The position numbers and the translations under genes were made by a program. The notes below the pieces were generated by a model. It was given only the letters and a program-made list of their open reading frames with translations. It was not told the DNA's origin and did no database searches. Of a stretch of 12,626 bases of DNA, positions 1 through 12,626 are shown in pieces. Numbering within the stretch: the first letter of the stretch is position 1; each line of letters opens with the position of its first letter. The DNA is taken from the IMG/VR virus record IMGVR_UViG_2695420456_000020; one strand, 5' to 3'. This stretch comes from a virus (taxonomy: Duplodnaviria > Heunggongvirae > Uroviricota > Caudoviricetes).

Positions 1-669
<669 letters not shown>

Positions 670-866
670 GCAGAAACTCCGTAATGAGATTAAAAGCGCT
701 CATAACTCATCTGTCGGCCAGAAGGCGCGCCTCTGAATTATCCGACGGACAAACCGGGAACAGTGTAATTTCCCGGCAGGAGCGAAAAAATTGAAAGGCG
801 CATCTTACTCTTTTCGCTTTCAAAAAAAAGAGTGGTCATCGCGTTAACACACCGCCCTGAGATGAA

Positions 867-1340
867 TTAGTGATGTTTTGGCTGCACCGCAACATACATT
901 TCGATATCCCAGTACCCATCTTCCGCGCCATTGTTCAAATAAACCTCGAAGCAGGGCTTTGGTAACATTTCATAAGCACTGTCCTGCAAGAGACTATTAA
1001 AGAACTGATACCAGGGTTTAGCAAAATCATCACCGACTACACGAGCTACCGCCACCGCATACTGACCACCTGTAATTTCTGTCAGAATGACGCCCTCACT
1101 GTTTTCGGGAAGCGTAAAGTAACCCGGCACCGTCACGACGGTGTCGCAGCGTAATTTTTCGGCGGGTGTTTCATCTGGATTGTCGTAATAGACAGCAACC
1201 CACTCCTTCGGCACAATATTTTTGCTATCTACCCACATCATCAACTGCTCAAAGCCTTTCTTTACCGTCTGTTCCCACGGGCCAACGAGATGGAAACCTG
1301 CAACGGTACGTTTCTCTTCCTGCTTAATCTCGTAGTTCAT
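867..1340 (-). CDS. sbmC: DNA gyrase inhibitor SbmC/GyrI (157 aa)
   Basis: ATG at 1338-1340 preceded by GGAGG (4 nt spacer); stop at 867-869. Translation [30 protein letters not shown]... matches E. coli SbmC as I recall it. Confidence 0.93.
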
Positions 1341-1355
1341 GACGCCTCCATTGAC

Positions 1356-1374
1356 ACTGTTTTTATATACAGTA
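1356..1374 (-). promoter_or_regulatory. LexA (SOS) box upstream of sbmC: actgtttttatatacagta (CTG-N10-CAG)
   Basis: CTG at 1357-1359 and CAG at 1370-1372 with an AT-rich 10-bp spacer, 16-36 bp upstream of the sbmC start. sbmC is a known SOS-regulated gene. Confidence 0.8.
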
Positions 1375-1458
1375 TAGTTGCAAAATTAAAACCACAAGGA
1401 ATGAGTGTTGATTATGCGAGCAGACTCGCACTCCTGCCAGTCTGCTGCAAAAGAAAGG

Positions 1459-2625
1459 TCAGGCCTTATGGTGGAAATAATCACTCAGGCGAGAAAACAT
1501 GCTGCCTTCCCCGACAGATTCCAGGGTAACCAGCGGCCAGTGCGCCACCTGTTTATCACGGTCGTAAAGTTCAATTTCCCCTACCCGCTGATGGGCGCTA
1601 ATTGGCGCGGTGAGTTCTTTACCATCAAGGGTATATTTGGCTTTGATATGTGGAATTTCGGCTTTCGGTAGCACCATCCAGAACTCTTGTTCCGTTCCCA
1701 GGTCGATATTTTCTTTATCGCCATACCAGATGCGTTCCGTTCCGACCTTTTTCCCACGGTGCAAAATTTGCACCGTAGTAAAGTTTTGTTGCCCCCAACG
1801 CAGTAATTTTCTTGCCTCTTCCTCACGACCTTTTGCACTGTCAGCCCCCATTACCACTGCAATGAGACGACGCTGCCCATCTACAGCCGAAGCAATGAGA
1901 TTAAACCCGGCACCAGAAGTATGACCCGTTTTCAGGCCGTCAACATTCATGGTTTTATCCCACAACAACCCGTTACGGTTTTGCTGGGTGATACCGTTCC
2001 AGGTGAGACTTTTCTCACTGTACATATGATAAAACTCGGGCTCGCCGTGGATGATAGCACGAGAAAGCACAGCTAAATCATAAGCCGAGCTATGCTGGCC
2101 AGGTGCATCCAGACCATGCACTGTTTCAAAATGCGTATCCTTGAGATGCAGCTTCTCGGCATAGTTGTTCATCATTTCAACAAACTGCCGTTGCCCACCG
2201 GCAATATAGTCAGCCAGAGCAACACAAGCGTCATTTCCGGAATCCACAATTAAACCACGGCTTAAATCACGTACCGATACGCGATCGCCCTCTTTCAAAA
2301 ACATCAGTGAAGAACCGACAAACACCGGATTATCTTTCGCCCACGCATCGCGCCCCACGGTGACAATATCGTCTGGCGTAATGCGATGACTATCGATAGC
2401 GCGATCCACGACATAACCCGTCATCAGCTTTGTCAGGCTGGCGGGATTGCGCTGTTGATGCTCATTACCCGCGGTGAGGATCTGACCGGTGGTGTAATCC
2501 ATCAATACCCAGGACCCGGCATGAATCTCTGGAGGCTGAGGTGAAAAAGGAATGTTTTCCGCCGCAAAACCAGACGATAAGTTAAAAACGAACAAAGAAG
2601 CAGCAATAATAAGACGGCGTTTCAA
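1459..2625 (-). CDS. dacD: D-alanyl-D-alanine carboxypeptidase DacD (PBP6b), 388 aa
   Basis: Translation contains a signal peptide (KRRLIIAASLFVFNLSSGFA) and the SxxK (SLTK), SGN and KTG motifs of class-C PBPs. Likely TTG start at 2623-2625 (giving the MKRRLII N-terminus) with a GAGG-type SD 8 nt upstream; the six-frame track extends to a second TTG at 2631. Confidence 0.93.
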   Translation of the reverse strand: MKRRLIIAASLFVFNLSSGFAAENIPFSPQPPEIHAGSWVLMDYTTGQILTAGNEHQQRNPASLTKLMTGYVVDRAIDSHRITPDDIVTVGRDAWAKDNPVFVGSSLMFLKEGDRVSVRDLSRGLIVDSGNDACVALADYIAGGQRQFVEMMNNYAEKLHLKDTHFETVHGLDAPGQHSSAYDLAVLSRAIIHGEPEFYHMYSEKSLTWNGITQQNRNGLLWDKTMNVDGLKTGHTSGAGFNLIASAVDGQRRLIAVVMGADSAKGREEEARKLLRWGQQNFTTVQILHRGKKVGTERIWYGDKENIDLGTEQEFWMVLPKAEIPHIKAKYTLDGKELTAPISAHQRVGEIELYDRDKQVAHWPLVTLESVGEGSMFSRLSDYFHHKA

Positions 2626-2833
2626 CAGCAAACCCTCAGGAGTTTCAAATAGCTGTTCTTTTTACGGAAATACTTATGAACTGGCTGGAATAAAGTGCAA
2701 GAAAATGTGACTACCCTCTCATTTTTATCTGACATGATCTGTTGCCACTCGCTGCCAAATTGTGGCGCTAAAGCTGATTAGCACGGTGATATTTGATACT
2801 CTGGCAGACAGCAGAAATAACGGATTTAACCTA

Positions 2834-2896
2834 ATGATGAATGACGGTAAGCAACAATCTACCTTTTTGTTTCACGATTACGCGCAACACCCCTGA
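2834..2896 (+). pseudogene. sbcB: 5' fragment of exonuclease I gene sbcB (first 16 codons MMNDGKQQSTFLFHDY), then a foreign junction and stop after 4 more codons
   Basis: ATGATGAATGACGGTAAGCAACAATCTACCTTTTTGTTTCACGATTAC encodes the ExoI N-terminus as I recall it (MMNDGKQQSTFLFHDYETFG...). From about 2883 the frame reads AQHP then TGA (2894-2896) and unrelated prophage sequence follows. Confidence 0.8.
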
Positions 2897-3251
2897 GAAC
2901 CGCCATGAACAAGGGTTTCATGATTTGTGATTTTAGTTTGGTACGCAATTTGGTACACAACACAATTTTCACTTCAGCGGGTAGTCATCAAACTCACCAT
3001 AACGAGCATCGTTAATGATGTATGTGATCACCACAAATATCACATCTGGACTAGTTCCGTCTTCATGCGCAGGTATCTGTTCACGCCTCCCTTTCTGCAA
3101 ATCCTAAAGATGAGATTTTGGGGTTTTGGGATATCTTTTTATCCTCAGTTCTCTATCAATTCTACAAAGCAGTAATGAACCATCACTATGTGATAGTGAG
3201 GCATCCGCTACATTAAGCGCAGAGAAATGATGCAGTGGTGGGCAGACTGGC

Positions 3252-3279
3252 TTGATGAAAAGGTGGAGTGATCCACCTT
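3252..3279 (-). terminator. Rho-independent terminator downstream of the tailspike gene
   Basis: Inverted repeat aaggtgga (3260-3267) / tccacctt (3272-3279) with loop gtga; on the minus strand the stem is followed by a T-rich tract (ttttcatc). Confidence 0.55.
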
Positions 3280-3422
3280 AACCACTATCGAAGAGCACAA
3301 AGCCTTGCAATCCAGTGCAAAGCTTTGTGTGTCTCAGTTTTGTCTCATCAACCACCGCAAGTCATCGATCGATTGACACTTGGATGATAGACTTCATGCT
3401 TTTTATGGCTAATTTCTGAATT

Positions 3423-5654
3423 TTAAATGGAAATCCTTGCGCTTATATACGCGCTATTTCTTATTTCAGGCTGCTTATTGGATGGATTTAAATTCATAGA
3501 TACACCATTTGTTCCAGTAATTATATTAAGTGTTCCTGATGACAAATCTATTGATGTAGCGGTGATTCCCACAGACTCAGTTGGAGATATATATGCTACA
3601 TTCAATTGTTCAGAACCTGTTATTTTTGAGCGTTCATTAGATATAAAAAAATCCACCTTAGCCCCACTTGTTTCACTTCCATTTTTCTTCAAATTGAACG
3701 TTGACTTGTAAATATTTCCTCTGTATACCTGCCTTCTATATTGACCATTTATTGACACTGGTTGATTGAAATTTGTCATATCAGAAATTGGGTACGTTTC
3801 ATACATATGCGCCCCTTGCGTGCCTATAAATGTTTGGTTAAATCTACCATGAGAGCCTGATACAACTATCATGTCATATCCTTCAATCCACCCTTCTTTG
3901 TGATTTATTGCATATCTAGGAATATCTCCAAAGAAAGCATTTCCATTAATATGGATTGATGACGCCTTATCAATGCTGGAAGGTTCAGGGGTGATTAGTA
4001 TCAACGAAATAACTGAAGATGATACGTCAGGTGTTGCACCACATGTTCTAGAGATATTGTTATCACTTACCTTAGCACTACCATTTTTCCAAACTGATAT
4101 CACCGAACACCCTGAAGAAAATTCATTATCAGAATATATCTCAACTATATTATCACTACATACAACAGATCGCCAACCAGCAACAACAACACCTTGAACA
4201 AATGTTCCAGATGAAGGCGATGTTAGAAAGAATTTATTTCCTATTATTGTTACATCATCATGAGGAAACTTCGTTCCAGTATAATTACCATTAGTCCCAA
4301 ACCATGCACCAATCCTAGCATAACCTCTTATAATATTATTACTAAAAGAAATACCAATAAGTTTTTCGTTATTCCCAAGACAATAAAGATTAACACCTCT
4401 TGAATTTATATTATTTGTTAGTATTTGATTGTTATTTATGCTCAAATTGATAATGGTAGCTGTTGTTGAGTTACAACCAATAACTGATGAGTCTTGAAAA
4501 TATGCCCCATCAAGTATGTTATCAGAAATAATAATATTTCTATATACTCCCCCAGCATGTCCTATTTCAATTTGCAAATTTGAGCTTTTGTTTTGAAGTT
4601 TATTTCCGCTAATAATTATATTTGTGCTAGGTGTGCCATCAACTTTAATTCCAAGTATTGCGTTTGGTTGAGCGGAATCAATCTGTATATCACAATTCCA
4701 CGTAATATGGTCCACCTCCATATCACACGACCCGTGACAGTCTTTGACTGTTACATCGGTTGATCCTGCAATATCAACAAAATGTTGATCATGTCTCCCT
4801 TGCTCCACTCTCTCTATAGTTACATTTTTGCTATGACCTAAACCGATTAAATCACCATAATCCCTTGTTGGGGTTGCGCTACCGTCAGTGATTGTAAAAT
4901 CTCTAAAAACAATATTGCCGGCAGCTCCATAGCCAGTTCTAGTATCATAATATTTATTTGTTATCAAGACACCATCCATCCCCCTCTCAGTGGGTAGTCT
5001 CTGAATGATGGTAGATCCAGCACCAGCCCCACAGAAAGTTACGTTAGCGGGAACTCTAATGCATGAATAATTATGACCTGATTTTTCAATGCTGACGTAA
5101 TATTTACCTGGAGGAAGATAAATAATCCCACCACCTAGAGACTCAAGATAGTCCAATGCAGAGTTAATTGCTATTGTTGAATCATTTGACTTTCCAGATT
5201 CACCAAACATTTGTGGTGTAACTACAATAAAAGAATCAATCAACTGCTGAATTGTTAGTCCAGACGAAGTACCAACATGCCCCGCACCATAATTTGACTC
5301 TATTATTGTTCTAAACTGATCAGGGTCATACTTCAGCACATTAGGAAAATAGAACTGCTGCGCACCGTATGCATCATAAACAGCCATTGAATGGCCTTGC
5401 ACAGTTACGAACTTGGCAATCTGTCCGTTATATACAGGATACCCGCCAGAGTTAATGATGATTGGCTGTGCAACAGGAACGTGAGAGCCGTCTTCGTTCT
5501 CCACATAAACCTGAATCTGGTTTTCAGGGTTTACCGGGTCAGTGTCAATTTTACCGATATAAATTTTGCCATTAGCTACGGCTTTAAAAGAACGCGCCAT
5601 AGTGAAGAGTTGCGAAGGCATCCCAATTACAACATTTGGAGTTATATCAGGCAT
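3423..5654 (-). CDS. Tailspike protein (743 aa): P22-gp9-like head-binding N-domain fused to a pectate-lyase-like right-handed beta-helix receptor-binding domain
   Basis: Start ATG at 5652-5654 with AGGA 8 nt upstream. N-terminus [43 protein letters not shown]...[10 protein letters not shown] aligns with the P22 tailspike head-binding domain ([43 protein letters not shown]...). After about residue 113 the sequence has a pectate-lyase-3-type start ([30 protein letters not shown]) and repeated N/D-x-I beta-helix rungs. The track ORF begins at an upstream TTG (5807), which I treat as non-coding. Confidence 0.9.
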
Positions 5655-6065
5655 ATTAGTCATCCTGTTTGAAAATTTAGATATTGAAGAAAACGGAATG
5701 ACTGCAGACAAAGATGCAATTGTTTTGAAAAATAATCTTCTATTCACTTTAAAACCATGCAATATGAACAAAATAATTATTTTACAACAGACAAGAATCT
5801 TGATCAACAGACATATGCTTTATGCGTTTAATGCGTCACTTAAAAATAACAAGTACTACTTTTATTCCTATCGTCCATGATTTTCATTTTCAAATATTAT
5901 TAAATAACAATTCCTATTTATAATATCTGTCATTTAATTTGCTCCAGATACAAGGAATCGCCGCAGCATGGCTACGGTTGGTATTTGTTTGGTTTTTGAA
6001 CTACGAAAATTTCGTAGTGCTATCCATCAAGGCCATCGCCGCTTAGTTGCTGCGGTGAATTTTGG

Positions 6066-6091
6066 GCATAAAAAACCCAGCCGAAGCTGGG
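6066..6091 (-). terminator. Rho-independent terminator directly downstream of ant
   Basis: cccagc (6076-6081) / gctggg (6086-6091) stem with loop cgaa; on the minus strand it is followed by TTTTTT (A-run 6070-6075 on plus), 20 nt after the ant stop. Confidence 0.7.
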
Positions 6092-6110
6092 TCGTTGCGT
6101 TGGTTATCTG

Positions 6111-7046
6111 TCAGTAGTTATGTACTGAAGGAGGTAATTCTTTATTCTTAAGTCTCATCCATGCGGAAAGATTCGTTGGTCCGTCTGGCTCATTGATATC
6201 AACATCTCGTGTGTGATTGATTAAAACGTCTCTCGCCATATCGATAATACGGGAGAACTCATAACCGCAGTCATGACATCTTCCTGAATAGTTCGATTGA
6301 ATTTGTTTCAGCGCCGGATACAGTTCGCGGAATAATGCCTGTGAGCGGTTGGCATAATCCCATAACCATACAAGGCTGTTTGCTTCTTTTGCAGAAAGCT
6401 CGTTTGCTTTCTTCTCTTGTTTGCCGATGAACTCACCTTCAAGTGGAACTCGAGCTGCAAGTGACAGTGCTTCGGTAAACTGCTCCTCACTGATTTCTTT
6501 GTACGAACATCCAAAATGGGATTTAAGTGACGACCACATGGTGATCATCGCCTTAGCCTGTTTTTCTTTTGGCAGATACTGACCGCGACTCATGACGAGT
6601 TGTTTAATGGCTTCCTGCTGTTCAGTGGTGATTTTACCCGGCAACGCTTTTTTAGCTTTGCGTGGGTTAACTACATGGCCTTTAGTCCAGTAGTCATGCA
6701 GCACGCTAAAGCATTCCTCCTGGTACTGAATCAGTTTATCGCGGATGTCAGCTCGAACTTTCTCAGGGTTGATGCTGAACAGCCATCCATTTAACTTCTT
6801 CAAAGGAAGGCAGAGTAGCTTACGAAGCTTCCCATCAGCGGCAACCATATTCATATGAATACAGTTGAACTTATCTAGTTGTTTCATAAGTTTTTGTTGC
6901 TGAGTACCCCAACTCATTCCAAGGTTTTCAACGATTGGCTTCATCGCAACGTATGCAACTCCGGCAGCCATGGCGGTGATAATTTGCTGACCGTTGAATG
7001 GTACGTAAGAGGTGTTCACTGCTTCTAAAATTGCTATACTATTCAT
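6111..7046 (-). CDS. ant: Antirepressor Ant (311 aa), P22 Ant-like
   Basis: ATG at 7044-7046 with GGAG 10 nt upstream. Translation [43 protein letters not shown]... matches P22 antirepressor as recalled, and the gene sits immediately downstream of arc. The track ORF extends upstream to 7112, which I treat as non-coding. Confidence 0.88.
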
Positions 7047-7115
7047 GTTGGTTTTTCTCCACGGATTTACTGACAACCGAAGCCCTGACTGTTCCCGCAG
7101 TTGGGGCTTCAACTT
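7047..7115 (+). ncRNA. sar: Candidate sar-like antisense RNA (antisense to the ant ribosome-binding site and arc-ant spacer); ends approximate
   Basis: P22 makes a ~69-nt antisense RNA from a promoter inside the 5' end of ant, reading toward arc. Here a plus-strand -10-like TATACT (7035-7040) lies just inside ant, and a stem gaagccc (7079-7085) / gggcttc (7104-7110) lies in the arc-ant spacer. Inferred from position only; the 3' T-tract is weak. Confidence 0.35.
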
Positions 7116-7276
7116 TACGCGCCAATGCGCCCTTCCTTCTTAAAGCTTTCCATTACTCTCTGATAAATCTCAGAGTTAACAGACCGACCATTCTCTTCCG
7201 CCACCTTGCGTACCAAATCCAATACTTCTTTAGGCCACCGCAAATTGAACTGCGGCATCTTGCTCATTCCTTTCAT
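7115..7276 (-). CDS. arc: Arc repressor (53 aa, ribbon-helix-helix)
   Basis: Translation [53 protein letters not shown] is near-identical to P22 Arc as recalled. ATG at 7274-7276 with GAGGTG 3 nt upstream; stop at 7115-7117. Confidence 0.95.
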
Positions 7277-7290
7277 ATTCACCTCACAAT

Positions 7291-7311
7291 ATAGGTCCAC
7301 CGTGGACCTAT
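7291..7311. promoter_or_regulatory. Mnt operator (Omnt): perfect palindrome ataggtccaccgtggacctat
   Basis: Perfect 10-bp arms around a central C, identical to the P22 mnt operator core (AGGTCCACGGTGGACCT on the other strand), lying between the Pant -10 and the arc start. Confidence 0.9.
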
Positions 7312-7339
7312 TGAGAATATAGTAGAGTGCTTCTATCAT
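7311..7339 (+). promoter_or_regulatory. Candidate Pmnt promoter (-35 TTGAGA 7311-7316, 17-bp spacer, -10 TATCAT 7334-7339), overlapping and divergent from Pant
   Basis: Hexamers with correct spacing read directly from the plus strand, 28 bp upstream of the mnt ATG; P22 has overlapping divergent Pant/Pmnt promoters. Confidence 0.6.
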
Positions 7340-7344
7340 GTCAA
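7316..7344 (-). promoter_or_regulatory. Pant promoter (-35 TTGACA, 17-bp spacer, -10 TATATT on the minus strand) with the Arc operator (7319-7339) embedded in the spacer
   Basis: Minus strand reads TTGACA (rc of 7339-7344), 17 bp, TATATT (rc of 7316-7321). The sequence between them, ATGATAGAAGCACTCTACTAT (rc of 7319-7339), equals the P22 arc operator as recalled. Confidence 0.85.
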
Positions 7345-7366
7345 TACACTAACTTGGAGTGATGGC

Positions 7367-7621
7367 ATGGCTAGAGATGATCCGCACTTTAACTTCCGTA
7401 TGCCTATGGAAGTAAGGGAGAAATTAAAATTCAGGGCGGAGGCGAATGGGAGATCAATGAACTCCGAGTTGTTACAAATCGTCCAAGATGCTCTATCAAA
7501 ACCATCGCCTGTGACTGGCTATCGCGACGAAGCTGAACGCTTGGCTGATCAGCAGGCAGAGCAGTTCAAGACTGTTGTGTTTGAGACACTTAAAAAGATT
7601 TATGGCAAGGATGATAAATAA
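7367..7621 (+). CDS. mnt: Mnt repressor (84 aa, ribbon-helix-helix; maintenance of ant repression)
   Basis: Translation MARDDPHFNFRMPMEVREKLKFRAEANGRSMNSELLQIVQDALSKPSPVTGYR... matches P22 Mnt as recalled. ATG at 7367 with GGAG 7 nt upstream; stop TAA at 7619-7621. Confidence 0.95.
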   Translation: MARDDPHFNFRMPMEVREKLKFRAEANGRSMNSELLQIVQDALSKPSPVTGYRDEAERLADQQAEQFKTVVFETLKKIYGKDDK

Positions 7622-8157
7622 TGCTGCACACAATTCATTTCTTATGCCCCGTTAACACCGCCACTGTTGGGCAACTTCAGAACCACTGTCTCACCGCATT
7701 ATCTCAAGGCGCAACTGAATTAAATATCCATATATCAAGTCAGGGAGGGGAAACTGCCGCTGGTTTTACTGCGTATAACTTTCTTAAGTCACTCCCTGTT
7801 ACCGTTAGAACTCACAACATAAGCAATGTTGAATCCATAGCTAATATCGTTTTCCTGGCTGGCTCAGAACGTTTCGCAAACCCATTATCAAGATTCCTGT
7901 TACATCCTCTATTATGGGGCTTTGCCACCCCAGCCGCCGACCATGCCAGATTGAGAGAGTACGGGAAATGCCTCGATAACGATCTTGATCGCTTCGTTGA
8001 GACGTTCAATATCGACATCGGAACCCATATTAGGTGGGCATCCCTGATAGCAGACTCGACCATTTTGGATGCTAACAAGGCTCTTGAGCATGGCATAATT
8101 AATTCCATAAAAACTGCAAGGCTGGTATCCAATCAGGCAAACTGGTGGGTTGTTTGA
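7621..8157 (+). CDS. Compact ClpP-fold (S14-like) serine peptidase, 178 aa, translationally coupled to mnt
   Basis: ATG at 7621-7623 overlaps the mnt stop (TAATG). The translation aligns by eye with ClpP: ISSQGGETAAG vs INSPGGSVTAG, Ser72 in NVESIAN vs GQAASMG, His95 in RFLLHPL vs RVMIHQP, Asp150 in ADSTILDANKALEHGIINSI. It lacks the ClpP N-terminal region. Confidence 0.75.
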   Translation: MLHTIHFLCPVNTATVGQLQNHCLTALSQGATELNIHISSQGGETAAGFTAYNFLKSLPVTVRTHNISNVESIANIVFLAGSERFANPLSRFLLHPLLWGFATPAADHARLREYGKCLDNDLDRFVETFNIDIGTHIRWASLIADSTILDANKALEHGIINSIKTARLVSNQANWWVV

Positions 8158-8234
8158 TGGGTAAATCATGATTACTCCTATGGCCGGAAAGATTCGCATC
8201 CTTAAATTTAGTGAGCAAGGATTACCATCACACC

Positions 8235-8420
8235 TTAACAGCCTCCGCGTCCACGAGTAATTCTGTCGCGGATTTGCTTCTTACGGTGGTTTAGGCTTGA
8301 TAGCTTGGCTTCTGCTTCTGATATTTGCGCATCTAGATCTTTAAGCTCAAGATCTGAAAGTCGCTGGTCAAGCAGGGTTTGATTCAACTCAATGTTGTTC
8401 AGGCGTTCTTCTATGGTCAT
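8235..8420 (-). CDS. Small coiled-coil protein (61 aa), function unknown
   Basis: ATG at 8418-8420 with AGGAG 5 nt upstream. Translation MTIEERLNNIELNQTLLDQRLSDLELKDLDAQISEAEAKLSSLNHRKKQIRDRITRGRGGC has heptad-like leucine spacing. No homolog recognised. Confidence 0.5.
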   Translation of the reverse strand: MTIEERLNNIELNQTLLDQRLSDLELKDLDAQISEAEAKLSSLNHRKKQIRDRITRGRGGC

Positions 8421-8561
8421 GATTACTCCTTGTTGAGGTTGATGTGAAACGATTGATTGTATACGCACTCTTTTGTTAGCTAGTAGCTTTGCTTAATCGC
8501 AAGATAAAGTTTCTGATTAATCCCTAAAAATCAAAAAATAAAGTTAAAACAGGTACATGAT

Positions 8562-8765
8562 ATGGAATGGATCATAGGATTTGTTGTTCTTATCTTCATA
8601 GCCAGTATGTTTAAACCAAGAAGTTGCGATATCTGTGGTGCTGGATTTAAGAAAAAGTACTTCACATGGACTATCGATGGAAAGAAACAGCATCTTTGTC
8701 CGTACTGCAACAGTAAAATGGAGAGACGCAACAGCGATAGGCGCTTTAAGGATCGATTTGGTTAA
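8562..8765 (+). CDS. Small membrane-anchored zinc-ribbon protein (67 aa), function unknown
   Basis: N-terminal hydrophobic helix (EWIIGFVVLIFIASMF) followed by CDIC...CPYC (two CxxC pairs 21 residues apart). AT-rich with rare codons (ata, aga, agg, cga). Followed by a terminator. An antisense ORF (8544-8792) has no comparable features. Confidence 0.55.
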   Translation: MEWIIGFVVLIFIASMFKPRSCDICGAGFKKKYFTWTIDGKKQHLCPYCNSKMERRNSDRRFKDRFG

Positions 8766-8780
8766 CCATTTTATCTCCAA

Positions 8781-8814
8781 CAAAAAACCCACCTGACGGT
8801 GGGTTTCATTTCTT
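8781..8814. terminator. Bidirectional rho-independent terminator between the convergent zinc-ribbon and lipoprotein genes
   Basis: Stem cccacc (8788-8793) / ggtggg (8798-8803), loop tgac, flanked by AAAAAA (8782-8787) and TTTCATTTCTT (8804-8814), so a T-tract follows the hairpin on either strand. Confidence 0.75.
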
Positions 8815-9232
8815 AATCTTGCTTTGTAGACGGTATAAGGGATGCGTTTGCCTCTTTTGGCTTCAAGGTATACATCCCACCATTAAATGGATCAACAGCA
8901 AGCCAACCAATTAACCCACCAAACACAAGGTTTCCACCAATATACCAACCATTAGCATTGGCTTTGATTGGCAGGGTAACTGGTTCGTACCCATCCTTTT
9001 CCATAGTGATCTGGTAACTCTTTTTGCCAAAATAACTACCATCTGACTTGGCAAGAGTTACTCCTTGTGGGGTCTTACCTTGCGCAACAATCACGCCTGA
9101 TTCGTCTTTTACCTTAAAGCTCGCACCGGAAGGATTGCTGTTCACTTGCACAAGCTGTGTTTCGTCACCAACAATAGTTGCGCACCCAGATAACATGATA
9201 GCGCCAGCAACGACGCCAATAATCCTCTTCAT
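8813..9232 (-). CDS. PEGA-domain lipoprotein (139 aa)
   Basis: MKRIIGVVAGAIMLSGC signal peptide with lipobox LSGC (Ala at +2). PEGA-like motif VQVNSNPSGASFKVKDESGVIVAQGKTPQGVTLAKSDG ... MEKDGYEPV. Start taken at ATG 9230-9232 (weak GGAA SD); the track ORF begins 4 codons upstream. A candidate sigma70 promoter (TTCACA-17-TAGGAT, minus strand, 9263-9291) precedes it. Confidence 0.72.
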   Translation of the reverse strand: MKRIIGVVAGAIMLSGCATIVGDETQLVQVNSNPSGASFKVKDESGVIVAQGKTPQGVTLAKSDGSYFGKKSYQITMEKDGYEPVTLPIKANANGWYIGGNLVFGGLIGWLAVDPFNGGMYTLKPKEANASLIPSTKQD

Positions 9233-9327
9233 ATCAATTTCCATATCTAAAAAACCGGAAACATCCTAATGACAAACTATTCAAATGTGAAGCACGAGAT
9301 AAGATCAATCCATCCGTGGACGACTAA

Positions 9328-11496
9328 TTACTCCTGTGTCATTCCGCTTAGCGATGCCACAATCCCAGCCCTCGACAAACGCTGGAACTCTTCGTTTCCT
9401 AGTGCATCGCGAATTGCTTTTACGGCGGCCTTATTTGCCATAAATCTGCGTTCCGCCGCCGCTAATGCGCCATCACTTGCCCCAACCTTAACTGCCTTTG
9501 TTGCCTCTTGAACAGCCTTTTCAATAGCGTAACGACCACTTCTGGTTGCGGATAATTTCGCTATCGATCCTTTTGCTATCGCATCAATTGCTCCACCAGC
9601 AGCGCCACCCACTATTGCTCCAATAACACCTCCTCCAGAGAACCCTGCGATAGCGCCAGCGGTTGGAAAAGCGCCAGACAATACGCTCTCTAAAACTGGA
9701 TGAAGGCCATTCTCAAGAGTGCTAATGGCTGGCATAGAGCGCCCTGTTTGTTCAACATATCGAAGTGGCTTTGTTGCAGCTCTTGCAAGTTCTCCGTATG
9801 AACTTGTAATCCTGCCAAGTTCTGGAGAATATCGACTAATTGCCTTCACGTTTTGTGGGGTAAGAATAGTCGCGATATGCTTAATTCCAGCTCCTTCAGA
9901 CTTACCTCCGCGTACCCCTTGCGATACCGCATCTTGTAATATTGATGCAATTGCTGGCGCGCGTTCCGATTCAGGTAGGGCGCTTATTATTTTATGGAAC
10001 TGACCTGTTCCACTTTTTGCTGAACCCTGTAACGCCTTAGATCCATTAGTTACCAACTGATCAGTTGCAAGGTCTCTACCAAACGCTGCTTCAGCCTGTT
10101 CTTGTGCTGTAAATCTTGCCTTTGACAGATCATTAGCTTTTTGCCAGTCATCAAGAAAACCGCCATTTTGAGCCATTATGCGCATATCTTCCGTTGCTGC
10201 ATCACGAAGCTCAGCCATGCGCCTTGCCGTATTTGCCTCACCAGACCTTATATACTTCTGCTCTGCGTCAGCAAGTTTACTTCGCCATGCCTTCATGGCA
10301 TCAAACGTGATTCCTTTTTTACCAGTTTTAGCATAAGCAGATGCGAATTGTTTCATCTCAGGAGTTAGCGGCATGCCAGCCAAAATATCACCCTGAATTG
10401 TAGCGTTCAGGTTTGACATTCTGGCCTTTGCGTCAGGCATCGTGGAGCGGACGCTATCCCATGCGGCCTTTTCTGAATTTTTCATTTTATCAATACTTGC
10501 CAAAACCCTTTGTTTTATGGCTGCACTTTTTTCTGATGCAGTTCCTGCTTCAGCCCCAAACTCATCCAATGCTGAGTTAAATTTCGACTCTATTTCACTG
10601 AATGCTTTGGTGTGTGCATCCTGTGTAATTCCGGGCTTTGACGCCAGAATCCCCTCCGCCTGAGCAAGACCACGACTACCTGATCTCATGCCAGGAGTTA
10701 ATGCGTTGATATCTATTCCAGCAGTATCTGCTGCTTTTGCTATTTCGTCTGACACATTAGCTGACTGTCTGGCAATAATCTCTCTTCCTGTACCAGACTT
10801 TGCCATTTTCGAAACATCAGCAGCGGAATTTATTGCCCCGCCACCAAGAACTTGAGGTGATTTAGAGGTTAAGATCCTTCCAGCCCCAGAAAGTATCCCC
10901 TGAGCACCAATATTGATACCACCATTAATGGCAGCATTTTGTGCAAAATCGCCCTCCTGATTTGCAGCATCAGCAAGAGAACCTGCAATCATGTTTCCTG
11001 CGGAACCGATGTCTCCTGCGAGCTTTGCTGTCGCTCCAGCAGCTTTTGCCGCTGTGCCAATTGGCAGGAGATACCCCCCAAATGTTTCACCGGCTTGCGC
11101 CCAAGGGTCTGTCGGTCGATCGACAGGGCGATAAACATCATCCAAAACCTTGGGGCCACCAAGCCCCTGGCTGATTGCATTAATCAGACTTGCGCCACCC
11201 TGCAATACGTCAAATGGTATATTTACCAGACCACGACCAGCCTGTTCTGCAATTTGCCCTGCACTTTGACCACCTGTGAGCCAATCACCAGCTTGTTGCA
11301 TCAATGATGGTTCTTCTTTCTGCTGCTGAGGCGGAGGGTATGCTGCATAAAACTGATCTCTTGCTTCAGCCCATTTGTCACCAGCCTTAGGGGCAACAAC
11401 CTCATCAAAATATTGCGCTTGAGCCTGTGCTTTCTGTTCTTCAGTTAACGCCTGATACTGTGGAGAGGCGATAACATCTTTCCATGCTTTAGCCAT
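9328..11496 (-). CDS. Putative DNA-ejection (internal virion) protein, 722 aa, Ala/Gly/Gln-rich; P22 gp16-position
   Basis: Long ORF whose start overlaps the upstream stop (TAATG at 11494-11498). Composition is low-complexity A/G/Q/E/K-rich with a glycine-zipper segment ([31 protein letters not shown]). Function inferred from position relative to immI/tailspike; no direct homology recalled. Confidence 0.65.
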
Positions 11497-12479
11497 TAAT
11501 CACCCCATAAAGACGAGAAACCGGACTCATTGCTGTCGCTTCCTGATTTTCGCTCACTAACATATGTGTCATAACCTGATGAACTATATCCCATTGATTC
11601 AGCCTCCCTTGCTGCAACCTTTTGAAATACATAATATTGCGATCGGATTTCAGATAACTGTTTTCTGACGACCTCTTCAGGCTGTGTTATATCGAGTTTC
11701 GCGATCAGGTTTTCCAGTTTTTGTCCTTCAGCATTGGAGAGACTACCCATACCTCGCATAGTCTGCACGTTCTGGACAAACGCACCAGACTTTAATTCTT
11801 CTATCGCATTACGGTTTGCAATCCCTTCAGCACTTGTGAAGCCATCTATATTTCTTCCTTCGAAGCGACCGATACCTTCAAGCTCCTTCTTACCAAGCAA
11901 AGAATCAATTTTCTCTATCCCTCGCTCACCAGTAATCAACGCATTGTTGTAATTATTGTTGCCATCAAGCCATCTCTTAGCCTGAGACATTCTGGCTGAC
12001 GTTGCAGCTTTACCGGTTAGAGGATCAATTCCTGTCGCTGCTATCTGTGAGTTAAGAGACAAAACATCCATATCCTGAAGTTGTCCTGCTCTTTCAATGG
12101 CCGCCTGTGACTGCTTAAACACATACTTGTCGTGATTCAGTCTTGCCATTTGAGCCTTATAGGAAAGATCCTGCCCCCTAATAGCCCTCGCATTCGTCAT
12201 GTCATTATTGCGAATGGTTTCGTTAATTCTTTGCTGCTCCTGCTGGCGACCAACCATCTTATCCTGAACAGCAAACGCCTTTTCTGGCCCAAGCGCACCG
12301 AGAGACATAGTAGTCAGCATGTGTGATAGCTGCTCTGGATTCTGGATACCTGTCTGAATCATCCAGTCAGCATTCGCACCCACACGATTTAACCTGTCCT
12401 TGTTGTCAGTAATGAATTTACTGTAGGCTTCCGGCCCCTGAGAAAGAGCGACGTTAGCCCTCATGGCTAAATCGCCCAT
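11496..12479 (-). CDS. Putative DNA-ejection protein, 327 aa; P22 gp20-position
   Basis: ORF tightly coupled to the downstream 722-aa gene; Q/N/R-rich, coiled-coil-like. ATG at 12477-12479 has no clear SD (alternative ATG at 12462-12464). An in-frame stop at 12552-12554 excludes a longer N-terminus. Confidence 0.6.
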
Positions 12480-12563
12480 ATCGTTGCGTTGCTGATCATT
12501 AAGACCGGAAAACGCCTGTTGTGAACCGCCCCGGGTTTCCTGGAGAGTGTTTTATCTGTGAAC

Positions 12564-12626
12564 TCAGGCTGCCAGATCATCGTTTCCGATGGAAGCATAA
12601 TAAGCTTTTTCTGCTTCTGCCGGAGG
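12564..12626 (-). CDS. 3' end (20 codons, ...PPAEAEKAYYASIGNDDLAA) of an upstream virion/ejection gene running off the window
   Basis: Minus-strand frame open from the window edge to TGA at 12564-12566, with E. coli-like codon usage. A second frame is also open to 12467, so frame assignment is uncertain. Confidence 0.3.
   Translation of the reverse strand, partial: PPAEAEKAYYASIGNDDLAA

Follow-up and report, generated by a model that had tools for sequence, protein, structure and literature searches.

Results

The Host Side of the Junction

The stretch of DNA analyzed here (12,626 nucleotides, hereafter the window) corresponds to bases 14–12639 of the 12,641-bp draft contig CYCZ01000085.1 (GCA_001283765.1). 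It holds a junction between Escherichia coli chromosomal DNA and a prophage, the second junction and the integrase gene lying outside it, and its features are listed in table 1. From position 117 to position 2882, the window matches the yeeA'-sbmC-dacD-sbcB' region of K-12 with 99.96% identity (one mismatch in 2,766 nt), and several E. coli with an uninterrupted sbcB match positions 1–2882 at a reported identity of 100.0%.

In an ungapped comparison with sbcB of K-12 MG1655, the 49 nt that begin at the start codon (position 2834) were identical, the codons being ATG ATG AAT GAC GGT AAG CAA CAA TCT ACC TTT TTG TTT CAC GAT TAC. The first mismatch falls at position 2883; over the 200 nt that follow, identity drops to the random level of 16%. 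Past this point, the sbcB frame reads GCG CAA CAC CCC TGA, with the stop codon at 2894–2896. Alignment to uninterrupted sbcB places the breakpoint at 2883, directly after the 13-bp core, with no in-frame continuation beyond it. The original prediction, according to which the first 16 codons of sbcB are retained and the frame diverges at about 2883 and stops four codons later, proved to be exact. Its placement of the prophage inside the 5' end of sbcB also stands, given that the breakpoint follows codon 16 relative to K-12 and that prophage genes extend to the right. The native promoter region and start codon are stranded at the junction, as had been proposed: they belong to the segment that matches K-12, and the body of the gene is absent.

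Table 1. Positions and strands of the features found in the window
Feature	Position	Strand	Description
Native dacD-sbcB intergenic region	2632–2833	+	Candidate native sbcB promoter, cut off from the gene body; within the 99.96% match to K-12
sbcB' remnant ORF	2834–2896	+	20 codons: 16 native (MMNDGKQQSTFLFHDY), then 4 phage-derived (AQHP), TGA
Crossover core, type-2851 att site	2870–2882	+	13 bp, TTTCACGATTACG; codons for Phe13-His14-Asp15-Tyr16 and first base of Glu17
Tailspike-side attP arm, core to gene 9	2883–3422		540 nt; homologous to attP flanks of related phages
Two direct TGGTACRC repeats	2939–2958	+	Putative arm-type integrase-binding sites
UmuD/HumD-like gene remnant	2972–3223	−	5'-truncated, in-frame stop; tblastn with HK140_028
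Tailspike, gene 9 homologue	3423–5654	−	743 aa; last prophage gene, reads towards the junction; Pfam Head_binding (E=4e-65) at the start of the product
ant	6111–7046	−	immI region (6111–7621); PHROG/Pfam
sar RNA	7047–7114	+	Rfam RF00262, 95.6 bits, full-length, between arc and ant
arc	7115–7276	−	immI region
mnt	7367–7621	+	immI region
ClpP-like serine-protease gene	7621–8157	+	178 aa; starts on the mnt stop codon; weak Clp_protease and head-maturation-protease matches only
Ejection-protein gene 16	9328–11496	−	PHROG and Pfam
Ejection-protein gene 20	11496–12524	−	Cut by an insertion sequence; PHROG and Pfam

The Prophage

The best phage matches of the window are the Lederbergvirus genomes vB_EcoP-611R6, CUS-3, HK620, epsilon34 and P22. 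Its gene order, 20-16-(accessory)-mnt-arc-sar-ant-9-att, is that of the right end of phages of the P22/HK620/Sf6 type, with which it also shares the head-binding domain of the tailspike. The receptor-binding part of the tailspike had PHROG 8280 ("colanic acid degradation" tailspikes) as its sole match, and an NCBIfam search with this part returned no match; the exact 743-aa protein is on record on six contigs only. A full-length sar is present between arc and ant, so that the immI control region, which is of the P22 type, seems to be complete.

The gene that adjoins mnt encodes a distant ClpP-like serine protease, in the place where P22 has sieA, and it may be expressed in the lysogen. Two small conserved ORFs lie beside it. 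PADLOC and NCBIfam searches with the ClpP-like gene and both small ORFs recovered no defense family.

At the right extremity, residues 108–449 of HK620 gp20 match positions 11499–12524 at 98%, and the homology ends at about 12524. The remaining segment (12525–12626, about 102 nt) is the terminal part of an IS3-family element, IS1203/IS629, and is 100% identical to many E. coli copies. The set of virion genes is not intact, gene 20 being broken at about 12525, and this interruption by IS1203 suggests that the prophage is probably defective.

At the opposite extremity, positions 1–116 differ from yeeA of K-12 and match the DNA directly next to an IS621 transposase gene, by which yeeA is interrupted in E. 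coli RM11911. IS621 is a member of the IS110 family, and yeeA belongs to the FUSC family. Positions 1–116 probably belong to IS621 as its non-coding end. With IS621-adjoining DNA on the left and IS1203 on the right, the contig is bounded by insertion sequences on both sides.

The Attachment Site and Its Frequency

A five-sequence comparison of attachment sites included attB of K-12, attP of Sf101/HK140, attR of the window/VE-T2 and attL of VE-T2. Only the core TTTCACGATTACG was common to all, and the flanks recombine exactly as predicted from attP x attB. The GenBank record of mEp234 carries the annotation "prophage attachment site (type 2851)". In the publication on Sf101 (PMC4159516), the attP that this phage has in common with the Stx2c phage 2851 is given as the 13-bp core, in the form CGTAATCGTGAAA. 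The claim that sbcB is a known insertion locus for prophages is likewise confirmed by the literature (PMC4159516, PMC8309913). On sequence grounds, positions 2834–2922 are the junction that a P22-like (Lederbergvirus) prophage in the type-2851 attachment site of sbcB has on its tailspike side, distal to the integrase.

A junction identical to that of the window, with its long arm, was found in 440 of the 5,426 complete E. coli genomes, and the int-arm-sbcB junction in 578 of the same 5,426. Moreover, a scan of viral contigs detected the junction of the window in 32 of the 40 IMG/VR contigs that bear the same phage arm. We considered whether the junction could be an assembly chimera, or a rearrangement without site specificity, with no site-specific integration involved, as the source is a short-read draft contig with insertion sequences at both ends. 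The recurrence of the same junction at the same base in 440 complete genomes and 32 IMG/VR contigs, together with its coincidence with the experimentally defined 13-bp core (PMC4159516), leaves such an artifact with a negligible probability. It is a genuine junction, of a common kind that has been described before.

The Tailspike-Side Arm

The arm between the core and gene 9 is 92–96.5% identical, over 460–520 nt, to the attP flanks of E212, EC.P3, mEp234, Sf101, 2851 and many Stx phages; over about 460 nt, identity was 92.4% for 2851, 94.1% for Sf101 and 96.5% for mEp234. Two other lambda-like phages, HK140 and HK544, share the arm over the first ~150 nt only. The phages that carry this arm include P22-like phages (E212, EC.P3, Sf101), lambda-like siphoviruses (mEp234) and many Stx1a, Stx2a and Stx2c phages, and it therefore belongs to an integration module which moves across mosaic phages.

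The motif TGGTACRC occurs three times in the window against 0.47 occurrences expected, two of the matches being located in the arm. In the attP of Sf101 we found five copies in the same orientation, three on the integrase side and two on the tailspike side, against 0.29 expected, a count reached in none of 200 shuffled sequences. These repeats could be arm-type binding sites for the integrase.

The conservation of the arm is explained by a decayed UmuD/HumD-like gene that it contains. In a tblastn search, residues 45–129 of HK140_028 align to the remnant with 55% identity (E=1e-26), and the stop codon falls inside the alignment. An intact UmuD/HumD-like gene is present at the same place in HK140 and in some E. 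coli prophages.

We also asked whether the stranded sbcB promoter might drive a gene in the arm, the candidate being an 82-aa ORF on the plus strand (2927–3175) that is annotated in Sf101 as orf17, and rejected this idea. The ORF has no PHROG or Pfam match and is antisense to the decayed UmuD-like gene, making it unlikely to be a real gene; it is probably spurious.

The Integrase-Side Junction in Related Phages and Lysogens

As the other end of the prophage lies off the contig, the state of sbcB there is inferred from related lysogens. On the integrase side of attP in phages of the 2851 type, a substitute 5' end of sbcB, ATGACAGACACAGATAAACAACCTACCTTCCTC, directly precedes the core. It consists of an ATG followed by 10 diverged codons in frame with the core, together with which it encodes MTDTDKQPTFLFHDY. 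The ATG and the reading frame are kept in all 12 integrase-side arms compared, with one Asp-to-Gly variant and one synonymous variant among them. The expectation that the distal part of sbcB would need a start supplied by the phage is thus borne out, an in-frame ATG being present in 12/12 arms.

Four complete-genome lysogens were sampled (VE-T2, O157:H7 Z1836, 1296KP and Z30). All four carry a 2851-type tyrosine integrase and a second copy of the core at the other junction, and in each sbcB is an intact CDS of 1,425 nt (474 aa). In RefSeq, sbcB of the lysogens is annotated as exodeoxyribonuclease I (ExoI), without a pseudogene flag, at 181 bp from the divergent tyrosine integrase gene. A single exact chimeric ExoI protein was present on 197 contigs of the protein collection.

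Chimeric and native ExoI differ exclusively within residues 1–9. The substitute keeps the residues Thr-Phe-Leu-Phe-His-Asp-Tyr, partly by means of synonymous changes (TTT>TTC, TTG>CTC), and Asp15 and Glu17 are restored exactly in the chimera. These two catalytic residues are conserved metal ligands of ExoI, and the purified active enzyme tolerates N-terminal extensions (PMC3675492). Among native enterobacterial ExoI proteins, the N-terminus is hypervariable before FLFHDY and invariant from there on. The phage-borne N-terminus has the 15-residue format typical of ExoI of the Kosakonia, Klebsiella and Kluyvera type, the closest one seen being MSDDERQPTFLFHDY, and is less similar to the N-terminus of E. 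coli than to native ones from other enterobacterial genera. This points to acquisition of the substitute segment from the sbcB of another host, or to co-evolution with it, and hints that the module itself could have arisen in another host. Two exact-pattern scans of contigs representing one genome per species, which addressed the species spread and the origin of the substitute 5' end, returned no match.

A promoter scan and a weight-matrix scan of the 181-bp phage arm of related lysogens gave nothing above the level of shuffled sequences. The same two scans of the native sbcB upstream region also found nothing that scored above shuffled sequence; since they miss even the native sbcB promoter, the promoter scans say nothing either way.

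Discussion

In this work, we describe one end of a P22-like prophage integrated in sbcB and propose, with considerable confidence, that its insertion would have been site-specific at TTTCACGATTACG, exchanging the 5' end of the gene and leaving the ORF of ExoI rebuilt at the other junction. The phage would have entered sbcB by tyrosine-integrase recombination at the 13-bp core, with the crossover in the codons for Phe13-His14-Asp15-Tyr16. The attP carries a diverged 5' end of sbcB on its integrase side, so that integration swaps the 5' end of the gene. The native promoter and codons 1–16 would then be left at the tailspike-side junction as a dead-end ORF of 20 codons, while at the other junction, at a distance of 181 bp from the divergent int gene, the body of sbcB would be fused in frame to a start codon of the phage. 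This second junction, next to int, is expected to contain AAACAACCTACCTTCCTCTTTCACGATTACGAAACCTTTGG, and the predicted product is a 474-aa ExoI that is native except for residues 1–9. We assume that the strain of the window has the same second junction, and that the 181-bp phage arm is the source of a working promoter. The Exo I motif FLFHDYETFG is invariant and the crossover lies within its codons, which makes this site a stable target for integration.

A different outcome would be a true disruption of the gene, in which sbcB of this strain has no usable promoter or start, ExoI is lost, and an sbcB-like phenotype in recombination or defense is to be expected. Of sbcB, the window itself has just the orphaned 5' end, and the scans predicted no consensus promoter for the phage arm in related lysogens. 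The prophage is also ridden with insertion sequences, as seen from IS1203 in gene 20, so secondary deletions or a rearrangement of the int-sbcB end could have taken place, and some papers use the word "disruption" loosely for the sbcB site (PMC8309913). Nevertheless, every attP or attL arm that we examined provides a start codon in frame and a replacement N-terminus, whose protein sequence has been kept by synonymous changes; sbcB is intact in the four sampled lysogens, and the int-sbcB junction occurs in about 10% of the complete E. coli genomes. Taken together, these data make a true disruption very improbable. The suggestion in the original prediction that ExoI is lost or altered finds no support in the substitute 5' end of the 12 arms or in the intact sbcB of the four lysogens. 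Judging from these sequences, it is almost certain that sbcB has been rebuilt and not lost, since phages of the 2851 type carry a replacement start.

If the ORF is rebuilt, its expression may still change, because the int-sbcB intergenic arm would take the place of the native promoter and integration would in this way rewire ExoI. The divergent int and sbcB genes are 181 bp apart, with three TGGTACRC repeats in between, to which Int may bind, and an xis-like gene and early-left genes are located upstream of sbcB on the same strand. The early-left operon points towards sbcB, making read-through upon induction conceivable. Additionally, the level of ExoI matters for defense based on single-stranded DNA, for example DRT10 (bioRxiv 10.64898/2026.04.29.721553). 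On the other hand, the promoter scans were uninformative and the arrangement may be neutral, so that we regard altered expression as possible but somewhat doubtful. A stronger version, that integration is non-neutral and places ExoI under prophage-linked control, either by binding of Int in the 181-bp arm or by early-left read-through, with a shift in the levels of single-strand exonuclease, seems to us unlikely. In the accessible literature, we found nothing on a change in ExoI levels caused by exchange of the promoter and N-terminus.

The rebuilding of sbcB that we favor has parallels in integrations that replace the end of a gene, such as those of phage 21 and e14 at icd and of many phages and islands at the 3' ends of tRNA genes, in which attP holds a diverged end of the target gene. 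As in those cases, the target ORF would be rebuilt after integration, here by ATGACAGACACAGATAAACAACCTACCTTCCTC and the core, which are present in 12/12 integrase-side arms. At icd and tRNA genes, however, it is the 3' end that is replaced, whereas at sbcB it is the 5' end, and consequently the phage must also supply a start codon, a ribosome-binding site and a promoter.

Another group of intragenic elements undergoes active lysogeny, in which the gene is inactive until excision; it includes phi10403S in comK of Listeria, SpyCIM1 in mutL and skin in sigK. The sbcB prophages resemble these elements in that integration is intragenic and takes place near the start of, or within, a gene of DNA metabolism or regulation. 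The reconstitution of the ORF in related lysogens indicates, nevertheless, that integration in sbcB is not an active lysogeny of this gene-inactivating kind.

The type-2851 sbcB module is found in 2851, Sf101, mEp234, HK140, HK544 and many Stx1a, Stx2a and Stx2c phages, with which the window shares the core, the target and the tailspike-side arm. The Stx2c phage 2851 was reportedly described by Strauch et al. in 2008. Sf101 was described by Jakhetia et al. (2014; PMC4159516). The module has spread mosaically among podoviral P22-like phages, siphoviral lambda-like phages and Stx phages. In the junction, we found no difference between the window and the other phages of this type, but the body of the prophage is a different mosaic, with its 743-aa tailspike, the ClpP-like gene beside mnt and IS1203. 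The choice of the integration site also sets it apart from its relatives: P22 integrates at thrW and Sf6 at argW (for the Shigella serotype-converting phages, see PMC4159516), whereas the prophage of the window uses the sbcB module.

The sbcB site, which is occupied in about one-tenth of the complete E. coli genomes, serves as a standard locus for typing prophages, those of Stx2c included. In annotating such genomes, it would be a mistake to count a truncated sbcB 5' end next to a prophage as loss of exonuclease I, since the other junction restores the gene with a start that the phage brings in. The question of how ExoI is expressed in these lysogens has become more relevant now that the enzyme has been implicated in the control of a reverse-transcriptase-based defense system, DRT10 (bioRxiv 10.64898/2026.04.29.721553). 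If prophage-linked control of ExoI did exist, a shift in its levels in some 10% of E. coli would affect recombination as well as the defense systems that are sensitive to ExoI, such as retrons and DRT10.

Follow-up and report, generated by a model that had tools for sequence, protein, structure and literature searches.

Organization of the locus

The window analyzed here, a stretch of 12,626 nucleotides, is a segment of the E. coli chromosome in which the host genes yeeA, sbmC, and dacD are followed by the right end of a P22-like prophage. This Lederbergvirus-type prophage is inserted between sbcB and dacD, and comparison with an empty sbcB-dacD site places the end of the host DNA at about position 2882, within a duplicated 5' end of sbcB in the interval 2632-3213. 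The features are as follows.

867-1340, minus strand: sbmC, host gene
1459-2631, minus strand: dacD, host gene
3214-5989: block common to copies at other chromosomal sites (about 98% identity), delimited by recurrent blastn end points at 3214 and 5989
3423-5654, minus strand: tailspike gene, 743 codons plus stop, open from the ATG at 5654
3426-3806, minus strand: C-terminal all-beta sandwich domain, residues ~617-743
3831-5198, minus strand: right-handed parallel beta-helix, residues ~153-608
4328-4440: most AT-rich stretch, with 60-nt windows of 18-20% GC
4773-4793, minus strand: family-conserved HDQHFVD motif, residues 288-294, in invariant or nearly invariant columns and aligned with the YGFDPH stretch of AlgE4
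4896-5189, minus strand: match to PF12708 (Pect-lyase_RHGA_epim), residues 156-253, 32.4 bits, E 1e-7 with the segment scanned alone
5190-5315, minus strand: linker or neck, residues 114-155, with megablast matches ending at gene nt 338-383, low pLDDT, and 34% identity to the AV101 TSP2 neck
5316-5654, minus strand: head-binding domain (virion attachment), residues 1-113, PF09008 E 3.6e-65, also matched by Sf6 and P22 PDB chains, 44.0% GC
6074-6093, minus strand: terminator-like hairpin between ant and the tailspike gene
6111-7112, minus strand: ant, upstream of the tailspike gene
7115-7339, minus strand: arc, upstream of the tailspike gene
7367-7621, plus strand: mnt, upstream of the tailspike gene

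A ClpP-like open reading frame and homologues of the ejection genes 16 and 20 lie farther upstream. The tailspike gene is thus downstream of the gp20, gp16, mnt, arc, and ant homologues, with the prophage end downstream of it, and as the last late gene, 3' of the ejection genes and the ant/immI moron, it occupies the position of a Lederbergvirus tailspike gene. The ATG at 5654 is preceded by AGGA 8 nt upstream and we take it as the start, a longer TTG-initiated frame reaching 5807 being a mechanical product; in RefSeq this gene, of 2232 nt, likewise appears as 'phage tailspike protein'. There are no meaningful repeats around the gene within the window. The prophage is defective because the end of an IS3-family element (12505-12626) cuts the homologue of gene 20, which encodes an ejection protein, at about 12505; its open reading frame has 327 aa in the window versus 449 aa in strain DP051. 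We also note that the 178-aa frame immediately after mnt (7621-8157, plus strand) matches Pfam CLP_protease (E 4e-12), an unusual passenger in an ant/immI moron.

A P22-type head-binding domain joined to an AT-rich receptor-binding part

The tailspike has the N-terminal head-binding domain of its P22-like (Lederbergvirus) counterparts, PF09008 spanning residues 1-113, as the preliminary description proposed on the basis of similarity to P22 gp9. Matches to the PDB chains of the Sf6 (gp14) and P22 (gp9) tailspikes are confined to residues 1-117/121. At the DNA level, megablast against 50,697 phage records recovers only gene nt 1-383, at 85-95% identity, and the similarity to HK620, Sf6, CUS-3, and epsilon34 ends at nt 338-383. 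The zone where likeness to other P22-like tailspikes ends is therefore the linker or neck, and beyond residue ~120 the P22 gp9, Sf6 gp14, and HK620 tailspikes are without sequence similarity to it. Homology to P22 gp9 along the whole length, the outcome that would have counted against a chimera, is not seen, the P22 chains stopping at residue 117, and the beta-helix shows none of the homology expected of a P22 gp9 endorhamnosidase. P22-like phages are known to join a conserved head-binding domain (residues 1-115) to receptor domains of unrelated kinds (PMC2629481). The architecture is thus familiar, and only the receptor-binding module is uncharacterized.

Base composition changes along with homology, and it is not uniform along 3423-5654. 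The receptor-binding part (residues 114-743) has 35.8% GC and 24.0% GC3, versus 44.0% and 42.5% for the head-binding part (residues 1-113), 44.3% for ant, and 45.3% elsewhere in the prophage, which bears out the visual impression that this part is more AT-rich than the N-terminal domain and the immI flank; the suspected 60-bp stretches near 20% GC are the windows of 18-20% at 4328-4440. The 5' intergenic region (5655-6110), not mentioned in that description, is likewise AT-rich at 34% GC, and AT-richness recurs in a homologue of 69% identity from another P22-like contig (39.7% versus 49.2%). The composition could in principle reflect the amino-acid make-up of beta-helix rungs rather than foreign origin, and Ile, Ser, and Asn are indeed commoner in the receptor-binding than in the head-binding part; the GC drop is, however, largest at third codon positions (24% versus 42.5%), and homologues are found in unrelated phages and hosts, and we regard this explanation as very improbable.

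The beta-helix, the C-terminal domain, and a candidate active site

Domain searches and structure prediction place the receptor-binding part in the PF12708/AlgE-like class of right-handed beta-helices, and the tailspike thus has the beta-helix receptor-binding domain expected of a P22-like one; the structural readings rest on monomer models. The anticipated pectate-lyase-3-type motif is present at residues 156-253, although its score of 32.4 bits is above the gathering threshold of 27 for the isolated segment only, and no PF12708 match is reported in a scan of the full-length tailspike. All six beta-helix rung motifs cited earlier are found, within residues 348-506. The helix is followed by a beta-sandwich of ~130 residues. 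We considered a C-terminal intramolecular chaperone of the Peptidase_S74 type and rejected it, since neither this nor any other Pfam family matches the C-termini of 25 family members and the model is a beta-sandwich.

Seven residues (D257, D289, H291, D294, Q324, D326, and H366) are invariant or nearly invariant across the family, and the HDQHFVD motif together with D257, Q324, D326, and H366 forms a candidate catalytic center. The catalytic motif of AlgE/AlgG-type enzymes is YG(F/I)DPH(D/E). A phmmer alignment sets H291, D294, and A296 opposite Y149, D152, and H154 of AlgE4, which we take to be the functional residues of its YGFDPH active-site stretch, and the groove is therefore probably the same as in AlgE4, although the chemistry is predicted not to be that of the epimerases. 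Compared with the AlgE4 and AlgE6 A-modules and the alginate epimerase/lyase 8ja4, only the Asp of YGFDPH is kept, the Tyr position being occupied by His and the His position by Ala or Cys. The tailspike also differs from these enzymes in lacking Ca-binding R-modules and in being part of a phage virion. We therefore rejected membership among the AlgE mannuronan C5-epimerases and lyases on the basis of the catalytic motif, with H291, D294, and A296 at the aligned positions. The predicted-structure neighbors of the beta-helix are mostly lyases, hydrolases, and tailspike depolymerases, and one of the top neighbors is PfbA, an adhesin.

Exchange of the module within E. coli

The full tailspike gene is present in seven of 5426 complete E. 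coli genomes at 98.6-99.1% identity, at the following positions.

sbcB/dacD: VE-T2 and VE-T10
argW-intS: MSHS 472, 2017.18.04CC, OHT76-1, and ET729
a third chromosomal site: GDSC2BY4G

Among nine copies at no fewer than three chromosomal sites, the receptor-binding parts are 99.2-100% identical, whereas the head-binding alleles are 94-97% identical, and six RefSeq copies compared with the window give the same contrast (99.2-99.4% versus 94-97%). Variable sites number 35 in the 339 nt of the head-binding part versus 21 in the 1893 nt of the receptor-binding part. The sharpest case is an IMG/VR provirus (L022), with no mismatches to the window in gene nt 253-2232 and 20 in nt 60-252. The beta-helix and sandwich are thus a mobile cassette of low-GC codon usage that is joined to different head-binding alleles, and nature offers here an exceptionally clear case of recombination where the head-binding and receptor-binding parts meet. 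This comparison of alleles, together with the varied N-terminal anchors found in the family, upholds the earlier proposal of modular exchange of the receptor-binding part. The exchanged block in E. coli is nonetheless often the whole gene with its flanks (3214-5989, the tailspike gene with 209 nt on its 3' side and 335 nt on its 5' side) and not the C-terminal part alone.

The open reading frame is intact in all nine copies examined. Substitutions at 14 of the 21 variable sites in the receptor-binding part are nonsynonymous and at seven synonymous, which is compatible with relaxed selection. The window allele, common to L022, differs from the six RefSeq copies by five amino acids (I364, V518, K586, I648, and K650), and I364 matches a hydrophobic consensus of the family. 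The AT-rich upstream intergenic stretch at 5655-5989 (~31-34% GC) moves together with the tailspike gene.

A rare family with varied anchors

The module family is rare. The 90% cluster that contains the tailspike counts 190 sequences as members. A word-indexed search of 5.8 billion clusters returned 17 relatives, and an exhaustive HMMER search over 1.84 billion representative proteins returned 48 at E <=1e-30, mostly full-length cassettes, none of which is characterized; a profile search through the word-indexed database gave no further members, whereas the exhaustive search did add some. Members with a named source come from prophages of E. coli, from Paenibacillus genomes, and from Vibrio phage eugene. 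The homologues in Vibrio phage eugene 12A10 (AGN51528.1), in Paenibacillus prophages, and in metagenomes have the same helix and sandwich cassette at full length, at 29-39% identity (69% for P0002), but they differ from the window tailspike in their N-terminal anchors and hosts, and none has been characterized. Six kinds of N-terminal Pfam anchor occur in 42 members (Head_binding, Tail_spike_N, Phage_tail_fib, Phage_T7_tail, Mtd_N, and End_N_terminal), and in distant relatives the same cassette is thus joined to other phage anchors.

The 69%-identical homologue, on L002 (JGI contig Ga0564113_00127), has the 5' 539 nt of its tailspike gene, the head-binding domain and neck, inverted relative to the rest (region 1-783). 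A perfect inverted repeat of 100 nt borders the inverted part, its left arm lying at the contig end, and the gene would be whole again with the 583-nt segment turned round; the arrangement is either a true inversion or an artefact of assembly.

The likely receptor and function of the tailspike

Prophage tailspike type is known to go with the O-type of the host (PMC10408124), and we assigned the serogroups of the carriers from PGAP wzx/wzy gene names. Four of the seven are O82 (GDSC2BY4G, 2017.18.04CC, MSHS 472, and ET729) and three are not, VE-T2 and VE-T10 being O48 and OHT76-1 O131. Since O82 wzy occurs in only seven of the 5426 complete genomes, the O82 O-antigen appears to be the likeliest receptor, although the naive Fisher P of 3.4e-11 for the overlap of four is inflated by shared ancestry, and the O82 carriers are not independent, three of them lying at argW and possibly constituting one lineage. 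Virion and ejection genes accompany the tailspike gene in GDSC2BY4G and ET729, both O82 and at different loci, whereas the prophages of the O48 and O131 carriers are remnants. The sbcB/dacD attachment site is ~20 kb from the O-antigen locus, and where that locus recombines, the correspondence of tailspike type and O-type may be lost. Among the products of the O82 gene cluster are a protein resembling asparagine synthetase, a cytidylyltransferase, and a member of the CDP-glycerol glycerophosphotransferase family.

The tailspike TSP2 of the Agtrevirus phage AV101 is experimentally O82-specific (PMC10791037). Only two of the complete E. coli genomes contain DNA like its beta-helix, and both are O82 (NZ_CP136025.1, 1942901-1944283, and NZ_CM132283.1, 1372838-1374228), and the approach of reading O-type from tailspike type therefore works for this module. 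TSP2 and the window tailspike possibly share a receptor, and prophages with either type of receptor-binding module are found in O82 strains of E. coli; TSP2 nevertheless has a different N-terminal anchor and a beta-helix body unrelated in sequence. Homology between the helix bodies was rejected, since only residues 111-172 align (E 2e-5). This neck and first cap (window 5139-5324) is 34% identical over some 70 residues to TSP2 residues 244-313, and may be a shared adaptor element or a recombination site.

We propose, with somewhat more confidence than doubt, that this is the tailspike of a P22-like prophage with a glycan-cleaving, mobile beta-helix cassette that most likely acts on O82 and sets host range. 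The protein would form trimers, with residues 1-113 attaching it to the virion, and the beta-helix would have a groove, lined by D257, D289, H291, D294, Q324, D326, and H366, in which a surface polysaccharide of the host is bound and cleaved. The substrate would most likely be the E. coli O82 O-antigen, and the cassette would thus set the host range. Both the depolymerase activity, which could be that of a hydrolase or a lyase, and the role in host range are predictions.

Several other readings merit consideration. The cassette may target another surface glycan (another O-type, capsule, colanic acid, or ECA), with the O82 link reflecting the shared ancestry of its carriers, as suggested by the O48 and O131 strains among them and by the common argW-intS context of three of the four O82 carriers. 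GDSC2BY4G is also O82 with the gene at a different locus, however, and the non-O82 carriers have degraded prophages, with the sbcB/dacD site ~20 kb from the O-antigen locus. The best PHROG of the full-length protein (phrog_8280) is labelled 'colanic acid degradation', but we rejected this label as the receptor-binding part scanned alone does not match it and matches phrog_2234, 'tail spike', instead. We consider a glycan other than O82 rather unlikely, and it is improbable to a greater degree that the beta-helix only binds its glycan in the manner of an adhesin, or alters it as, for instance, an esterase would, without depolymerizing it. Two features point away from a depolymerase, the lack of conservation of the catalytic His and Tyr of AlgE and the likeness to PfbA, but invariant Asp, His, and Gln residues are clustered on successive rungs across a family of 20-40% identity, and lyases, hydrolases, and tailspike depolymerases make up most of the structural neighbors.

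The gene could also be without current function in this genome, as the leftover of a dead prophage, which is compatible with our favored explanation and to which we give only slightly less than even weight. The IS3-family insertion in the gp20 homologue, the location of several other copies in prophage remnants, and the ratio of nonsynonymous to synonymous sites (14 to 7) are in accord with it, whereas the intact frame in every copy and the presence of the tailspike gene in a 44-kb IMG/VR provirus prediction argue against it. As the window prophage is defective, the tailspike gene here is probably an intact relic. More speculatively, and with considerable doubt, the helix and sandwich cassette may constitute an uncharacterized depolymerase family with an active center (HDQHFVD ... 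QID ... GH) unlike that of AlgE, and a second O82-specific module independent of AV101 TSP2 that possibly cuts the O82 repeat at another bond.

The range of serogroups open to a phage is decided by tailspike cassettes, which are also in use as typing and decapsulating reagents. This gene leaves the understanding of such systems unchanged, but its cassette, being rare, unstudied, and plausibly O82-specific, is a cheap and testable addition to the catalogue of tailspikes and O-antigens. We also note that GDSC2BY4G carries both tailspike types, that of the window and that of AV101 TSP2.

Follow-up and report, generated by a model that had tools for sequence, protein, structure and literature searches.

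We have identified a short ClpP-type serine peptidase gene at positions 7621-8157 on the plus strand of a 12,626-nt stretch of phage DNA (the window) belonging to a P22-like E. coli prophage, directly downstream of the Mnt repressor gene and overlapping it. The product of this gene falls in a sub-family of short ClpPs that are truncated at the N terminus and have ClpP1 of Pseudomonas plecoglossicida (PpClpP1) as their type, and the gene itself is prophage cargo, an accessory gene or moron of temperate Enterobacterales phages. Alignment indicates that the protein possesses a Ser-His pair and lacks the canonical Asp. We consider it somewhat probable that the protein serves as a lysogen-expressed accessory ClpP subunit of the PpClpP1 type, by which the prophage plugs into the Clp machinery of its host.

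Translation of the window yields a genuine open reading frame of 178 codons, the product of which matches Pfam PF00574 over residues 24-165 with 46.7 bits (gathering threshold, 20.2; E = 4.3e-12). Its AlphaFold model (pLDDT of 93.3) superposes in Foldseek on the PpClpP1 structure, PDB 9UXT, with a TM-score of 0.94 and an rmsd of 1.6 Å, and on the ClpPs of E. coli, S. aureus, and Listeria with TM-scores of about 0.82-0.85. Together with the Pfam match above threshold, these superpositions bear out the proposal of a ClpP/S14 fold made in an earlier note on this DNA. Similarity to PpClpP1 is well above that to canonical ClpP: the profile match has an E-value of 1.3e-50 to 9UXT versus approximately 1e-13 to canonical ClpPs, and PpClpP1 is 40% identical over the full length of the protein. 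Viral ClpP-like proteins are more remote, with no more than 24% identity. The PpClpP1 type has been defined by the loss of more than 15 N-terminal residues and by a third “triad” residue other than Asp (PMC12900304), and both features are found in the 178-residue protein. An atypical base composition was rejected, as GC content stays level near 0.45 throughout the region.

Ser72 (codon TCC, 7834-7836, plus strand) aligns with the ClpP nucleophile Ser97 and His95 (codon CAT, 7903-7905) with the catalytic base His122, and both columns are invariant in 31 family members and in 140 of 140 sub-family representatives. The sub-family comprises 234 clusters. The earlier note proposed that a complete Ser-His-Asp triad is retained, which stands for Ser72 and His95 but not for its third member, Asp150 (codon GAT, 8068-8070, within “ILDANK”). 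Alignments to E. coli ClpP and PpClpP1 pair Asp150 with ClpP Ser175 rather than with the catalytic Asp171, and its column contains D in only 47 of the 140 representatives and N, S, or T elsewhere, which rules it out as a triad member. The equivalent of ClpP Asp171, and of Pro151 in PpClpP1, is Ser146 (8056-8058), and among the 140 representatives this column is occupied by G, A, R, E, P, T, or S and never predominantly by Asp. Because the Asp171 position is Ser146 and Asp150 is not conserved, a full triad is not retained. The Asp of the “ADS” motif is Asp145. Residue 3 of the protein aligns with residue 27 of mature E. coli ClpP, confirming the expectation that the ClpP N-terminal region is missing; the approximately 25 absent residues include the axial loops that gate the pore. 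Judged against the E. coli ClpP reference sequence and an assumed list of its docking-pocket residues, the pocket carries the changes Y60N, Y62H, F82S, I90H, and L114N, and by this comparison the protein has neither the axial loops nor the hydrophobic docking pocket for ClpX or ClpA.

The genes surrounding the peptidase form a P22-type immI region. The upstream gene mnt (7367-7621, plus strand) encodes an 84-residue Mnt repressor with a P22-type N-terminal half (Pfam Arc, 4.9e-30; Repressor_Mnt, 3.5e-12), combining the Arc domain with a tetramerization tail, and shares 93% nucleotide identity with P22 mnt up to about position 7593. On the opposite strand are arc (7115-7276), encoding a 53-residue Arc that starts with MKGMSK and matches Pfam Arc (2.7e-30) at residues 25-74 of a longer open reading frame, and the antirepressor gene ant (6111-7046; P22_AR_N, 1.6e-44; P22_AR_C, 1.4e-27), with the sar antisense RNA at 7047-7114 on the plus strand (Rfam RF00262, 95.6 bits against a gathering score of 43). 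A Pmnt-like promoter (TTGAGA, 17-nt spacer, TATCAT; 7311-7339, plus strand), with 10 of 12 consensus matches, faces and overlaps a Pant-like promoter for arc-ant (TTGACA, 17-nt spacer, TATATT; 7316-7344, minus strand; 11 of 12 matches), an arrangement that is found in the annotated P22 immI region, and the position of the Pant-like element agrees with the P22 annotation.

The mnt stop codon TAA (7619-7621) and the ATG of the peptidase gene (7621-7623) share base 7621 to give the sequence TAATG, as had been described, and the Shine-Dalgarno sequence AAGGA lies within mnt at 7607-7611. A promoter scan by consensus matching only found neither a promoter-like nor a terminator-like site separating the two genes. 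Given the coupling to mnt and the lack of such an intervening site, expression from Pmnt in the lysogen is the most parsimonious interpretation, and the earlier proposal of translational coupling with expression from Pmnt is supported by the same observations. The mnt operon of P22 is also annotated with a downstream passenger, orf59a, which precedes the t-mnt terminator.

Comparison of loci identified a conserved junction module (7581-7623, plus strand) consisting of the last 10-13 mnt codons, the AAGGA sequence, and the TAATG overlap, and the mosaic breakpoint is located in this module. Whether the coupling of mnt and peptidase recurs elsewhere, as the earlier note had asked, is answered by 38 coupled loci, which contain 12 distinct full-length Mnt sequences of at least five N-terminal types with one conserved junction. 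The junction sequence AAGGATGAnAAATAATGCT is common to nearly all of them, the exceptions being a Pectobacterium-type variant in three loci and a one-base-shorter form in one. That several mnt alleles carry the gene at their 3' end in this conserved way suggests a moron that borrows a lysogeny promoter and ribosome-binding site.

A family member is present in 176 of 5426 complete E. coli genomes (approximately 3%), in every case in the chromosome and in none on a plasmid. Among many E. coli prophages, copies of the mnt-coupled allele share about 98-100% identity, and the 128 copies of this allele include those of K1, avian-pathogenic (APEC), and other extraintestinal strains. A 100% match is present in E. 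coli SMN013SH2. Stand-alone homologs with 52-74% identity and no RHH gene upstream, found at more than 55 loci, occupy five or more further slots in prophages. In Klebsiella, Serratia, and E. coli the gene sits where the lysis and terminase genes meet; in Proteus it separates N from erf; in Pantoea it lies within a tail module of Mu-like type; in a contractile-tailed Chromobacterium prophage it is placed between the tail-fiber and lysis genes; and one further site adjoins a tail-fiber invertase. The prophages concerned are lambdoid, Mu-like, or of myovirus type, and the stand-alone copies run antisense to the lytic operons on either side. In consensus scans, the Klebsiella copy has a promoter-like site with 10 of 12 matches and a terminator just past its stop codon, and the copies in Serratia and Proteus have no promoter-like site above chance. 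The gene thus behaves as a moron: it comes and goes between conserved phage genes, recurs in several phage backbones unrelated to one another, and is antisense to lytic operons. Coupling does not follow identity, as copies of 79% and 65% identity are mnt-coupled and copies of 74%, 72%, and 69% stand alone, and the coupled gene occurs with Ant proteins of differing families (P22_AR and Bro-N). More distant homologs in Massilia and Pseudomonas are ordinary chromosomal genes; the neighbors in Massilia are purine-catabolism, outer-membrane-protein, and chemoreceptor genes, among which no informative partner was evident. An obligate partnership with Mnt is rejected because stand-alone and chromosomal homologs exist, and the suggestion of a protease functionally wired to an RHH repressor finds no support in this survey.

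In the reading that we favor, the gene was spliced onto the 3' end of mnt and would be transcribed from Pmnt and translated by stop/start coupling; it would therefore be expressed whenever Mnt is made, i.e., in the lysogen. Its product most probably forms heptameric rings of the ClpP type, which would lack both the axial gating loops and the ClpX/ClpA docking pocket, with catalysis presumably relying on Ser72 and His95 in the absence of the customary Asp. Judging from PpClpP1, the phage protein would not act on folded proteins alone, and a phage ring would instead stack on a host ClpP ring to form a hybrid tetradecamer, which could still be driven by host ClpX or ClpA via the host ring but with a changed peptidase output. 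The model for this hybrid is a single paper on a chromosomal, 40%-identical enzyme from another genus (PMC12900304; PLoS Pathog 2026), in which the PpClpP1 equivalents of Ser72 and His95 were essential. PpClpP1 was found to be a wide-pored tetradecamer and a weak peptidase, with activity 13-fold below that of its canonical paralog; it did not bind ClpX and by itself degraded neither GFP-ssrA nor unfolded casein (PMC12900304). With canonical ClpP it formed a hybrid tetradecamer that was more active than either homomer (PMC12900304). The tetradecamer, wide pore, weak peptidase activity, lack of ClpX binding, and hybrid formation are properties established for this homolog; for the phage gene, we infer expression from Pmnt, a hybrid of its product with the ClpP of E. 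coli, and whatever the lysogen may gain. As ClpX-dependent degradation gained only slightly in the PpClpP1 hybrid (PMC12900304), the physiological effect may be small. A further and much more speculative step, which we regard as rather unlikely, is that temperate phages of enterobacteria captured a gate-less ClpP subunit, confined its expression to the lysogen, in this prophage through the Mnt immunity operon, and combine it with host ClpP into hybrid ClpXP or ClpAP of altered output for a prophage-specific payoff. Such a payoff might come, for instance, from speeding up the breakdown of Clp-sensitive proteins that superinfecting phages bring in or from changing the turnover of host regulators, and the gene would then represent a new class of phage-encoded modifier of the host proteolytic machinery.

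The alternative that survives best, although we consider it doubtful, is that the protein is an autonomous superinfection-exclusion or anti-phage effector, in which a wide-pored, unfoldase-independent peptidase would destroy a protein of an incoming phage without involvement of host ClpP. Ejected or early phage proteins are examples of possible targets. The location of the gene in the interval between mnt and gene 16, the site of sieA in P22, is consistent with this function, as are the use of classic slots of lysogen-expressed phage genes at its other insertion points, its invariably antisense orientation to lytic operons, and the near identity of the mnt-coupled allele across many E. coli prophages. 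However, neither the ClpP-like protein nor Mnt matched any of the defense-protein models in PADLOC-DB v2, by which a known defense system was rejected, and literature supporting an exclusion role was not found. The inactivity of PpClpP1 alone on GFP-ssrA or unfolded casein (PMC12900304) also argues against an autonomous effector, and in Massilia and Pseudomonas the close relatives are not defense-island cargo but chromosomal genes that are inherited vertically and have phenotypes in growth and motility.

Less probable is a dominant-negative role, in which the phage ring, weak in activity and blind to ClpX, would sequester host ClpP or poison it and so diminish Clp proteolysis in the lysogen. 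The 13-fold lower activity of PpClpP1 and its failure to bind ClpX (PMC12900304) would fit such a role, as would the altered docking-pocket residues of the phage protein, judged against the pocket list that we assumed above. The sole case assayed points in the other direction, since the hybrid outperformed both homomers (PMC12900304), and the invariance of Ser and His in all 140 representatives argues that catalysis is under selection. We see a slightly smaller chance still that the peptidase is a proteolytic partner of the immI switch that removes Ant, Arc, or Mnt, for example by clearing leaky Ant and so stabilizing lysogeny. The probable co-transcription and the translational coupling with mnt next to arc-ant, and the preservation of the junction across five Mnt types, might suggest such a partnership, but the homologs of 52-74% identity are not immediately preceded by a Mnt-type RHH gene, and the called neighbors of the stand-alone copies include no domain of Arc, Mnt, or P22-type Ant. 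Furthermore, sorting by identity does not set the mnt-coupled members apart, and the same gene pairs with both the P22_AR and Bro-N families of Ant.

A type II toxin-antitoxin-like pair, in which the peptidase would be the toxin and Mnt its RHH antitoxin, is very improbable. The gene order, with an RHH gene first and an overlapping gene downstream, resembles such a pair, and Mnt has a weak, below-cut-off NCBIfam match (0.0021) to a RelB-like antitoxin model; this pairing was nevertheless rejected, as the more than 55 stand-alone loci have no upstream antitoxin, single-copy chromosomal homologs exist, and Mnt keeps its full operator and promoter context. PpClpP1 was also expressed in and purified from E. 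coli with no toxicity reported (PMC12900304). Weakest of all, and in our view nearly negligible, is a ClpP-type prohead protease, as the gene is annotated in GenBank for phage phiv205-1 and as its best PHROG match (PHROG_94, “head maturation protease”, 5e-21) would imply: the gene lies outside the head module on the opposite strand, scores 49.7 bits against a cut-off of 120 for NCBIfam NF045542 (Clp_rel_HeadMat), occurs in phages with at least four unrelated virion modules, and has chromosomal ClpP paralogs as its nearest relatives, so that the earlier judgment that it is not a virion maturation protease was correct. Capsids of the P22 type mature without a protease.

Recognition of this gene as a prophage-borne, PpClpP1-type short ClpP corrects its annotation, as the current database labels “ATP-dependent Clp protease proteolytic subunit” and “head maturation protease” are both misleading. 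It also connects an enzyme type that has only recently been solved with mobile elements, a link that the authors who described PpClpP1 did not draw (PMC12900304), and provides the testable idea that the Clp protease of a lysogen may be retuned by its prophage. Prophage phiv205-1 has been reported to increase biofilm formation and colonization, effects that were not ascribed to the short ClpP gene. The earlier impression that no characterized system has this architecture needs revision with respect to the protein type, which has a solved and assayed member in PpClpP1 (9UXT; PMC12900304), but is maintained for its deployment by prophages, as literature searches including preprints found no account of a prophage role for a short ClpP.

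A comparison with known systems places the gene between several precedents. The head-maturation proteases of PHROG_94 and NF045542 share the ClpP fold and the Ser/His motif, but they are encoded in the head module and often fused to scaffold or capsid protein, whereas the gene described here lies among immunity genes, with the late genes on the opposite strand. P22 orf59a and sieA occupy the same slot, the interval between mnt and gene 16 on the strand of mnt, and lysogen expression is likewise expected of them; they are unrelated in sequence to the short ClpP gene, however, and orf59a does not overlap mnt, while sieA has its own promoter and encodes a membrane protein. Accessory ClpP isoforms such as P. 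aeruginosa ClpP2, Listeria ClpP1, and Mycobacterium ClpP1P2 form mixed tetradecamers and, like the phage protein, are a second ClpP beside a canonical one with an atypical catalytic site or N-terminus, and the Listeria ClpP1/2 complex (4RYF) has a TM-score of 0.85 to our model. These isoforms are host-encoded paralogs with only about 22% identity to the phage protein; we know of none that is phage-borne, and a literature search likewise returned none. The closest counterpart is PpClpP1, for which the oligomer, activity, and hybrid have been assayed, while the phage protein is known from its sequence and a monomer model. PpClpP1 is chromosomal and located among non-phage genes, unlike the mnt-coupled prophage cargo described here, and the two differ at the third catalytic position (Pro151 versus Ser146). 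At 183 and 178 residues, respectively, they nonetheless share the same N-terminal truncation, equivalent Ser and His residues, a third residue that is not Asp, and, by the predicted model, a near-identical fold.

The gene directly behind mnt encodes an accessory ClpP of the type represented by PpClpP1, the ClpP1 of Pseudomonas plecoglossicida (PDB 9UXT; PLoS Pathog 2026, PMC12900304). As described in the earlier note, the ORF (7621-8157, + strand) is 178 aa long and overlaps mnt in a TAATG. The mnt stop codon is at 7619-7621 and the ATG at 7621-7623; a Shine-Dalgarno sequence, AAGGA, lies within mnt nine bases 5' of this ATG. The proposed ClpP fold is solid, as profile and structure searches agree: the protein scores 46.7 bits against Pfam PF00574 (threshold 20.2), and its AlphaFold model (pLDDT 93.3, input of 31 homologues) superimposes on ClpP structures with TM 0.82-0.94. 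The family profile matched 9UXT ("Clp protease") at E=1.3e-50, compared to ~1e-13 for canonical ClpPs, and the two proteins share 40% pairwise identity over the whole length, with a Foldseek TM of 0.94 and rmsd of 1.6 Å. The N-terminal region of ClpP is truly missing, with residue 3 being the counterpart of position 27 in the mature E. coli enzyme; thus, the protein lacks helix A and the axial loops. In an alignment to E. coli ClpP, the positions of its ClpX/ClpA docking pocket are substituted (Y60N, Y62H, F82S, I90H, and L114N).

The predicted Ser-His-Asp triad held only in part when the protein was aligned to ClpP and alignment columns were counted. Ser72 matches ClpP Ser97, His95 matches His122, and both are invariant in the family and in the wider sub-family (140/140 representatives), but Asp150 is not the third member: it sits in "ILDANK", pairs with ClpP Ser175 rather than Asp171, and its column is D in only 47 of the 140 representatives. 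The catalytic Asp171 pairs instead with Ser146, equivalent to Pro151 of PpClpP1, in a column that holds G, A, R, E, P, T, or S across the sub-family. This sub-family is sizeable, as an exhaustive profile search recovered 234 clusters (50% identity) at E 1e-30 or better.

PpClpP1 is the shortest ClpP characterised, with more than 15 residues gone from its N-terminus, and forms a homotetradecamer with a 42.7 Å axial pore (PMC12900304). Its "Ser-His-Pro" site requires Ser and His but can do without the third residue. Compared with the canonical paralogue, PpClpP1 has a 13-fold lower peptidase efficiency; it shows no binding to ClpX and, by itself, breaks down neither GFP-ssrA nor casein. With canonical ClpP it forms a stable hybrid tetradecamer, in which peptidase activity is raised and degradation driven by ClpX is slightly increased, and its deletion impairs growth and motility (PMC12900304). 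By analogy, the prophage protein would be expected to share the oligomeric state and activity of this homologue.

The window joins E. coli chromosome, with sbmC (867-1340, -; GyrI-like) and dacD (1459-2631, -; Peptidase_S11), to the right end of a P22-like prophage, and no tRNA gene is present in the junction from dacD to the tailspike gene (2632-3422). The prophage carries the tailspike gene (3423-5807, -; P22 head-binding domain), ant (6111-7046, -), arc (7115-7276, -), mnt (7367-7621, +), the ClpP-like ORF, a gene-16-like ORF named from its position and without a Pfam match (9328-11496, -), and gene 20 (11496-12479, -). A full-length sar antisense RNA (7047-7114, +; Rfam RF00262, 95.6 bits) is encoded between ant and arc, indicating that the P22 immunity region, immI, is complete in the window and P22-like except for its passenger gene. 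Consensus scans placed Pant (TTGACA/TATATT, 11/12, - strand) and Pmnt (TTGAGA/TATCAT, 10/12, + strand) face-to-face, the arrangement expected of immI, and detected no promoter-like or terminator-like site between mnt and the ClpP-like ORF; the mnt-to-ORF stretch of E. coli strain SMN013SH2 is identical. Pmnt is the immI promoter that remains active in the lysogen. Since the ClpP-like gene overlaps mnt with no intervening signal, the lysogen should produce its protein together with Mnt. Three small, unrelated genes fill 8235-9244, the sieA interval of P22, and are probably additional accessory genes expressed in the lysogen: a coiled-coil ORF (8235-8468, -; PHROG_7586), a 67-aa ORF combining a transmembrane segment with a zinc ribbon (8562-8765, +) and followed by the sole terminator-like hairpin of the region (8785-8806), and a lipoprotein gene (8813-9244, -; PHROG_6823) whose product weakly matches PEGA and has a Cor-like signal peptide.

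The question of whether the coupling to mnt recurs was answered by 38 coupled loci. The gene is 98-100% identical, and coupled, in six deposited E. coli phages (phiv205-1, EC.P3, E212, PhiR12_1, PhiR12_4, and PhiR12_5) and in many IMG/VR contigs; a copy at ≥95% identity is found in 128 of 5426 complete E. coli genomes, and among the sampled genomes of this set whose copy is full-length, nearly all have an annotated "Arc family" gene immediately 5' of it. Coupled copies also occur in Pectobacterium (79% identity, overlapping mnt) and Providencia (65% identity, 30-nt gap). The 38 loci contain 12 distinct full-length Mnt sequences of at least five N-terminal (operator-recognition) types, yet essentially a single junction, AAGGATGAnAAATAATGCT, links every type to the ClpP-like gene, and all share the C-terminal tail ...ETLK..Y[GA]KDxK. 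The recombination breakpoint falls within the final 10-13 codons of mnt (window 7581-7623; 38 loci); P22 similarity stops at ~7593 and phiv205-1-type similarity starts at ~7581, so these codons move with the ClpP-like gene as one module. In PhiR12_1, _4, and _5, which are lambda-like siphophages, the entire arc-ant/mnt-clpP cassette (3565-5577 in L002, the PhiR12_1 locus) is located between lambda-type tail genes L and K, so the immI module enters non-P22 backbones as a unit. Copies truncated at the 5' end, starting at residues 56-62, were seen in three IMG/VR contigs (L135, L136, and L147) and E. coli 09-00049 (H109), which indicates decay of the gene in some lineages.

Stand-alone prophage copies have no RHH gene upstream and lie antisense to the adjoining lytic genes. 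The Serratia (72% identity) and Klebsiella (58%) copies lie between Rz/LysC and terminase genes, as do divergent ones in E. coli; the Proteus copy (55%) lies between N and erf/ssb, the Pantoea copy (57%) within a Mu-like tail module, the Chromobacterium copy (58%) between the tail-fiber and lysis genes of a contractile-tailed prophage, and the E. coli ST540 copy next to a tail-fiber invertase remnant. Coupled and stand-alone copies are interleaved by identity, so the gene has moved between slots more than once. The Klebsiella copy (locus L004) has a 10/12 promoter-like site upstream (4829-4857) and a GC-rich terminator immediately past its stop codon (5739-5756), consistent with a transcription unit of its own; the annotated length of 238 aa probably reaches too far at the N-terminus, with the family start MIHTVHF at ~5157. 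At the lysis/terminase junction of E. coli M11957, a co-oriented 182-aa ORF without a Pfam match (3275-3823 of locus L094) is directly 5' of the divergent stand-alone copy and may represent either its partner or another moron. Chromosomal, non-phage copies occur in more than 50 Massilia and related Oxalobacteraceae species (L021-L076), at 41-46% identity to the window protein and ~80% to one another, in partly conserved synteny with purine-catabolism (HIUase/allantoinase-type), outer-membrane-protein, and chemoreceptor genes, and also in the Pseudomonas putida group, to which the PpClpP1 clade belongs.

The best-supported mode of action, to which we give a slightly better than even chance, is that a Ser-His ring peptidase made in the lysogen modifies the host Clp system. 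Pmnt would express Mnt and the overlapped gene, and the resulting ring, with neither gating loops nor unfoldase docking, would stack on a host ClpP ring and alter ClpXP/ClpAP output; the phage could benefit by excluding other phages, by a more stable prophage, or through changes in host physiology. An autonomous exclusion or defense effector would suit the genomic slots but is unlikely, given that a PADLOC search returned no match, the homologue alone degrades no proteins (PMC12900304), and the chromosomal relatives resemble housekeeping genes. Invariance of Ser and His and the greater activity of the homologue's hybrid make a dominant-negative subunit improbable, and a protease acting in the immI switch is more doubtful still, as stand-alone copies exist in prophages with no adjoining mnt-type gene. 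Genomic context contradicts both a toxin-antitoxin pair, which is most improbable, and a head protease, the least credible reading, for which the NCBIfam model scored 49.7 bits against a cut-off of 120, bearing out the earlier argument against a virion maturation protease. The "head maturation protease" label in phiv205-1 is an annotation-transfer error.

The earlier note recognised no characterised system with this architecture. The protein type is in fact known from PpClpP1, but its deployment in a prophage, joined to mnt, is apparently undescribed: the PpClpP1 paper nowhere mentions phages (PMC12900304), and literature searches yielded nothing on a phage-borne PpClpP1-type ClpP or its splice to mnt. 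What appears to be undescribed is the short ClpP type as phage cargo in Enterobacterales, spliced to an immunity gene. A specialist would be mildly surprised; a new mechanism is not demonstrated, and the hypothesis is cheap to test. A prophage passenger gene at this kind of position is in itself familiar, as annotation of P22 places the passenger orf59a in the mnt operon, upstream of the t-mnt terminator, with sieA further along on the same strand.

Follow-up and report, generated by a model that had tools for sequence, protein, structure and literature searches.

The three small open reading frames found in this P22-like (Lederbergvirus) prophage, with the DNA-ejection genes on one side and the immunity genes on the other, are best read, with a probability of about 70%, as a stack of three unrelated and independently moving morons within the hypervariable ant moron, and not as a cluster of genes that function together. 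In P22-like phages, the name ant moron denotes the hypervariable interval bounded by genes 16 and 9; moron is meant here as by Juhala and Hendrix, for an insert within a phage operon that is expressed independently (Villafane et al., 2008; PMC2629481). The ORFs have been named A, B, and C, and positions refer to the window, which is the whole stretch of 12,626 nucleotides that was analysed.

Organization of the segment

An earlier note on this DNA had described three ORFs in alternating orientation, and the ORF listing gives A on the minus, B on the plus, and C on the minus strand at the same positions. The gene order of P22 was confirmed as 16 - sieA - orf59a - mnt - arc - ant - 9, and it places the accessory genes of the window in the slot where P22 carries sieA. 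The features of the segment are as follows.

7367-8157, plus strand: mnt gene and ClpP-like gene, with Arc, Repressor_Mnt, and CLP_protease domains; same strand as gene B
8166-8178, minus strand: first copy of the 13-nt sequence TCATGATTACTCC, whose minus-strand reading GGAGTAATCATGA is the gene A Shine-Dalgarno sequence and start codon
8235-8420, minus strand: gene A, 61 aa when read from the ATG that an AAGGAG Shine-Dalgarno sequence precedes (ORF listing)
8430-8784, plus strand: gene B module, 129 nt of AT-rich upstream sequence and the B ORF
8562-8765, plus strand: gene B, 67 aa, N-terminal membrane helix, C4 zinc ribbon, and C-terminal helix (predicted)
8785-8806, no strand assigned: bidirectional intrinsic terminator, AAACCCACC-tgac-GGTGGGTTT, common to the B and C modules
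8813-9232, minus strand: gene C, 139 aa, lipoprotein of PHROG family phrog_6823, the epsilon34 gp15 family
9263-9291, minus strand: candidate gene C promoter, TTCACA, 17 nt, TAGGAT, scan score 9/12

The spacers had been called AT-rich, which holds for the gap between A and B (GC 0.32) and for that between C and gene 16 (0.36), but not for the other two (0.42-0.43, against 0.44 for the whole window). The features predicted for the proteins, a coiled coil in A, a membrane helix and a zinc ribbon in B, and a PEGA-like lipoprotein in C, were all recovered. The Rfam scan of positions 6900-9500 placed the sar RNA at 7047-7114, outside 8158-9244, and within the latter interval it returned nothing besides a weak chance hit on the terminator. 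A tRNA scan for an attachment site found no tRNA within the window. NCBIfam models gave sub-threshold generic hits only.

Mosaic structure and independent assortment

With Megablast, different parts of the segment match different phages, as listed below, and among phages gene B had no DNA match at all.

7601-8179: ClpP-like piece, matching phiv205-1
8226-8431: gene A piece, matching Emek and Kapi1
8780-9292: gene C piece, matching epsilon34 and Gally
9293-9400: end of gene 16, matching HK620

We propose that the modules are joined at two short common sequences, the 13-nt repeat of Shine-Dalgarno sequence and ATG and the terminator hairpin, and that these junctions show in concrete form how modules are exchanged. 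The 13-mer TCATGATTACTCC is present in identical copies at 8166 and 8417. The copy at 8166, which directly follows the stop codon of the ClpP-like gene, is by all appearances a remnant that marks a module junction: in phiv205-1 the ClpP-like gene is followed by the 13-mer and then by the terminator, the body of gene A being missing, and the DNA match with this phage stops at window position 8179. The terminator directly follows the 13-mer in Emek as well as in phiv205-1. In strain E92 genes A and C are 44 nt apart. DNA matches with Emek stop at 8431 and, when the junction was used as a probe, 34 E. coli genomes matched positions 8390-8431 only and 32 matched the whole probe. Relative to the Emek and E92 arrangements the gene B module is, as far as alignment can tell, an insertion between the Shine-Dalgarno sequence of gene A and the terminator.

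A hairpin forms at 8785-8806 on either strand (-14.2 and -18.1 kcal/mol, z about -3), which upholds the bidirectional terminator claimed earlier, although its U-tract is far better on the minus strand, the side of gene C. The same hairpin is found 3' of gene A in Emek and 3' of the ClpP-like gene in phiv205-1, and it is annotated as a terminator in epsilon34. Matches to the A-B module extend to 8809-8810 and matches to the C module begin at 8780; the hairpin probably served as a recombination joint.

The epidemiology of the three genes was addressed in 5426 complete E. coli genomes, where A is present in 130, C in 124, and B in 32, while the full arrangement (at least 80% of the whole region covered) is present in only three. 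Arrangements of A and C without B, of A and B without C, and of C alone were all observed; the three genes are likewise variably present in P22-like phages and prophages, and B and C each occur alone in unrelated phage types. The earlier description of the three genes as a cluster, if this is to mean a set that stays together, does not survive these data, as each gene matches different phages and the genes assort independently in E. coli. The one regular association is that of B with A, which adjoin in 32/32 E. coli genomes with B. An obligate pair can be discarded, given that about 98 E. coli genomes carry A without B and that B is found without A in Yersinia, Klebsiella-phage, and Edwardsiella-phage loci; a functional link between A and B within the E. 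coli lineage is conceivable. With respect to the definition of a moron, presence or absence among otherwise syntenic relatives was seen for all three genes. Gene C effectively has a promoter and a terminator of its own, gene B has a terminator, and neither was found for gene A.

Gene C, a predicted lipoprotein gene with a near-identical copy transcribed from its prophage

Gene C is a complete promoter-gene-terminator cassette. The hexamers of its candidate promoter are conserved in seven contexts whose neighbours on the upstream side differ, with the variants TTCACG/TAAGAT in Gally and TAGAAT in ETEC4085. Over the wider interval 7000-9700 the consensus scan returned promoter-like sites no more often than shuffled sequence (8 versus 5.1 +/- 2.0). 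The Gally copy of the gene, GALLYPH_14, has 96.9% DNA identity and differs by one residue in the protein. Published RNAseq of the Crohn's-associated strain LF82 gives log2(fpkm+5) values of 9.4-11.0 for GALLYPH_14 in DMEM and in macrophages and of 3.6-4.2 for the upstream late gene GALLYPH_12 (PMC9928086, tables S1 and S4), a signal about 1000-fold above that of the late gene just upstream. In DMEM and within macrophages, GALLYPH_14 ranks with the most strongly transcribed genes of Gally, and in macrophages it is up 14-fold with respect to LB (q 1.4e-31); in stationary-phase LB it was only about 3-fold above background, and no moron was called by the authors, whose LB threshold left Gally described as moron-free (PMC9928086). 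Transcription of gene C from the prophage, independent of the late operon, is established for this near-identical Gally copy, as distinct from the prophage in the window. Of the independent transcription that the earlier note had attributed to all three genes, only the part concerning C stands, on the conserved promoter, the terminator, and the Gally RNAseq; for A, which has no room for a promoter in the Emek and E92 types, it does not.

The length of the protein is taken as 139 aa because the upstream ATG at 9244 is ACG in Gally. Gene C is 98.6% identical in protein to gp15 of epsilon34. Gene 15 of that phage is listed as of unknown function (Villafane et al., 2008; PMC2629481). The sequence MKRIIGVVAGAIMLSGC matches the lipobox pattern [LVI][ASTG][GA]C, with LSGC as the lipobox, and is followed by a predicted periplasmic beta-sandwich (residues 25-93) and by a glycine-rich, hydrophobic C-terminal motif, NGWYIGGNxVFGGLIGWLxVDPFNGGMYTLxP, that is conserved in the family and modelled at low confidence (pLDDT 50-63). 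Among 39 homologues the lipobox Cys and the next Ala are invariant and the Gly before the Cys is nearly so. A fusion to an OmpA-type barrel occurs in one homologue, and outer-membrane sorting is predicted from the Ala at +2. In lambdoid prophages of E. coli and Proteus, homologues lie between the gene for the tail chaperone and that for the tape measure; in other lambdoid prophages their place is between tail genes I and J. The family has thousands of bacterial members, some of them chromosomal without a phage context.

Known families did not absorb gene C. The PEGA domain (PF08308) stays below the Pfam gathering threshold and no Pfam hit was obtained, and a PDB sequence search returned generic Ig-like noise. 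With Cor (phrog_1119) only signal-peptide residues 1-20 align (E 0.002). With lambda Bor/Iss (PF06291), hhalign pairs 29 columns at 63% probability, which take in the signal peptide and lipobox and run a short way past the Cys; the Bor query was validated by Pfam at 105 bits. The SlyB/Pcp glycine-zipper lipoproteins (PF05433) share a compositional resemblance only (hhalign probability 1%), and Llp-like folds were not among the structural neighbours.

An exclusion role for gene C or gene B singly is possible. In one form of this idea gene C alone would be an exclusion lipoprotein of the Cor/Llp type which binds and inactivates an outer-membrane receptor or blocks an entry step at the outer membrane, thereby protecting the lysogen and preventing the loss of progeny on cell debris. 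We regard this as possible, though less probable than not. Expression from the prophage and the predicted outer-membrane location speak for it, as do the tail-gene moron slots of the homologues, where other entry-blocking genes sit (e.g., the position of HK97 gp15; Cumby et al., 2012), and dN/dS values of 0.02-0.04, a strong purifying selection that would fit binding to a conserved host protein. On the other hand, the phages that carry it, which include P22-like podoviruses as well as several lambdoid siphoviruses, differ greatly in their tails and receptors, sequence and fold similarity to Cor or Llp are lacking, and the breadth of the bacterial family, chromosomal members included, suggests a general envelope function. 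Most likely gene C would be a lysogenic-conversion factor whose target is a conserved component of the envelope, and we lean towards envelope or host-niche fitness over the blocking of a phage receptor. A role in macrophage fitness in particular is weakened by the published deletion of the whole of Gally, which left macrophage survival unchanged.

Gene B, a small predicted membrane protein mostly missed by annotation

The predicted membrane helix of B comprises residues 2-17 (hydropathy of 2.68 over the segment that begins at residue 3), and the AlphaFold2 model (mean pLDDT 83) consists of a helix at 2-16, a hairpin at 34-45, and a helix at 47-66. Two CxxC knuckles (C22 and C25, C46 and C49) flank the modelled beta-hairpin in the manner of a C4 zinc ribbon, for which zinc binding is predicted. 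C22 and C46 do not vary among full-length homologues; C49 is invariant in one alignment, and C25 is conserved in at least 90%. Matches to Zn_ribbon_8 and DZR_2 were weak and a PDB sequence search gave generic zinc-finger noise. The protein would be anchored in the inner membrane with its basic zinc ribbon facing the cytoplasm, an orientation inferred from the charge distribution (14 K+R versus 5 D+E after residue 17) and from the need of the ribbon for a reducing compartment.

The divergent promoter that had been placed at 8421-8561 was not confirmed, the consensus scan finding no usable site there, and gene B altogether has no convincing promoter in that scan, while its terminator is conserved and follows every homologous copy. 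Being on the mnt strand, B would probably be read from Pmnt in the lysogen and may be the last gene of the mnt operon; the inference rests on the failure to detect any terminator between the mnt and ClpP-like genes and B (no terminator-like site in 8158-8561; folds of 8158-8240 no better than shuffles). Against transcription from Pmnt, mnt expression is not detectable in published RNAseq of the Kapi1 lysogen. In Edno5 and KP12 the homologue of B immediately follows an mnt-like gene, and linkage to mnt-like genes is seen in three phage groups other than that of this prophage.

The most plausible role for B, speculative as it is, would be a SieA-like block or a regulator at the inner face of the membrane. 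That B alone is the functional analogue of SieA, its zinc ribbon interfering with the ejection-protein channel or the incoming DNA, is rather doubtful. Its strand and its side relative to mnt are those of sieA, and both the repeated linkage to mnt-like genes and the predicted membrane anchor with a basic cytoplasmic domain would suit such a function. However, B is not polytopic but has only one helix, homology to the SieA types is lacking, zinc ribbons are generic, and one Yersinia copy is surrounded by tail genes of a myovirus, with no mnt gene anywhere near.

Taking genes B and C together, we tentatively suggest, at odds clearly short of even, that gene C represents a large unnamed family of outer-membrane lipoproteins recurrently captured by temperate phages of several tail types and expressed from the prophage to remodel the envelope, and gene B a minimal inner-membrane passenger of the mnt operon, entry-blocking or regulatory, that annotation has missed. 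If this were true, gene C would amount to a new receptor-blocking exclusion mechanism or to a new stress or host-niche factor. The form of gene C seen here is present in about 2% of complete E. coli genomes, and further genomes have the lambdoid-prophage variant; as a widespread, highly conserved lipoprotein with strong expression from the prophage it is a testable candidate.

Gene A, a predicted soluble coiled-coil protein

The protein of gene A is a soluble coiled coil which ends in RGRGGC and is encoded on the late-operon strand. It belongs to phrog_7586 (E 5.7e-44), and its homologues, most of which have 61 aa, fall into 42 clusters from E. coli, Salmonella, and Serratia; one homologue is Kapi1_061 in Kapi1. 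Hydropathy analysis detected no hydrophobic segment and no membrane or signal feature was found, which rules out a toxin or a membrane peptide. P22 orf59a was also rejected as a relative, as the two do not align. Longer calls of gene A are labelled by PGAP as haemolysin XhlA (PF10779), with which A shares an N-terminal coiled coil and a similar length, but it scores 14.2 bits against a gathering cut-off of 34.7 and, unlike XhlA, has no hydrophobic window able to form a membrane helix. In the Emek-type arrangement the Shine-Dalgarno sequence of A abuts the terminator, and in the E92 type 44 nt separate it from C; gene A has no promoter of its own in these arrangements since there is no room for one. 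Fold analysis detected no terminator 3' of gene A. The gene would be made mainly when antiterminated late transcription crosses the region towards the tailspike gene.

Joint function and coding status

The earlier note had named exclusion or receptor masking as candidate functions, singly or together. A joint version, in which three envelope-associated proteins replace sieA and exclude superinfecting phages by receptor masking or by a block of ejection, is improbable. The position of sieA next to the ejection-protein genes, the predicted envelope location of B and C, and the constant adjacency of B to A in E. coli are what it has in its favour, but the rarity of the full trio, the occurrence of each gene without the others, and the presence of B and C alone in unrelated phage types all argue against it, as does gene A, a promoterless late-strand gene whose product is devoid of membrane or signal features. 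Nor were known exclusion models matched beyond the signal-peptide similarity: P22 SieA matches phrog_7745 at E 9e-109 while A, B, and C match other PHROG families or none, Cor aligns with C at the signal peptide only, and with PADLOC-DB 2.0 B and C had no hits and A only low-scoring coiled-coil matches to PbeC and JetC. The note was correct in that the trio contains no SieA-like polytopic protein, only B having a membrane helix, and a single one.

The weakest alternative, that one or more of the ORFs, especially B, are chance or decaying reading frames, is very improbable: PGAP in RefSeq leaves B unannotated or calls an antisense ORF in 31/32 E. coli genomes with B, and B is nearly invariant within E. 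coli and so provides little within-species signal, but its length, its cysteines, and 65-85% identity are kept across four genera with a codon-position pattern and saturated synonymous sites (dN 0.14-0.26), the antisense ORFs are interrupted by stops in Yersinia and Edwardsiella homologues, and dN/dS (Nei-Gojobori) is well below 1 for A as for C, being mostly 0.1-0.2 for A and up to 0.64 in pairs with only few differing sites. Poor conservation would have marked pseudo-ORFs; all three are instead real genes under purifying selection. Gene B is also unannotated in all P22-like phage records searched. It represents an annotation gap, a conserved small membrane protein mostly missed or called on the wrong strand by the RefSeq pipeline, and illustrates a blind spot for small prophage genes.

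Comparison with known systems

Our preferred reading, three independent morons, can be set against several known systems. Gene C resembles Cor (phi80, N15, HK022), Llp (T5), and Bor (lambda), which are likewise small lipoproteins with genes within or next to the tail genes; the prophage expresses Cor and Bor, T5 expresses Llp early in infection, and all three alter the cell surface. Gene C differs from them in having no homology to any and in belonging to a much larger bacterial lipoprotein family. The lambdoid homologues of gene C share with HK97 gp15 the slot in the tail assembly chaperone/tape-measure interval. HK97 gp15 is, however, an inner-membrane protein and, unlike gene C, is not known to be a lipoprotein. 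P22 SieA occupies the same slot beside the ejection-protein genes, and B shares with it the strand relative to mnt and the predicted inner-membrane location; SieA differs as a 164-aa polytopic protein of phrog_7745 with a mapped promoter of its own (Leavitt et al., 2024; PMC10883804). The closest parallel is the ant moron itself. The combination of a ClpP-like gene with A, B, and C is absent from the types described in 2008 (PMC2629481), but the segment occupies the same place, flanked by homologues of genes 16 and 9 and in the company of mnt, arc, sar, and ant, and as in the ant moron the gene set is a different one in nearly every phage. The region is textbook moron flux, whose existence is not news, and of which this prophage provides a fairly ordinary further instance.

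The slot and the three genes

The three small genes between the ClpP-like gene and the gp16 ejection-protein gene, called A, B and C here, are a new combination of genes at a site already known as hypervariable. This is the region that separates genes 16 and 9 in P22-like phages, named the "ant moron", for which ten gene-content types were reported among sixteen genomes (Villafane et al., 2008; PMC2629481). The window runs from an E. coli-type chromosome into the right end of a P22-like prophage, with about 97% identity to E. coli genomes across the dacD/prophage junction (2400-3500), and contains the following features.

Features of the window
867-1340, sbmC-like ORF, chromosome
1459-2631, dacD, chromosome
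3423-5807, minus strand, tailspike gene
6111-7112, minus strand, ant
7047-7114, plus strand, sar antisense RNA at the arc/ant junction (Rfam RF00262, 95.6 bits, full length)
7115-7339, minus strand, arc
7367-7621, plus strand, mnt
7621-8157, plus strand, ClpP-like gene (178 aa; PF00574, E 4e-12)
8235-8420, minus strand, gene A (61 aa)
8562-8765, plus strand, gene B (67 aa)
8813-9232, minus strand, gene C (139 aa)
9328-11496, minus strand, gp16 ejection-protein homologue
11496-12479, minus strand, gp20 ejection-protein homologue

Since the arc/ant junction retains a full-length sar, the immunity I region looks intact. The tailspike gene has a very low GC content (0.29-0.41 versus 0.44 for the window), its ORF as listed (794 aa) starts from a TTG far upstream of where the gene probably begins, and it lies about 790 nt from dacD at a prophage end devoid of tRNA, integrase and gtr genes (2632-5807). 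The mnt stop and ClpP-like start codons overlap (7367-8157, plus strand), a ClpP-family protease being co-transcribed with the maintenance repressor mnt; an Arc/Mnt and ClpP-like pair also adjoins an antirepressor gene in E. coli lambdoid siphovirus prophages (comparison loci L016 10809-11593 and L004 2773-3557). Toxin-antitoxin-like cargo is collected in this slot too, as other versions carry a Panacea-domain (antitoxin-type) gene (L010 4485-4934; L027 4015-4464), and a YafO toxin gene lies near gene B in Yersinia loci.

All three ORFs are present as the earlier note described them, and they are real genes and not chance frames. Pairwise Nei-Gojobori comparison of homologous loci gave dN/dS values of 0.02-0.04 for gene C and mostly 0.1-0.2 for gene A, with higher values only in pairs with tiny counts; for gene B dN was 0.14-0.26 with synonymous sites saturated, and the invariant columns of its DNA alignment sit at codon positions 1 and 2. 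Conservation does not extend to the upstream ATG at 9244, which makes 139 aa the correct length for gene C. RefSeq/PGAP gives gene B no annotation, or places a non-conserved antisense ORF over it (e.g., UMNK88_RS34115, CXW72_RS25380), in 31 of the 32 complete E. coli genomes that carry it (records such as NZ_CP139853, NZ_CP148401, NC_017641 and NZ_CP025913); the antisense frames that PGAP annotates in strains UMNK88 and 203740 are interrupted by stops in the Yersinia and Edwardsiella homologues. A bidirectional terminator had been read at 8781-8814, and a hairpin at 8785-8806 indeed folds on both strands (z about -3), with a U-tract that is far better on the strand of gene C. Of the four spacers, two are AT-rich as claimed (GC 0.32 and 0.36) and the other two are not clearly so, while the divergent promoter proposed between A and B found no support in a consensus scan.

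Mosaicism and module joints

The segment is a mosaic whose pieces match different phages: phiv205-1 covers the ClpP-like piece as far as 8179, Emek and Kapi1 cover gene A (8226-8431), epsilon34, Gally and vB_EcoP-720R6 share gene C together with its terminator and promoter (8780-9292), and the HK620 match to the end of gene 16 starts at 9293. A search of 50,697 phage records gave no DNA match for gene B. Of 5426 complete E. coli genomes, 130 carried A, 32 carried B and 124 carried C, with only three covering at least 80% of 8100-9350. The genes are independently mobile: strain ETEC4085 has the order mnt/C/other gene/A/B, A directly adjoins C in E92 (only 44 nt apart), A-B is followed by other cargo in UMNK88 and 203740, and C stands alone beside mnt in epsilon34 and Gally.

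The joints between these modules can be recognized. The 13-mer TCATGATTACTCC, which is the gene A Shine-Dalgarno sequence and ATG read on the other strand, occurs twice in the window as a direct repeat (8166-8178 and 8417-8429) with gene A between the copies, and also at L002 3192 and L004 3566. In Emek the terminator hairpin seen here at 8785-8806 comes directly after it, and phiv205-1 has the 13-mer and the terminator right behind the ClpP-like stop codon, without the gene A body, which is exactly the product expected of a deletion between the two copies. The A-B junction is identical in all 32 E. coli genomes with B, and in a further 34 the match to the junction probe stops at 8431. Together with the Emek and phiv205-1 layouts this marks B and its 129-nt leader (~8430-8784) as an insertion between the gene A ribosome-binding site and a pre-existing terminator. 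Homologies on the B side and the C side overlap within the hairpin (8780-8810), probably the joint at which recombination took place.

Gene C

The gene C protein begins with MKRIIGVVAGAIMLSGC/A, and the lipobox of 39 homologues has an invariant Cys followed by an invariant Ala, with a nearly invariant Gly ahead of them; by the E. coli +2 rule it is predicted to be an outer-membrane lipoprotein. AlphaFold2 gave a confident beta-sandwich (residues 25-93, pLDDT ~95 over most), a hydrophobic stretch rich in glycine that was poorly defined (95-112), and a last hairpin again modelled with confidence. Structural neighbours were generic sandwiches of the transthyretin, CnaB, carboxypeptidase-regulatory and PEGA types, and the PEGA match in Pfam fell just under threshold. 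A profile search of 1.8 billion representative proteins returned 5278 clusters at E <= 0.001 (1977 at E <= 1e-10); in ten members scanned no Pfam domain covered the gene C part, and one was fused to an OmpA-type barrel. Some members reside in ordinary chromosomal neighbourhoods. The closer relatives in Enterobacterales occupy prophage moron slots, i.e., the ant moron, where epsilon34 gene 15, described as an unknown gene with bacterial homologues (Villafane et al., 2008), is a homologue of gene C, or tail-gene slots, which separate the genes for the tail chaperone and the tape measure in Proteus and ED1a-type E. coli prophages, and genes I and J of the tail in other prophages. Where E. coli lambdoid prophages have a homologue in the chaperone/tape-measure slot, their tail cluster holds a further envelope moron, a porin gene (Porin_1) inserted between tail genes M and L (L015, L017-L019, ~10261-11424). 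Cor, Bor and SlyB were discarded as relatives, the similarity being limited to the signal peptide.

Gene C has the anatomy of a cassette with its own promoter and terminator: seven contexts with differing upstream neighbours all retain the candidate promoter TTCACA-17-TAGGAT (9291-9263). A near-identical copy, GALLYPH_14 of the Gally prophage in strain LF82 (96.9% DNA identity, one residue different), is expressed from the prophage. In published RNA-seq (PMC9928086, tables S1 and S4) its log2(fpkm+5) values rose from 6.2 and 4.8 in stationary LB to 9.8-10.5 in DMEM and to 9.4-11.0 in macrophages, while the late gene directly upstream stayed at 3.6-4.2. It therefore has a condition-responsive promoter of its own, active in the lysogen. 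Gally was reported to lack morons because the LB value of 51 fell below the authors' cut-off of 78, and macrophage survival was unaffected by loss of the entire prophage (PMC9928086). It should be noted that GALLYPH_13 (171 aa, phrog_6067, the divergent neighbour of the gene C homologue), mnt, the tailspike gene and GALLYPH_17 were also induced 6- to 40-fold in macrophages (PMC9928086, tables S1 and S4; L007 3034-4073).

What A, B or C does is speculative. For gene C we favour a general envelope or host-niche role. A receptor-specific block is less likely, given the extreme sequence conservation, the very large bacterial family with chromosomal members, the carriage by phages with different receptors, and the induction in DMEM and macrophages.

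Genes B and A

The gene B model (mean pLDDT 83) has a helix (2-16), then a zinc-ribbon hairpin (34-45) flanked by two CxxC knuckles, and lastly a basic helix (47-66). With 14 K+R versus 5 D+E beyond residue 17, the charge distribution suggests that the protein is oriented N-out/C-in, which would place the zinc ribbon in the cytoplasm. Homologues form just 18 clusters in 5.8 billion proteins, chiefly from Yersinia, with further copies in Edwardsiella phage Edno5 and a Klebsiella phage KP12 record; sequence and fold searches returned generic zinc-ribbon similarity only. The Edno5 and KP12 copies follow an mnt-like gene of the same strand at a distance of ~20 nt, and in Yersinia two prophage loci have the copy downstream of an Arc-family gene and a third has it among myovirus tail genes. 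A terminator hairpin lies downstream of each copy, and its stem shows compensatory changes. As no terminator was found between mnt/ClpP-like and B in the window, B may be the last gene of a Pmnt transcript running antisense through A; alternatively, a weak promoter in its AT-rich leader could serve. Gene B is probably expressed in the lysogen.

Gene A is heptad-rich with balanced charge, without any hydrophobic segment found, and most homologues share the ending RG(R/C)G(G/S)C. PGAP labels longer calls "XhlA family", an assignment set aside as below the Pfam threshold. Gene A is always on the late-operon strand, convergent with the end of the mnt-strand genes, and where the arrangement is of the Emek type its ribosome-binding site lies directly against a terminator. 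In P22, antiterminated late transcription must traverse the whole region to reach the tailspike gene (PMC2629481), and gene A would most simply be read by such transcription, pointing to late expression. In the E. coli protein cluster P0178 the first 29 residues of A are joined to the last residues of Ant, which indicates a deletion in which A became fused, on the late strand, with the ant 3' end.

That A, B and C act together is very improbable. The segment holds two uncharacterised, potentially useful small envelope proteins.

Comparison with P22

The annotated P22 genome has the order 16 - sieA (with its own promoter) - orf59a - mnt - arc - ant - 9, so that sieA does lie at the matching position, as the earlier note had it. 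For gene B the best guess, itself an unlikely one, is that it acts at the inner membrane in a SieA-like or regulatory role.

Follow-up and report, generated by a model that had tools for sequence, protein, structure and literature searches.

Gene Layout at the Prophage End

The stretch of DNA under study, referred to throughout as the window, comprises 12,626 nucleotides of viral sequence (IMGVR_UViG_2695420456_000020) and is, judged by its gene content, the right-hand end of a P22-like (Lederbergvirus-type) E. coli prophage beside host DNA. The features that matter here are the following.

1459–2631, at the left of the window: host dacC-like PBP gene
3423–5807, − strand: tailspike gene, with P22 head-binding domain
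6111–7112, − strand: Ant
7047–7114: sar RNA (Rfam, 95.6 bits)
7115–7339, − strand: Arc
7311–7344, no strand assigned: divergent overlapping promoter-like sites, equivalents of Pmnt (+) and Pant (−) (promoter scan)
7367–7621, + strand: mnt, maintenance repressor (Arc-type ribbon-helix-helix (RHH) plus Mnt C-terminal domain; Pfam Arc 4.9e-30, Repressor_Mnt 3.5e-12)
7621–8157, + strand: ClpP-like gene, 178 aa (Pfam CLP_protease 4.3e-12)
8235–8420, − strand: orf61 (phrog_7586), small late-strand gene
8421–8561, no strand assigned: AT-rich spacer of 141 bp between the divergent orf61 and the 67-aa gene
8544–8792, − strand: antisense ORF, 82 aa, GTG start (ORF list), codon-aligned with the sense frame
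8562–8765, + strand: the 67-aa gene
8785–8806, no strand assigned: bidirectional intrinsic terminator (terminator scan)
8813–9244, − strand: lipoprotein-like orf143
9328–12479, − strand: ejection-protein genes 16 and 20

The promoter-like sites at 7311–7344 read TTGAGA-17-TATCAT on the + strand and TTGACA-17-TATATT on the − strand, a layout as annotated in P22, and mnt is the first gene of the + strand unit that the 67-aa gene closes. The ClpP-like gene is translationally coupled to mnt by a TAATG overlap, and sister prophages have a 69-aa ORF in its slot, so that the order in E. coli P22-like prophages is mnt, 69-aa ORF (here the ClpP-like gene), orf61 on the opposite strand, and the 67-aa gene. 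The position of orf61 between the mnt operon and the 67-aa gene is the same in all E. coli P22-like carriers; as an obligate partner it was rejected, phages Kapi1 and Emek having orf61 without the 67-aa gene. The terminator ends the + strand unit and, on the opposite strand, the late-strand gene orf143, and is a backbone element common with phage epsilon34, whose annotation has a terminator there. In an Rfam search the only family near the 67-aa gene was sar, an immI element not linked to it.

Villafane et al. use the name “ant moron” for the variable insertion that separates gene 16 from the tailspike gene and that in P22 contains immI (mnt, arc, ant, sar), sieA and orf59a (PMC2629481). Homology of the window to epsilon34, Gally and 720R6 begins only at ∼8780, at the terminator, which places the 67-aa gene in the variable part. 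Kapi1 carries a different small gene, with a signal peptide, in the slot beside orf61, and the cargo past the terminator in sister E. coli prophages is a SocA/Panacea toxin–antitoxin pair, a P63C-domain protein or a lipoprotein; these comparisons make the slot a hot spot of variable cargo. The 67-aa gene itself is carried by 32 of 5426 complete E. coli genomes, nearly all copies at ≥99% identity. This sporadic presence and the location in the ant moron bear out the view, put forward in an initial sequence-only reading, of a horizontally acquired gene. Its description as phage cargo is correct for the window but too narrow, chromosomal orphan copies under purifying selection being present in many Enterobacterales.

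The ORF runs from the ATG at 8562 to the TAA at 8765, stop included, and encodes the 67-aa product MEWIIGFVVLIFIASMFKPRSCDICGAGFKKKYFTWTIDGKKQHLCPYCNSKMERRNSDRRFKDRFG (ORF list and translation). Its GC content is 0.392, that of the 141-bp spacer upstream 0.319 and that of the whole window 0.441, and both gene and upstream region are thus as AT-rich as first described. Nine of the 67 codons (13.4%) are rare in E. coli (ATA twice, GGA three times, AGA twice, AGG and CGA once each; these five triplets are the set counted). As the level is 2.3% in the host dacC-like gene and 2.8–15% in the other prophage genes, the rare-codon bias noted at the outset is real but extends over the whole cargo region rather than setting this gene apart. 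The Shine–Dalgarno sequence is weak (AGG at 8551–8553, 8 nt 5′ of the ATG), and for the + strand of the spacer a consensus scan returned no sigma-70 promoter and manual reading weak candidates only. The weak Shine–Dalgarno sequence, the 13% rare codons and the AT-rich spacer together predict low expression in the window lineage.

Coding Status of the Sense and Antisense Frames

Protein searches and locus retrieval gave a homologue set of 71 loci, representing 55 distinct DNA sequences, from E. coli, Salmonella, Klebsiella and Edwardsiella phages, Yersinia, Serratia, Morganella, Proteus, Photorhabdus, Xenorhabdus, Enterobacter and others. None of the 55 sequences interrupts the sense frame, and all share a start (MEW...) and an end (...RFG, then stop); the variability summed over the 55 sequences amounts to 13.0, 7.4 and 29.4 for codon positions 1, 2 and 3, respectively. 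The median pN/pS is ∼0.10 for pairs of moderate divergence; inside lineages the ratio lies between 0.06 and 0.23 for phage-borne and chromosomal copies alike (0.10–0.23 for the chromosomal orphan lineages), and between genera synonymous sites are saturated with pN at only 0.13–0.30.

These data were set against the explanation that the sense ORF is spurious, either because the antisense ORF at 8544–8792 is real or because the region is noncoding. Annotation lends this explanation some footing: of the 12 E. coli records listed (32 carriers in all), 11 have no PGAP feature under the ORF, the 99.6%-identical locus L001 is likewise left unannotated, and in NZ_CP025913.1 PGAP put the ORF on the antisense strand instead (WP_063278160.1). 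The antisense frame is, moreover, open in the E. coli and Klebsiella-phage lineages. Over the whole homologue set, however, stops interrupt the antisense frame in 38 of 55 sequences but never the sense frame, the substitutions are distributed in keeping with the sense frame, and neither Pfam nor PHROGs has a match for the antisense product, whereas the sense protein belongs to a family of 297 clusters. The antisense ORF was rejected on these grounds as probably not a gene, and we regard this explanation as barely conceivable. The frame open throughout, the pN/pS values and the broken antisense frame show, at the level of sequence comparison, that 8562–8765 is a genuine protein-coding gene under purifying selection. 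Conservation of the antisense frame had been named in the sequence-only reading as an outcome on which it would fall, and it has withstood that comparison.

Predicted Architecture of the 67-aa Protein

Within the protein three segments can be told apart.

8565–8612, + strand: predicted N-terminal transmembrane (TM) anchor, codons 2–17 (hydropathy and AlphaFold2 helix 2–16)
8625–8708, + strand: predicted zinc-binding finger, codons 22–49 (invariant cysteines and AlphaFold2 secondary structure)
8700–8759, + strand: predicted basic C-terminal helix, codons 47–66 (AlphaFold2 helix 47–66 and conservation)

The mean Kyte–Doolittle hydropathy over residues 3–17 is 2.68, and the predicted TM helix is preceded by the acidic E2 and followed by K18/R20. 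The topology is predicted to be that of a bitopic inner-membrane protein with the N-terminus out and the C-terminus in; the finger is placed in the cytoplasm on account of the architectures of relatives (signal peptide, N-terminal domains, two TM segments), in agreement with the charge distribution. The cysteines occupy positions 22, 25, 46 and 49, in the arrangement C22xxC25-x20-C46PxC49, so that the two CxxC pairs first proposed are present at a spacing of 20 and not 21 residues. Residues 18–67 count 14 K/R versus 5 D/E, for a net charge of ∼+9. The frame conservation, the hydropathy profile and this charge count all agree with the earlier proposal that a genuine small gene encodes a protein with one TM helix, a predicted metal-binding module of four cysteines and a basic tail.

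Modeling with AlphaFold2 using the family alignment (pLDDT 83) yields a helix over residues 2–16, a hairpin over 34–45 and a helix over 47–66 that opens at C46PxC49. Since the second cysteine pair lies at the N-terminus of helix 47–66 in this metal-free model, the fold is predicted to be treble-clef-like rather than a two-hairpin zinc ribbon; the two CxxC pairs of the zinc ribbon originally named are present and invariant. From sequence and model we infer that the four invariant cysteines hold one zinc ion in the cytoplasmic finger. In a 40-sequence alignment of distant relatives C22, C25, C46, C49 and S58 are invariant. Conservation is concentrated in the finger and in the C-terminal helix, which contains S58 and has the conserved end ...F-K-x-R-F-G, and the TM segment is the least conserved part, maintained only as hydrophobicity.

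Linkage to the mnt Operon and Probable Expression in Lysogens

Among the phage and prophage loci with enough upstream sequence, 43 of 46 have a same-strand Mnt/Arc-type gene upstream of the homologue, the Mnt/Arc match ending ≤260 nt away in 27 of these 43, with typical gaps of 6–35 nt, and a divergent Ant, Rha or KilA gene is found in 44 of the 46. In Edwardsiella phage Edno5 and Klebsiella phage KP12, for instance, the homologue comes 20–22 nt after a Mnt-like RHH gene, and an Arc-like gene with an Ant, Rha or KilA antirepressor lies divergently to that RHH gene. A homologue is also encoded by klb_E and KpnBHU6, two unannotated Klebsiella phages. The linked Mnt proteins comprise at least five sequence types at 31–71% identity to one another, and the small protein is 63–82% identical. 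As shown by gene order across these loci, in Enterobacterales temperate phages the gene is the distal co-directional member of the mnt operon, which belongs to the immI region, or ant moron, and is opposed to the late operon; a terminator of its own ends the gene. This link of a small-protein family to the Mnt operon of immI modules is, on the sequences compared, striking and previously unremarked.

In P22 the order is Pmnt-mnt-orf59a-terminator and then sieA, all on the same strand, and the protein from orf59a, which occupies the same slot, has no homology to the 67-aa protein. This layout, with its unrelated occupant, indicates that the place behind mnt generally serves to accommodate prophage-expressed cargo. 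P22-like prophages transcribe the mnt region (PMC2629481); in Gally, a prophage of E. coli LF82, the region is induced 40-fold inside macrophages (PMC9928086). Given that 43 of 46 loci place the gene co-directionally with a Mnt-type repressor gene, the protein should be made in lysogens rather than silenced, and the H-NS silencing first considered for this AT-rich gene appears less natural in this operon context than lysogenic expression. The scan showed no terminator separating the mnt operon from the 67-aa gene, and read-through from Pmnt is therefore possible. Against lysogenic expression in the window lineage stand the opposite-strand orf61 and the 141-bp spacer, which part the gene from the mnt operon and where no good promoter was found.

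Orphan Copies on Chromosomes and Plasmids

About 20 species have orphan copies in housekeeping neighborhoods. In Enterobacter and Lelliottia the homologue is the first gene after tRNA selC, beside yicI/yicJ-like genes, and a CRP-like box, recognized by eye only, is conserved upstream of the Enterobacter copies. Elsewhere the homologue forms single-gene islets, in Morganella between ABC-2 transporter and U32 peptidase genes, in Photorhabdus after an ABC transporter, and in Proteus between rbsD and dxs. The chromosomal positions are constant inside a genus and different between genera, and upstream regions are unconserved between genera; some of the orphan copies (Morganella, Photorhabdus, Proteus) appear from these positions to be vertically inherited within the genus. 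Orphan copies have strong Shine–Dalgarno sequences and no visible antitoxin partner, and none of 23 chromosomal loci (0/23) has an Ant, Arc or Mnt (immI) gene nearby.

Plasmids carry the gene as well. On a 5.1-kb ColE1-type Klebsiella plasmid the homologue follows an RHH-ParE toxin–antitoxin pair, and since the same unit of RHH-ParE plus homologue is also inserted in Rosenbergiella, it represents one mobile lineage. ParE/RHH was for that reason rejected as a general partner, the association being real but derived from this one lineage. Another small gene on the 5.1-kb plasmid was suspected by eye to be a relative of P22 orf59a, gave no alignment, and was dropped. On E. marmotae IncF plasmids the homologue lies 1.8 kb from a DRT (RT_UG4) defense reverse transcriptase, and large Pantoea plasmids have a homologue at 44% identity. 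No Ant, Arc or Mnt gene is found near the homologue on the 5.1-kb Klebsiella and E. marmotae IncF plasmids.

The Wider Family and Model Searches

A profile search of 1.84 billion cluster representatives retrieved 297 proteins at E ≤ 1e-3, of which 74 at E ≤ 1e-10, and the family size is accordingly 297 clusters at 50% identity. Most of the matches listed share the signature C-x-[IVL]-C-x3-[ILF]-[KR]-[KR]-x2-[YH]-x-W-x-[ILV]-x-G-K-x3-[LV]-C-P-x-C-N, followed by M-E-R-[RK]-x-S. Many members are 90–100 aa long and have an N-terminal extension; in some relatives a signal peptide and a large N-terminal domain precede the TM-finger unit, and others have the finger between two TM segments or added HIRAN, SHD1 or Sel1 domains. 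In single-protein searches of viral contigs a distant relative (L084) was found between a CI-like repressor and an integrase, all on the same strand, and a partial one (L083) proved to be without the first cysteine pair. A further distant relative (L077) adjoins an integrase, and in L084 and L077 the logic of the phage loci thus recurs in unrelated elements. One distant member resides in a housekeeping operon, flanked by a radical-SAM gene and the gene for uridine kinase.

When the 67-aa protein and relatives were compared with the Pfam, NCBIfam, PHROGs and PADLOC models, only sub-threshold generic zinc-finger matches came back. The fingers concerned (Zn_ribbon_8, DZR_2, zf_Tbcl_Rhp7, FmdB CxxC_CxxC_SSSS and the aMBF1 N-terminal finger) resemble the window protein in having two CxxC motifs ∼20 residues apart with a hairpin between them, but their profile matches to it are weak, lie over residues 21–58 and score far below the cut-offs. 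Thus PF09723 (Zn_ribbon_8) gives 16.8 bits versus a cut-off of 34.4, and TIGR02605 (FmdB-type) does not match the window protein and scores 19.9–20.3 with two relatives versus a cut-off of 31.3. The aMBF1 model TIGR00270 gives 22.8 bits versus a cut-off of 110 and aligns over model positions 1–37 only, that is, over the finger; the window protein differs from aMBF1 in being without the helix-turn-helix domain. The name “aMBF1” given by JGI to some members stems from this 22.8-bit match, and “PFL-activating enzyme-like”, also a source name for members, is supported by no curated model. A match to the Lar-like restriction alleviation family phrog_6422 (E = 0.021, 16.2 bits) covers the cysteine motif only and is not significant, and no defense family of PADLOC-DB v2 matches the window protein or three relatives. 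Fold searches yielded no significant relative, and none of known function, the weak matches being almost all treble-clef fingers (LIM, FYVE, ZZ, PHD, HNH and L24e types). From these searches the proteins form a separate family without a model of its own, defined by the membrane anchor, the W36/G40/K41-K42 hairpin signature and the S58 helix. Literature searches found no paper on the 67-aa protein.

Comparison with Known Systems

The sequence-only reading called small membrane-anchored zinc ribbons typical of exclusion or toxin-like factors, a view that the searches do not support, as profile, PADLOC and SieA searches revealed no homology to a known exclusion, defense or toxin family. What the 67-aa gene does share with P22 sieA is position: both lie in the compartment between gene 16 and the tailspike gene, on the mnt strand and opposite to the late operon. 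SieA is a prophage-expressed inner-membrane protein (PMC10883804, PMC2629481). The 67-aa protein would be the same, encoded likewise in the ant moron on the mnt strand, with both its anchor and its expression predicted. The proteins themselves differ, SieA having 164 aa, several long hydrophobic stretches and no cysteine motif, and the 67-aa protein one predicted TM helix and a Cys4 finger. A tblastn search with the 164-aa P22 SieA type against all fetched loci matched P22 itself alone. To our knowledge, SieA is the only member of the immI region, or ant moron, with a known exclusion role.

HK97 gp15 and YebO are small single-TM inner-membrane proteins of a type that has chromosomal relatives in Enterobacteriaceae, and gp15 is a prophage moron that reportedly blocks phage DNA entry (Cumby et al. 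2012). We know of no zinc finger in gp15, and the likeness to the 67-aa protein would be one of lifestyle, as a small single-TM prophage moron, only. Type I toxins (Hok, TisB, Ldr, ZorO) are also small, have one hydrophobic helix and occur in prophages, plasmids and intergenic islets; the 67-aa protein differs from these in its conserved basic Cys-rich soluble domain and in being operonic with a repressor. Neither of the type I hallmarks, an antisense RNA and a long leader, was found, Rfam giving only sar and the gap to mnt often being 6–35 nt.

Proposed Role and Alternatives

The gene is best classed with the prophage-expressed small membrane morons, in a large uncharacterized family. As to function, our best guess, of low confidence, is a lysogen-expressed exclusion or defense-type factor at the inner face of the membrane. 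Better supported than this function are the topology, the zinc-binding finger and the expression in lysogens. A 16-residue N-terminal anchor would sit in the inner membrane with the N-terminus outside and carry a basic cytoplasmic domain, consisting of a Cys4 treble-clef-like finger with one zinc and then the conserved basic helix. Transcription in the lysogen would proceed by Pmnt read-through and/or from a weak spacer promoter, and not in late lytic growth. The basic finger and helix may bind incoming nucleic acid or a membrane-proximal protein, the likeliest outcome being that superinfecting DNA is excluded or defended against, in a role analogous and not homologous to that of P22 SieA, and the chromosomal and plasmid orphan copies would protect their carriers likewise. 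The exclusion or defense reading draws on the positional analogy with sieA, on neighborhoods rich in defense and toxin–antitoxin genes, and on the basic membrane-tethered finger; against it, the searches gave no PADLOC match and no SieA homology, and the orphan copies fit a cellular role equally. The overall picture, of a prophage-expressed accessory membrane-finger protein for which exclusion or defense is the likeliest task, seems to us plausible at somewhat less than an even chance, and superinfection exclusion specifically we would call unlikely though well worth considering. Going furthest, and rather unlikely in our estimate, is the proposal of a new membrane-tethered treble-clef family that is housed in the Mnt operons of several phage lineages, was domesticated as Enterobacterales islets, and would act as a novel type of exclusion factor at the inner membrane face, where it would intercept either phage or plasmid DNA on its way in or the injection conduit at its cytoplasmic end.

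The orphan copies are also what an origin in the host would explain. The protein could belong with small membrane regulators of the host cell such as MgrB, AcrZ and MgtS, its finger binding and tuning an inner-membrane enzyme, transporter or sensor of the host, and phages and plasmids would have taken it up as a fitness moron with no bearing on phage exclusion. Fixed positions within genera under purifying selection (pN/pS 0.10–0.23), distant members in housekeeping operons such as that with the radical-SAM and uridine kinase genes, the CRP-like box seen by eye upstream of the Enterobacter copies, and the breadth of the family, with 297 clusters and diverse fusions, all favor such a role. It leaves the placement in phage repressor operons at 43 of 46 loci unexplained, however, and the sites vary between genera and include the tRNA selC island edge, which points to mobile cargo and not to a core gene; the TM helix, moreover, is the least conserved part, yet many small regulators act via their TM segment. 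We judge a host regulator to be unlikely on balance while taking it seriously. The repressor-operon placement may instead reflect a part in the immI circuit, in which the protein would, for example, keep a regulator such as the antirepressor or Mnt tethered or sequestered at the membrane, with an effect on prophage maintenance or induction. Its linkage to at least five Mnt types (31–71% identity) while itself remaining 63–82% identical is in keeping with this, as are the gaps of 6–35 nt, which suggest translational or operon coupling. Functional immI regions nevertheless occur without the gene in P22, epsilon34, Gally and Kapi1, the P22 slot is filled by the unrelated orf59a, and at all 23 chromosomal loci and in two plasmid contexts the copies have no Ant, Arc or Mnt nearby, which together make a circuit component improbable.

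A toxin-like membrane protein, that is, a type I toxin, abortive-infection effector or holin-like pore that harms the membrane at raised level, would account for the small size and single TM helix, for the toxin–antitoxin neighbors (RHH-ParE on the 5.1-kb plasmid, SocA/Panacea in sister prophages) and for the late-operon transcription antisense to the 67-aa gene. But the 6–35 nt to the gene of a co-transcribed constitutive repressor leave no space for a type I leader or antisense RNA, no RNA family was detected near the gene, and the conserved part is the soluble finger and not the hydrophobic helix. With stable orphan copies that have strong Shine–Dalgarno sequences and no visible antitoxin, and with the ParE association coming from a single mobile lineage, we consider a toxin highly improbable. 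If the exclusion or defense reading is true, the strict association with the mnt operon marks a lysogen-expressed function, and the protein is a candidate for a new exclusion or defense activity in the immI region; if it is a minor membrane protein without phage phenotype, it is ordinary prophage cargo. A phenotype for one member would at the same time give an annotation to a great many genes, the family having 297 clusters and neither a model nor a structural relative. The case would also illustrate how annotation systematically overlooks proteins of this size, RefSeq having no feature for the gene in most E. coli carriers and, at least once, one on the wrong strand. The exact 67-aa protein is present in GenBank and UniProt (A0A4Q9CEK0) as an uncharacterized “hypothetical protein” and has been seen on 425 contigs.

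Cargo at the gene 16–mnt interval

Sister E. coli P22-like prophages carry differing cargo from the shared terminator, a bidirectional backbone element, to the ejection-protein gene 16, as exemplified by two of the loci:

L035, 5248-6125, minus strand: SocA/Panacea antitoxin (2.2e-24), paired with a protein of 140 aa showing a weak PADLOC match to NsnC
L033, 5206-6174, minus strand: P63C-domain protein of 322 aa

The P22-type superinfection exclusion gene sieA was found in none of these sister loci. The interval from gene 16 to the maintenance repressor gene mnt behaves as a hot spot for defence and toxin–antitoxin genes. The features of the window considered here are as follows:

3423-5807, minus strand: tailspike gene
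7621-8157, plus strand: ClpP-like serine-protease gene, 178 aa (Pfam CLP_protease, 4.3e-12)
8235-8420, minus (late) strand: orf61 (phrog_7586), between the mnt operon and the gene for the predicted 67-aa zinc-finger protein
8813-9244, minus strand: orf143, lipoprotein-like, with signal MKRIIGVVAGAIMLSGC

The ClpP-like gene is translationally coupled to mnt through a TAATG overlap, and the lysogen should for this reason make the ClpP-like protein. Among the inspected E. coli P22-like carrier loci it occurs in the window and in L032 only, its slot being filled by a 105-aa ORF in L040 and by a 69-aa ORF in the remaining carriers. PADLOC returned no match for the 178-aa protein, and P22-like phages are not known to employ a prohead protease. 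The 178-aa protein could be a protease that serves as a decoy or in defence. In sister loci L033-L043 the terminal plus-strand ORF of the mnt operon convergently overlaps the 3' end of orf61, which appears coiled-coil-like on reading of its sequence, by about 25 nt, so that a transcript from Pmnt, the mnt promoter, would cross orf61 antisense.

Immediately past the shared terminator lies orf143, a member of phrog_6823 (the epsilon34 gp15 homologue) with a weak PEGA-domain match, the N-terminus of which is weakly similar to the signal of the Cor exclusion lipoprotein. AT content across the window is highest in the tailspike gene (sliding-window GC 0.29-0.44, GC3 0.27). The Pfam match of this gene is confined to the N-terminal head-binding domain, and the receptor-binding part thus looks, from sequence, like a recent foreign replacement.

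Homologues of the 67-aa gene and their annotation

Two further features lie outside the window:

L081 (NZ_CP025913.1), 1505-1777, minus strand, corresponding to about window 8544-8816: 90-aa 'hypothetical protein' WP_063278160.1 (RefSeq/PGAP)
L079 (Klebsiella plasmid NZ_CP141991.1, 5098 bp), 4219-4940, minus strand: TraY-type RHH, RelE/ParE toxin and 69-aa homologue, in that order

WP_063278160.1 runs antisense to the conserved 67-aa gene, and the sense strand at this site is without any annotated feature in the same record; comparative data indicate a wrong-strand call. L079, a tiny ColE1-type plasmid, also bears a gene for a WYL-domain protein beside the RHH-RelE/ParE-homologue unit, and the same unit is inserted, at 90-94% identity, in the Rosenbergiella gaditana chromosome (L009). 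In Enterobacter and Lelliottia, tRNA selC directly precedes the homologue. By eye, a CRP-like box (TGTGA-N6-TCAC[T/A]) lies about 80 nt upstream of the start codon in all seven of these loci (L011, L014, L018, L024, L025, L027 and L030), followed in each by a possible extended -10, likewise read by eye.

Follow-up and report, generated by a model that had tools for sequence, protein, structure and literature searches.

Locus organization and gene identity

The window, a 12,626-nt stretch of viral DNA (IMG/VR record IMGVR_UViG_2695420456_000020), makes up the right arm of an E. coli prophage of the P22-like (Lederbergvirus) type, which abuts the chromosomal genes dacD and sbmC (Table 1). Its focal gene is a minus-strand ORF, running from an ATG at 9232-9230 to a TAA stop at 8815-8813. 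A reading made earlier from the sequence alone had taken this gene to be prophage-encoded, as it indeed is. Its boundaries of 8813-9232 are exact for the 139-aa CDS, with the strand, previously unstated, being minus, and the gap behind the upstream late gene, given as 95 bp, is exactly that when measured to the stop of the gp16 homolog at 9328. An in-frame ATG lies further upstream at 9244 but has no Shine-Dalgarno sequence, whereas the start at 9232 has GGAAA 6-10 nt upstream and is also the one chosen in phage epsilon34 and by PGAP.

Table 1. Features of the window and segments of the encoded lipoprotein (nucleotide positions unless given as aa)
Feature	Position	Strand	Remarks
sbmC	867-1340	-	Chromosomal, beside prophage
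dacD	1459-2631	-	Chromosomal, beside prophage
Tailspike gene	3423-5807	-	
mnt/arc/sar/ant immunity-I region	6111-7621		Within a variable set of small genes
sar RNA	7047-7114		Rfam, 95.6 bits
mnt-like repressor gene and ClpP-like gene	7367-8157	+	
77-aa coiled-coil ORF	8235-8468	-	
67-aa ORF	8562-8765	+	Convergent with lipoprotein gene
Rho-independent terminator, bidirectional	8777-8807	.	Common to lipoprotein gene and convergent 67-aa ORF
Lipoprotein CDS, 139 aa	8813-9232	-	Translation; phrog_6823; identity to epsilon34 gp15
Signal peptide, codons 1-16	9232-9185	-	
Cys17, predicted lipidated	9184-9182	-	
5' leader	9233-9262	-	Shine-Dalgarno GGAAA 9242-9238; conserved GTTTCC 9262-9257
Promoter-like element	9263-9291	-	-35 TTCACA 9291-9286; 17-nt spacer; -10 TAGGAT 9268-9263
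gp16 homolog, ejection-protein gene	9328-11496	-	Upstream late gene
gp20 homolog, ejection-protein gene	11496-12479	-	
Beta-sandwich	aa ~25-93		AF2 model
Gly/Trp-rich hydrophobic segment	aa 95-112		AF2 model
C-terminal strands	aa 121-131		AF2 model

The gene is not new, having already been catalogued as the hypothetical gene 15 of Salmonella phage epsilon34: the window protein is 98.6% identical to epsilon34 gp15 (YP_002533474) over all 139 residues, with a range of 98.6-99.3% when the hypothetical proteins of Escherichia phages Gally and vB_EcoP-720R6 are included, and phrog_6823 (unknown function) matches residues 1-139 of 139 with E = 3.6e-86. A 2008 description of epsilon34 placed gene 15 in the 'ant moron' and gave it no function (PMC2629481), and a literature search found no functional study of epsilon34 gp15, of prophage PEGA lipoproteins or of lipoprotein exclusion morons. 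In epsilon34 it likewise lies between the gp16 homolog and mnt and ends at the same terminator; however, a hkcB-like gene separates it there from gene 16 and mnt follows it directly, whereas the window has three extra small genes and the ClpP-like gene between the lipoprotein gene and mnt.

Several of these neighboring genes have features of their own. The 67-aa ORF combines an N-terminal hydrophobic helix with a CxxC...CxxC zinc ribbon; its family matches are weak only, and its DNA recurs, unannotated, in other E. coli genomes that do not have the lipoprotein gene. The 77-aa ORF matches phrog_7586 (unknown function; E = 1e-43), and some of the lipoprotein-bearing P22-like contigs contain ORFs of this type. 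The mnt-like repressor gene (Arc and Repressor_Mnt domains) overlaps by ATGA a gene coding for a ClpP-like serine protease of 178 aa (Pfam CLP_protease, 4e-12). Such an Arc-family and ClpP-like pair also adjoins a Bro-N/P22_AR_C antirepressor gene in unrelated siphophage-type prophages of E. coli (loci L003, L004 and L007), and no explanation offers itself for the joint transcription of a protease and an immunity-I repressor.

Flanking control elements

The terminator consists of a hairpin at 8784-8807 and a U-tract (UUUUUUGUU), which as minus-strand RNA folds with a dG of -16.2 kcal/mol (z = -3.6). The G+C core of the hairpin begins 10 nt after the stop codon, exactly where a strong terminator had previously been proposed. 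A scan also matched it on the plus strand, its counterpart in epsilon34 carries the annotation of a terminator, and every phage-borne homolog examined has a terminator of its own.

On the upstream side, the sequence-only reading had suggested a sigma70-like promoter. Such a site is present in the gap and its -10 is conserved. TTCACA-17-TAGGAT is a weak consensus match (9/12) and the consensus scan taken alone is at chance, with 4 sites found against 3.2 expected. It is the phylogenetic footprint, rather than the score, that supports the promoter-like element. In many divergent homologs, a -10 hexamer (TAGGAT, TAAGAT or TAATAT, often with a TGn extension) is followed by GTTTCYG at ~31-36 nt before the start codon, and this conserved -10 region was seen across P22-like, lambda-like and chromosomal contexts. 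The block of DNA shared between E. coli genomes (see below) stops at ~9292, i.e. at the -35.

A separate observation concerns the leader: the GTTTCC right after the -10 could base-pair with the Shine-Dalgarno region GGAAAT (9237-9262, minus strand). In a scripted count over 13 relatives, 12 of the 13 divergent family members, chromosomal ones included, displayed this 6-bp GTTTCC/Shine-Dalgarno complementarity, with a closing pair that varies between G.U, C-G, G-C and A-U. If transcription starts ~7 nt past TAGGAT, this anti-Shine-Dalgarno element would be absent from the cassette's own mRNA and present in read-through late transcripts, and might then act as a promoter-dependent translation switch.

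A large proteobacterial family under purifying selection

A word-indexed search recovered 726 homologs, mostly from Enterobacterales, and a profile search of 1.84 billion cluster representatives yielded 5,711 matches at E <= 1e-3 and 2,115 at E <= 1e-10. The family, with its 5,711 50%-identity clusters in Proteobacteria, is without a curated model. A genome scan further uncovered copies of 50-60% identity in Halomonas, Chromohalobacter, Pasteurellaceae, Shewanella, Gallionellaceae, Mariprofundus and others. Invariant across the family are the lipobox Cys followed by A-T/S-I-V, the motif KSDGSYFG and a segment of the form NGWYIGGN-x3-FGGLIGW-x-VDPFNGGMYTL-x-P. Against homologs at 68-80% protein identity, pS is saturated (0.69-0.88) as opposed to a pN of 0.13-0.22, and dN/dS is ~0.1 or less where computable; the gene is real and under strong purifying selection.

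Among NCBIfam models, only a weak match was obtained, to LEPBI_I2678, a Leptospira family (22.9 bits versus a cut-off of 240). A relationship to YceK/DUF1375, the JGI label on some homologs, was considered and rejected: hhalign aligned 16 columns around the lipobox with a probability of 47%, the YceK query being approximate.

Lipoprotein signal, fold and predicted location

The protein begins with the lipobox MKRIIGVVAGAIMLSG, followed by C17-A18 and thus a C-ATIVG start, and conforms to the PROSITE PS51257 rule (lipobox [LVI..][ASTG..][GAS]-C, Cys at 15-35, uncharged h-region and K/R in the n-region). The same rule holds for 103 of 120 close homologs and 110 of 150 distant representatives; of the 213 relatives that pass it, 202 have Ala at the +2 position and none has Asp. 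The LSGC lipobox and the Ala at +2, both pointed out in the sequence-only reading, are hence confirmed by rule and by homolog statistics alike. Because Ala, and not the Lol-avoidance Asp, occupies +2, the mature protein is probably sorted by the Lol pathway to the outer membrane, as far as the sorting rule goes.

A structure-prediction model, proposed earlier as a check, returned a PEGA-class beta-sandwich: the AF2 model has a pLDDT of 79.5 overall and of ~96 in the sandwich, and the C-terminal strands are likewise modeled confidently (pLDDT ~91). The mature protein is accordingly predicted to adopt a transthyretin/PEGA-like beta-sandwich. In its predicted fold it resembles the PEGA (PF08308), transthyretin-like and CarboxypepD_reg-like sandwiches, but its own PEGA match falls below the Pfam gathering threshold (17.6 bits versus 20.8, E = 0.0037). 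The PEGA-like beta-sandwich of the sequence-only reading is hence upheld by the predicted fold, by the presence of a 'PSGA' motif and by a relative, P0156, that passes the threshold with 24.3 bits, though not by the Pfam score of the window protein itself. At the level of sequence, the invariant lipobox-CATIVG start and the NGWYIGGN...VDPFNGGMY segment, both foreign to PEGA, define a separate family. A sequence search of the PDB returned only chance-level matches, to an insertion in the RNA polymerase beta' subunit, and found no solved relative.

Between the sandwich and the C-terminal strands, the Gly/Trp-rich segment of residues 95-112, flanked by Trp96 and Trp110, is modeled as a low-confidence helix (pLDDT 55-65). 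Its 19-residue Kyte-Doolittle mean is <=1.3, as against the usual cut-off of 1.6 for a transmembrane helix. From the model we infer a membrane-dipping loop, which together with the N-terminal lipid would pin the sandwich to the membrane. A Gly-rich hydrophobic stretch is also found at the C-terminus of lambda Bor.

P0142, a metagenomic representative of 365 aa, is the sole domain fusion encountered that gives a hint of a partner or location for the family: in it, the lipoprotein module (13-137) precedes an OmpA-like 8-stranded outer-membrane barrel (165-363). Many other relatives bear Pro/Ala-rich tails, and both features are consistent with a periplasm-facing location at the outer membrane.

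A mobile cassette with multiple insertion sites

At >=90% identity, the cassette DNA is found in 157 of 5,426 complete E. coli genomes (~3%). In 87 of these 157, the shared block spans ~8780-9292 and comprises the terminator, the gene and the ~60 nt before it, which hold the leader and the -35. That a unit of promoter-like element, gene and terminator travels as a cassette between phages is thus strongly supported. A PEGA-type lipoprotein in a superinfection-blocking role had earlier been regarded as unusual, an impression to be tempered, since the protein is known as that of epsilon34 gene 15 and occurs in ~3% of complete E. coli genomes. Among phage records, a homolog was detected in only 4 of 50,697 at E <= 1e-5, and P22 is without the gene.

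Within prophages, homologs are inserted at six or more different junctions. They lie in the gene 16-mnt region of P22-like prophages (80 IMG/VR loci), in HK97-like prophages of E. coli and in Proteus prophages between the tail-assembly chaperone and tape-measure genes, and in lambda-like tails at the TMP/M, K/I and I/J junctions. In Caulobacter phage DMCA, the homolog is directly downstream of the repressor gene and co-oriented with it; this member is 30% identical and retains the lipobox, a PQGA motif and the Gly-rich ...VD..TGA...LVP segment. Every copy seen in E. coli, Salmonella and Proteus is prophage-borne. With its prophage-borne insertion, its own terminator and a conserved promoter-like element, the gene is supported as a classical moron; the differing G+C of the Juhala/Hendrix definition (PMC3594210) is a trait that it does not show (0.43-0.45 versus 0.45-0.52 in gene 16, a small difference).

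Outside phages, homologs are also present on P. aeruginosa plasmids and as chromosomal orphans. The latter are 66-79% identical to the phage copy, with the same 137-aa length and all of the invariant motifs, except that the Photorhabdus copies are longer (186-188 aa) through a C-terminal extension; several of the chromosomal copies have the same promoter region as the phage copy. Their settings are diverse: in Photorhabdus they lie between rimJ and murJ, in an Erwiniaceae genome among ABC-transporter genes, in Tatumella near a gene for a LysR-family regulator, in Rosenbergiella near pgaA and in Arsenophonus near mutS. Across 80 genomes, we found no conserved chromosomal synteny pointing to a pathway.

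Functional interpretation

The anatomy given in the sequence-only reading is supported, and the role in superinfection exclusion that it raised is plausible on positional grounds. As the leading hypothesis, which we hold tentatively, we propose the following chain from cassette to exclusion. A cassette bounded by its own -35/-10 and strong terminator recombines as a unit between phages and encodes a product that carries a type II signal peptide, with the lipobox Cys invariant and Ala in the +2 position. Its mature part comprises the sandwich, then the invariant NGWYIGGN..FGGLIGW.VDPFNGGMY segment and then the high-confidence strands, and it is under strong purifying selection. Upon lipidation, it would be Lol-sorted to the inner leaflet of the outer membrane, where its lipid, together with the hydrophobic loop, would keep the sandwich lying flat on the membrane and facing the periplasm. 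In the repressed prophage the protein would be made from its own promoter, while in lytic growth antiterminated late transcription would pass through the gene toward the tailspike gene. The benefit to the lysogen would be the exclusion of superinfecting phages while DNA delivery is at its outer-membrane or periplasmic step, with an outer-membrane component or the trans-envelope conduit of ejection/tape-measure proteins, rather than one specific receptor, as the target. The parts of this chain differ in strength: cassette autonomy, type II signal, sandwich fold and purifying selection are, taken together, very probably correct, and Lol sorting to the outer membrane along with expression from the gene's own promoter in the repressed prophage is likely.

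What makes an exclusion role plausible is the position of the gene and its homologs. P22 has its sieA in the gene 16-mnt region (PMC10883804), HK97 has its gp15 exclusion moron at the chaperone/tape-measure junction (PMC3594210), and a further homolog sits in a repressor operon. The phage lipoproteins Cor and Llp are cited as precedents for exclusion factors (PMC3594210, PMC10883804). The DMCA homolog, being co-transcribed with the prophage repressor, is by position expressed in the lysogen. None of the 80 lipoprotein-carrying P22-like contigs contains a P22-type sieA, in a test that covered type A SieA only, and most P22-like phages of E. coli are without sieA anyway (PMC10883804). The resemblance to SieA and HK97 gp15 is one of genomic region: both are sequence-unrelated, helical inner-membrane proteins, in contrast to the predicted beta-sandwich lipoprotein of the window, which gave no PHROG match to SieA (phrog_7745). 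Moreover, P22 sieA is transcribed opposite to gene 16, whereas the lipoprotein gene is co-oriented with it. HK97 gp15 (YebO) has many non-phage bacterial homologs (PMC3594210), a trait shared with the lipoprotein family; gp15, however, has diverged from YebO, unlike the window lipoprotein with respect to its cellular relatives. A comparison with Cor, Llp, Bor, TraT, SieA and HK97 gp15 found no homology to any of them. It also counts against exclusion that moron slots of late operons hold genes that are not for defence, e.g. lom and bor.

The orientation of the gene brings up a function in the lytic cycle. Lying between gene 16 and the tailspike gene and co-oriented with the late operon, it and its terminator must be crossed by antiterminated late transcripts if these are to reach the tailspike gene; read-through of the P22 ant moron by late transcription has been described (PMC2629481). 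The lipoprotein could hence be made mainly from such transcripts and act late in infection, sparing new virions from envelope debris or modulating envelope breakdown, and the homologs inside the tail operon of lambda-like prophages would agree with this. T5 Llp is thought to act late in infection. A purely late gene, however, would not need a conserved promoter-like element and terminator of its own, and copies of identical architecture occur in chromosomes and behind a prophage repressor. The gene is absent from most P22-like phages and is therefore not required for lytic growth, and the conserved anti-Shine-Dalgarno pairing, should it be real, would shut off translation of read-through transcripts. 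We therefore regard a lytic function as improbable. Of the related alternative foreseen in the sequence-only reading, a last late-operon gene with a virion role, the co-orientation and the read-through toward the tailspike stand, but the secretion and lipidation signal excludes the virion role.

Cor (phi80/N15/HK022) and Llp (T5), two superinfection-exclusion factors, are likewise small phage lipoproteins, predicted or known to be in the outer membrane; Cor is expressed from the prophage independently of the structural genes and benefits the lysogen. By analogy, and along the lines of the sequence-only reading, the lipoprotein might inactivate one particular outer-membrane receptor by binding to it from the periplasmic side. 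Its small size, its phage origin and its outer-membrane sorting signal would agree with this, and the family member fused to an OmpA-like barrel hints at an association with such barrels. Yet any similarity to Cor or Llp is confined to the signal peptide (Cor, phrog_1119: residues 1-20, E = 0.0021, with a dissimilar mature protein), and the mature window protein is ~2x larger than these, with a beta-sandwich and a hydrophobic loop. Further, in contrast to Cor and Llp, it has close cellular orthologs, and its phage carriers use different receptors: the same protein (68-99% identical) is present both in podophages with O-antigen-specific tailspikes and in lambda/HK97-like siphophages of E. coli and Proteus. 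For comparison, cor travels with FhuA-dependent phages. The presence of the lipoprotein in phages with unrelated adsorption machinery makes a mask of one receptor unlikely, and the very high conservation across distant bacteria runs contrary to a host-variable target; this reading, too, thus appears to have little chance of being right.

The same conservation bears on a further explanation, which is an almost equal rival to exclusion. Here, the phage copy would retain the native function of a cellular lipoprotein family and supply it to hosts like E. coli, Salmonella and Proteus as a lysogenic-conversion envelope factor with no anti-phage role, in kind like lambda Bor/Iss; outer-membrane stabilization, stress or serum resistance and interaction with a conserved outer-membrane machine are examples of what it might do. 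That the close relatives (in Rosenbergiella, Tatumella, Erwiniaceae, Photorhabdus and Arsenophonus), which share both motifs and high identity with the phage copy, are ordinary chromosomal orphans argues for a conserved envelope function over a phage-specific receptor mask. An identity of ~55% out to Halomonas, which is unusual for proteins touching fast-evolving phage parts, suggests a housekeeping role in the envelope, and conservation across orders fits the binding of a conserved host component better than the tracking of phage parts. The breadth of the family across Proteobacteria, its occurrence on P. aeruginosa plasmids and the result with the PADLOC-DB 2.0 defence models, of which 0 families matched at E <= 0.1, point in the same direction, and the long Pro/Ala-rich, periplasm-spanning tails or the OmpA-like barrel of relatives suggest a structural envelope role. 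Lambda Bor/Iss and plasmid TraT are also mobile-element lipoproteins that alter the envelope (serum resistance, surface exclusion), but they differ in fold class from the window lipoprotein, which matched neither the Bor nor the TraT model of Pfam at E <= 0.1. Against an envelope factor stands the repeated occurrence of the gene at sites where exclusion genes are known to lie, as well as its place downstream of a phage repressor. In addition, the chromosomal neighborhood is not conserved and so indicates no pathway, and the cellular family is likewise without an assigned function, so that this explanation does not yet amount to a mechanism. We consider it a serious possibility, short of a probable one.

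Returning to exclusion as the leading hypothesis, its most specific form would have the lipoproteins captured time and again, along with promoter and terminator, by temperate podophages and siphophages to serve as a receptor-independent block from the periplasmic face of the outer membrane, closing the DNA conduit of short- and long-tailed phages alike, with the anti-Shine-Dalgarno element perhaps restricting translation to lysogeny; in this full form it is rather unlikely.

If the protein excludes phages, it would represent a new outer-membrane-based exclusion mechanism common to P22-like and lambda-like prophages, and its presence in ~3% of complete E. coli genomes would bear on host-range failures in phage therapy. 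If it is instead a general envelope factor, it would be one more ordinary lysogenic-conversion gene. The analysis also flags a conserved lipoprotein family of Proteobacteria, made up of more than 5,000 sequence clusters and lacking a curated model, to which the phage copies offer an easy genetic handle: a single gene with its own promoter that is dispensable for the phage.

Other genes in the carrier prophages

In phage Gally, the gene for gp13 (L002 5381-5896; phrog_6067, unknown function) is placed on the opposite strand, with gene 16 on one side and the PEGA-like lipoprotein gene on the other, and a gene of this type is present in at least 16 of the 80 IMG/VR loci. Its product is likewise a lipoprotein by its lipobox, MKKSLLIIPLLLAG followed by C-AKV, and contains a coiled-coil-like region rich in Gln; at this site, some P22-like prophages therefore have a pair of lipoprotein morons arranged back to back. 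The possibility that gp13 is a divergent SieA was ruled out on two counts: it lacks similarity to the SieA of P22, and it bears a lipobox. In a second group of prophages (loci L003-L006), a gene for an OmpC/NmpC-like porin (Porin_1/Porin_4) is found between the tail genes M and L, at ~12260-13425; these are the same E. coli prophages that have the lipoprotein homolog before the tape-measure gene.
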